A stretch of 64,000 nt of DNA from Entomortierella parvispora E1425 (taxonomy: Eukaryota > Fungi > Mortierellomycota). The position numbers and the translations under genes are program-made. This document shows positions 1 through 64,000 of this stretch, one piece after another; the stretch's first letter is position 1; each line of letters begins with the position of its first letter. The notes below the pieces were generated by a model. It was not told the origin of the DNA, searched no databases, and worked only from the letters and a program-made list of their open reading frames with translations. The stretch is taken from the NCBI GenBank assembly GCA_020891255.1, contig BQFW01000002.1, positions 3,906,001-3,970,000 on the forward strand, read 5' to 3'.

Positions 1-35
1 CTGACAGTTGTATATTATGTCTACGTTCGATGTAG

Positions 36-1267
36 CTAAACCATCGCCCGAGAAGGTCACAGTGGACGCTGCGGATCTGCCTCCTCCACCTGTAACGACC
101 TCGCCTTCTCCTGCGCCGGTTTCAAGCTTTGATTCAAGACCAGGCTCAGTCTCACCTCAGGAGCAAGAGTTATACATCAATGGCCAGAATATTGCTCATC
201 ATCAACAGCAGCCCAATGTTGTAGTCATGAACAGGAAGTCATCAACCACAATGGTCATGGATGAAGGCAAGGATCCAGCGCTGGAAGCTCTTCTTTCAAG
301 ATTGCCATCCAACTGGACAGATTCCAAGCTCAAATGGCACTCTGGAGCTGTCGAGATCTCGGCTCTGTCATCGCGCCACCCTGTTGAGATTATGTTCGAG
401 ATCAAGAAGGTGATCCTGCGCCTAGGTATGGAGTTCCGTGTGGATTCGGACTTCAAGGTCAAGTGTGTTCGTCGGAGACGACTGGGCGAAGGCCAGACCC
501 ATGCTCAGCAGTCGCAAGAGAGGGCCTTGTTCTCGATGGGATCGAACCAGGATGATAGCGTCAGTGTCATGTCAAGCAACCTGTCTATGGATCGTGAAGC
601 CTGGACTTCGGCCAAGGGCGGCAGTGGACCTTCCTCCAATGGCAGAAAGAAGGGTGGTATCCGAACTCTTTTGTGGCGTAACAGCAACTCTCTTGGATTG
701 TCGTCCTCCCCTCCACCACCCGTTCCTCCACTTCCCTCATCTCCACGACAGCTGCCCCAGGTGATGAATGGATCCAGCCTCGGATTGGCTTCGCCTCCTA
801 TGATTGGTGCTACTGCGACAAGGGAAATCGATTCCGACCATGGCATTTGGGTCAGCTCTGGCAGTGCAGGCAATGCGGGACTTGGCCTAAGCATTGCCCA
901 ATCCTCCCAAGGAAGTGCCGGATCTTCTGCAGGAGAGACCATTGCTCCTGCCAGTGTTCCCTCACTGGCTTCCAGCTCTACTTTGGCTACCACCATCGGA
1001 GCAGCCACCATGACTGTCAACACTGGACCCGAGCCTCTGTATGGCGAGGAGTCCATTGATTCTGGAGAGGAGGTTCGTTTCTCGATCGAGCTCTGCCGTA
1101 TCCGTAACTTGACGGGCATTTACTCTGTCGACATTCGCCGTATGAAGGGCAACCTGTGGGCGTACAAGTTCCTGTATCATGCTGTCCTCAACACGCTGGA
1201 TCTCAATGGCAAGGGAGGTTACATCCCCACTCTACCGGAGAGTCTCAAGGTCGTTCAGGCGCCTTAA
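36..1267 (+). CDS. 3' part of a Kin1/MARK-family Ser/Thr kinase (C-terminal KA1 domain); gene starts upstream of the window
   Basis: KA1-like segments RHPVEIMFEIKKVILRLGMEF..FKVKCV and EVRFSIELCRIRNL..YSVDIRRMKGNLWAYKFLY. Putative branch point CTGAC at 1 and acceptor TGTAG ending at 35. Confidence 0.8.
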
Positions 1268-1560
1268 AGGTTCTACCTCTTCGTTTCATCTCTCTTTTTT
1301 TTCTTTTTATTTTTACTATACCATCCATTTCTATTCATTAATATCGACTTTTCGACCCATTGTCATCTCCACCTATATCCGTAATCTTGCCTGTTTGTTC
1401 TCTTTCAAATGATCAAATCGTCCTCAAAAAAAACCCCCCATCTCCAAAAACCAAACAACCCAAAAATGAAACGACTTTTTTCCCCCCAAAAAAATATCGC
1501 AGACCGTATTCGTAATAAAAAAAATGCTCCAGTTTTTTATTGTTCTTTCTGGACACCCCA

Positions 1561-3249
<1,689 letters not shown>

Positions 3250-3776
3250 GGTGAATGTTAATGTGTGGAAAGAGAATGATGAGAGAATTAAAAGGAGAAT
3301 GAAGGATTGAGGTTGAGAGCCTTTTTTTTTCGAGTCGGGTTCCTTTTTATCCACTAGGTCAAGGTCACCCTTGTGGATGTTTCCACGCCCTCCACCGGCC
3401 CCATCGCCCTTTCCACGTCGCCTTACCCTCCTCCGTTCGATCGTCATTTTGTCTTTCCGGAAACCGGAAGTCGTCCTTGAGTTGAGCCGGGACGGAAATG
3501 AAAAAAAAAAAAAGGTTTTTTGTGGGCTGGGCAGAGCGCGTGTGAATCGCGTGCAAGCATCGTGGTGTGTCGTATCATGTTCCTTGAGTAACCAGCATTG
3601 TCGTCCAGAGCTCTAGTCCGTTTGTTCAACATCTACGATTTCTAGAAACAAAGATCATTGACACCAAATTTGCAGAGATGAAGGGTTTTAATAAAAGACT
3701 ATGGTACAATGTTCTAAAGGAATATGAAAATACATGGAGAGGGGAGATAAAAGATGGCCAGCAACTTGTGTCTTCT

Positions 3777-5676
3777 TTAAACAGCAGCAAAGGCCGCACA
3801 CTGGTCGACCGTGGCCTCAGGGGCAGCAGGCACGACCCAGCTCCTGATGGTGATGTAGAGCGTGAAGACCATGACCACAATGCCAAAGAGGCCCAAGATG
3901 ATATCCATGATCTTTTGCTTCCTTGTCTTTGCAATCTTGTAATGGAACATGGCTGGGAAGATGAAACACAGGGGCATGCAGGCGACCGAGCCCACGAACG
4001 AAACAAACTTGTCCAAGTTGTCGCCTCCGATACCAAAGGCCACCAGGGCACAAATAATGATCAACACGGTTCTCATTGCGTTCTTCAACATCTTGATCTT
4101 GAAGCTGTAAGCACCAGACTTCTCACCAAAGATACCGTGCTCCAGAATCCTGCTGGCGGGCGAAAGCATCAGAGGCACCGAGAGGATGATGGCGAGCGTA
4201 TACAACAACTCGACCGTGATCGTCATACCGTCGCGGACAGGCAAGTTCAACAACACGATTGTTTGAATCTTGTCACCAAAGCTGGAGTAGCAAAGAGCGC
4301 CGACAGAGCCAAAGATCAAGGTGACAATGGTCATGGTAATAGCCAAGACGCGAGGGAACTTTTCGGGTTCAGCCATGGACTCTGTGATGGGTATGATCAA
4401 GCCAATGCCCTCGAACGAGAAAACGGCTGTACCAATGAACAAGGCGAAATCATCCTCGTTGAACAAGCGAATGTTGGGTCCAGCTCCATGATGCGCCAAG
4501 TTGTTGATCGAGAAATACCAGAGATAGACGATGCCAAAGATAATAAAGACGTTGGCGAGCATGCTCGGCAGGGACAGGATGGCCATGCGACGGATCAGGA
4601 CCAGAGGGATCAAGACGACCAGAGGGATCAAGATGTAGTACTTTTCTGCGATCACGTGGAACTGACATTTGGTGAACGTTTGAACGACCGCAGACAAGTT
4701 CTGAGAGACAAAGATCAAGTAGGCGCAAACGAATCCGATCTGAGAGAGAGCTACGGCGAACAGGACCGTGAGACGCATCCATTTGCCGTACAAAGCAAGG
4801 CCCATGTCCTGAAAGTTTTCACGGACCACTAATCGAACTTTGACCAAGAGCAAGAAGGCGAAACAGCAGATGATGGCTACGGCGGCCAGAGTCAAGCTCG
4901 AGAACAAGATGCCTAGAATAAAAATAAAGGACAAAAATGATTAAATATCAAACCTCGAAGTTCCTGAAGTTGACGTTTTGTTTGTGTTTACCTCCATTCT
5001 TGAAAGCGTTGGGGAGAAAGAGAACACCGGTTCCAACAAAGGCCTTTCCGAGCAAGAAGCTCGCCTTTAGGGCTGAGACGTTTCCTTTTACTGGAGGCTC
5101 CTCTGATGTGATATTGTCATCCTCTTGGATATAAGTCGCAACACGAGATCCCATCGCTGGGCGAGAGGTGGTCGTCAGCTTCTCATTCGATTCACCACCG
5201 CCGACAAAAGAGGACCTTCTGGAGAAGGCACCGCCCTTCTCTGCGGTAGAGATAGAATCATCGCCGTGGCCAACAAAGGACGTTCTCCTAGAGCGGGCGC
5301 CTCCAAAGTTCTCATACATAGAGGTATAGTCCGAGTTGGCATGGACCAACCAAGAGACGGGGCGGGAGGGAGGTCTGGAGCTGGGACGGGAGGCGGGTCT
5401 GGAGCTAGGACGGGAGGCAGGCCTGGAGCTAGGGCGAGAAGCCCTTGAGCGGGATGTAGCTCTAGATCCTGGGTTGGACTGATTGTGATTTGAGCTCTTG
5501 GGCAGGGTAAAGAAAGAAGTGGTCCGGCCGCGAGGAAGGTCCTGCTGTGGCTGGAATGAGAGGTTGCGATCGACGCTAGCCGAGCTCACCATGTGTGCTT
5601 GGGTAGGAGCTTGTGGCACGGCGAGATGGTCTTCATCGCCTATAGGCTGTGGTTGTTGGTGTGGTTGATTGCTCAT
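3777..5676 (-). CDS. Vacuolar amino-acid transporter (Aa_trans, AVT3/AVT4/SLC36-like), 2 exons
   Basis: ASFLLGKAFVGTGVLFLPNAFKNGG, FALFIGTAVFSFEGIGLIIPI and many hydrophobic segments. Long disordered N-terminus with RPSSRPAS repeats. Confidence 0.9.
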
Positions 5677-7578
5677 GGCAGTTATGGGTGTATGGATGCT
5701 CGAGTATGAAAACAATAAAGAAGTAAGAGAAGAAACGTCAAAAAAACAACTGAAAGAGAGAGGAGAGCGTATAGGCTATCGGATGATGGGGAATGAAGAG
5801 AGAGAAAGAGAAAAAAAAAGATGGCCCTCCTTTTTATACACACGACAAAGGAGATGGACTGAAGAGATTCCTCCTTTGGACGATAACGATTTGGTCCCTG
5901 TGGGGTCCCTGGACACCTCAGGGACGCGATTGACTTGCTCCCTCAATGCTGTCATCCCTCCTGCAGCGGCCCTCATTTTACGGCGATGACCGCATCAAGC
6001 TGTCGACACGAATTGAGAGCAGTGGCCAGTGGTGGGGAGCCAGCTGTGGCCAATGGCAGCTCAAGGTCACCCTCTGCTCGGATCTTGGACCGTCGATCTG
6101 GGAAAGGAGCTTTGTTCCTGAAGAAAAAGACGGGGCCTGAGCAGGCAAAACAGGACAGACAGAGATTGAGTGCGGGGCGGAGAAGCGCAACAAGCTTTCG
6201 CTGCAAGCAGAGTTCATTCCAATCTTACGAGGTAATCTTCATATTTTACCTTCGTCTCGCAACCCCGGGAGCGGCACCTGAAGCAGATAGAGCACAACGG
6301 ATAACAAGTGCACATCATCACCATTCATTAGGTATACAATGGCTACTTGGTCATTGCGGAAGGGTTGTATGAACTATCTACTGTGCCTTTTTAGATCCTT
6401 AGCAGCGTGAGCTACCAGTGTTGTCGTCTACAAAAGAGGAGGGAGGGAGGAGGTCAGACATCACAAAACAATCCCATGTCTACCTGTGGGAGAGCAGAAG
6501 ACTGAGAAGAGAGACACCGATTTATTTTAATGGGCGAATGGACGAAACGGACGAACCATTAGTTCACCCTGCTGGCCACTCCTTACCCATGTTGAACTAG
6601 TGGCCCATGATCTCTCTCACCCTCACCCTTGCTCTCGCGTCCTCGTCCTTGTCCTCGCCCCGTCTTACTTTCCCCAAGGCCTTTCTGCCTCTTCACGTCA
6701 CCCTACCAATCTTCTTTTGGTGCTTGGATGTAGACGACCGTGTCTCAGTTGGAGAACGATTTGGTCGGGGGCGCACAAAAGGTTAGGAAAGTTGGCCTCA
6801 TTTCAGCGTGCAAAGGTCAAAACGGCCGTTCGCAAAAGTCAGAAGGATCGATGATGATGGCAAATAATCAGATAAATTACAAAATCGGGGTGGAGTTTTC
6901 TGCAGCTGGAGGCATCCAATGGGAGAAGGCCAATGATCGTGACCATGGCTATTTTCAGGTTCCGCGCCCTGAAAATGACGTTCAAGAGAACAGGGCACCC
7001 ACTTTCAGCCCCTTCACCACCTATACAGAAGATCACCACGGGGAGAAGAGCAGGAGCAGGGGGTCAGCAAGACGGCAGATCAATGGCAGCACGACTGCTC
7101 TTCTAGAAAAAAAAAGGGCCCATTTTAGAAAAGCCAATGACGACTTCCTAGAGAAAGAACTGTCCAGGGCCCATCGCAGGTCTATCAGCACCGTTATTCT
7201 TATCAACAGCCAAGCACAAAACATACCTTGCATCTACATCGTCGTGCTCTCTTTTTATTTTTTTAAAAAAAAAAAAAAAAAAAAAGCTTTTTTGTTTTTT
7301 GTTTTATTTGAGAACGAGAAGGAGAAAGGAAAAGTAAGAAAGATGTCTTTATTTTTGAGTGGAGACGAGAAGGACAGGAAGAAAACCACCAAGGGTATAG
7401 GTGAAGATGAATAAAGAAGAAGGAAAAAAGGGAGGAAAAAAAAATAAATAAGAAAGATAAAAGTAAATAGGATTTTAGATAAGCAGCCATGGGAAAGTAG
7501 TGTCTAGGAGGAACAATAGATCAGTGGGCATCAATTCGGAACGAGGGAAAGGGAGGAAGGGAAGGGAAAGCACCTCGA

Positions 7579-9876
7579 TTAGAGGTAATGGATGCTGCCC
7601 TTCTGACTCTGAGGCGATCCCGATCCTGTGGTTGTATTGAACGGGTTTCTTCCAGAGTGACTACCATCACCGCCTGCAGAGCCAGAGTGACCGGGTGCAC
7701 TTCCACCGCTGGCACCATAGTTCGACGACGATGTTGCCTCACGACCATCTGAGGACGACTCGTGGTATCCATCATGGGCATGCACACCTGCCAGACCGGC
7801 CGATGCACCAATAGCAGCGCTCGTTCCAAAAGCCATGGGTGCCGAATGCAAGTTGTGGTTCGATCGGTTAGCTGGATGCTCCATCATCTCGGGTGCAACC
7901 ACAATATGACCAGCAACGGGCGCGCCACCAGGCAAATTGCGGGCCGAGGCGTGCGAACCATGGGATCCAGAGCCCTCTGGCTGACGCTGACCATACAAAT
8001 AACCGAGATCACCACCTGCACCAGCGCCAGCGCCGGCGGCCGCAGATCGAGACACGAACCGGTTGTTGGGATTTTGCATGCGACGCGACTGGCGCTTGAA
8101 AATAACAAAAGCTCCAACAATCAACGCCACCAATGCCAACGCTCCAACAACCACGCCCGCAGTGGCACCACCACTCCAACCACTCGTTTTGCTGGTGTCG
8201 TTACCAGACACTCCGCCGCCATTCGATCCAGGTCCGTTGGTTGGAAGTCCACCTCCGATTGTGAACAGCGTGCCGCTGTACATGGTCACGATAAGCGAGG
8301 TCTGGGTCAAGATGGGCTGTGTGTCTGTGGCACTGGAGATAGGGATCAGCACCGACTCGGTTGTCGGGACAATTACATCTGTAGTAGCGCTGAACGAGGG
8401 ATCAAGTGTAGCCGTGATCACAGGAGGAAGCGTCACGGTGGGCTCGATGGACGAGAGCGGGTTCGTGGTCACTGGGGGCTCTGTTGCACTAGCTGTGGGA
8501 GGAGCTGTGGCAGTCTCTGTGGGAGGAGCTGTGGCCGTTTCCGTGGGAGGGGCTGTGGCAGTCTCCGTAGGAGGAGCAGTCGCAGTTTCCGTAGGAGGAG
8601 CAGTGGCGGTTTCCGTAGGAGGAGCAGTGGCGGTTTCCGTAGGAGGAGCAGTGGCGGTTTCCGTAGGAGGAGCAGTGGCGGTTTCCGTTGCAGGAGCTGT
8701 GGGGGATCCTGTGGCAGTTTCCGTAGGAGGAGCTGTGGGAGATCCTGTGGCAGTTTCCGTAGGAGGAGCCGTGGGGGAACCCGTAGCAGATCCAGTGGGG
8801 GGAGCCGTGGGAGATCCAGTGGCGGTTTCCGTGGGAGCAACCGTGGGGGACCCAGTGACGGTAGGCGCAACTGTTGGTGATCCAGTAGCGGTATCAGTGG
8901 ACCCAGTGACGGTGGCGGTGTCTGTGGGTGCAACCGTAGGGGATCCGGTGATGGTTGGCGAGCCCGTTGGTGCAACTGTGGGAGATCCCGTAACAGATGC
9001 GGTATCCGTGGGTGTAACTGTAGGGGATCCAGTGGCGGTCGCAGTATCCGTGGCGGTTCCAGTGACAGTTCCAGTGACGGTTGCAGTATCTGTGAGAGTA
9101 CCGGTGATGGTTCCAGTGACGGTCGCAGTGTCCGTGGCGGTTCCCGTGATGGTTCCACTGACGGTTCCAGTGACGGTTGCAGTATCTGTGAGAGTGCCGG
9201 TGATAGTGGCAGTTCCCGTCAAGGTTCCTGTGCTTGTCAAAGTCATGGTCGAGTTGGTGGTGGCTGTGATGGTGGTGGTGACATTGGTCGTACCGGTGAA
9301 GGTGCTTGTGATAGAAATTGGCGATGTGAGGGTTTGGGTCGTAAGGGAGGCCTCAGTGCGGGTGGCTGTGGGTGTAAAGACCGAAGCCGAGTTGGTTCCC
9401 CCGGGGGCGACTCCATTAGTAGGTTCAGTGGTACCAACATCAGGGTCGACAGAGTCCGAGGCCTTGGGTGGGTCTGTACCATCCGTGGGCGTGGGTGTGG
9501 GTTCAGTGTCGACATTGTCCGAGGCCGAGGGTGTAGGAGCATCGGTATCGTCCGTTGGCGTAGGCTGTGAAGAGTCAGTGCCGTCCGTGGGCGTGGGTTT
9601 GGATATGACAAAATCGTCATTGGTCTTTGGGGGTTCAGTCTCCGTGACCTTCACGACATCATCATCGGACGAAACGTAAGTCTGCTTTGGCTGCTTTTGA
9701 GCGTGGGATGGAACACGGACCTCACGGGTCTTCTTTGCAGCCTTGGGGGTTTGGGGATCATGGGCTGGGGGAGTGGTCTTTGTAGGGGCGACCAGTTTTG
9801 AGCGGAGGACTGAGGCCGAGTGCTCAGCTCGACGGCGCACTGCGCCAGGCTCCCTGACCTTGACAGGAAGCGACAT
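7579..9876 (-). CDS. Thr/Pro-rich mucin-like single-pass membrane protein (Mid2/signalling-mucin-like architecture)
   Basis: 765-aa ORF with a T/P-rich repeat ectodomain, TM segment GATAGVVVGALALVALIVGAFVIF followed by KRQSRR, and a Gly/Ser-rich tail. The 5' end is uncertain. Confidence 0.8.
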   Translation of the reverse strand: MSLPVKVREPGAVRRRAEHSASVLRSKLVAPTKTTPPAHDPQTPKAAKKTREVRVPSHAQKQPKQTYVSSDDDVVKVTETEPPKTNDDFVISKPTPTDGTDSSQPTPTDDTDAPTPSASDNVDTEPTPTPTDGTDPPKASDSVDPDVGTTEPTNGVAPGGTNSASVFTPTATRTEASLTTQTLTSPISITSTFTGTTNVTTTITATTNSTMTLTSTGTLTGTATITGTLTDTATVTGTVSGTITGTATDTATVTGTITGTLTDTATVTGTVTGTATDTATATGSPTVTPTDTASVTGSPTVAPTGSPTITGSPTVAPTDTATVTGSTDTATGSPTVAPTVTGSPTVAPTETATGSPTAPPTGSATGSPTAPPTETATGSPTAPPTETATGSPTAPATETATAPPTETATAPPTETATAPPTETATAPPTETATAPPTETATAPPTETATAPPTETATAPPTASATEPPVTTNPLSSIEPTVTLPPVITATLDPSFSATTDVIVPTTESVLIPISSATDTQPILTQTSLIVTMYSGTLFTIGGGLPTNGPGSNGGGVSGNDTSKTSGWSGGATAGVVVGALALVALIVGAFVIFKRQSRRMQNPNNRFVSRSAAAGAGAGAGGDLGYLYGQRQPEGSGSHGSHASARNLPGGAPVAGHIVVAPEMMEHPANRSNHNLHSAPMAFGTSAAIGASAGLAGVHAHDGYHESSSDGREATSSSNYGASGGSAPGHSGSAGGDGSHSGRNPFNTTTGSGSPQSQKGSIHYL
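8495..8835 (-). repeat. Coding minisatellite: 24-bp units (APPTETAT) plus 36-bp variants (GSPTAPPTETAT)
   Basis: Repeated GGAGGAGCAGTGGCGGTTTCCGTA-like units on the + strand; repeats visible in the translation. Confidence 0.9.
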
Positions 9877-10104
9877 GGTTGGGCAGGGTGGTTATCTGTT
9901 ACCAGCACAGGGTTGTACACAGAAAATAAACATCAAAAAGAGCGCCATTGCGTTGTTTCTAGTTAGTCGAGGTTGTTTTTTTTTGCTGTCAGGCTGGTCA
10001 TGGTGCGTGTTTCAGCAGAGCGATTGTGGACGAGGGTGGCGGTGGTTAAAGAGAAGAGGTGAAGCACTGGATGGATGGGATGCATGGAAGCAGAGAGGAG
10101 AGAG

Positions 10105-10108
<4 letters not shown>

Positions 10109-10143
<35 letters not shown>
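10109..10143. repeat. (AG)n microsatellite
   Basis: Uninterrupted AG run. Confidence 0.95.
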
Positions 10144-10146
<3 letters not shown>

Positions 10147-10512
10147 CACAGGAGGAGAGAGACAAGGTCGGCTCGGGGAGCGAACGTTGTTGTGTAGAGT
10201 GTTTGAGAGAAGAGGGGATGAGACAAGTGGGAGTGAAGCAAGCAAAAAATAGGTGAGGCTGAAAGGGAGAGGGAGAAGTAAGCAAAGAAGAAGGAGTGAA
10301 TGGCTGCATGGAAGAGCAGGCATGGAAGAATGAAAAAAGGATGCGCGCGACCGTTGGAACGGCGTGAAGTAAAACAAGAGGGAACGAGTTCAGGCACAGG
10401 GGGAGAAAGGGAAATCACTCAGGGGAAAAAGGTCAGGAACAAGGATTTTGATAATTGGCGCGGTGTGGTTGGTTGGGTTGCAAAGGGGAAGAGGAGCGAG
10501 CGGGCTGGACGC

Positions 10513-10540
<28 letters not shown>
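10513..10540. repeat. (GT)n microsatellite
   Basis: Uninterrupted GT run. Confidence 0.95.
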
Positions 10541-10548
<8 letters not shown>

Positions 10549-11819
10549 GTATGTATGCTGCAATGGTGAAGTGCGTGTGTGTGTAAAGAGGTAGAAGGAA
10601 GGATAGCAAAGGAGGAGGAGGAGGAAGAAGGGTCGACGAGTCGAGGGAATGATTACCTTCTCCGGTTGCTAGGAGGTGGAATGGGGGAAGGAGACAGAGA
10701 GAGACAGAAAGAGTCTGGGTCCTCGTTTCTCTTCTTATTGTTTGAAGGTGGTGAGAGTGCAGATGAGTACGAGAGGGATGGCCACAATTGCAGAGGACAA
10801 TGATGGCAGGAATGGGGGCAGGGGATGGTGGCGAAGGAGGATGACGCGGGAGAAGGAGGAGGAGGAGGGGTGGAGGGATGGCGTGAAGAAGGGAAAACAG
10901 AGGAAGAGTGAGAAGAGGGGGGAAGGAAGGGAAGAAAGAGTGCCAAAGGGCAGAAAGAGGCCGACCAGTCGGGCTGGGGTATAAATAACACACGGGCGAG
11001 GAATGGGATTCTTGTCTGTTTGAGTGTGGTGTGTGTTTGTGCCCTCGGAGAGGGGATACGGCAACAGCAGCAGCAACAGCGACAGCAGCAGCAACAGGCA
11101 CCAAGAAGGTCGAGGCAGGGCAGTGCGCACAAGATTCTGCTTCTGTTCATTGCGAGTGGAAAGACATCAAAAAAAAAGAGAGCGGAGGGTTGAGAGCAAT
11201 TTGAGCCCTGTGCATGGTTTTTTCTGTTTTTCTCTCTTTCTTTGTTTTCTTGTGGGTGTCTGTCTGACTGACTGACTGGGAGACACTTTGTAGAGATAGA
11301 GACTGAGAGCGAGCTTGTTGGTGTGGTGATGATGATAGTCTTTGACTGGCATCTCAAGTATAGGATTGGCCCATCTCTCCTTCTCTGTCTGTCTCTCTCT
11401 CTCTCTTCTCGCTCATTAACTCTCTTCAAGTCTAGACTTGTCGGAAAGACAAAGATATTGCAGACCCCAGGACAGGGATCCAAACACACGGACGCCGCAC
11501 AAAAGGCAAAGCCTGCATCAAATAAAAAAAATAAAAAAGTGTAACAAGCTGAGTGTAAACCCCGGGGCGAAAGAGCTGCGGTGTAACCACTTCTTCCTAT
11601 CGTTGAGAAGCATGCACAAGGTCCTTCTTTTCATAGTATAGCTTTATAGCTTCTCTTCAACTATGGCATGGAAAGAGGAAAACTAGGATTGACAGAGAAA
11701 CAAAGAAAAAGAAAACGAACAAAGACGACTCAAATCGAGGCAAGGAAGAAGGGAAAGAAAGGAAAAAAAATGATGGGTTACAGAAACAATAAACGGTAGG
11801 TAGGAGGGAGAGAACGACA

Positions 11820-14800
11820 TTACGCCAGGTTCATCTTGCCCACTCGTTCCTCCATGTCGTCGATATCAAAGTCTACGTCGTGCGATGCCGATTTGGACGA
11901 CTCATAGTACGAGTCCTTCCCGTAATGACCCCCTTTAGAATGATAGTCCAGATCATCCTCCAGTTCTTCATCAAAGTCCTCATCTGACCCATATCCATCT
12001 GCCCGCATCGTTTGCTGATGGCCACCATTACGACCTCTAGTTCCAAGAGGTCCCGGCCTCCTCTCCGAGAAGAATGGCCCAAACCCATCATTCTCGGGTC
12101 CAAACTCGAAAAAGTTCTCCAAAATAGTTTCCACGCGCTTCTTCACCGACGACCCAAGGTTCAAGCTGGGTGACGGTGCATGACTTGAGGTCTCGTCCAG
12201 GTCGAATCGCAAGTGTTGGAGAGGACGTGGAATCATCTTGTTGTTGTCCAAGTAACGAAGTTGGGTATCATTGGGTGACTGGCCTGAAGAAAGCTTCAAG
12301 AGTTCCAAAAGGATCAAGCCTCCTTCACAGTCGTTCACCCATATCTTCATAAACTCCTCCTTGGGGTGGTGCTCGTTGCATCGGAGCACATTAAAGACGA
12401 TATCCAATAGCTTTGTCAAAAGTGCCGGATGTGAAAGACCAAGTGCCGGGAGGACATAGTGGGCCTTTCGAGTCTTTCGAGGATCTACCAATTGCGCAAT
12501 GGATGGCAAAAGATCCAATCGATACACGAGATGTCTGTACAAGTGCAGAATAAAAGGATACAGTTAGTTTTGAAAGATGTTTGTGCCCACAAGAAATTGC
12601 GAGGGTGACAACATGGCGCTGCTATTACCCTGTGATCTCCAAGTCAAGGACGCTCGTAGCATTGCTGACCACCCAAGCGGCCTCTCGCAAAACACGCCAG
12701 TCACCGCCTTCCTCGCGAGTCTCTTGTCCGTCCTCTGGGTCTTCCCCTCCGATGTCACCTCGCTTGAGAATCTCCAGAACTCGACTCATCACGTTGCCAT
12801 TGTCCTGTACAGTGACTTCCCGCACTTGATCGGCGGTGCCTGCTGTAATGTTGGAGATGCCAAGAAGAGCGTCTCTGCGGATTGTACTATTCCGATGGGC
12901 CAACAACTCCAAAGAGCCAAGAACGGGGATGGCATTCGCATCAATCAATAGCTGAGTATGATGCTCTGGTCCAGATGCAATGTTGATGAGGGAGCGAAGT
13001 GACGGCACTTGAATCGTGGGATGTGGTTCACTATTGAGGAGCAAACCAAAAGGCTGATCAGATATTCACTCGGGTCATTGATTCAATTCCTCTTCGGAGA
13101 TATTACCTCAAGAGTGCCACAAAACGAGAGCACAGTTCATGGTCTATAACAACCGTTTCCAGATTCATCTTGTGCGTGCCGTTGAGAATTCGGCACATTG
13201 CCCAGCTAAAAACGCAAGAAAATATACCCATTTAGCCACCATTTTAATGTCTACACACTCATCCCTTCATCCACACCCTACCAAGTATCGGCCAAAATTT
13301 CCGTGTCGTCAATATACATGAGGCGTCGCAACATTGGGAAGGCTGGAGAAACCTATGACAGTGATGATATCGGCAAAAAGGATGAGTAACGCAGTCGTCG
13401 CTGTCTCTTAAAAAGACTCGAGGGAAAATAAAGCGGTGGAAAAGCTAGACTTCACCTGCAACCACTCTGGCGCACATCGACCACTGCCTCGGCAAAGGTT
13501 GGAAACGCACCAAACTGCGATTCTCAGAATCATGTACTTTTGGTCCTTTGCAACTGAAGGATCCTCACACATCTCAATGAGAGACAAGATCACTTCAAGC
13601 GCCCCAGATCGTAAGATGAGATCCCTGTATGGAGGACCGTCGCCCGAAATGTTTCCAAGCGCCCAAATCGTCTAAGTTGTCAAATGAATTTGTTCATTCC
13701 AGTAAATGATCAGCAATTTCTCAGGAACCAATATCTCTCAAATCCATCACCATGCTCCTGCTGATTTCCTGTGCATACCTGAGTCTGGACATGGATACAT
13801 CTGGAAACCCGCAAGTTGTGGATCAGCGGCGTCAAAATACCAGCAGCCACCAGGCGCTCTGTTTGTGCAGTGGTTCCAGCCTAACAAAAAATGTCAACAA
13901 AAAAAAAAGCGATAACGTGATATTAGCGAAAGGTGGTTTGCTGCTGCTACGACGTGCCTGGTCACGGAAGTCCTTTTCCCGTAAAACCTACCGCGATGTT
14001 TGTAACGACCCACGCGGTCTCATACTATGAACAGAGATGAAAAAGAGGAGTGAGTATTCCAACAAGAGGTCTTAACGCCAGTGTGATCATGGATGGGGTT
14101 CCGTCTATACCTGAAGATCAGGGCAGTCGCTCATGTTGAGAAAGCTGATGAAGAAGTGAGTGCATTCTAACGCCAAGACATTATCGATTCTAGGCAGGAC
14201 ATCCTCTGAAGGGAGTTGGAAAGGAGATGGGGAGAGTGTGAGCAACCCTTTAAAAAAAAGTAAAAGAAAAAAAACTTCCGTGCAAGTCCAGGCCCAGCAA
14301 GCACGTAAAAACATACGCAAAGAAAGATATTTTCGGATGCGGACCATGGCCAACTGTTGCTGTTCGCGGACACCAGAGGCCAACAGATTGTAGAGGGGTT
14401 GTGCAAAAGCCGGAAGCTAGATACAGCATGAGGAATGAAAGCGCCACAAGGCAAGGTGAGTAACAGAAGTGGTTGCAATGCGCACGCTTCTGTAATTTCT
14501 TGTTTTGTTTTTTTTTCTTTGCTTTTTGGTAGCGTGTTCGATGCCATGAAGAAAGAAAGAAAAACACATCCATGACATAGCTCGGCAGGGAGAGTACGGT
14601 GTCGAATCCTCCTCCCCTTGGCGGAGCTTATCGATGACGCGCGCGTTTTGCTTCACTGCTGCTGCTGTATCAGAAAACGCGCGTTCGTTCACTCGTCCGT
14701 TCGTTCATGCGCGACTGATTGAAGAAACCAAGAGAAAAAGAAGAAGAAAAAACGCAATTCGCAATTTACCATGGTCGAGATGTCAGACAGGTTCATCTCG

Positions 14801-14976
14801 TCGGGAATGGCACTGGGTGGGTTCAATGTCACATTGGACAGCTTCCTGTTGAGCTGTTCAATCAGATCTTCCTCCTCGTCATGGTCGTCCTGAGGGTGGT
14901 CCCGCTGGGCATTGGACCCTTTTTGCTTTTGCGAGACAGCGCGCGGCTTGGTGGCGGTCGGACGGAGAGAAAGCAT
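11820..14976 (-). CDS. Divergent importin-alpha (karyopherin alpha)-like ARM-repeat protein, about 9 exons
   Basis: Spliced exons give QQQLAMVRIRKYLS, YETAWVVTNIA/AGTTAQTE, TIWALGNISGDGPPYRDLIL, AVWCVSNLCRG, DTEILADTCWAM, PSLRSLINIASG, LGISNITAGTADQV and REAAWVVSNAT, followed by an acidic tail. GT-AG sites were found at the junctions I traced. Confidence 0.85.
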
Positions 14977-15504
14977 CTCGATTGCAATGCAATGTAGGTA
15001 GACTCGACACTGAGCAAGGCGGCAAGAGAGTGATTTCGAAAGATGCAGACCGACAGGGGTCAGACAGGATGCTAGCGTGTGAGCGACAGGGGGGGATGAA
15101 TTAATGGATGTCTGGCTGAGGTGGAGGGAGGAAGGACAGAGGGAGAGGAAGGAGGACAAAGCAGAGGAATGGAAAGAGACGAATGGGGCAGCGGAAAGCG
15201 AGGGAAAAAAAAGGGAAAAAAAGGAGCAAGAGAGTCGCAGAGACGAGTCACTCATTCACTCCTTCAGTCGCTCGTCGTGGGCTGGTTGGGGCTGGGTTGG
15301 CATGCTTTCTCTCTCTTGCTCGTTCATCGTTGCGGGTCAATAATATATTCTACAATGGTATGTATGTGCCTCCAAGAACAGGAAACCTGGTATCGTCTAT
15401 ACTTGCTCTCTCTCTTTCTCTTTCTCTCTCTCTGTCTGCCTGGATAAATGACATGCCAGCCATGGAAGGAGACTTGATAGCTCTGTCCTGTTCAGTTGAC
15501 ATCT

Positions 15505-15512
15505 TCTGTCTA

Positions 15513-15547
<35 letters not shown>

Positions 15548-15550
15548 GAC

Positions 15551-15600
<50 letters not shown>
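15505..15600. repeat. (TCTG)n tetranucleotide microsatellite
   Basis: About 24 near-perfect TCTG units. Confidence 0.95.
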
Positions 15601-15629
15601 ACCGACTGTTGCGCCATCTGTCTTTCAGA

Positions 15630-16521
15630 TTACACCCAGCGCTCGCCCGTCTCGATCGCAGACACAACCTTCTTCAGCACCGTCTCCACTCGGTCGTTCA
15701 GGAACACAGTGCCTACGATTCCGGCATTCTTCTTGGAGCCACCATTCTCGTCCTGGTCCGAACTGCCCTCCAACGCCGCCGCCACAGCTATCTCTCGCCG
15801 CATCTCGTCCTGGATGATCATCGGGATCGTCAACATTACTTTCGAGAGTTTGAGCGTCAAACGGAACCGACCCAGCACATCCAGATACGCGAGCGAGCGC
15901 ATGCCATGGTGAATTTCCGAGAGTTGCTGAACCTCATCATGGACCAATGCCATATATTTTTTGCATCCTAGTTGTCAAACACAAAAAAAAAACATGCTGG
16001 ATTAGACATATTCGATGTTGGTTGTCAAATAGAAAGAAAGACAGCCAGGTTCTCACCATGCAGGACAAAGCGAAGTCGAATAAACATCTCCTCAATGACC
16101 CCTATCACGTCGTCGCCAAGCCGTACTCCTCCGGTGGTGTTGTTCATCGTATCTGGAAAGTGGTAAGGGCAAAGAATGCTCGGGGATTAGCTAGAGCGTT
16201 CTTGGAGAGGACATCTTCGGAACCAAGGATCACACCGAAAAAGAAACCAAGGGGGGAGGGGAGCCAAGACTTACTGATCATGTTCCGGATGACTTCAAAG
16301 TCCCCATCCATAAATTCGAAAAAGACCTGGGAAAGTACGCTCTGCAGGGTCTCGTCACTGCCGATGCTGTTGCGAGAGGAACCCCCTGTGGAATCGTAGA
16401 CAAATCTGGAGGATGGTTTGGACAGAGTTTCATACGCCAGGGACAGTTCTATGCACCGAAGGATAGGGACGAAAAGGGGATGCAAGCGCAGGTCAGCCAC
16501 TTTGCAACACTGTCAAATACG

Positions 16522-16553
<32 letters not shown>

Positions 16554-17723
16554 AAGGACGCGTGTCGCCACGTGTAAAATGACTTTTTTTTGGGCTAGGT
16601 ATCCGACACAGACACGAACGGAGCTGTCCCGTGCAAATATCTTCACCGCCCTGGAGCTCATCACATCATCATAACTCACTCTGAAATGCCTCGGTAGCCC
16701 GTGGGTACTCTGGGAATTTGTCTGGATGGCACACCCTTGACTTTGCAATGTAAGCTCTGTGGTAGATAAGTAGTCATTGATATCAGAACAATGGATCATC
16801 TCGAACGTTAGATAAACAGGGCTCGAATTGACCAATAAACCTATTTTTACAGTGGTCCAGATGGCCCGTCTGCGTGTACACATTTGATGTGTGGTGGGTG
16901 CGCGCGCCTCTTTCTTTGATTGCAATTACCTTCGGATCTCTTCAGCCGTCGCCGTGCGACTGACTGCAAGAACACGATAAAGGTTCTCAGTTTCCAGAAT
17001 CTCGTCTACAATCTTGTAGCGCTCTTCGGCCGTCTTTGGTGGTGCTGTTTTCGGAGAGTCCGTCTCTCTTTTAGAGCCTTCTGCACCATGGCCCCGTTGA
17101 GCAGAGCCATGGGTGCCGCTGCTTTGCTGATAGCTATTTCGGTGATGGCTGTGGTGGGAGCTGGAATGGCTGTGCGAGTGAGAAGAGGAGGTTCTACTGT
17201 TCTCGGGAAAGGTTCTCTTGCGCGAAAAGTTGTGGGAGGAAGGCAAGGGTGGCTGGTTATCGAATGTGTCTGCAGAGCTCAGTTGCGGTGAGGAAGGCGG
17301 TGTTCTTGGGGTGGAGGGGACAGACGAGTCCCTCTTGCTACGGGAACGACGGTCCCCAGAAGCGGAGGAACTTCCAGGGTGACCCCCATTCTGACTGTAA
17401 TGATTTGGTGAATGGGGAGGGGTCATGGGCGAGGACGAAGAGGGACCATTAGGGTTGCTGCGACTAAAGTTGTAGTTGGTATTGCTGGGTCGTCGGCTGT
17501 GAGAGTGTCGCTTGCTATTGTTACTGCTGTTGGGGCCATGAGCAGTGCCGTTGCTCTGTACAGATCCACCATGTTGATGCCGGCTATGGTTGTGATGAGT
17601 GCCAGGGCCCGTGAGGGTTGTGCTTGTGGCAGGTTTGCTGGGTTGGCCTTTGCCTAGTGCGGCCGTGGTGCCAGACCAGACCGTTGAGGCGACGCCGTAT
17701 GCGAGGTTTGGTAGAAATGACAT
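15630..17723 (-). CDS. DnaJ (J-domain) protein with a long low-complexity N-terminus, multi-exon
   Basis: LYRVLAVSRTATAEEIRR / AYIAKSRVCHPDKFPEYPRATEAFQ / SLAYETLSKPSSRFVYD; HPD motif intact. Confidence 0.85.
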
Positions 17724-18296
17724 TGGCCAATGCGGAGTAGGAAGGTGTCAAGGGCGGGGTGTGTTTGAATGAAAGTGAAAAGGGGCGAGGTGGTGAATGG
17801 GTGCGGAGAGAGGGACCAGCCGGTGGAGGACTGGGCGAAGGGGAGGAGGGGGAGGGGGAAGGGGAAGGAGGAGACAAGGATGGATTCAAAGTCCAGGATG
17901 CGAATGCGACATGCAAAAGATGGAATGGGATGGGATGAAGAGCAGAGCAGAGCAGTGCGATGAGATGGATTCCCTTGTCCAGTTGTGGTGTGTCTCTCCC
18001 TCCCCCTTCTCAGCCTGCTTCCTTGCTTGCTTGCGCTTGTGCTTGCTTGGGCGTGTTTGCGCGGATGTCGCCGATTGTGTCTATCTCGCTTCTTTCGCCT
18101 CTCTCGCTGTCCTTTGACCCAAAGAAACAAAAAAAATCGTTTTGCACGTGCTATTTGCATGGTGCAAGCCAGTGCTCGATTTGGGGGAGACTCTTTGGCG
18201 CTTTCATCTATTTCGTGCGTGCACGCTGACTTTCAGGTGGCAACGCTGACTATACACAACGCTACACTCTACAACTGTACAGCTCTACAGGGGACA

Positions 18297-20833
18297 TCAC
18301 CGCATGTACTTGCCAGCCATTTTGGCCACCTGAAGATGGTCACTCTCGTCCACCTCCACCACCGTTCGACTGAAACCAAGGGGTCGGATAGCAAGCTTAT
18401 CGTTATATGCCAGCTTCTCAAAGATGTTGCCAAACGTGCTATTCCAAAACGCAGTGACCAATTGGTTAATCCCAAAAAAAAAAAAAAAAAAAAAAACGAG
18501 AAAGGAAGCGGTCGTCGCACATGCTCGCCCCAGACGCGTCTATGCTTACTTACTTTGGTTTCACCTCGCCCAGCACTGGCGATCCAATGACGCCCGTGGC
18601 GATATATGTCCTCGTATCCTCCTTGAACACCATCACAATGAGAGGCATTTGTCGGTAGTTGGCCTTAGCACTGCCATATTCCTGCACACGTTTCAGAAAC
18701 CCAAGGTTAGTTATTGCTGCTGACACCACGCAAATGTGTCAGCATTCTACATATTGTTGTATCGAACGTACCCTAATGGCGTATACAAGGAACTGTGCCA
18801 ACTTGTCGAGTGCCAGAGGATTCCAAAAAACTGGCAAATCTGGTCCGTTCTCGAGAATAGCGAAACGATGTCTGGACAACGACGTGATCAGTTGTTTCTC
18901 GATCACAGCAATTGCCTGTCGAACCACCGCCTTTTGGATCTTCATGCCGATCTCTAGTCCACGTCGAAGATGGCTCCCGCATTCAATCCCTCCTGAAGCA
19001 TCCAAAGAGTCGCAGGCGTTGTAAAAATTGGCGTGCCACCAAGAGGACGACTGTCCTGAATCATTGCTATTCGAATCATCCGTGGTGTTGCTCCCGCTGT
19101 CCCTCTTTTGATCTGCAATCCACTCTTGCCTATAGCCCAAAGCCACAGCTGCATCTGGGGTCAACTCCATCAAACTACTGACAGCATAGGCAACATCGCT
19201 TGCACTCATCGGGCCCTGATATCCAGACGCACGAGTAAAAGATTCGTAGAGGATTTCGTGGAGTCCATATTCAGGTGCGACCAGTTGAATCCGATCTTTG
19301 AGAATTTTCTTGAGATCGATGCTCATATGTGCGAATCCCTGTTGACATTCTTCCAACGAGAACCTACAGAGATGGCAATATCGCCGCTGAGTATCCTGAA
19401 GGTGACACACATATTAATTCCGTATAGTAATCAGCGCTGGTCGTTCCGGACACTTACCCCATCTTGGCAAGCAAGGCCATCAAGCGCTTTCGACCTGGGT
19501 CCCTCCAAATACCGAGCCTGGATGCAACATAGTTGGAGTGATACATACTGTCGTAGAGTGACCAGTGTCGAACCATCATGAATCGAAACTCGTCTGAACT
19601 ACGAATTGTCCCATCCTCTGGAGTAACCAATTCTCCGAGAACGATTGCATCTACTCCGTTGCCCCTTGTTGCGCTAGAAGTTGCATCCGGTCCTTTTGGC
19701 GTAAGTCTTTCTGATTCATCCCGAAGTCCTCGAACGGCGCGACTGTAGTCTCTGTGGCTTATCTGCTCACAAAGGTACTGAGATGTCATCCCGACTATTG
19801 CTAGCCACAGTATATCCAGCGTCGTGCGATCCAATTGCAAAGCCATCGCGTAACATTGATTTGCAACCGAGGCGCCATAGATGAGTCCTCTAGACATGTA
19901 GTCGACCAGAATAGATTTTGACTCCTTCCATTTTTTTTTCATGTTGCCCACCGAAACCTCGGTGTCCAGTCCTGTACGCCTCCTTTGACGCCTGGAGTTA
20001 CTGTCATCGTCGTCGCTGTCTTCCGAGTCTTCTCTGCCCGAACGTTCGTCGTCTTCATCTTCGTCATCGTCATCGTCGTCTGCAGAGATGTATTCGTTTT
20101 CCTAGATTCCAGTAATCAACAGTGTTAGTTCTGGGGGGGGGGGGGATCGTCATATTATATTCACTTGAACATTCCGGTGCCCTTACCTCGGTGAATAAAA
20201 TAGCCTCTTTCTCGGCGACGAGTTCTTTGTCAAGGTCTGTTTCGTGAAATACAATGATTTCGTTGTTCCAGAATGCGTTCCTGAGATTTACTGGTCGGTG
20301 ACTATCCAGAATATAGATGGTAACTTCCTCTGACAGGTCGATGTAGTCCTCAAGATTGAAGATTCCTCCACAGTTCAGCATCACAACAGATCGGATCTAA
20401 ATGATGCGGAGATTTTTGTCCGATACAAAGCAATGAGTCGGCTAGACATACATCCACCACATTATTGGAGCAACCATGCTCATCTACACTTACAGACTGG
20501 CTCATGTTCTTGACTCCAGTTTTGACGTCTTCCATTCCTGTCACAGGTACAACCACATAGCTGATACTGTCTGATTTAAGTAGCGTCTGGATCGTCCGAA
20601 AGAAAATAATCAAGGTCAACATCAGCGCTTGCTTCTGGTTTTCCATCTGTAGACAGACTGAACCACGTTTGCTTCCTGGGACTTACGGTCCATATCCGGA
20701 AGGCACAAATGGCATCCACGTCTGCTGCTACCAAGAACAAAACTGTGCTCGAACCTCCGCCGCCTCCCTCGAATGCTGCATTCTTGATGCGCTTGTATGC
20801 GAGCGAGTAGTTGGCGAGCTTGACATGTCCCAT
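18297..20833 (-). CDS. CDC45: DNA replication initiation factor Cdc45, multi-exon
   Basis: LFLVAADVDAICA, MLNCGG, YILDSHRPVNL, acidic insert, LWLAIVGMT, FRFMMVRHWSLYDSMYHSNYVASRLGIW, SASDVAYAVSSLME. The last exon ends AGKYMR-TGA at 18297. Confidence 0.95.
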
Positions 20834-20989
20834 TCAGAATCCGGATTCCAGGTGCTGGGGCCAGGGGGCAAAGATGTGGTGAGGTGAGGGAGGATGGCAA
20901 CCGAGTGAATGAAAGAAGAGAGCAAGACGCCGCATCAAACGCGAAACCAACATCACAATACAATGCAAGTGTTTCTTAAGGGCCGCTGT

Positions 20990-23900
20990 TTATTTTGGTG
21001 GCGGCTGGGGTCCACAGTGCAGGTGCACCGTCTGCAACTCTGGTGTCCTCATGAAGACAGAGTCCGCTACGGCCTCCCCACAAACATGACATACATCGTT
21101 CGCAGTGATAACGACTGGTCCCTGAGATTCGTACAACTTGTAGAGCTCGTCGCTTATCCGCAAGTTTTCGCTGAGGCAGAGACTCTTGACCACCTGGAGC
21201 TCTTTTCGTTGATGATAACTCCTTCGCAGCGACCGCAGCAGGTATTCCTGAAGCATCTCCACGGACCAATACGGTGGAAGCAAATGAATGACCTAGCAAG
21301 GAGCGAGTAGGAAAAGCAGGCGAGTGTGAGTGGGTGCTTTGTACCAGACCACAGCCACAGAGTCTCTCCCAGTGAATTTACCTCAGAGATGTGCAAAAAT
21401 GTCGAGTGGGAGCTGAGCAGACCAAGGGTAAGCTTCATTCCTCCCTGGTCCTGTTCCATATTCAGGTACTCTTTCAGTAGAGCCATAAACATCGCCCTCC
21501 GAACTTCCTCCTCAGCGAGCGCACTCTTCTTTGATTCCGCCCCTGTTGACTTTTGGGGCTTTTTTGCGGCCTGAAACGATCCTGAGTGTAGGCAGAAGCT
21601 TTCTACTCCTTGGTAGTCCTTGACTTCAGCCACTAAGACGGCAATCGACAATTCAAATTGGGACATCTAGGAGAAGAGCAGGGTCTACATATTAGAGCCA
21701 CAGCTTCAAAAAATATGAAGCCAGGAGATGATATATTTACCCGCGCCAAGACAATCGCCCTCTCCGATTGTAACAGATCGGTCCCTTCAATCTTCGCGAG
21801 GACGGCCTCAGGGTCGTATAAAGCTGAACTCTGGAGTAAACTGCAGAGCTTTACTCGAACTTGGGCGATCAAATCAGTGTTCATCAACGTCGCTAGGTAC
21901 GACAAGAACGTGGTCGAAGTCGACTCCTGCGTATTCTTGTTTCTGGAGGTCAACGCAGAGGCCAACAGTTTATCCTCCTGCTGCGATTTAAAGCGCTCGA
22001 CTGTTGATCGAGAAAGTGGCAGTCAGCTAAAATGAAAAAAAAAGTTCGAATATTCAAACAGAGACAGCAATTTGCAACATACCATTATCTACATGTTTTG
22101 ATCTGGTTTCAAGCTCTGCATTGAGGCGCGTAATGCTGTCGACATACATCAAACAAAGTGCGGTGTGGTGATCGGAGGACTTTGTAGTGGAAACGATGTT
22201 AGGATGGAGCTGAATAAAACACTGACTTCATAATTCTGAACCTTGGTATTACCTCGCTCTTTCTCTGACTGACAATGTATTCGAGATATGTCATGGCTCC
22301 CTTGGGACTGAGACTAGATCGACACTTATCGAATATCCTGTTTGTATCAAACATTGCTGCCCTTTTGGAATCCCCAGGCATGAAGACCTAGAAGTCGGAG
22401 CGTTGGTTGAGGTGCTTACTCCAGATACAGCATCTGAACACTGGTTTCAGCGGATGAAATCGTTTTCATACCTTCAGTCCGATATCCTCATCTTGTTCAA
22501 CAATCCACCAGCCGTAGTCTTCAACTAAATCCATGTCATGCAATGACATCAACACCGATGCCATCTCTTCAAGGCTGACCTTGGAGCTGGGATCCTTTAG
22601 TGTGTTTTGGAGCAATCTGTTTCGACGGTCATTATTGTAGGTTAGCTGTGTATCTGAGATCTACTTGTGGCAAAAAGGCGGAAGCCGAGAAAAGGACAGG
22701 TTCTTACTTTTTCCATATTGACAGCACATCGCTGTGTTTCTTGTGCATCCTGTACCACACTGACAAGACATAGTGCTGCTTTGATTCCTTCAGCTTCTGT
22801 TCGCAAATGTCCTCCTGGCAAGCGTTCTTGGACTCAATCAGCTGTAAAAGGTTTTCCGTGTCCTCGTTATCCACCCAGATACCCAAAAGTGCGGTATCAG
22901 TAGCCTACAATTAAAATGGCAGGTAAGTAATCATAGTACACACAGAGACCCAGAGACTTCGAAAAAAAAATCGCCCTCTGTCGCCTACCTGCGATGCTGG
23001 CCCTGCCACCTTCTTTGGTATATTGTCCTTGTGGAATTTCAAGAGGAATGTCAGGAATACGTCTGTCGCATTCTTTAGCAGCATGTCCCGGAACTCGTCG
23101 CTCTCATCGCTTCCTGACTTGGAAAGACTTTTTGTGACTAAAGGAAGAGTCAGGATAAAATCAAAATCATGTTTTTGCAAGGGATGTAGAACAAACAATG
23201 GCCACGAGGTGGTCTTACTGATGTCAGGTACGGTTCCCAATTGCTCCAACTGCTCCTTCACGCCGCGGAACAGGCTCACGGATTGCATGATGTTGCCTTG
23301 TTGAAGAACATTCGGAAACATGGAGATCAAAACTCGAGGATCGATCCTGCCTTTTTGTAAAAGACCGAACGCGTCGTCAAAGAGTGTTTCGCCAAGGTAT
23401 ATAAGTCCTGATTTTTGATAAATGTAATCCAGTTCAAACTGCAATCGCTCTCGATGAAGGTTCTCAGAAGAAAGCGTTGCCATCGTCCTTTCCGAGAGGA
23501 GCAATGCCTCTTCCACGCGTCCTTTTTGTAGAAGTCCGTCGGCCTACATGATATAAGACTGTGTGAGTATATCGATCCATAGAGCATGCAGCCTGAGCAC
23601 CCTCAGTTGTGAGAATGTGAGAATACTAACATGCAACACCAGAGGTGTCGTGATCAAAGCCGAAACCGAATCCTTTCCAGCAACAAGAATTCGAGCGGGA
23701 ACGATGGAAATTCTGTGAATATCCTTCGCCATTTTTTCAATCTCTGGCGAAGATGATCCTCCAGCAGAAGCGGTCTGCAGCGAGAGGACGTGGGCAAGCG
23801 CAGACATCCATACAGCCAGACCTGGACCTTGAGCGATGTTTCGGATTTCCAGTACCGGATCAAATCTCACGGTTTGTATCAGCTTTTGGTCCAAAATGTT

Positions 23901-25172
23901 GTGTATCTCGATGATGTTGTTCCGTAATAGAGCAGCAACGTAAGGAAACTCAATGCCGAGTGAGCGAGGGTAGCTCGACCATTGCAATGTTCCTCTCACT
24001 GGTTCGCCGGATCCCGAGCAAAAAATTCCCATGGCTGTCTGTCCAGAACTAGCAGCAGTTGCAAGTAAAAACTCGTTCTCGCCAATTGCAATGCATGCAG
24101 GCTTCAGCACCTGGGTATTGGATCCAGTTGAAGCACTTTGGACAACAGGAAGGATGGGCATCATCCGTCCTACACGTAAATCGATCAGCTTGAAGTCGTT
24201 TGCATCAGCCACGCACACAATATGCTTCCATCTCGTCGCTACCAAAGCTCCATTTGCGAGGTTGAGTTCCTATTCCCGGTTGAAAGTTAGCAACAAGGCG
24301 GGCAATGCATAGCTTCGTGTCTACAGGTCTGTGGCATGGACGTTACCTGCGGGTCTGATATGGCGTCGGGCCAGATGCTGTAGTGTTGAATAATCCTTCG
24401 TTTTACGACACACACCCGAATGCTTCCATCCTCTGCAGGGCGTCCTCTTTGTGAACCATCCTCGCAAAACGCTGTAACTCCTCTGATGGGTGGGAACGCC
24501 TGCTGTGAACATGGTGTGAATGATGGGAGATTGAAGAATGACAAGGTGGAATCTATGATACGAAGGTGGTTAATGCACGATTTCGAAGAGCGCCTATACA
24601 TGAGAATCCGATGACACTGACCACAGAGGACGATCGCAATCCGTATGCTTGGTAGAACCATGATCCTCTCTACCAGCTTCTTGCCGAATCCAAGAGGCGT
24701 TCTTCGGAGGAGTCGAGATCGTGGGAGATTCTAAGAGTTTGGGTCGGCAGCCAAGATGACAACACCGTGTCAGTTCATGTACTCGCAAAAGGCCGAGTGC
24801 AATTAAAGTCAACCACGTACCGACTCGGAAGATATCTGTTCCTCGATTACATAGTGCAGCAAAATGCCAAAGGATGTGCCAAGATAAAGATTGCTTTCTA
24901 GTGGAGTAGCGGTCATTTGTGAGTGATGGTCAGCTTCTGCTCCAAATGCCCTCGGACTAAAAAACAATGCTGTAGCATCAAACCAGAATATTACCAAAGC
25001 TGTCCAGTGCCTCGATGATGGGCTTTCCACCTCTGTTGAAGATGCTTGTCGACTTTGGTGCGGGGCTGCTGGCTCCCCCTTGGGAAGCTCTTGAAGAGGA
25101 TGCCTCGCCTGAAGAACTGTCATCCAAGTTCAGGCCACTCAGGAGAGGTTGGACTGAGAATGTCGTGAACAT
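20990..25172 (-). CDS. Vps3/TGFBRAP1 / Vam6-Vps39-family HOPS/CORVET subunit (CNH domain, helical repeats, C-terminal RING-like), multi-exon
   Basis: CNH-like YLGTSFGILLHY, GEPVRGTLQWSSYPRSLGIEFPYVAALL, IDPRVLISMFP, and C-terminal CHVCGEAVADSVFMRTPELQTVHLHC. Confidence 0.85.
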
Positions 25173-25392
25173 TGCGACGTCTGAGCCTTGGTGGTTGGAG
25201 TCCTGCCAATGATGAAGATGGCGTGTTGAGGCAGAGATGTGCCTTGAGTCGCCTGGGTTGCATGCATGCAATGACCGTGTCGAAGCGGGTCGACAAAAAT
25301 TCTCCGCCCCTTAACTGACAACGCCCTCTGCAGCAGTATAATTCGGAGGCGCCTCATGAATTTAGAAGGCCTCTCAATTCGACTTTGAAAAG

Positions 25393-26205
25393 ATGGTACT
25401 GACTGCTTTCTGGGAACCAGGCTGTGCATCCATGATCATCCATCGTCAACCATCAACGGAGGATCCATCCATCGCCACCCTCGATACCATCCCCACCCAA
25501 AGCTCATGTCGCTTCGATACCACTGGAACTCTGGATCACCGCCACAGACTTTTGGAGTTCTTGCTACGTCCTTCGCTGCATGGATGAGATGATTGATGTC
25601 TGATGACAGAACTGGAAGCTGGGCGATTGCCGCGAAAGGATGACACCAATGCAACCAAACCACTGCCACTTTGCGTGCAGGAGATCCCGTCTCCTGTTCA
25701 TATGAACTTGACCAGGAATCTACATGGACCCAATAGCTGTTTACCCAGAGGAGTTCATGCAGGAACGGTCAAGTAGACTGTCGGCTCATTCAGTGTGCCC
25801 GCTATCTGCGATGTTGAACGAGTGCAAAGGCGAGATCCTTGCAGGATACATGATTCATACGACCACTGGACACGGACAATCAGAAACTGAGTAGAGATTT
25901 ACAGTCAGCCCCAACATCAAAAAAACTCACAAAAAAATCACTTCGACATCTTAGCCTTCCAACAAGTCGTTCCTCATCAAGCGCAAGCTCGGAAAGAAGC
26001 AGAAGCAGAACCGCCCTCTGCCCAACTGGTGCCGCATGCGTACCGACAACAAGGTATTGTCTTGTAGTTTCCAGCCATGATGATGAAGTCACTCGGTGCA
26101 AGGATATGAAGTTCTTGATATTTACCATATTTCTACTTTTTTTTTGATCAGATCCGCTACAACGCCAAGCGCCGCCACTGGCGCCGCACCAAGCTGGGTC
26201 TTTAA
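25393..26205 (+). CDS. RPL39: 60S ribosomal protein eL39, 3 exons (the first coding exon is ATG only)
   Basis: ATG|GT at 25393-25397; exon 2 from 25955 gives [33 protein letters not shown]; exon 3 gives [17 protein letters not shown]. The position of the ATG exon is inferred: it is the only ATG-GT I found upstream. Confidence 0.93.
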
Positions 26206-26390
26206 ACTACTCGCCCTCGAGTTTTTCAACTGGATTTATCGTTTGTCTTGTTGCCCATTAAAGATCTCGCTCTTGCGTTTGAACTAAATATTCATATCAA
26301 CACCAGGAAAACGGGATTTTGTTCGGATATGATCATATTTATTTGAGGGAGATTTCGCCAAGGACGTGAAGCTACATCAGAGTATTAGAA

Positions 26391-26444
26391 GAAACATGGG
26401 AAACATGGGAAACATGGGAAACATGGGAAACATGGGAAACATGG
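26391..26444. repeat. 9-bp tandem repeat (GAAACATGG)x6
   Basis: Six perfect copies, intergenic. Confidence 0.95.
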
Positions 26445-26892
26445 AGGGGATATGATTGGGGACTCAGAACACGGAGGGCACTGGTAATCTGATTTTCTCA
26501 GGAACCGCGTAGACCCAACGATACATAGGGCATGGACAGTTTTCAACCCTTCGCGCGTCAAGTACACTTCACTCTGGAAACAATACCCCAGGCCTTGCTT
26601 TCCTGAATTGTTTCTTTGGATCGGTGCACTGAGCGCTATGAAGGGGATACTGTGCCCTGCCTATGAACTCATCATTGTCAAAAGTACTCGCTTCTACTCC
26701 CGATCGCAATAGTTGTAGTCATATGCGTTTTGCATAGTATTTGGCTATTTTTCGTCACTCTGCCAAGATGGCCGTCGGGTGCAATGGGAGGAATGAAGAT
26801 GAACTTCGATTGAATCTCATCACTATTTATCGACCAAAATTTTGGCGGTCACATTCGCAGCGCACAGATGCCATTCTTTCGATCGTACCATC

Positions 26893-27580
26893 ATGTCGCC
26901 CAGCACTCACGTCCAAGTGGAGACGACTTATCTACTTGCAACGGACTTTTCAGGAAGACCGCCGCCCCCCAAAGGCGGATACAGCTGGGAGCAAGTCAAA
27001 GATGCAGTTGGTAAGAGCACCCTGCCTCCAAGATGTTGACGTAGACCATTCATTGACACCGCACCGTGCCCTGGTAGATTCCAACTCTTTGCACGCTTTA
27101 AGACGGACAGACAAAGGACAGTTCGAGTATGAGCAATGGCAAGCTGGGATTGACCGTGCAAAGTACAAGAATGCTGGAGAATACATCGCCTTTCAGATCC
27201 TACAGTGGCCCAGCCTGACAGATCCATCCGAGGAAGCGACTGCAGGCACAGAAGGTACTCTGTCGGAGCGACGCAGGGCCATTGAACCTCGACTTACTCT
27301 CCGTCTCAACCACTTTCCGTTCCCCGTGGAAGAATCGATCCAATACTTTGTGTTATGGTCTACAAGGGACATGAGCGTGCCTGAGGAACGCGATCGCCTT
27401 GACCGGTACCTAGACGCCAAGCTCACATGGCAAGGTAGCGACTCAAAATTGCAATCACCTGAACTCATTGCGCCTGGACTGGGGAAACATAAAGAATGGT
27501 TTTATTTCGTCAACCCACCCGAGCTGAGGAGTATTGCCACCGTGCATCATATTCATGTATTTGTTAGAGATGTCAAATAA
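26893..27580 (+). CDS. DUF3605 / GIG1 / Htc1-like HIT-related protein, 2 exons
   Basis: YSWEQVKDAV|DSNSLHALRR, LNHFPFPVEESIQYFVLWS, WFYFVNPPELRSIATVHHIHVFVR. Intron 27011-27077. Confidence 0.8.
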
Positions 27581-28349
27581 ATTAGATTCTATTCGATCTC
27601 AAGATTTTTAGCCCGTAGTTCTCCAACATGTCCTTCCATTCAACATGCTGTGTCCAGCAATCGATAACAATGGGCTGGGCGGTCGATGGATGCAAATTAG
27701 TATTTGTAGCCCTCACAACAGTTCAGCTTTGAAGGTCTGGTATAACAACGATCTATTCATATCTCGGCCTCGACCAGGATCTCGCTCAACTGCTAATGAT
27801 AGAGATCCTGTAGAAGCATGCTCCACACCATACTTTGCAGCAATACAATGCTGCGGCTGGTAGCAGGACCTAGATCGTTTGGTGTCATACATGTCCAGAT
27901 ACTATACTCATTGACGAAAGTTTCTGAACAACATGACTAATGGTAGGTAGAAAGAAGATATCAATTGCCTTGCGCATCCAGTCTCGACCGATGACAGGGC
28001 GACTGGTGTTCCCTGGACCCAAGTCTAGGCACCAGCACAAATGAAGGGAGCTGGTCCGTGCTTGCCAGTTTGCGGAGCTGCCAGAAATGAGAGGGCCTCT
28101 CTTGATTGAAAAGGGCGTGATTGAATGACAGTCACCGGCAATTCAAGCCACCCGAAAAGATAAACAGAAACTCTTCTCAAAAAAAAAAAAAAAAAAAATA
28201 GCCATCAAGCAAATCATTTAGACAGTCTGAGCATTGCATCTTCACCTATCCTCCACCCTCTCTCTCTCTCTACATCCATCTCGCGCATCTGCATCCGACA
28301 GACTCGCCAATTCCCCTTTCTTACATTCATCCCAAATAACATCCTCATT

Positions 28350-29506
28350 ATGAGCTTCAGAGGCGGTCGTGGTGGCGGTGCTCCCCGTGGAGGTACGACA
28401 GTCCCTACGACTTGGACTTTTTGTTGACCCAAACCCGCTCTGCTTGTTACCCACCCTTCAGGATGCCATAGTACTCAAGAGACTAACCAACACCCTCGCT
28501 TTGCTCTTTCAATTGAACAGGCCGTGGTGGTTTCGGCGGCAGCTCCCGTGGCGGTCGCGGTGGATTCGGCGGTGCCCCCTCTTTCGGACCCCCAGAGTCG
28601 GTCACTGGTACGTTTGACCATGGACAGGACAGCCAACTTGAGGGCTATTTCTCGAGAATTGTACCCTACAGAATCGTTGAGAATGGGATCTATCTACTTT
28701 TGATATGGATCTTCTGAGATCTTTCCAAGGAATTGCTGGACTATCATATGGATCGACTTTGGTTATTTTGACATCTCACTAGACGCTGACTCCTCGTTTT
28801 CGCCTTTCAACCACCCTTTGTTTATTGATCTAATAGAGATCGGACAGTTCATGCACGCTTGCGAAGGAGAGATGGTTTGCAAATCTACAAACGTCAAGAT
28901 CCCATACTTCAACGCCCCCATTTACCTCGAGAACAAGAGCCAGATCGGAAAGGTTGATGAGATTCTCGGACCCATGAACGAGCTCTACTTCACCATCAAG
29001 CTTCAGGACGGTATGGTGGCGACTTCCTTCAAGACCAACGACAAGGTCTTCATTGCTCCCGATAAGCTCTTGCCTTTGGAGCGTTTCCTCCCCAAGCCTA
29101 AGGTTGTTGGTGGAAAGGGTAAGGAAGCACTGTTATTTTGTTCCGATCTATGTTTTGTGGTTGCTACAGCTTCTCTGATTTATACTCACGCATTCATTGT
29201 CCTGCTCATTTCTAGTTGCCAAGCGTGGAGGTATGCAGGGAATGAACGCTGGTCGCGGTGGTCGTGGTGCCCCTCGTGGCGGTGGTAAGTCTCCATTCTC
29301 ATGGCTTTTAGCTACACAGATAATGATACCCTGATACTGATCCTTTCCACTCTCTGTAATGAATAGCCCGTGGCGGACGTGGTGGTGCTCGCGGTGGCTT
29401 TGCCCCCCGTGGCCGTGGTGCTCCTCGTGGTGCTCCCCGCGGTGGCGCACGTGGTGGCTTCAGCCGTGGTGGTTCCAGCGGCGGTCGTGGTCGTGGCGGT
29501 TACTAA
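28350..29506 (+). CDS. GAR1: H/ACA snoRNP subunit Gar1, 5 exons
   Basis: RGG-rich termini and core [57 protein letters not shown]. Confidence 0.96.
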
Positions 29507-29748
29507 ACAATCATCGAGTCGAAGTTGTCTAGTGTATTCTTTCGTGTGCATTTTTTTTATTGTTTTTCATATTTCATCACCCCATAAAAAAACAGATACT
29601 TGTTTTTTCTTGCAGCAACATGTTCCTCGAGATTTTGTTCTTTATGGGGTTCTGGCACCCTCAACAATGAAAGGGCGGTGATTTACTACAGCGTGAAAAA
29701 CGCAAGGATGACACACGAGAACTCGAGTGTTGGAACAAATTGAACTAA

Positions 29749-30775
29749 TTACATACTGGCGAGTGCAAAAATGGTACCCACCGAACCCACAACCATTCCA
29801 GCCAGCGCTGCGCCGACAATCTTGGCGCGCTGACTGCTTGGTTCTGGCTCCTTTGTTTCAGTGGAGTCTTGGGGTCTCTTGCGTTTGCGACTGCCTTCAT
29901 TATCCAGAACTATTTCCACCGTTGTGGCCTTCAATTGCTGTGTCACGACAGAAGCCACGGTCTCATTGACGGTAGAGGTCTTGACTTCATCATTCCTAAC
30001 CTCAGAAGACTGGACATTCTATCTCAGTTGTAAGGTGAATTTTGGTTAATGGATGCACTCTATACGTACCAACAGGGTCCAGAAGTTTTATTACCTGGGT
30101 ATTGGACGTGGTACAAGTAACAACGGCCGCCTCTTCGTTTTCCTTGACAACTTCCTCACTTGGCACGGTTTGTGGTAAAGCGATGGACGCTTGGATCTCA
30201 AGTGTTTCAACGGCAGAGGTCCTCTGGCCAGACGAGACTACCCAATCTTCTTCGTCCTCGACCTCGCAGTTCCCTGTGTCCACCTCTTCGTGGATTTCTT
30301 CATCATCCGACTCATCCTTTGTTTGAGTAAAGTCACTTTCTATGATTACCATTGTCGCAAAGTGAGAAGGCTATAAGGGACAGGGCGATACCTTCATTGC
30401 AGTCAATGTTGCTTTGCAGTGGACAAAAAATAATGACCACTTACGAGACAGCGGAGGAAGGAAGCGTGCTGGACCTTCGTCTCCCTCAAGACCCTCCAGG
30501 TCGAGATCAACCTCATCCAGGCTGTCGTAAGAGTCGTCAAACTCGTCAAAGTCCTGTGCGCTGTGCGTAGTAAAGAAGAGCCTGCGGCGTCGCTGCTCAG
30601 CAGTCGTCTCTGAGGAGAGGGAGGGGTCACTTGCTTCTCCCGCAGAGGATGTCGTAGTCACCTCTTCTCCTGAACAAGGTTCAGGCTGAGCACTGGTGGC
30701 GACTTTGAAGTCACCGAAGTAGACGTGATCACCATTGATAGATTGGTTCATATTGCGGAACTTTTCTTGTGCCAT
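29749..30775 (-). CDS. Hypothetical acidic low-complexity protein with a C-terminal hydrophobic anchor, about 3 exons
   Basis: Open exons with GT-AG junctions; acidic tracts; RKRKR; terminal KIVGAALAGMVVGSVGTIFALASM-stop. Confidence 0.6.
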
Positions 30776-30971
30776 TGAATGGGGGGAATGGAGTGAAAGA
30801 ATGAAGGCCAAGTTTGCGCCTTTGCCCCTTTGCTTCCCCTTTCGTCCATATTCCCGTGATCATGTCAATCATTCAACCCACACAAAAAAAAATAGCGCTG
30901 GGTCCCTCCTCCGGTACTAATCATGTATGGTTTCCATGATTTATTGAATCAGAACGAGTTGGATCAAGCAT

Positions 30972-31237
30972 TTAAGCGACCAACTGAACGGCACCACCAA
31001 CAGCCTTGATCTTCTGCTCAGCAGCGCGGGAGACATAGCGGGCCTTGACAATGACGGGCTGCTCGGGGAGGCGACCCTTGGCGAGGACCTTGCCGAATCC
31101 AGCACGGAGGGTGTCAATGACGGGGACGACCTCGGTGTTCTTGGCAGCGTTCTTGCGAGTCTGCTCGGAGACAAGAGTCCAGAGGGTGTCCAAGTTGACA
31201 ATGGGGCAGTGCTGGCCGTTGCGGGTCAAGTGGAAGC

Positions 31238-31268
<31 letters not shown>

Positions 31269-32112
31269 ATGGTACTTGTCCATGTTGATACGGTGGTGGT
31301 GCTGACCACCGGCAAGACCACGACCTCCGGGATGCTTGCGGTGCTTGCCTGAAGAGAAAAAAAATTGACGCAAAAAATGGTTGTTTGTATGAGTGGTCTG
31401 TCTGCTTCAAAGAAAAGTGTAGATCTCTGGATGTTGGTCCAATTGCTGTTCCATTCTGGGTAATGCCTTGCTGTCCACAATGTTGAAAAGAACCCAGTGC
31501 ACACGTTGGGTAAGTGCCCACGGTGGGCAAACAGCGAATCCCCTTTCGTCAAAAGTCGTATCTGTAGAGAAACTCTTTGTCCAAGATGTTGCTTGACTGT
31601 GAAGTTTTCTTTTTGCCTTGATGTCCACTTTTCCTAGGTCGAGCTCAGCCTGGCAGAAACGCTGCTGTCTCCTGATACACCCTTCTGCCATGGCGGTGAC
31701 TCTTCAAAATGGATCAAGTCGGCGTTCGACAGCTCTGATGATTGATGTTTCCACGACAGTCGAAGTCAAAGCTATGGTTTTAAAGATGTTGTCTCCAGAC
31801 ATTGGTGTCTCCCCACTGATGTGTTCCCCCGATTGCCTTGTGGTGGTGATTGGTTGTTGTAGGTCGTTGCAGTCCTACTCCCACAATGTTCCCATGGATG
31901 TTTTTGATGTTGCTCCATGTCTCTCCAGACTCACCAACACGACCGTGACCGGCGCTGACGTGGCCGCGTTTCTTTCTGTTGTGATGCAGACGGGTCGGCT
32001 ATATGAATAAGGATGGGTGAGTTAGCATCGGAAAGGATGATCGATGGTGATGGATGGGTTCATCTCATAGATGGATGAAGGATGCCCTTTGACTTTCAGC
32101 CGGTCATACCAT
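30972..32112 (-). CDS. RPL27A: 60S ribosomal protein uL15 (RPL27A / yeast RPL28), 3 exons
   Basis: ATG|GTATGA at 32112; exon 2 [22 protein letters not shown]; exon 3 [36 protein letters not shown]...GGAVQLVA. Confidence 0.96.
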
Positions 32113-32221
32113 TCTGGCTAATAAATAAAGAGAGAGAGAGACAAAATGGCTGTGCCAGCTGTGATCTTTTGTGGGTCCAAAATTTTTGCAATTTACAGAG
32201 GGTGACACGTGACTAGATATT

Positions 32222-33736
32222 TTATTCTTTTGGCGGTGTGGATCCCTCCAAGTGGTCCTTGAGAGAATGCTTCGCGGTGCCGCGCTCAAGAGGCTTGTTC
32301 TGAGTAGGCGACGGCTTCCATCCGATCTGAGAAGAGAGAAATGAAAAAAGACTGTTAGATGTAGGCTCTCCTCTGTGTGCCTGATCTACTTTAATGACAT
32401 CTTCTCGTACCATATACAGGATTTGAAAGGTTGCAGGCACACTTCCATCCGGGTTTCCATAAATCTCTATTGGGAAGAAGAATATTCAGATGAGAACACG
32501 ATACCGACATCTGTGCGCACCATCCAGAAGAGACATGTAGATGATATTCAACTTGAAAAGCCAAAGATGAATTACCCTTGTAAATGGCCGCTGCTGCCAT
32601 CATTGTATCCCTCTTCAGGAAATGTCTCCTGTTGATGATGGCATTGCTCTCTCCCATCGCACGGAGGTCCTGCATGAGCTCGAGGGCGCTTGGATAGTTT
32701 ACCGTCACCTCATCTACATCAACGGTTGTTAAGGTGAATCCTGCGCGAGAAAGTAGACTTCCTAGGTCTCGACTGTCAGCCATAGGCGAAATTCTTGGTG
32801 AAATGCCTCCTTCCCGATCCTGCTCTGCCAATTGTAATGATGTTCTATGAGGATAGATAGACCAAGGTCAGTCGACAATACCAGAGATTGGCTTTGTGCA
32901 AAGCAAAAAGTAGATATCGTACCTAAGCTCATAGAGCGTGTCTCCACCAAAGAGTCCTGCAATGAACACGCCGTCAGGTTTAAGGCTCCTTTGGATCTGG
33001 ATCATGGCTCCTGGAAGGTCATTGATCCAGTGCATTGACAGGCTGCTAATAACGGCATCCAGACTGTTCTCTTTAAATGGAAGATTCTCTTCATCCACAA
33101 CTCTTCTCTCCACGGGCACTAGAGGTTGTCAGGTTTTCAGCATCCGCGTGTCAGTAATGGTGCTCCAGGCGAGAGAATAAGACTACCGATCCTCCTGAAG
33201 AGCTGATTACCTTCATATTCCACATCCTTGTCGCGGTTCAGCATGGTCTCTGACATATCGCACATGATCAGCTTTTTCATCATGTCAAGATCGACATGCT
33301 TGGCAATATGGCCTGATCCCGATCCAAGCTCCACCACCTCATTAAATTCACGCTTGATATCCTATTTTGCAAAATGGCGTGAAGAGCACCTGCATTAGTC
33401 TTGAGAGTGGATACATCGACATGACATGGCATGGCATGCTAATCAGCCCCTGTGGACTCTTACCAGCAGACGATCCACTACGCGGAAGGCGACCTCGTCC
33501 TTGACATAGTCGACCTGACGACTCAGCTCTACATCAGAGGCAGCTCGTTCCTTTTGAAGGCGCTTTGCCTTGCGGTCAAAGACCTGGAAGGTGGCGGGCA
33601 CGGTCTTGTTGTTGGTAGGTGGAGCCGTGGCGTAGAATCGACTGGCCCGGATGCATCGGGAGGCGAGCGTGGGAGCATTGCGGCGGAGCGCGGCTCTTGA
33701 AGCAGGGGCAGCCAAGGACGCAATGTGAGGCAACAT
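32222..33736 (-). CDS. NDUFAF5: NDUFAF5, SAM-dependent methyltransferase-fold complex I assembly factor, multi-exon
   Basis: Mitochondrial-type presequence, [97 protein letters not shown]. Confidence 0.93.
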
Positions 33737-34184
33737 GGGTAGGGCGAGGGATCAGCAGTTCCGATGGAGACAGAAAGAGAGGGCGAAAGTGCGAAAGAGG
33801 GTGACTAGACAGGGCTGATCAGGGGCGGACATGCATGCAAAAAGGAAACAGGGCCGAGAGGACAGAAGAGAGAGAGAGCAGAGCGGGTTTCGGAGGTGGC
33901 TTTGCAGAGCCAATTGTGCTCTGCCTTTGGCTCGCACGCTTCGCACTGCCTTCGCCCGCACAACTCGGTCAAAAAAAGACTGCAGCGCAGGGCTGGGTGG
34001 TGGGTGGTGGTGGGTGGTGTGGACAAGCAGATCTGCCCCGAGAGACACTGCACGAGAAAAAGAGACAATCATCCTTCCTCCGACTGTTTGTCTGTCTCTG
34101 TCCATCTGTCCTTCCGCATTCATCCATCCCCGCCCTGCCTGTCCTTCCCTGCTGCAACCAGCCCTGCATTCCTCCACTTCATCC

Positions 34185-35454
34185 ATGACCTCGACCAGAG
34201 ACTCCTTCCCCATCGGCACCCGCAAGTCGGCCCTTGCCATCGCCCAGACCGTCCAGGTCCAATCGGCCCTCCAGCGACTGAACCCGGACAAGTCGTTTCC
34301 CCTTCTCCAAATGACAACCACCGGTGACAACAACCAGATCCAGCCCCTGTCATCCATTGGAACGACTGCTGTTTTCACTCGTGAGCTCGAAAACGCTCTT
34401 GAGCGCGAGGAATGCCACCTTCTTGTCCATTCCCTCAAGGACGTGCCAACACAAATCAAGTCCGGCTTTGTAATTGGAGCAATGATGAAGCGTGAGGAAC
34501 CCAATGATGTCATGGTCATGCGTCAGGGTGAAGTCAAGGCGCTCAAGGACTTCGGCCCTGGCGATGTCGTCGGAACAAGCAGTGTCCGTCGAGCCAGTCA
34601 GATCAGACGACTCTGCCCTGGAGTTCAAGTCATGGATGTGGTGGGTGTATTTTTTTTTCTTTCCTATTTTTTGACATCTTCGCTTTTGTTTTTTGTTTTT
34701 TTTGGCCCTTGGCTCCAAGGACCTCGAAAGCTAACATTCTGTTCCGATGCTCCTTGCCTGATTGAATCGATGATAGCGCGGAAATGTGTAAGTAACCGAT
34801 ACTGATTCAAATGGCAGATCAAACAACCATCCTGTCCTTATGGCCTCTAACTATATTTACTCTTTCCCTTCAACCTACAGCAACACCCGCCTGGCTAAGC
34901 TCGATGCTGCTGATTCGCCATACACCTGCTTGCTACTGGCTGCTGCTGGTCTTCAAAGACTCAACTTGGAGGGTAGAATCACATCAAAGTTGCCTCCAGA
35001 TGTCATGTTGCATGCGGTTGGTCAGGGATCTATCGGTATCGAATGTAGAGCGGACGATGCAGAAACGCTGGAGCTGATTAAGCCTCTTGACCATTTGCCT
35101 ACGCGCTTGCGTTGCGAGGCTGAGCGTAGCGTGATGAGGATCTTGGAAGGCGGATGCTCTGTGCCAATTGGCGTCTGGACCGAGTTTGATTCTTCGGACG
35201 CCGAGGATGTGGGAACGTTGCGCTTGAAGGCTATGGTCTCGTCTCTGGACGGATCAGAAATTGCCGTCTCAGAGGCATCTGCCGCAGTGAACGGAAGTGT
35301 AGAGCTCGCCATCGAGTTGGGAAAGACAGTGGCTTCACAGCTTTTGGCTCAGGGAGCAGAAACTATCCTTGCAAAGGTCCTTCAAGATCGCAATCAAACT
35401 CTTGTCCCCACTGGAACTGGTGAGGAAAACACCATCAAAGGTTGGGAAGTATAA
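34185..35454 (+). CDS. HEM3: Porphobilinogen deaminase (hydroxymethylbilane synthase), 3 exons including an 11-nt microexon
   Basis: IGTRKSALAIAQ, LVHSLKDVPT, VGTSSVRRASQ, RGNV|NTRLAKLD, LHAVGQGSIGIECR, cofactor Cys in LEGGCSVPIG. Confidence 0.95.
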
Positions 35455-35527
35455 ACCCAGGAACCCCCTCAACCTTTTACTTTCGATAATAAAACCAATG
35501 ACAGTTACCCGTAAACATATAAAAGAA

Positions 35528-35808
35528 TCAGGAGGGGCCCATTCCTCTTAAATCGCGCTACCCTGTTGTTGAGACTTCTCCCGGTGAACTCCTGCTGGTG
35601 GACTCCTGGTATCAGCAGTTAGGCCCCCTTCCGGGTGAATCTCGCAAAGGCCGTTAACCTGTTAAGAAGCGATGGTGCGGTTCGCGCCTGATGTAATCAA
35701 TCTGTCTGGGATCGTGAGGGGGCGGAAGGCCGAAGGGGTTTTCTTGGGACCTCCGCTAGGAGCTGCTGGCTTTGCTATCCTCCTGAAGACGTACTATTTA
35801 TTTTTTTT
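35528..35808. ncRNA. Candidate structured non-coding RNA (unidentified)
   Basis: 8-bp closing inverted repeat (TCAGGAGG 35528-35535 / CCTCCTGA 35779-35786), internal hairpins, a T8 run on + at 35801-35808, and a GNRA loop on -. No family assigned. Confidence 0.3.
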
Positions 35809-37369
35809 GAAAGTACCACAGCCGCGGTTACCCCGCCTAGCCGTGCCTGCACCCAGTTGATGATGGACCCTTTACATAACCGTACACAGAGAACGCGATA
35901 GACGGCTGCATCGCCATCCATGATGGCAACGCCGTGTTGTGAACGTGCGCAATCTTCCGCGACCCTGGTTGGTCGCAAACCCCATCTGCCTTTCCCGTCA
36001 CCCCTGCCATCTAAATCTACACATTGATCTCTTTCGCGATCTCACGGTGCGTGGCGCCTTGGCTTGCATCTCTAACGACAAGAGTACGTAGGCTCGTGCC
36101 CATGTATCTCCGCGTCTACAAATATACGATTACCTGCCAACAAGATATCAGTTCGCAGCTAGAGCCAATTTGTAGCCACCATTCACACGAATCCACCTCT
36201 AGATCGTCCAGTATGATCGCAAAATGCAGAGTCTTTGGTCAATGAGCAAGAGTTGAAACCTCAAGACGACTCCTTGGAAAACTGATAAACAACAACAACA
36301 TCGTAGTGTCTACAAAACATCAATCACCGCAACCACCCTGTCAAGGCCCAAGAGAGAAAGTGCTACTGGCCCCACCGCTCCACATGGAAGTTTGGATGCA
36401 CTCACTTCCTCCTCACAACTCGGACACCGTGTATCAGAGATGGTGAATCAGACACACTTTGCCTTCCGCTGTAGGGACACCAGAATTTGCCCCTTTTACC
36501 CTTTCACACCAGATCCTTGTAAAAAGACGACTGTCATCTTAAATGAATCTCGCGCCTCAAGCGGACCCCTCCGCAGAGAGTGCTGGAACGCGTCTTCAAA
36601 AGCATTGGTAGTGGAGACACCACTGGGGTAATAAAAAAGAACATGAACGGCTCTTGGCAACACCAACAAAAAAAAACATCAGCTAGCTGTCGATCACAGC
36701 CGCCACTTTAACCAATTCCAACACTCTATACGATCTCACCTGCATCGAATCTGTGGTGGCCATGCAAGGAACATCAATAAGCGAGCATGCGTATTACGTG
36801 TTTAATATCCGAGAGCTGAGCAAAGGCGATCCGACGAAGAAGGCCTTGGGACCTGAGGTCCTAATTGTCGTTACTGAGAGGGTTAACTGGTCAGAACGTA
36901 TCAGTCGAGTCGAGTTGTGTCGTGATAATAGCTACACATCATGAGGAGAGTGGTTCCTTTGCTCTTGTGGAGCCTAGGTTTACCCTTACATTGCTGTCGC
37001 GATTTCTACGTTTTTGCCGCAGAGGGGAATGCTCGGAGCCACTGTCTCCTGAGATTTTGTGGTTCCCCTTCTCGTCACCTCTTTGTCCTCCTTGTTCCAA
37101 GATGCTATCCAAAAGCTGGACGCATGCATACAAGGGAACAACCATCCACGTTCTGTAGACCCCGTATAGGATTTGGAGCAGATGGAATGGGGGAGGTTTC
37201 AAGCCCTTGTGTTCCGGGGGCCAGCAGGCTCTTTGGAGGCTGGATTGTATTGCCCTGAATTACTTTGTTTTCCAGAGGATGATCCGCCTCATCTATTTAA
37301 GTAGTGCGTCTTGAGATGCGTACCTCTTCATCTTTATCTTTGCCTCCACCGCCGTCCCTACCTTGCACA

Positions 37370-38214
37370 ATGTTGAGCACCCTTTCCACGATCACCTTTG
37401 CCTTCGTGGCCATTACTTCGTTTCTATCGTCCTCCCTTTCCTCACCTATCCCTAGTTCACAAGTCTCTACGCTCGTAAAACGGACACCCGCCACCATCAT
37501 CACGGCGTGCACGGTCCCAAACTCGTTTGCCATCACGTTTGACGACGGCCCAAGTATTTGGACACATGAACTACTGGATTACCTCGCGATCAAGAATGTC
37601 AAAGTTACGTTCTTTGTCAACGGACTGAACTACAATCTCATCACAGACCCACCAATTGCCGCGGTTGTGAAGCGCGCTCATGATGAAGGTCACCAGATCG
37701 GTTCTCACACCTGGGCACATGCTGACATTTCCGCACCGGGTGTTGATGTTGCCAGTCAGATGAAGATGTGTAAGTTTCTCTGTGTGCGCGCGCAGCCCAT
37801 ATCACTCACTGACGTTCTAACTTTCCACCCAATCCTAACACGACATTAGTGGATGACGCCCTCCTGAAGATCATCGGTGTTCGACCGATCTACATGCGAC
37901 CGCCCTACGGAAACACGTCTCCCGAGTCGCTGGAGTATCTCGGATCTCAAGGGTACAAGGTGATCAATTGGAATGTGGACACAAACGACTGGCGCCATCC
38001 AGAGGACCTTCAGTCGAACATTGAAGCCTACTTCGCTGCACTACAAGACCCCGCGGCTGTGGGGAAGGGTTTTATCAGTCTTCAACACGATGCTCAGCAA
38101 CCCACGGCTGAGATCCTCTCCAAGCTAGCAATCGAGTACGCGCTGAGCAAAGGGTTCCAAGTCATGCCCGTGGGCACCTGCCTTGGAGACCCTACTGGCT
38201 GGTACCGCCTCTAA
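37370..38214 (+). CDS. Secreted chitin/polysaccharide deacetylase (CE4, NodB domain), 2 exons
   Basis: Signal peptide and all five CE4 motifs: TFDDGP, HQIGSHTWAH, YMRPPYG, DTNDW, LQHD. Confidence 0.93.
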
Positions 38215-38703
38215 AGTACACCCGATCCTTCTTATCTACTTATCTACCTTAATATACACATCAACTACAATGCTTCCGAGGCATGATCTTCAATGCTCAA
38301 AAAAAAAAAAAAACATGAGACAACGCCACCAAGTTGTAGGCAAGACGTCGTAAAAAAAAAAATCAGATAACGACGCGTGGGCCAGAGTTGTGTTTTTGAC
38401 GTGTCTCGACAGTTGAAGCAAAAGACATCCAAGAAGAGAGAACCGGGATGGATGGTCCAATGTAATACGCTTCTTGGTGTCTTCAAAATGTGTTTCTAGG
38501 CACCATTCCGTCTGAAGATGCTACGCGCCATTAATGGATGAGGTCTGTGTAAGCGAATGGTCTTCTCTTCAGCGACGAAGTGCAAAAAACACGTCGCTAA
38601 CGCGGAATGGGTCCAGCTCTCCACTCGTTCTCTTTGTTGCATTCATCTCCTCATCTCCGTACCATCCACTGAGCTTTTACCAGCTCTCCTTGTCACTCTT
38701 ACA

Positions 38704-39641
38704 ATGGCCACAAAGCTCACATCGGCCACTGTTGCCGCTCTGGTTTTTTCATTCGCAATGACATTCTCCGGAGCTAGCGTGATCCCAAATGCCCATTCTG
38801 ACAACGTCCAAGTCAGGTCTCTCGGCCCTTCTTCGCGATGAATCCTTCCACAACAATGATTTCAACACTGATATGGAGCTGGCAGCGAAACATTTTTTTG
38901 AAAAGAGAGACTCGGGTGGTGTTATCTCCTCCTGTACAGTTCCAACCACAGTCGCAGTTACTTTTGACGATGGCCCTTCAAGTTTACGGATGACCTCCTT
39001 GACTTTTTGGACAGGGAAAAGGTCAAAGTCACATTTTTCATGAACGGCAAGAACGTCGGTGACATCTGGCAGTATGACTGGGTCGTCAAAAGGGCTTTCG
39101 AGGCTGGCCACCAAATCGGCTCCCACACCCGGTCCCATATGGATCTCGAAAAGGCTACAGAGGCTCAAACTCGTGAGGAAATGGCGCGCCGCAAGTGTTG
39201 ACTTTGTTCCACTCTGACGTCTGTAGCAGAATGCACAATGCTGACTGTAAAATTAACCGACGGGATGTACATATCGACACAGAGGATGAGGCGCTCAAGA
39301 ACATTATTGGCGTCTCGACCCATTTTCATGCGCCCTCCCTTCGGCAACCTGAATTGAGCTTCAGAAAGCTACTTGCGCAAGAATGGCTACAGGATTGTCG
39401 ACTGGAGTACTGATACCAACGACTAACGATTGGCGGCATCCTGAGGACATCAGCGCATCCCTGGACGCCTACAGGCTCACTGGACCAGACGCGCACCGTC
39501 ATGGCTTTATTGCCTTGGAGCACGACGCCGTTGGCACGACAGTTGAAAAGCTGGCGCCGCTTGTGATTAAATACGTCAAAGCCCAAGGACCCTATCGGAA
39601 CATGCCTGGGTTTGGATCCCAGCCAATGGTACCGCCAGTAA
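38704..39641 (+). pseudogene. Decayed tandem paralog of the CE4 deacetylase
   Basis: TFDDGP, HQIGSHTRSH, RPPFG, NDWRHPED and LEHD are spread over different frames. About five indels, an in-frame TGA after RPPFGNLN and a short AACGACT/AACGATT duplication. Confidence 0.85.
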
Positions 39642-40247
39642 TCTAATTAGGACCATACATGTTTTAAAAGGTATGAGGGTAGACGGCAGAGGCGACTTTG
39701 ATTCAAATAAAAATATAGCTTCGGAAGTGGTTTCAGGAACTTCGCAGTAAAGATCACATCATGAGCCTTGTGTTTTTACCGTTGTGGGGGAGAAAGGAAA
39801 GAACAAGAGCACGGAACAAAGAAGCCTGAGGTAAGGGAACGGAGAGTCGAAATGCTGAGGAAGGCACGCGCGTGTCGGGAAACAAAAGGGAACATGTAGG
39901 GCGTCTTGTCTCCACACACCCTGAAGGTGAGGATGAATGCCAGCCTGCTGCTCACATCCAACGGTGGCAGCTGGAAATGAACGTCGTGCGAGTTCTGTGT
40001 AACTTTGTCTGTATTCGGAAAGCGATTAGTCATCATATTCGCGACGCGTTTTCTGCATTTAGCGACCAGCGACAAGCCCTTGGTTCGGGGCTTGGCCACG
40101 ACGCTCTCTCCCTTCTTTTGTCTCGTCCGCCTCCATCGAAGGATTGCATTACTCTTTTTTTCTCTTCTTTTTCTTCTGCATCCAACGTATACCTCCTTTT
40201 TCACTTTATTCACTCCTCTACTTTCATATACACTCTCCTGTCCCACC

Positions 40248-42272
40248 ATGCCGTGGAGATCCAAACCAGATGATCCATTGGAGGACCACAACAGACTCTC
40301 CCCCTCTCCACATCCCTCAAGCCCATCCACCAACAGCCCTTACAGAGGTTATTCACGGCGAACCCCTGAGACCCCAGACTCTCTCAATGCCTCTCTATGT
40401 CACCGCCAGGACCAGGATGGATCTTCTGGAACGGAATCATCTGTAAGATTCATTCGAGAGGTCGATTGAAAAAAAAATTGGACAACGATTCTGACGTTCA
40501 CCTATTTTTTTTTTTTTTTTTTTTGGCTTCCAAAGTCCCCACTGGGTTGGCCAAGACCTGCAACATCACAAGCCCCCCACGATCGATCTGCCACTGCACA
40601 TTTATCATCCGCCTCTTCCGATCGCCACCTTCGACAGACACCTTCGGCCTTTGTAAAGCAGGGGTCAATTGAGCTTGAACCCCAGCACCGATCTACTGTG
40701 CGAGCTGGTCCAGTACGGTCGACGGGCAGAGGAACACCAAAGGGACCATTGCCGATCCAGGATCAAATCAGTTTGTTGAAGAGCGTTCTCCGCCATGATC
40801 CATTTAATTGCCCCATTCGACGAACTACACAAGTGTGGGAATGTATCGGTCGCGAGCAGGGCATTCGTGCTCGGACTTGCGCACGTCGGTATGACAACAT
40901 TATTCAAGCAAGCATCTCAGGGCAGGAGCGGACAAGCGGCACTGACGAACAAATTGCGACAAAAAAATCCATACTGGAACAACTCTTTCAAATGATGAAT
41001 CAGCCACAGGCGCTGCTCAGAATGCAAAAAAAGAAGCGGTATCGATCCGAGGATGCAGATCGACGGCTGCTTTTGGAGATTATTCGACTGAATCCATTTG
41101 GTCAAAAAGTCGGCCAGGTAGCGAAGGCCTGGGAAGATGTTCGAGATGCTCTCAATATGAAAGTGCATTCTAGACAGTGCATTAGAAGGGTAAACAGGAT
41201 GATCAAGCCGTATCTGGTCCGAGATCGAATGTACAATGGCGATATACCAGAGGCGATGCGGGAAGAGAATGATGATTTGATCAAGCAAGTTATCGACCTA
41301 ATGAATGTGGCAGGACAAGAAGTTTCGCTTGACGAGGAAGAGGAGGACGACGAGGGAGCAGAGGCAGGGACGGTATTGCGTGGAGACGACAGCGGCACAG
41401 GAGTGTCGGACTCAGAAGAGCAGGATGATGAAAACTATGACGGGGCCAACAACCAATTGTCGTGCTCACCCAACCAAAGGAACGATGTCGCATCGCATTC
41501 TTCCACATGCTTGAGCGGCCAAATATACCAGAGTAGTTCACCTTGGCGTCCCTCAATCGGATTATCCAAGTCTCTAGTGCCAGGCGTGTCGATGCAGCAA
41601 AGGTCACCCACACTAAATGATCGCCGAGATAGTCAACCCTGGTCACCAAGGCATGCGCTAGACTCCCACCCTTACGCTCGAACAAGGAATCCATCGCCTA
41701 CAACGAGGGTACCACAGCACCCTCTCACCTCCCCTGCTCGACGGAGCCATAGCGACAGCGACAACCTCGGTAAAAAGCCAATACCACTTGCGAACGGTGA
41801 ATCCCATCTGCGAACGGTGGGCACATCCGATCAACCCCGGTGGCAAGACGTTGAAAACGAACAACAATCTCCAGACGAATTAGTTCGCCAAATATACCAC
41901 GAATTGCGATCATTACAAGGCAGTCTCGGCCGACTGAGTCAACAGCAGCAGCAAGAGCGAGATCTTCGTCGGTCTATGAGTTCTAGTATTTTTCAACTTC
42001 GGAGCCAGCTTGAGCAACAGCAACATCACATCTGGGATTTGCAGTATCAACTCAAACGTCTCCCTCTCCCTCCATCTTCCGTTGATTGTGTAAGGCAGGA
42101 ACCAGGACATCAGATCGAAGCTCGACGGCCTCTAGAAAAAGATAGGGACGGGTTTTACAAACGGGAGCCTGCAATGCCTGTTTTTGTATCTAGAGTTTCC
42201 TCCACTTTTCGACATCGGGAGCGAATTGACACGCCATCTCCTGAAGAAACTCGGGAAGAAAGCTGGCGATAA
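40248..42272 (+). CDS. Protein with two tandem Myb/SANT-like (trihelix-type) domains and a coiled coil, 2 exons
   Basis: Two internally similar repeats, LLKSVLRHDPF...QVWECIG and LLLEIIRLNPF...KAWEDVRDAL..SRQCIRR. Phase-0 splice from GTAAGA (~40444) to AAAG|TCC restores a single ORF. Confidence 0.65.
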
Positions 42273-42492
42273 GACGGCGCCTTCCAATTCTTGTAGGAAT
42301 AAAGATGTATCACACACCCAAGGCCTTAAGGCGCAGAGGGGCAGACAGACAAGAAGACATACAGGACAGTGAAAAAAAGAGCGAGCACCGCTTCAAAATA
42401 CATTTTACAATACCATTGAGAATGTATTTTATCCCGACGATTGGTCGCTTAAAACTATGTAGAATGCTCTATTCATGGCCCCTTCACATCTG

Positions 42493-44378
42493 TCACAAGC
42501 CCTCGTCAGAAATCTGCCTCTCCAAAATCTCGTGTCGTATGTTGAACGCCTCATTCACAATCTAAAATAGGTCAATGAGAGGCACCCATTAGTAAACAGG
42601 AGTCATATCCTTTTTCCCACATTGCGTGCCGTTAAAAAATGAAAGCGTACCTGGTCCATATCTAGCGAAGGTAACCTCATGAGCATCGTTCTGATTTCAG
42701 ATTGCTCAAGCTCTTCCAAGCTCTCCTTGAGGTGCTTCAGGACTGCAAGACAAAAATAGGGGTGGAGGTCGATCCAGTCGGGCATGGCAAAATATGTGTC
42801 CCATAGCCGCATCGTGTTCTCTAAAGAAAGCTCGCGCGAGAGCAAAAATTGAAGAGCCGAAGCAGCCCATTCCTTGATATCGACCTCCTCCTCTTCAAAA
42901 TAGCTGTACAGGTCAGGGATACAGGTACGAAACAAGGTCATGAAGCTTGCGACTGCTTCATTGATACTCCGTGAGCTGAAGTGATCGTCTAACATAAAAG
43001 TAAAAGCGACTAGAGAGTCAGAAAGCGTGGAAAATAGAAAAGGGAGGATATGGTACAAGCCAGAGAAATCAAAGAGATGGCTTACCGAGTATGTTGATCA
43101 TCTTCTCAAAACAGAGAAAGGCATCGCATTCACGCTTGACAGAGTAAATGAACGGCGCACAGAGATTGACCATGGCCGGATAGTACTCGACGCGGTGATT
43201 ATGGTTGCAAAAGGCGCTGATCACGTCTTCGAATATCCGAGGCATATTCCGACTGGACTCGATGTTGGTCTTGCGCAAATACCGCGAGATCTCTCCACGA
43301 ACACGCTTGGTCATCTCGTTGGGGTCCTTTTCAATCTGCTCATAGTCAATCAGCTTTTGCTTCTGCGTGGAGACCTCTTTGGACCTGTCCGCCTCTTGGA
43401 TCCCGAGCAAATACAACCAGACTTCCTGCATTTAGATATTGCGCGGGCAAAAAAGACATTAGTCAATGTAAAAGGCTCCACATTGTGATGACCATTGAAC
43501 ACGCGACCCATCCGCTATCAACTGCAGCAACACGAGCAAGACAAGTGGAACCAAGAGCTTGCCCACTGTCGAAGTAAGCGACAACAATGGAGGGTGGGTA
43601 AACATAAAAGCCACGACGAAAAGAGGGAAAAGAGCGCAGCGTGGGGTGCAACGGGCGGAGAGCCATCAACAAGGAAGGAAGGTTTGTGCAAATCCAATGG
43701 GGATCCAGGGTTGGGCCACGCAGCGCCCTGATGCACGACAACAAACACAGAGGCAGACTGGGACTCGACGGGATGTGTGGGGAGGAGGAGGGGACCATCT
43801 GCCTGCCGACAAAGATGGACCAAACAAGAGCGAGCACAAGGAAAAGAGAAGAGAGCGATCGCACGCGAGCAGAAAGGGGGACAAGACAAAGAGACTCTCG
43901 CCCAACGCTGTGTCCCCTTCTGCCCCCTTGTCTGCATCGAATCGAATCGATTCAGGGCGTACAAGACAGAGGCCCACCTGCTGAGTGCTTGCCTGACCCG
44001 ATAAAGCCAATGAAATAAAAAAACAATGGAGGCACTTACCCCTCGAATCTCTCTAGAAATGCCATGGCGGGCATAGTCCCTCAGCTTGTTGACCTCGACC
44101 CAGACTTCTGCATTCAGCACCTCTTCGTACTCTTCCACTGTGATCGACATGCTGTCCAGATGCTCCTGGCGGTACTGCTGCAATGTCCGCTTGTTGTATT
44201 TTGAGGGTGACGGGGTATTATGGCTGTTGTACAAGGAGTGCTCGCCCGGATTGTTTTGGTTGCTGTACGAGCTGTTACTGTGGTGGCCTGGCGAATTGAC
44301 AAGGCTTTGGTGATGGTGGTAGATGTAGGCCTGTCTGGGCTGCTGCTGCTGTTGCTGAGGTGGGGAGGAAAGGAGCAT
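42493..44378 (-). CDS. Rab-GAP TBC-domain protein, 4 exons
   Basis: KLRDYARHGISREIR/EVWLYLLG, RVRGEISRY, NLCAPF, FLLSRELSLENTMRLWDTYFA; the last exon ends EGL-TGA. Confidence 0.85.
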
Positions 44379-44687
44379 GGCGGGCGGGTGGAATGGGGAT
44401 CAGAAACCAGATTCCGGTTCTTGAGCAGATCAGCACTTGGTTCACAGGCAGGAGGGATGCAATGGAGCGATGGAAAGACTTTAATGGGAGAGGAAGTTGG
44501 GGGGAAGGAGAGGAGGACTGGCAGGGTGGGTAAGAGAGGGAAGGTGCAGAGGAAGGAGACAGGGAGGGAGGACAGGACAGGGACAAACAGGACAGAGCAG
44601 GAGAGTTTTTTTTTCTTTTTCTTTTTTTCTGCTGATTGGAAAAAGGAAATTGTCAATTGGTGGGGAAGTCGCCAGACATCAAAACTT

Positions 44688-46314
44688 CTAGAACCAAAAG
44701 CTGACTGAGAAGCTGGTCGATAGCGATCGGATGTAGTGCCACCACTGGAGCGGGATGTACAGCAGCTCACCTGCCTCCAACACTGCCTCGACATACTCGG
44801 CTGATGCAAACAACGGGAACTTTGTCAAATCTGGTTGCTCAACTTCCACCTGACTGGTATTCCCCAACATTGTGTTCACGCCCGAGTCCTTGTCAGTTGC
44901 CTCGTCCCCGGATTCTATTCCATTGCTTGTGGCAAAACTGTACAGCTTGGGTGTATCCTTGGGTGAGTACAGACGAACGTACTTTCGCCCCACTACCTGA
45001 GCAAGTAGGTTATAGTAAGGGTCGGTGTGCATGGGGGAAATGGTGCCACCAGGCCCAAACCAAGCATTGAGGAGAACATCCTCTGGCGGTTGATATCCAT
45101 CCTGCCGCCGAGGTGCAACAAGGCAGTAGTCAGGAATGTCAATATCTCGTCGTAGCCGTGGAATCTGGTCAAAAACATCGTGCTGGGCAAGGTATCCCAC
45201 TTGCCCCTTTGCGACAGCATCATCACCATCATCAACAAACTGCTCCACAAAATCCTTCATAGTCACAAACTTCTGGGTCCATTGCTCATCCGTGTACTGG
45301 CTCCCAATCTCTATGGGTACCAATCGATCAGGCCCTGCAATCCGGCAAATCATTCTGGGGTCCTTCCATTTCTCCAGCGCAGGCCAATGATCCATTGCTC
45401 CTGTGATAATGAGGGGTGTACCTCCCAACGGTCCATTGATGTGTTCCTGAAATGCATCCATAGTAGGTAAATGTATCCGTGGGATTGGATATTGAATTCG
45501 AGGAATCTGACCTGTCCCGCCTACCCTGGTTGTCTTCTCCTTCTCCTCGTTCTGAGTTGCAGTGCTTTTGCGCTTTGATGGAAGAATAGACGGTATATCT
45601 GTGCTTTGAATCCTGTCCTCCAAAGTCTTAATCAGGGCAAAGACAAAGTCTTTCCTACCTTGCCCTGAGGCGCCAGCCATGACCAATACTTGGTCGCAGG
45701 TTCTCAATGCCTTGCGCAAGAGGGAAATTTCGTCGTCCATTTCAGAGACAGCGCTCTTGTCGCAAGTAGAGCCTAGTATTCCCAGTGCCAGAGCCTTCAA
45801 AATCCCTGCATCCGTGTACAGTTCTCTCCAGCAAGCGGGTACCTCCCTGTAAGGAAAGGCATGTAGCATCTCTCGCGCAAGGTCCATGAGAACGTCCGAC
45901 TGAAATAGGAGAAGCTTGGCGTGGTGCCTCCTACTTTCTTCTGTGCTGGAAGTAGGCTCCGTTTGAAGCGCAGCCACAACCTGCAACTGTGCCACGGCGT
46001 CCTTCAGACCTTTCAACGGTGCATGTCCAAGTGTACTTTCTACTGAAAAAAAAAAGACATCATGTGAGTGGACCAATGGCAATTTCAGCTAGAAGGAATA
46101 CACTCGAACACCCACCAAAGTCAGAGGCTGACCAGAGGCTGATGAATCGCGTCGATAGATCATGCATTGCCGAGGAGAGAAAGTCAGCAGTGAGGAATGT
46201 AGGGACGAAAGATGGAGTTTGGTGGCAAATATTCAGCACAATGTTCGCAATAATTAGGTCACCGTATTTGGCGGTGAAGCGATCGACGCATGCGTTGATC
46301 TTGAGCGATCGCAT
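44688..46314 (-). CDS. JMJD5: JmjC-domain protein JMJD5/KDM8-like, 2 exons
   Basis: LHAFPYREVPACWRELYTDA, RLVPIEIGSQYTDEQWTQ, GYLAQHDVFDQIP, NAWFGPGGTISPMHTDP, WWHYIRSLSTSFSVSFWF (HxD...H intact). Confidence 0.88.
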
Positions 46315-46421
46315 TTCAATCTCGGACCAGCATCAGGAACATCCGCGAAGACGCGCTCAACAACCAGGAAGCAAGCACGCACGCACGACGACGACGACGA
46401 TCACTCCAGCATCTAGTCACC

Positions 46422-47193
46422 ATGAGAGAACTCCCCCAGAAGGAAGCCAACCTGTTCAAGCAGATCCTGGTAAGCATCAATCCTAATCGGACCCGTTTCT
46501 CCTGAATCTTGTCGCCTCTTCAGGATCTAATCTGGTCTCCTTCTACAAACAGAAATGCTATGAGAACAAGCAGTACAAGAAAGGGTTCAAAGGCGCTGAG
46601 CAGATCCTGAAAAAATTCCCCGAGCATGGAGGTATTTCGATGCATTGTTCAGTGGCGTCGCTTCTGTGCTTTCATTTTACTAATATAGCTACCCTTTCTT
46701 GACTGAAATAGAAACCCTGGCTCTGAAGGGACTCTTCTGCAATCATTTGGACAAAAAGGAGGAAGCTTACGAGTTTGTCAAGAAGGGCCTCCGTCATGAC
46801 CTCAAGTCCCACATCTGTAAGCGAACGGACTGGTAAACGATCGACCCTTTCAATCAACCTTTCCTAACTTGACTTACATGTTGAACCTTTAGGTTGGCAT
46901 GTTTTCGGATTGTTGTACCGTTCGGACAAGAACTATGAGGAGGCACTGAAGTGCTATTCTCAGGCTTTGAAGATCGACAAAGAGAACATTCAGATCATGC
47001 GGGACTTTTCACTCCTCCAGATCCACACCAGGAACTATGAAGGTCTTGTGGACACACGCCACCAATTGCTCGAGCTTCGCCCTCAGAACCGACAGTACTG
47101 GATTGGATTGGCGATCGCTTATCAAATGATGGGCAAGCCTGACTCTGGAGTCAAGGTGTTGACCGCCTATGAGGAGACACTCAAGGTACGCCC

Positions 47194-47225
<32 letters not shown>

Positions 47226-49622
47226 TTGTAATTGGTGGAGTACGTTGTTTTCAACAAGATCTATTCTGTACTATGATTCTCATGCCATTTTCCCTCTCAT
47301 GGCTCTATTTACTCCAGGACATTCCTACTAAGCCCGACTATGAGCACAGCGAGATGCTTTTGTACCATAATTCACTTTTGGAGGAAATGGGCGACATCCA
47401 GGCTGCTTACGACCATCTGGACGCCATTGAGAAGCACGTTTGTGACTTGAAGGCGATCCGTGAGAAGCGAGCTCAGTTTCTTTTGGCCTTGGGACGTCAG
47501 CAGGAGGCCGAGGCCGCTTACAGGACGCTAATCTCGCACAATCCCGACAATTTTGCATACATCGATGGTCTGCAAAAGAGCCTGGGACTCGGTAACAAGT
47601 CCTTGACCGCCGAGGAAGAAGCCATAGTGGTCGGCATGTTCCAGGAGCTTCAAAAGGAATATCCTCGGTCCAATGCGGCTAAGCGCCTCCCGCTCCGTTA
47701 CGCCAGCGGAGACTCTTTTGCAAGCATCGCGGATGAATACCTCCGCAGCATGCTTAGAAAAGGTGTCCCTTCACTGTTCGTCAACCTCAAGACACTTTAC
47801 AGCGACAAAACAAAGGAAGCAGTCATTGAGAAGCTCGCTCTTGGATACCTTGCTGCTCTTGATAAGTCGAAGGGATTCGATCATTCTGGTAAGTAATAAT
47901 GACTGGCAAGGCACTAGATTGTGCAATCAGATCAAAATCATGTTGTTGACCTGGTAGTACATCCTTAGGTTCAATCGTAGAGCCACCAACAGCGCTTCTC
48001 TGGACCCTTTATTTCCTGGCCCAGCACTACGATTACAAGCGGGAGTCGGATACTGCCTTGGGATACATTAACAGGGCCATTGAGCACACCCCAACGTTGG
48101 TTGAACTCCATATGACCAAGGGCCGCATTCTGAAGCATGCTGGAGACTTTAACTCGGCCATGGAATCTCTCAATGAGGCTCGTGAACTGGACTTGCAGGA
48201 TCGCTTCATCAACTCGAAGTGCACAAAGTATATGCTCAGGGCCGACAAAGTCGCTGAAGCCGAAAAGACCGTTATTTTGTTTGCTCGTGCCGATATTGCC
48301 GACCCCTTGCACGATCTCGTGGATATGCAGGCACAATGGTACCTTCTTGAGGCGGGAGAGAGCCATCTTCGTCAGGGCCAGATTGGAAAGGCTCTTAAGC
48401 GTTTCCACCAAGTCGAAAAGGTATTGTGGCTGCTGGTCGTACTTGTGATAGTGTATCCATTGATTACTAACGACTTTGTGCATACTTGATAGCATTTTGC
48501 CGAGTTCACTGAGGATCAGCTTGACTTCCATATGTACTGTTTGCGCAAGATGACCCTGAGGGCTTACATTTCGTAAGTAGAGGAGCTTTCCGGTGATAAT
48601 CCTGATGCTCCCTTGAATTAGCGTGTGAGTGCGTGACAACTGACTTTTGTATCGCTCTTCCCCTTGCAGTCTTTTGAAGTTGGAGGATCAGCTTCGTTCC
48701 CACCAGTCCTTCGTGCGCGCCGCCCAAGGCGCAGTTAAGTGCTATGTGAGCATCTTTGATCAGCCAGACGGTGTGGAGCCTCCAGAGATGGAAGGAATGA
48801 CTGAAGCTGAGAAGAAGAAGTTCCGCAGCAAGCAACGCAAGGCTGAGCTCAAGGCCCAGAAGGAGGCAGAGGAGAAGAAAGCTCAGGCAGATCAGGAGTT
48901 GACCAAGAAGGGCGGCAAGGTGGATGAGGATCCAGAGGGCGTGAAGTACACAAAGGCAGAGGATCCTCTCGGAGAGGCGTTGAAGTTCTTGAGACCTTTG
49001 CAGGAATTAGCGCCGGAACGCATTGAGACCCATCTGATGGGTTTTGAGATCTACATTCGCAAGAGTATGTATTCTGCCACTGGTGTTTGGACCCTCTTGT
49101 CCTTAACGTTAACGTCGACTGACGCCTTTTTTTTTTTTTCTTTTGGGATGTGTAGATAAGTTTTTGCTTGCCCTGAAGTCACTCTTGAAGGCGATCAAGA
49201 TTGATGCTGAGAATGCCACTCTCCATGAACAGCTTGTTCGGTTTGCGCTCGCTGTCAAGAAGGCCGGTTCGGCACTTTCTCCTGCCGCCAAGACTGTCAT
49301 TGACAAGCACTGGAACGATCTGTATAAGGGACAGGACTTGGCAGCAGTTGGCAACTCATTTTTGAAGAAGAGCGAAGAGCAGGGCTCTGTGCCTCACTTA
49401 ATCTCGGCTGCAATTGCTTCCTCACTTATCGAGCCAAAGAATGACAAAGCTGAGGCCATTCTGTTCTTGATGGCCGATGACAAGTACAAGTCGACCCGAA
49501 GCTTGGAATCAGCTCTGGTGGCCCAGAAGACTCTCAGGAGCATGCGTTCGGGTCGCGTCTCAGAGTTTAGGGCAAAGGCTGCAGAGTGGTTCCCAAAGGC
49601 AACTGTCTTCCAGAGCGTGTAA
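46422..49622 (+). CDS. NAA15: NatA auxiliary subunit Nat1/NAA15, multi-exon TPR protein
   Basis: [112 protein letters not shown]. Confidence 0.96.
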
Positions 49623-49749
49623 TGGTGTATTTTTGTAGTTTCAAAACATAAAAATGACGGATGATTCTGTGGCGCATCTATCACGTGTGATCCTCGCTTT
49701 GACCGCGAATGGCGAGCTGACATGGGGTTGACCATTCATCCCTCCAAAC

Positions 49750-50916
49750 ATGATCCTTGGCCACTCCATCTCATCCATTCGACCCTTATCTCAGGCATCT
49801 CGACGGTGGTCAGCTATCGCGCCACAGTCCGTGCAGCAGTTCAAACGCTATGCCTGTCAGATTCACCACCCCACAAAGCTTGGTCAACTTCGAGCAAAGC
49901 TCCGTGGCTTCGGACAGGGACACGTTGAGCTGGACCTGAATCACTCCCCCGGACTTGCATTGCTAACCCTGTCCAATCCTGAAAAGCACAATGCTCTTAC
50001 TGGGAAGATGATGGCCGAGCTAGCAGACTGTATTGACTTTCTGGAGGAGGCAGTGACTAAGCCTACCTTGCCGGTCTTGTCTTCTGAGTCTGCCTTGATT
50101 CTCAAGAACGGCGGAACGACTTTGAAGACTTTGGAGCCGGAACATCGCCAAATCTTGGAGGGTTTGGTGGGGATCATTGTGACTGGAGCGGAGCAAAAGT
50201 CATATTGCGCCGGGCTAGGTAAGAATCTTGTTCACTCATGTTGGTCTACTTCATTCTTCAAGATGCAAGAGAGGAAACTAATACGCGTCTCGAAAACAGA
50301 TCTCTCTGCTGCCAAGACAACACTTCTGACTCCGCAAGCAGGATCCGAAATGGCCGCTCTCATGGTCTCCACACTTACGCGCTTCTTGCGTCTGCCTCTG
50401 ATCACCATTGCTGCAATTGAAAAGGCTGCCATCGGAGGAGGTGCTGAGATGACGACCTGGTGCGACCATAGATGTATTGCAGATCAGGCAAAGGTGCAGT
50501 TCGTACAGACTCAAATGGGCGTTGTTCCAGGATGGGGTGGCGCCAGTCGACTGTTGAACATTGTACCAAGGTCAACTGCGTTGCGACTCTTGGGCGCGGC
50601 GGAACCAATCCATGGGGGACAACAGGCTCTTCAACTTGGATTTGCTCAGCTAACATCACCCAAAGGAGGGGCTGTTGCCAGTGCCACCGAGTACATGCAA
50701 TCATACGTTTGGGAAAAGCGACCAGATCAAAATCTATCAGGAGGTGCAAGGCGCTATGTCCCCGCTGTTAGGGCAATGAAGAAGATTGTGAGTGTCGGCA
50801 TGGATCATGACAATATTGAACGCGTTTCCGAACTTGAGAAGGATCTGTTCAAGCAGTTGTGGGGTAGTCCTGACAATCTGACAAGAGTGGAGGCTGCCTC
50901 CTCCAAGAAAAAGTAG
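49750..50916 (+). CDS. ECHDC1: Crotonase-family protein, ECHDC1 (ethylmalonyl-CoA decarboxylase)-like, 2 exons
   Basis: LSNPEKHNALTG, YCAGL|D, TLTRFLRLPLITIA, AIGGGAEMTTWCDHR, MGVVPGWGGASRL; closely resembles animal ECHDC1 as I recall it. Confidence 0.75.
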   Translation: MILGHSISSIRPLSQASRRWSAIAPQSVQQFKRYACQIHHPTKLGQLRAKLRGFGQGHVELDLNHSPGLALLTLSNPEKHNALTGKMMAELADCIDFLEEAVTKPTLPVLSSESALILKNGGTTLKTLEPEHRQILEGLVGIIVTGAEQKSYCAGLGKNLVHSCWSTSFFKMQERKLIRVSKTDLSAAKTTLLTPQAGSEMAALMVSTLTRFLRLPLITIAAIEKAAIGGGAEMTTWCDHRCIADQAKVQFVQTQMGVVPGWGGASRLLNIVPRSTALRLLGAAEPIHGGQQALQLGFAQLTSPKGGAVASATEYMQSYVWEKRPDQNLSGGARRYVPAVRAMKKIVSVGMDHDNIERVSELEKDLFKQLWGSPDNLTRVEAASSKKK

Positions 50917-50966
50917 ATATAGAGTCAAGCACATAGATAAACGACAATAATACAAGTTTTATTCTT

Positions 50967-52466
50967 TCAACCTTGCTTTTCATCCATTGATTCTTCGCGA
51001 GAAGATTGGACGGCTAAAGCATAGTCTTCCATTGCGTACATCTTCATCCGAGGTCCGCCATGGCCTGAATATTTGAATTCATGAACTCGCCATCCACACT
51101 TTCTCGCCATCTCCCGTGATGCCTCAATGGGTACTGTTCCATCCAGATGACCAAGGTAGGCGTTCACAGTGACACCTTCGGGTACTGTCAAAGACGCGAT
51201 ATCAAACCCCACGTTCGAAATGCACATCTGGATCTCTGCGTTGTATCCACTCGAATGCTGCTGGTTCTATATAAAAATAAAAAAATAAAAAAAAGTTGAT
51301 GGCGACGACGACGACGATGACAATGAACCATGGTTACTCATGTTGCTGCGGTGCGGCAGATACACACGCAACTCTTCCATTACTTACTATATCATGAATA
51401 AGGGCTGGCATCATGACCTTCTCAAAAGCTCGCTCGTACTGCACTACAAACGGATCCCTTGGCTTCTTATCTTTTTGTCGATCTTGCAGTGAAGTGCCGC
51501 GCCGAGAACTTTTGTTGGAGGCTCCATTGGCTTCATCATCCTCGTCAAGCACGGCCATCTTTGACAGTTTAGAAGATACTCCAGTACCTGATAGTGCATT
51601 GCTTGACGACATTAGGGCCGAGCCCAAGTGGTTGAAGGAGCTGGTTACAGCCCAAACCACGCTTCGAGGAACATGCTTCAGAAACTTGAAAGACTGACTT
51701 GTTGTCCCTGGACATTCATTAAAAGGCACCCAGGGTGTGATGAGGGCGATCGGACCTGGCAAGACGCGTTCCGGATATAAATCCAAGATCCGCATGATGT
51801 AGTAGATCCCACACGAGTGACCCATCATCCCAAAACGAGCTCCCGGCAATAACTTATCAAGCACAGCCATGACCTCTCGACATACATGGTCGACTCGCCT
51901 ATTGATGGGTCGTTGTTTCTGAACTTTGTAGGGGTTCAAGTGGGTATCTGTTCCCGTATTGATATCCTGATTGCTGTCATGGCAGCTGCTGGTGCTGAAA
52001 GTAGCTTCGTGCCTGGATCCGTTTTTGTCCTTTTGTTTGGAGATTTTCGAAATGTTGAAGGGATCTGTGAGGCCTGTTCCAGGTCGGTCAATGCAGATGA
52101 GTTTGATATCAAAGCGTACAGCCTGGGCATGCAGCGTCGCAATCTGACGACTGCTACCTCCGAGTCCGTAAAAAAAGAGGACTGGCGATCCTGTCCTTGA
52201 ACCACAAGTCGAATACGATACTGATCTTCTACTCGAAAGAAAAAAAAGAAAGATCGGGGGTGAGATCGTGAGCCGAGGAAAAACCAGCTGTCAACGGAGT
52301 GAAGTAAGTACCCTGACGCGAGGACAATCTTTTGCTGAAACTGAGGTGAATCGACCAGGGCTTGTAGACTGAACGTTGTCACCAGAGGTGCCGAGATGAG
52401 TTCCTGGTGCAGATCCCTGGGCTCGGGTAATGGAGATTCTTCATCATTCTTAGCTTTGGGCTTCAT
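50967..52466 (-). CDS. Alpha/beta-hydrolase fold protein, 3 exons
   Basis: Spliced SG|RSVSYSTCGSRTGSPVLFFYGLGGS..IDRPGTG, nucleophile elbow GHSCG, Asp in DGTVP, His in SGHGG. Confidence 0.85.
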
Positions 52467-52574
52467 GGCATGAACAGATGTGTAAGATGTGAAGGATGCA
52501 AGATGGCGGCTTTCTTTTTTTATTTTTTGACGTATGATATTTCAAGGGGCAATGCAAGAGCCAAGAAAAAAAAA

Positions 52575-53811
52575 TTATTCGATGAACTGGAGACCTCGGG
52601 GCAGGCGAGAAGTGCAAATGGTGGACCAACTAGAAGTCAAGGACGACGATCTGTTGGGCTTTGTAGGCTCTGATCGTGTTCTGGGGTTCTTGTGCTGCTG
52701 GTTGTGGTTCTGAAGCTGCACGGTTTTGCAAGGTCGCTGTGGCTGGTGACAATGACCTTGGCCATGGCCAGAGTCCCTTCGAGGGCGCTGTTGGTTGTGT
52801 TGGCTGTGCTGTTGCTTGTGGCTCGGTCTTTGGTAAGAGCGCGCGTGCGATTGATGTTGAGATGAGGCCCTCTCACATTCGTGACCCAGCAGCTTTGGGT
52901 TGCTTTGCAGGGTCTTGACAAACGATTCTGGCATAGGTTCGACCTGGTGCCACCCCGTTCCCCAAATGGATTCTGACAGAGTCGTACAGCCATTGTCTTT
53001 GCTGCAGTGCTTGGAGGGCAATGGCGGCGGCAGCTCTGTAACATGAGATGATCTTGCCGATTTACTAGAGCTCTGTTGATCATGCTTGGACTTGATAGGG
53101 AGGCATGCCGAGGTACGGCAACAGTGATCTGGGAAGAAAAACCTGTCCATGGTTGGCCATGCATGCGACAGAGAAGATTTGTCTGCCTCTGAGTCGGTTT
53201 CTCTCGACATCGGACTCAGAGAGGCTGGATTGGAGATGGAGGGCGGCAAAATGGGCGAGAGTGTAGGTGGGGGCAAGGTCTTGTTGATTCGAATGACACA
53301 AGGCCGATGGCAGTCGCGAACTGGCTCCTTTCCCCCGAGGCCACAGTCATTGGCCAGCGGCACGTTTGACACGGCGAGAGGCGGGATGGAGGATTGTCTC
53401 TGATAATTGAGATCGGAAGGCACCTTACGATACTGCTGTTCCAGAAAATGTGCCCACTCGTCTACTTGGTGATGTTTGTTGGCCTGTCGCTCCTCCACTG
53501 GCAGACAGGCATTCCAGTTGAGCAAAGGCACGTACGGAATTTCTATAGCAGGGCGATGATGGTGGCAGAACTTCAGGTGGTCATGGTGTCTTGAGTCATC
53601 TGGCTGATCACAGCCATGGAAGGCACAGCATGCCAACGCGTCGGCTTTTCGGCAATCCTCGGAACAATAAAGGCTCGTCTGCTGTTTTTCATGAAAGCAA
53701 CAATGGAATGAGTTGGGTTCGGAAAAGATGATCAAAGACGGAGCTCGATGTATTGCTTACAGTCTCGCTGTGAAAGTGCGTAGAGCACACGGCGCACCAG
53801 TTGCAGTCCAT
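52575..53811 (-). CDS. Ecl1-family (extender of chronological lifespan) N-terminal zinc-binding domain protein, 2 exons
   Basis: Spliced N-terminus MDCNWCAVCSTHFHSET|TSLYCSEDCRKAD followed by a disordered region. Confidence 0.7.
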
Positions 53812-54037
53812 TTGGGCAAAGGTGGAGGGATGGAGGATAGGTGAGGATCAGTGTAGAATACTGATGATGATATGCAGTGAAGTAGGTGGAGCCTCCAAAG
53901 AGACGTGAGAAAGAGAGGGAGGAAGAGGAGGAAGGAGCGATAGAGGAAGAAAGGATTCATTGCGCCTTCAACCACATCTTTGTAACCGATGCTGTCCCCG
54001 AAAATGAGTACCCTATCGGTGACAGCTACACGTGATT

Positions 54038-56529
54038 TTATTTGGTGTTGCCATCCTCGTCTCTGCTCTTCACCCAGTCGGGAGGATCGCCCACAGACAT
54101 GGTGACCGGGTCTACTAGGCCATTGTAGCTCTCATACACTGTGTAGTCAAAAGTCTTGAACTCTCGATCAATCATCTCTAGCTGGGCAAGAAAGCGGTCT
54201 TTGTCGCTCAAGTTGGTAAGGGCCGCTGCTGCCTCGATGTTAACTGCTAACGGATGCATGGCCGCCATTGTTGGTTTTGATATCTGGTGTCGTAGTCGTG
54301 GAGGTTGAGCATGCGGCTTCTGCTGTGGAATGATCTTTTGTCGAGACACCGAATGATCCTGAGGTATGGGGATGATTACGGGCGATGTGATTGCCATCTG
54401 TGGTTGTGTTGCCTGTAATGGATCTTGCTGCTGCTGTTGATCAAGTTGTTCATCCTGAAGATGTTGTTGAGGTGGTTGAAACAGACCTTGCTTCGGCCCT
54501 TTGGTGCCACTCGTAGGAGGAGAGCGGGCCTGTTCTGGGCTAACTGGGCTAGGCTGCATCCCATTGTCGTCATTAATGCCCTTGGATAAGACCTGGCAGC
54601 GCACCATCCCTCTCAGATTCCCTTCTATCCTCGCCGAGGCTGCTTTGCGGATCTCATGAATATTGTTGTCAGCCAACGCGATCCTTTCTCCTGGCCGCAT
54701 ATCCTCGGCCGGTGGGATGGCCATTGTCGGTAGCAACGAAGTAGCAGGGTGGTTACAAGCCGGCGATTGAGGGTTCACAGTCGCTAAAGTCCTCCAGTCC
54801 ACTCCGTGTGGGCCAGTGGTCATATCAGACGGAAAGGTCATAGACACTGGCAGTTCATGGTGAGCGCCTGGGTCGATTGGTGAAAGGGGTATAGATTGGA
54901 ATTGGGTTTGCCGTGCCAGGTCTGGATTGCTAGGCTTTGTCGAGAGAGGTGTCGTCTGCACTGGCGTTGGTGGTTTTTGGTCAATCATCGGCCAGAGGCC
55001 CGATTTCTTTTTTAGGAGAGCTGGCGATCTGCGTCCGGCAACTGAAGAGGCGTTCGAGGCACGGATCCTTTTCATGCTCTCCTCAATTTCCTGATTCATA
55101 GCTTCCATTGCACGTTGCGCCGCCGCTGCTTCCGCGATGGCAGCATTCTCCTCTGTCTTGCGCCTCTCATTCTCTTCTTTCATCGCCCTGTCCTTCTCTT
55201 TAAGCATCCGCTGAGCTCTTTGGCGGGTTGATCGATAGGTAAGCGGCTCATCTTCCATCAAGAGCTCTTCAAGATCGAACGATATGTCGAAGTTGGCGTC
55301 ATCTGCTGGTGGTTTGAAGCCAGGGGAGAGTTGCTTTAGCTCTAGCATATGCCACCACTGCTGCAAGTTCATCCTTGCCCGAAGAGCAGCGAATTCGAAG
55401 CAAGCGTGCAGTTGGATGCCCTGCATTCCACCGTGAATTCCTAGACGCTCTGTTGGATCTCGAGTCAAAAACTGGAGGACTGTTAGAGTTCTGTATGGGA
55501 TGTGTAGTCCAAACAAAGGTTTTGGTCACTTACACCTTGTATGGCTGAGATGCACTCACGCGATATTCCCTCCTGTGGGGGATACTCGATCGACCGATGG
55601 ACAATATCTCTTTTCAGATCCGCAATGTTTTCCGACGTGAAGGGTCGTTGATTGTAGATGCATTCATAGAAGACGACGCCCAATGCCCACCAATCCACGC
55701 TTGTTCCATAGCCTGTTCCTTTGAATACCTCTGGTGCCATGTAGGCAACTGTTCCCGATTGTGAGGTCAGAAACGGCCGATCCGGTGTCAATTTGCATCC
55801 AATGTTAAAGTCGGTCAGGTGTGCGTGCCCGTTCTCATCCAACAAGACATTGTCCGGCTTAATGTCTCGATGAACAATTCCAAGTGAATGCAAATGGCTG
55901 ACGGCTGAAGCGATCTCTGCTATCCAGACCTGAACTGTTGTCTCATCAAAAGTCCTCCTGTTGAGATGGAAACGAAGATCGCCCCCCATCCTAATTCAAG
56001 AGAAGAAAGACGACTCAATTTTTGCAAGTCCATGGAAAAGGAGCTGTCCCTGTCAAGAATGCCTGCGACTCTTACATGAGGTCCATACACATGTACATGT
56101 ATTCGTCATCCTGAAACGCGAAACGCATGTTCACGACGAACGCGTGGTCCAATGACTCGAGTATTTGGCGTTCCCGCAGAATGTTTTTGACCGCCTCCAT
56201 CTGGATGACTTGTGCCTTTGAGATGTATTTCAGCGCGTAGAGTTTTCCTGTCTCACGCCTCTCAACCATCCGCACCTAGAACACGCGAGAAGTCAGGCAT
56301 TGCTTTTTGCCTGTTATTCGCTCATTCCTCTCGCCTCACCTTTCCAAAGGAGCCACCGCCAATGACTCGAAGTAGTTTGAATTGAAAGAGGTTGACTAGA
56401 GATAGGAATGAGACACGGACGTTCAGAAGTGGGCCATCAATTCAATGCAGACGTAGAGCACCATAGAAGAAAATGCTTGCCTTCATTGGCAAAGACGCCC
56501 TCTTGGTCTCGACTGGACCCATTCCCCAT
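54038..56529 (-). CDS. AGC-group Ser/Thr kinase, YANK/STK32-like, 5 exons
   Basis: MGNG start, FKLLRVIGGGSFGK, LYALKYI, HRDIKPDN, family-typical DFN, GTVAYMAPE, DWWALG, NFDISFDLEELL. Confidence 0.9.
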
Positions 56530-56753
56530 TCAGTGATGGCTCGCTGCTGGTAGAGTGGACTAGGATGGTCGTTTTTGGGCTGGATTGTCCAGAGCGGTGT
56601 GAATGATGTAAAAAAACGAATAAAAGTTGATGGAGCTCGAATCAGGTTACACCGCAACGGCGAATGACTGAGTGGCTGTGCGGCAGCCGTTCGAATGGGA
56701 TTGCGCTCAAGGACCAAGTTTCTGCGCGCGCGGAGTGATGAATCCTTGGGGGA

Positions 56754-57008
56754 TAGGCTCGACCCAGCCCTCTCTCCTCACCACGTGACCGCCGCAGGTG
56801 GTCATGTCCTCGTAGAGGGGCTGGCGGCAAATGTGGCCCTTTACATAGGATGAATATAAAAGGAAGGTGCTTAAGGGTTGTCATTAAGGGTTTGTCGATC
56901 TGGGTCACATCGCTGTCGGTTGTCGAATCACAACGCCTCCCAACGATTCACCTTGTCACATTCCTTCCCCACATGCCATCCCATTCCTGACATGCCTTCC
57001 GTTTTCTT
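56754..57008 (+). repeat. Left terminal inverted repeat (255 bp)
   Basis: Reverse complement of 63389-63643; I found one mismatch by eye (ACATGCCATC vs ACATGTCATC). Confidence 0.95.
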
Positions 57009-57074
57009 CTGTCTTTCCTTTGTCATGTGTCAAAATTTAGTCAGAATATATTACTTGATGTGAAAACCCTCCTT

Positions 57075-57958
57075 CTAGTTGTTTTTGTTCCTCTTCCCGA
57101 ATTGCAGCCCACACTCGGTCGGCCTGTAGTACTTCTGGTCGAGGCGTGCTCGTCTCAATATCTGCGAAGCTGGGGGGCCACTAGAGCCGCTGGAGCCAAC
57201 AGAGGGCCTAGAAGGACTTCGTGCTTGATGATAGGGACTGGTCTCCCTAGGGCTGGGCCCCCTTGGATCAGATTTCATTTTCGAATTGTACTGGTGCTGT
57301 GCAAGAGAACTGGAAGTAGAGCTTGAAATCCACCTCTCGGTTTTCTCATGAATGCTAACAAAACCTGATAACCTCTCGTGCATTTGATAGGTCATGTTGT
57401 CCAAAGATTGCAGTCGACGCGAAAAATCCGCAGTATTTGAATCCACTTTCTCGTTGAGCTTCCTGAAGAGATCCACGACTAGATGTTGTGTCTTTGATTC
57501 TTGATCCGTAGGTGGTCTGTACTGCTCACTAGTGCCAAGTGTGGCGGAAGTAGAAGGGGGCGATGAAACAGCCAGAGTTGAAGTAGGTGACTACAAATGC
57601 CACAGGAGACAAAAAATAAAAAGACATGGCGTTAAAATCTACATTACAGTATATGATGCGAACTCGCATTAATCCATTTGTCATCAACACGACGTACCGG
57701 TTCTGAAGCTGGCTTGGGCAACAGTGTGGCGGAGTAAAACTTTGGTACCACATGGATATTTTTCTCCGATAACTCTTGTATCAACAGGGGCTTGATGAGA
57801 GTACATGCCTTTTGGAGCTTGCGCCCTTCAATGTGGTCCTGTAGAGTTTGAGATCTCGAGAAATCCCTCCCGCAGACGCATACGTGTGCGAAGAATTGAA
57901 TCTTAACATCACCCTTGGGAATGGTGATAGTAACACTGAATTCAATGGGCTTGGGCAT
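57075..57958 (-). CDS. Transposon-internal protein with a C2H2/C2HC-like zinc finger and a coiled coil, 2 exons (about 255 aa)
   Basis: Exon 1 MPKPIEF...CVCGRDFSRSQTLQDHIEGRKLQKAC; GT-AG intron 57529-57647 (phase 2) joins in frame to the 57075-57476 ORF (LFRKLNEKVDSNTADFSRRLQSLD). Confidence 0.6.
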
Positions 57959-58225
57959 GATGTTTTTGCGCTTGATGAAAGATGGAGGTGAAGTGATGCT
58001 GTCTGCGGTGTGGAGAAGAGAATTGATGAGGAAAATAGAGAAAAATGAGAGCGTATCATCCCCTTTAAGTATGTTTTTGCAATTGGGAATGCGATCAAGT
58101 ATCGAAGGCACACAAAGCGGTCCACGGCGCATTGTTGGGCTTGATGTCAGTGCGCGAACGAGAATAGTGCTGGCGCGTATGCAAAGAGTGCGTGATCAAA
58201 GAGGCACTGACACATGAACAATTGT

Positions 58226-58526
58226 CGCGTATGCAAACAGTACGCAACAAAATCGCATGGGAATAAAGGGGGGCCAGTGAGTCCTGGCGCGTATGCAAAC
58301 AGTACGCAACAAAATCGCATGGGAATAAAGGGGGGCCAGTGAGTCCTGGCGCGTATGCAAACAGTACGCAACAAAATCACATGGGAACAAAGGGAGGACA
58401 GTGAGTCCTGGCGCGTATGCAAACAGTACGCAACAAAATCACATGGGAACAAAGGGGGGACAGTGAGTCCTGGCGCGTATGCAAACAGTACGCAACAAAA
58501 TCATATGGGAACAAAGGGGGACAGTG
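58226..58526. repeat. 62-bp tandem repeat array, about 5 copies
   Basis: Units start at 58226, 58288, 58350, 58412 and 58474. Consensus CGCGTATGCAAACAGTACGCAACAAAATCRCATGGGAAYAAAGGGRGGMCAGTGAGTCCTGG. A degenerate partial copy lies near 58171. Confidence 0.95.
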
Positions 58527-58614
58527 CGTGTGAAAACAGTGCCCGATCAAAGGGGTGCTGGACAGAGCTGATTTCATTCATTCAGAATGAAGGTTGAGAC
58601 GAGGAACAATGCGA

Positions 58615-58700
58615 ACACCAAGGCGAAGAACAAGGTGAAGGACAAAGCGAAGGACGAAGCGAAGAACAAGGCGAAGAACAGGGCGAAGAACAAAACGAGG
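58615..58700. repeat. Degenerate 12-bp tandem repeat (AAGGCGAAGAAC-like)
   Basis: About 7 imperfect units inside the transposon. Confidence 0.75.
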
Positions 58701-58847
58701 ACAAAGCGAAGAGGATATGAAAGGAAGAGGTGGGCGGCGCCCGAGACGAAAAGAGAAGTCCCTGGACACGGAGTGCAGGCCGCACGACTCAACTTCTTGT
58801 CGATGGTCGCACGTCCAATTCTCGAACAATGAACCTTTCTCCCTCCC

Positions 58848-58935
58848 ATGTCGTCCCTTGTCTTCCTATGCCGTCCCTTGTCTTTCTATGCCGTCTCTTG
58901 TCTTCCTATGCCGTCCCTTGTCTTCCCAGGCCGTC
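58848..58935. repeat. 20-bp tandem repeat (ATGCCGTCCCTTGTCTTCCT) x about 4.5
   Basis: Four near-identical units plus a partial unit, upstream of the transposase ATG. Confidence 0.9.
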
Positions 58936-59101
58936 CTGTGCCATACGCTATCTTCCCATGCCTTCCCGTAACGTCCGCTCTCATTTCATGTCTTCCATGA
59001 AGCGCTCTCCTCCTTTCATCGTTTTCTCAAGCTTCGAACTTCACTCCATCGACATTCTGCCTTACGCAAACACCTGTTGTTGAGCCCTCGTCTTTCGCAA
59101 A

Positions 59102-61461
59102 ATGAATCCTTCACCAACGAAGCGACCATTCCAGTTCGTTGAAAGCCTGTCTGTTCAAGAGATTGTTTTCGAATTCATCGGACAACTGGAGAGGCATCAG
59201 GTCCCATTATTAGCTGCCTTGCGAACTTTGTTCAATTCGACTCATCCAGGCACTGAAAAGGTGTTGACCTATTTCTATCGGGACGGCGGGGCAGCAGAGG
59301 TTGTCGGCATTTGGGCAGCAACGAACAAGGATAAATCATTCAACAAGGCTGTCACGGCCATCGTCGTCAAAAATGGAGGTGCAGAACTCAACCGTTTGTC
59401 CAAAGTTGAGGAACTTCGACATCCAGCAAACGCGATCGACCTCGACAAACTCCAAACATTCGAGCTTGACTTCATTCAACAACACATCGAGGCCTGCGCT
59501 CCAACTGTTCTTGAAGTTATAAAAGGACTTGCCTCTGTCAACAGCGTCAAGAAATCGGCTTCCACGATTGTGATGATATGTAGCGTTCTCCTCTTTCTTC
59601 GGAGCCAGAAGTCGAATCATTTCCAAATGATGATGGGCCTCTACCTTTACAGCTGTGGAAGTCCAAGTGCCGTGGTTCACCTTCTGTCCAAGGCTTCAAT
59701 CTCTGTGTCGCACACCTCAGTTTTGCGTGCTCTCAAGGGTAGGTGTTTCTGAACCTCCCATGAATCGTACTTGAAAGCGCCTGTGCCATTGATATTTTCG
59801 TAATCTTAACGATCGCTATAACGCTGCACGCACCATAGGAATGACGGATGCCGCGCTGGAGAAGATTCGTAAGGCTGTGGTTGACAAGCCTTGGTATCTT
59901 GTCTATGACAACATCAACTTTGCGAGTCGAAAATCGGACCAGCGGATCGACAATTCTGACTCATTTGAGAGTGGCACCATGGCTACAGTTGTGATGATGG
60001 ATGAGACGATTAGCCGTGATGATATCCGGCTATCATACCACCGACTTTGCCTCTCAGACCTCATACCTGGCGCTGACAGCTACGGGCACATGCAGGCTGT
60101 CACGGAGAACGCTCTACTAAAGGTTCTTGCTCGGTCATCCAAGGGCTATGATTGCTGCCGCAAGTCAGATCCAGCACGAGACAAACTAGCCACAGTGAAA
60201 ACCGTCGCTCACCCATTGCCTTCAATGCATATTGATCAGTCAAGCGTCGCCGGAAACCTGGAGGTGCTCAATACCATTATGGAGAAGACGCTTCGACTAC
60301 CTCAGGCGTGGTTCGACGACAATCGAAAAATCCTAGTTGCAGGCGACCAGCTTACCATCAGCAGGATCTCGACGGCAATGGAGTACAAGGCAGTCGATGT
60401 CTCACCATTTCATCGATTACAGTTCGCAATGCCTTGGTTACAGCTTTTTCATCTGGAGATGGCGTTCTGTGGCCTCATTCTCCAAACTCATTGGGGTTTA
60501 GCAATTCAGCCAGGGTCGTTACATTTCAACACAGTTTTTCTGAAGCGGAAGCGGGTCAGCCTGAAAGATTTTGATTTCCACGCTGCGCACGAACTCCTGG
60601 AACACACATTTGAGGCGATCGTCATACGAGTTTGGGAAGTCTATCTCGTAGATCTACCAGTGGCTGCTGAAGGGATGAGCAGTGATCAGCTGCAGGAGAT
60701 TGTAGCAGAGAAGGTCGGACACATTGTGAACGATCTCATATCGCCAGATCAAGATGAACTGCTTTATCACAGCCGTACAAACAGGAACATGGCCCTCCTT
60801 CTTCGACACCTGCTTTACTACTTCGAGCTCCGCGCAGCAATCAGAGCCGGCGACGTTGGCAGGATTGAGGAGTCGCTGAGATGGATCACGATCATGTTTC
60901 AAAATGGCATCAACAATAACTATGCCCTGGAGCTGTTGCGTGTTCATTGTGCCATCCGATATACATTGACCCCCCGAAATGAAGAGAAGATTCATGGCAA
61001 CTTGGTTAGTTAACACTAAGGGCAAAGAAAATGGATGGATTCCGACCGACATGTATCAGGAACACAACAACAAAATAATGAAGGCTACCTTTGAGTTGAA
61101 AGGGAGCAACTCAAAGTGGGATACGCGAGAGTCATCGATATCGGTCAACATCCGCACCTTTGAGGCAATTAGGAAACAGTTTGACGAATGCTTCAATCGG
61201 ACCCACAACTCAAGTTACCATTCAGCTGTCTCAGCAGAGAAGGATATAAATCAGCTCGTGTTGAAATTTCGCCAGTGCAATATTCTGAGCGAAGATTTTA
61301 GTGCCGGGGACCCTGATTTCGAGATAGCTTTGGACAAGGATCTGTATGCCTGTGGCCTGGCACTCTTGGTTGAATCGAGAATTGATAATTTTAAAAAAAC
61401 AGGGACATTAGATGACAACGAGGATGAGGATGAAGATGCTCCAGATGATCCTTTTCAATAA
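59102..61461 (+). pseudogene. Academ-family DDE transposase with one intron (59739-59838) and a +1 frameshift at 60970-60975
   Basis: YLVYDNINF (putative D1), LVAGDQLT (D2), QLFHLEM, WIPTDMYQEHNN (E). Removing one C from the C6 run gives continuous YTLTPEMKRRFMATWLVN. Confidence 0.85.
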
Positions 61462-61645
61462 ACTTACTGCTCTTGCCTCCGAGTAGAGGAGCAGGAAACT
61501 AATTAATGTTTATTGCGGGATTGCAGTGCTGAAGAGCTCTTCATACGAGGGCATAGTCAGTATGAACCGTGGGTCAGGGTACATTATGTTGGTTATGGTA
61601 CGTTGGTATCATGGGCTGACTACCCCATCTAATTGCTGATCTATG

Positions 61646-63193
61646 TCAGTGGTCCCAGCTTTCAGACATAAGCCGAGCCACCTCGGAACGAGTTTTCCGT
61701 ACTGTATCCTGAACGAGATCAGAAAGCTCCTTGAAGTGGCTTGGTTTCCAAGGAGACCAACCGACGAGGGTTTCCTTCACGTCTTCTGCCCGTAAAATTC
61801 TGGGAGCTCTCTTGATAAGCTTCATAATGCAATCGTCGGATAGCAACACCTCGGGTTTGAACTGCAAGAAGGTGGTAAGAACAATCTCATCGTAAATCCC
61901 TTTACGCCATTTCTTTAGCGCCTTTCCTAGAGCAGCCCTCTCCTCGTAGTCAAGTAACTCGCCCTTGCGGATGGGTGGAAGAGGCTTGTTTCGGCGAGAG
62001 GTAAATGGTGGTAGTCCAGCAGCGTGATAATCCTTTTTACAAATATCGCAGCAGTTTTCGGCAATAACTCGGGGAGCATTGCGAAATATGTTGTTAAGAA
62101 CCTGTCGACGACATGTCTTTGTCGCCAGGAATTCATTAAGCTGTACGTCCTCGTGCTTGGCATATTGTTGCTTGAGTGTACAGTATACAATGCCATATCC
62201 TTGCATATCGGGGCTTCGCGCCGCACGTCCAAGTCGCTGAACAAGCGATAAGACAGAATCCGGAACTCCAAACTGTATAACACAATCAACATCACTGATA
62301 TCACAGCCCATTCCGACCGCGTCGGAAGCGAAAAGGACTCGAACTTCACCCCTCCTGAACTTCTCCATAGTGTCAGACTTGTATTCGTCAGACAAGATGG
62401 CAAAGTAACTTGCAAACTGGCCATTTGGTCCGGAGAGGTTGAGCAGGTGCTTATGTGCTTTGTGTAGATCCCGAATCAACTCAAAATAGACAATGGTTTT
62501 CCTCTGGTCCGTCAGGAGAAATTCGAGAGTGATGGCCTGTGGTGAATGAGTCCGCATCACCATGAGCTTCACATTGGGCCTGTCATTGCCGGTATTAATG
62601 ACTGGGACATTGAGTGCAAGGTTGAGGGATGCCTTGACTGTATGAAGAACGTGTGGGGGCAGAGTGGCAGACATTGCTACGAAAGCAACATGAGGTGGGA
62701 GCCGAGGGCGTAATAGTCCGAGCTTTGAGTAGTTTTTCCTGAATTTTGCCCAGGTGTGGATGCAGTGGGCCTCATCAAGGACAACTGCACGTAGCTGATA
62801 GTGCCACCGTGGACTGGACCAGAGTTCCTCCACCAAGTCGTTCTCGAAAATGACTTCTGGTGTCATGAAAACTGCTCGGAAGACACCAGCGGCAAGCTTG
62901 GCAATTTCACCGGGATTGATTGACTGGTCTCCACCGCCTAAGAGGCATAGACTTCTAATACCAAGGCTTTCCAGTTTTCCATGCTGCTCCTTCATGACAG
63001 CTCGCAACGGAGACACAATAACAATAACACCTCGGTCCCAGAACAACAACGGCAAGAAGAACACCAGCGACTTGCCCCAGCCGCATGCAGCAATGAGAAC
63101 AATGTCCTTTCCATGACCAATGGATTTCGTTACTTGCAACTGCTCGCTCTTTAGTCGGAACCCGAATTGATTCCCAGCAAAGCTCCATTGCAT
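61646..63193 (-). CDS. Transposon-encoded RecQ-like SF2 helicase (start may be at 63254 across a frameshift)
   Basis: Motif I AACGWGKS, Ia VSPLRAVM, II VLDEAHCI, III MSATL, V ASDAVGMGCD, VI QRLGRAAR, Zn-binding CRRQ..CCDIC, HRDC-like tail. Confidence 0.9.
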   Translation of the reverse strand: MQWSFAGNQFGFRLKSEQLQVTKSIGHGKDIVLIAACGWGKSLVFFLPLLFWDRGVIVIVSPLRAVMKEQHGKLESLGIRSLCLLGGGDQSINPGEIAKLAAGVFRAVFMTPEVIFENDLVEELWSSPRWHYQLRAVVLDEAHCIHTWAKFRKNYSKLGLLRPRLPPHVAFVAMSATLPPHVLHTVKASLNLALNVPVINTGNDRPNVKLMVMRTHSPQAITLEFLLTDQRKTIVYFELIRDLHKAHKHLLNLSGPNGQFASYFAILSDEYKSDTMEKFRRGEVRVLFASDAVGMGCDISDVDCVIQFGVPDSVLSLVQRLGRAARSPDMQGYGIVYCTLKQQYAKHEDVQLNEFLATKTCRRQVLNNIFRNAPRVIAENCCDICKKDYHAAGLPPFTSRRNKPLPPIRKGELLDYEERAALGKALKKWRKGIYDEIVLTTFLQFKPEVLLSDDCIMKLIKRAPRILRAEDVKETLVGWSPWKPSHFKELSDLVQDTVRKTRSEVARLMSESWDH

Positions 63194-63388
63194 TGTTGGG
63201 GATCTCCTGAATGTTGAAGGAGGGATTAACGTCGGAGGGATTTAATGTGTCCATTTGTCGCCTGGTCAATTGGTGCTACTTTTGTAAGAATTTAATAAAA
63301 GAGGCTGATGGAAAATAATACTGTGAAAGACATGGAAGACAACGGATGGTATGGGAAGGAAAGAAAGGGAGGGAAAGAAAGGGAACAT

Positions 63389-63643
63389 AAGAAAACGGAA
63401 GGCATGTCAGGAATGGGATGACATGTGGGGAAGGAATGTGACAAGGTGAATCGTTGGGAGGCGTTGTGATTCGACAACCGACAGCGATGTGACCCAGATC
63501 GACAAACCCTTAATGACAACCCTTAAGCACCTTCCTTTTATATTCATCCTATGTAAAGGGCCACATTTGCCGCCAGCCCCTCTACGAGGACATGACCACC
63601 TGCGGCGGTCACGTGGTGAGGAGAGAGGGCTGGGTCGAGCCTA
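63389..63643 (-). repeat. Right terminal inverted repeat (255 bp)
   Basis: Reverse complement of 56754-57008; ends CTA and is followed by the TSD. Confidence 0.95.
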
Positions 63644-64000
63644 CTTGGGGGACTGGTCCTTGATAGACCCTTAAGTTTTCTCCATAAGATCAGCCCCCGG
63701 AGGAGTTGGCTGAGTTCTCTCTTTCTCTATCTCCAATCAAAATGGTTAGTCACGTGGAGTGCAATCCATCGCTGACCGGATCCACCCAGGATCGCCTGCC
63801 ATCCATCCATTGCGACACCAGTGGCAACAAGCGAACCATCCGCATCGGCAGTACGATCCAGTTCAAGATCAGGAGTGGAAGCGCCAATATCATCATCGAC
63901 ACCCAAGACCGACATGAACGAAAAGATGAAAATAGGATGTGACATGGAACAAGTCATCCAACACAGCCATGACACCCGACTTTGCATTGCGAAAAGGACC

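Follow-up and report, generated by a model that had tools for sequence, protein, structure and literature searches.

A transposon of the soil fungus Entomortierella parvispora holds a small gene flanked by its left TIR and its transposase gene: does this gene add a third component to AcademH elements, or is it the possession of a single family? The locus falls in a 64,000-nt part of contig 2 (hereinafter the window) of a 38.9-Mb genome assembly whose encoded proteins are deposited under that species name. An earlier note on this DNA had read the gene as a spliced zinc-finger gene and proposed that it would define a three-component AcademH system. To our knowledge, AcademH is among the least-studied groups of eukaryotic DNA transposons, and we know of no mechanism that has been shown for its transposition. 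Its members reportedly encode a transposase and a helicase only; in one sublineage from animals, the transposase also bears a fused PHD finger.

The element and its assignment to AcademH

The gene is embedded in a DNA transposon of 6,890 bp at 56754-63643, which is bounded by 259-nt TIRs and 9-bp TSDs and is present in three copies in the genome (Table 1). These copies are 99.8-100% identical (n = 3), and the aligned homology begins and ends precisely at the TIR tips. The differences between them are limited to indels of one or a few bases, almost all of which fall within short homopolymers or next to them, with no substitutions in any of the three; the indels probably reflect faulty polishing of Nanopore data where a sequence occurs in several copies. 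One of them lengthens a C-run at ~60970 by one C and thereby breaks up the transposase frame of the window copy, and the other two copies hold an open frame of 555 aa. Since no substitutions separate the three copies, a within-genome dN/dS analysis is uninformative on selection. The E. parvispora AcademH family with the small gene is very young and presumably active.

Beside the small gene, the element codes for a superfamily-2 (RecQ-like) helicase and for a transposase with the DUF6589 domain (PF20231), which we take to be the Academ transposase—an equation that the one paper found to name DUF6589 does not state. We compared the element with four marks of AcademH. First, a superfamily-2 helicase gene of its own lies inside the element. 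Second, AcademH is marked by TSDs of 9 or 10 bp: here, they are perfect 9-bp repeats at the window copy and at the contig-9 copy (ATCTTTCAG), and 8 of the 9 positions match at the second contig-2 copy. Third, TIRs delimit multiple copies with sharp edges. Fourth, a gene content of transposase and helicase alone is found in the sister families of the same genome and not here, where the third gene occupies 57075-57958. By its helicase, its TIRs, and its 9-bp TSDs, the element fits AcademH. PMC10045372 gives TSDs of 9 or 10 bp for AcademH versus 3-4 bp for AcademX, and PMC10799480 includes the Mucoromycota among AcademH hosts.

Table 1. Features of the small-gene element, in positions of the window
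Feature	Position	Strand	Basis or remark
Left TSD, CTTGGGGGA, 9 bp	56745..56753	.	Same 9-mer again at 63644-63652
Left TIR, 259 nt, tip TAGGCTCG...	56754..57012	+	Inverted repeat I1, 99% complementary; three-copy homology breaks off exactly at 56754
Small gene, exon 2, residues 88-258, including stop 57075-57077	57075..57590	-	100% identical to residues 88-258 of P0001 / EMPS_06689
Predicted long helix / coiled coil, residues 116-180	57312..57506	-	AF2 helix, heptad pattern, P0002 alignment
Intron of the deposited model, 107 nt, GTACGT...TTTAAC...TAG	57591..57697	-	36% GC; join 57698/57590 yields the 258-aa GenBank protein
Small gene, exon 1, residues 1-87	57698..57958	-	Translation; agrees with the GenBank protein
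Degenerate C2H2-like finger, H25-x-C27-x-C29-x12-H42-x9-C52	57803..57886	-	zf-C2H2 14.9 bits, E 0.039
Tandem array, 62-bp units	58161-58532	.	Divergent intergenic region
Tandem array, 12-bp units	58588-58707	.	Divergent intergenic region
Tandem array, 10/20-bp units	58824-58993	.	Divergent intergenic region
Transposase gene (DUF6589, PF20231), several exons	59102..61461	+	Pfam E 6.6e-65 and 7.1e-21
Superfamily-2 (RecQ-like) helicase gene	61646..63193	-	DEAD E 7.4e-23, Helicase_C E 6.3e-18, weak RecQ_Zn_bind match
Right TIR	63385..63643	-	Inverted repeat; copy-alignment boundary
Right TSD, CTTGGGGGA	63644..63652	.	Matches left TSD

On one side, the element adjoins a protein-kinase gene (exons ~55483-56275, minus strand) and, on the other, downstream host sequence. 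Elsewhere in the genome, a MITE-like non-autonomous relative (G000:C11:271586-271711 (+) / 271779-271904 (-)) contains the outer 125 bp of the TIR twice, in opposite orientations; the two copies are 83-85% identical to the TIR of the small-gene family and lie ~70 bp apart. Further solo fragments of the same TIR are scattered over contigs 4, 5, 9, 11, 16, and 18.

Structure and coding status of the small gene

The small gene is a two-exon ORF on the minus strand (ATG at 57958-57956, stop at 57075-57077), with the left TIR on one side of it and, on the other, the transposase gene, whose plus-strand start is at 59102. Thus, an intact ORF of the spliced type within the TIRs, divergent from the transposase gene, is present as the earlier note had claimed, and the peptide that it quoted, CVCGRDFSRSQTLQDHIEGRKLQKAC, occurs in the translation. 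The details of splicing differ. The splice from 57698 to 57590 joins 87 and 171 residues into a protein of 258 aa, rather than the ~255 aa first estimated, which equals the GenBank hypothetical protein EMPS_06689 / EMPS_02079 (P0001). The predicted intron of this model (57697-57591) has a GTACGT donor, a branch-like TTTAAC, a long pyrimidine tract, and a TAG acceptor, and its GC content is 36% versus 47-50% in the exons. The intron proposed earlier, which runs from GTAATG at 57647 through the AG at 57530-57529, also keeps the phase; however, its GTAATG donor is weaker, and the GenBank protein matches the other intron instead. As the primary model, 57647-57529 was hence rejected, and 57697-57591 looks better from its splice signals. 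The genes of this assembly were predicted by AUGUSTUS with cDNA derived from RNA-seq (PMC8759367).

Upstream of exon 1, the frame stays open for 58 further codons, to an ATG at 58132 (57959-58132, minus strand), and the GC3 of this extension is 0.48 versus 0.55; the deposited model begins at 57958. The earlier note had named an annotation of the ORF in Repbase Academ consensus sequences as grounds against its reading; this holds in part, as GenBank already lists the ORF, labeled a hypothetical protein and not assigned to a transposon.

An exhaustive phmmer search of 1.84 billion representative proteins recovered, beside the query itself, a single relative (E = 4.9e-15, 41% identity). This is P0002, an unnamed singleton protein of 180 aa on a Logan contig of 1,761 bp. 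It starts at the helix and aligns to residues 117-245 of P0001 (the helix and a Ser-rich segment), leaving the finger exon uncovered. With BLASTP, the two proteins are 49% identical over residues 116-187; the motifs HERL and IHE-x2-ERWIS are kept, and conservative substitutions are found along the helix. Such conservation at the protein level marks the gene as coding rather than as an ORF open by chance. When exon 2 and P0002 served as queries in word-based searches of 5.8 billion proteins, self matches alone came back, and a metagenome scan with the alignment of P0001 and P0002 gave no match. On this comparative evidence from sequence, the small gene is a genuine coding sequence and nearly an orphan.

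Several observations could nonetheless be read as signs of a non-functional ORF, that is, of a decaying or fortuitous frame made into a model by the gene predictor. Over half of the protein is of low complexity or disordered (163 of 258 residues with pLDDT <50 in the AF2 single-sequence model, whose mean is 50.5), no Pfam family is matched at its cut-off, and one copy of the gene is frameshifted. Against this, P0002 keeps the helical segment, the intron signals are good, and both exons are open in the coding frame alone, with 1-11 stop codons in the remaining five frames of each exon. The frameshift itself, a G added to a G-run at 57171 in the other contig-2 copy, lies within a homopolymer of a Nanopore assembly; it is probably an error of that kind, although it could be real decay. 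Homopolymer indels of this type alter deposited protein models, and this copy is annotated as a protein of 271 aa (P0003). A non-functional frame is therefore a reading that we consider very improbable.

Predicted architecture of the protein

The finger region of exon 1 holds a segment, C-G-R-D-F-S-R-S-Q-T-L-Q-D-H, that resembles Zif268 fingers in the part comprising their knuckle and recognition helix, with the core residues F33 and L39 at canonical positions. All profile matches to it are sub-threshold: the Pfam zf-C2H2 family (PF00096) scores 14.9 bits against a gathering cut-off of 25.2 (E = 0.039), and Zif268/EGR1-type PDB chains are matched at E = 0.016-0.05 over residues 27-47. A profile search of PDB with the two-sequence alignment yielded nothing beyond these weak Zif268 matches, and the ESM Atlas scores (0.86 or less) lean to C2H2, which we treat as a lead only. 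In the single-sequence AF2 model, a strand at residues 18-25 and a helix at residues 37-45 are predicted, and the finger region has pLDDT <50.

Compared to classical C2H2 fingers (Zif268/EGR1, PF00096), the segment keeps the core C-G-R-x-F-S-R-S-x-x-L-x-x-H but departs from them in three ways. First, its first ligand pair is C-x-C (or H-x3-C), as opposed to C-x2-4-C. Second, Arg46 takes the place of the second His, and the next candidate ligand is a Cys nine residues on; the arrangement C27-x-C29-x12-H42-x9-C52 does not match the PF00096 ligand pattern C-x2-4-C-x12-H-x3-5-H. Third, the protein has one such finger alone, and this scores under the family cut-off. The spacing first reported, C-x-C-x12-H-x8-C, needs correction in its last interval (H-x9-C), and the call of a zinc finger is too strong for matches of this grade. 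Since the finger lacks the canonical ligand spacing, binding of zinc or another metal, as well as of DNA, by this degenerate version is doubtful.

The remainder of the protein is encoded by exon 2, for which a coiled coil and Ser/Pro-rich sequence had been claimed; both are borne out by prediction. Residues 88-115 constitute a Ser/Thr/Pro-rich linker, followed by one AF2 helix at residues 116-180 (block-mean pLDDT ~50-74). Along this helix, the hydrophobic fraction is 0.61-0.67 at the heptad a/d positions versus 0.19-0.22 at the others, and the ~60-residue helix is probably a dimerizing coiled coil. Residues 181-258 form a Ser/Pro/Arg-rich basic tail with a net charge of +10.

Tandem arrays and a possible accessory factor

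The repeat arrays that had been noticed between the two genes are indeed three in number, and together (58161-58993) they fill most of the 1.1-kb spacer between the small gene and the transposase gene. A gene divergent from that of the transposase and separated from it by 830 bp of tandem arrays would suit a small protein that is a dedicated accessory transposition factor, one that attaches to the arrays or TIRs and either recruits the transposase or regulates it, making this a true three-component family. The finger-like, coiled-coil, and basic-tail features are typical of DNA-binding adaptors and point in the same direction, as do the presence of the gene within the TIRs in 3/3 copies of a very recently mobile element and the absence of a host paralogue from the genome. 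However, the arrays are present at one end of the element only, and they have no k-mers in common with the TIRs above shuffled controls. Moreover, the finger lies under every family threshold and is without a fourth canonical ligand. The small protein might conceivably bind the 62-bp array, as the earlier note had proposed.

Gene content of other AcademH families

A search of the genome for DUF6589 gave 26 matches, which fall into three families, and the small gene occurs only in the three-copy family. Family 1 (7 copies) has TIRs of at least 509 bp, with a helicase gene and an 833-codon transposase frame immediately next to them. In family 2 (9 copies), 370-600 bp separate the 1,063-bp TIRs from the helicase and transposase ORFs. 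Both families carry two genes only, and in the copies examined in this genome there is neither a trace of the third gene nor room for it. Their transposases are 39% (family 1) and 34% (family 2) identical to that of the small-gene family. Likewise, a complete metagenomic element, L054, with 5,342 bp between its TIRs, codes for a transposase and a helicase only. Since the sister families and L054 manage with these two genes, the small gene should be regarded as accessory or cargo and not as a core third component. Thus, the three-component system proposed for AcademH is contradicted by families 1 and 2 and by L054, and, across the families compared, only one has the small gene, which does not belong to the general equipment of AcademH elements.

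The TIRs of family 2 are unusually long and 98.8% identical, and they hold ORF-like stretches, apparently including short tandem repeats (loci L048/L021, G000:C5:492101..., and L046/L017, G000:C6:406198...). At their tip, they have the motifs ACCCAGCCC and AGAGGGGCTGG in common with the TIR of the small-gene family, despite the transposase identity of 34%.

Beyond this genome, relatives of the transposase with 80%, 66%, 65%, 64%, and 61% identity are found in metagenomic/SRA contigs, and versions 50-57% identical are found in Mortierella polycephala, Podila, and Dissophora globulifera. Transposase relatives in the 50-80% range are thus numerous, versus one relative of the small protein, a contrast to be read against contigs of 2.5-7 kb and the fact that small eukaryotic genes often go uncalled. 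This is suggestive of an absence of the small gene beside the closer transposase relatives. In the sequences compared, we do not see the conservation with the transposase across related elements by which an accessory protein is recognized. That other AcademH families of the same genome multiplied without such a gene, and that one relative was found although related transposases are many in the databases, both speak against a dedicated accessory transposition factor, which we regard as unlikely.

Extra coding sequence of a different kind is present in L052, an AcademH element of a fourth family, from a soil metagenome, with TIRs at 2862-2970 and 9625-9730 and a transposase 40% identical to that of the small-gene family. 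Here, ~2.1 kb of additional plus-strand coding sequence (L052:7780-9500 (+)) lies between the helicase gene and the right TIR, and L056, an internally deleted derivative of L052, keeps the extra ORF (L056:2103-2531 (+)). The ORF features a D...E-A-K motif and a weak match to HSDR_N (PD-(D/E)xK nuclease; E = 0.008 in L052 and 0.098 in L056). In E. parvispora, a 41%-identical relative of this ORF (E = 2.2e-10) is found at G000:C18:22712-22954 (+); ~2.4 kb away lies a fragment that is 87% identical to the TIR of the small-gene family (fragments at C18:25322-25412 and C18:12737-12827). The C18 locus may be what remains of a related element that carried a nuclease-like gene.

The unrelated extra gene of L052/L056, at the other end of the element, suggests that cargo is tolerated, and the small gene might itself be a passenger: a host gene or fragment captured by the ancestor of the family, with no role in the life cycle of the element. 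Its sporadic presence among AcademH families agrees with such an origin, and P0002, its sole relative, could be a host gene. What weighs against capture is that the donor cannot be traced. A six-frame search of the 38.9-Mb genome found no paralogue outside the three copies of the element (the next-best match has E = 0.05 or worse), and there is no annotated homologue in any sequenced Mortierellaceae proteome of the HMMER library. Further, no direct or inverted repeats flank the small gene as a nested insertion would have left. The earlier note had asked whether homologues always lie within Academ TIRs; in this genome, the gene is in all three copies of the element, with no free-standing paralogue. 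We judge a passenger without a role for the element to be unlikely as well.

A putative role for the small protein

The reading that we favor, with moderate confidence, is that of a genuine, spliced, lineage-specific accessory or cargo gene of one young AcademH family, the product of which would be a non-catalytic dimeric nuclear adaptor that affects the element. As its architecture suggests, the 258-aa product, with its degenerate finger, Ser/Thr/Pro linker, coiled coil, and basic tail, would act as a dimeric nuclear adaptor binding nucleic acid or chromatin. It would take no part in the cut-and-paste chemistry. Expression of the gene would start in the divergent promoter region, filled with the arrays, that it has in common with the transposase gene, and the adaptor may modulate the element's own expression or its transposition.

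A wider proposal, which we regard as doubtful, is that the AcademH elements of Mortierellaceae possess a variable cargo slot by one TIR, occupied by family-specific accessory genes that tune targeting, regulation, or the evasion of silencing. The slot would be filled by the finger/coiled-coil gene here and by the PD-(D/E)xK-like nuclease gene in L052/L056, and the finger protein would recognize the 62-bp array.

As a lineage-restricted hypothetical protein alone, the product of the small gene is of modest importance. For experiments, an AcademH element that has gained a gene offers a useful handle, though it leaves the general understanding of AcademH unchanged. An intact, very young family in a culturable fungus with public RNA-seq data under accession DRA013164 offers a practical test system for the transposase, the helicase, and the optional extra protein. 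Further, the extra gene indicates that AcademH elements can acquire and mobilize added coding sequence, which bears on the spread of novel or orphan genes by fungal transposons.

Comparison with known systems

Like AcademH elements at large, the element is TIR-bounded, fungal, and low in copy number, with transposase and superfamily-2 helicase genes and 9-bp TSDs. It differs from them in the third, unrelated small gene and in ~830 bp of internal tandem arrays, both on the transposase side. A parallel is the L052/L056 family, in which ~2 kb of added coding sequence likewise sits between a core gene and one TIR and is transcribed toward that TIR; however, the extra protein there is unrelated to P0001, and it lies at the helicase end and not at the transposase end.

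Among other DNA transposons, the Myb-like protein of PIF/Harbinger and TnpA of En/Spm are accessory DNA-binding proteins that are conserved across superfamilies and required for transposition. The small protein has no sequence or domain kinship with either of them and is limited to one family. Nevertheless, it resembles both in being a small, non-catalytic, and presumably DNA-binding protein encoded beside the transposase gene inside the element.
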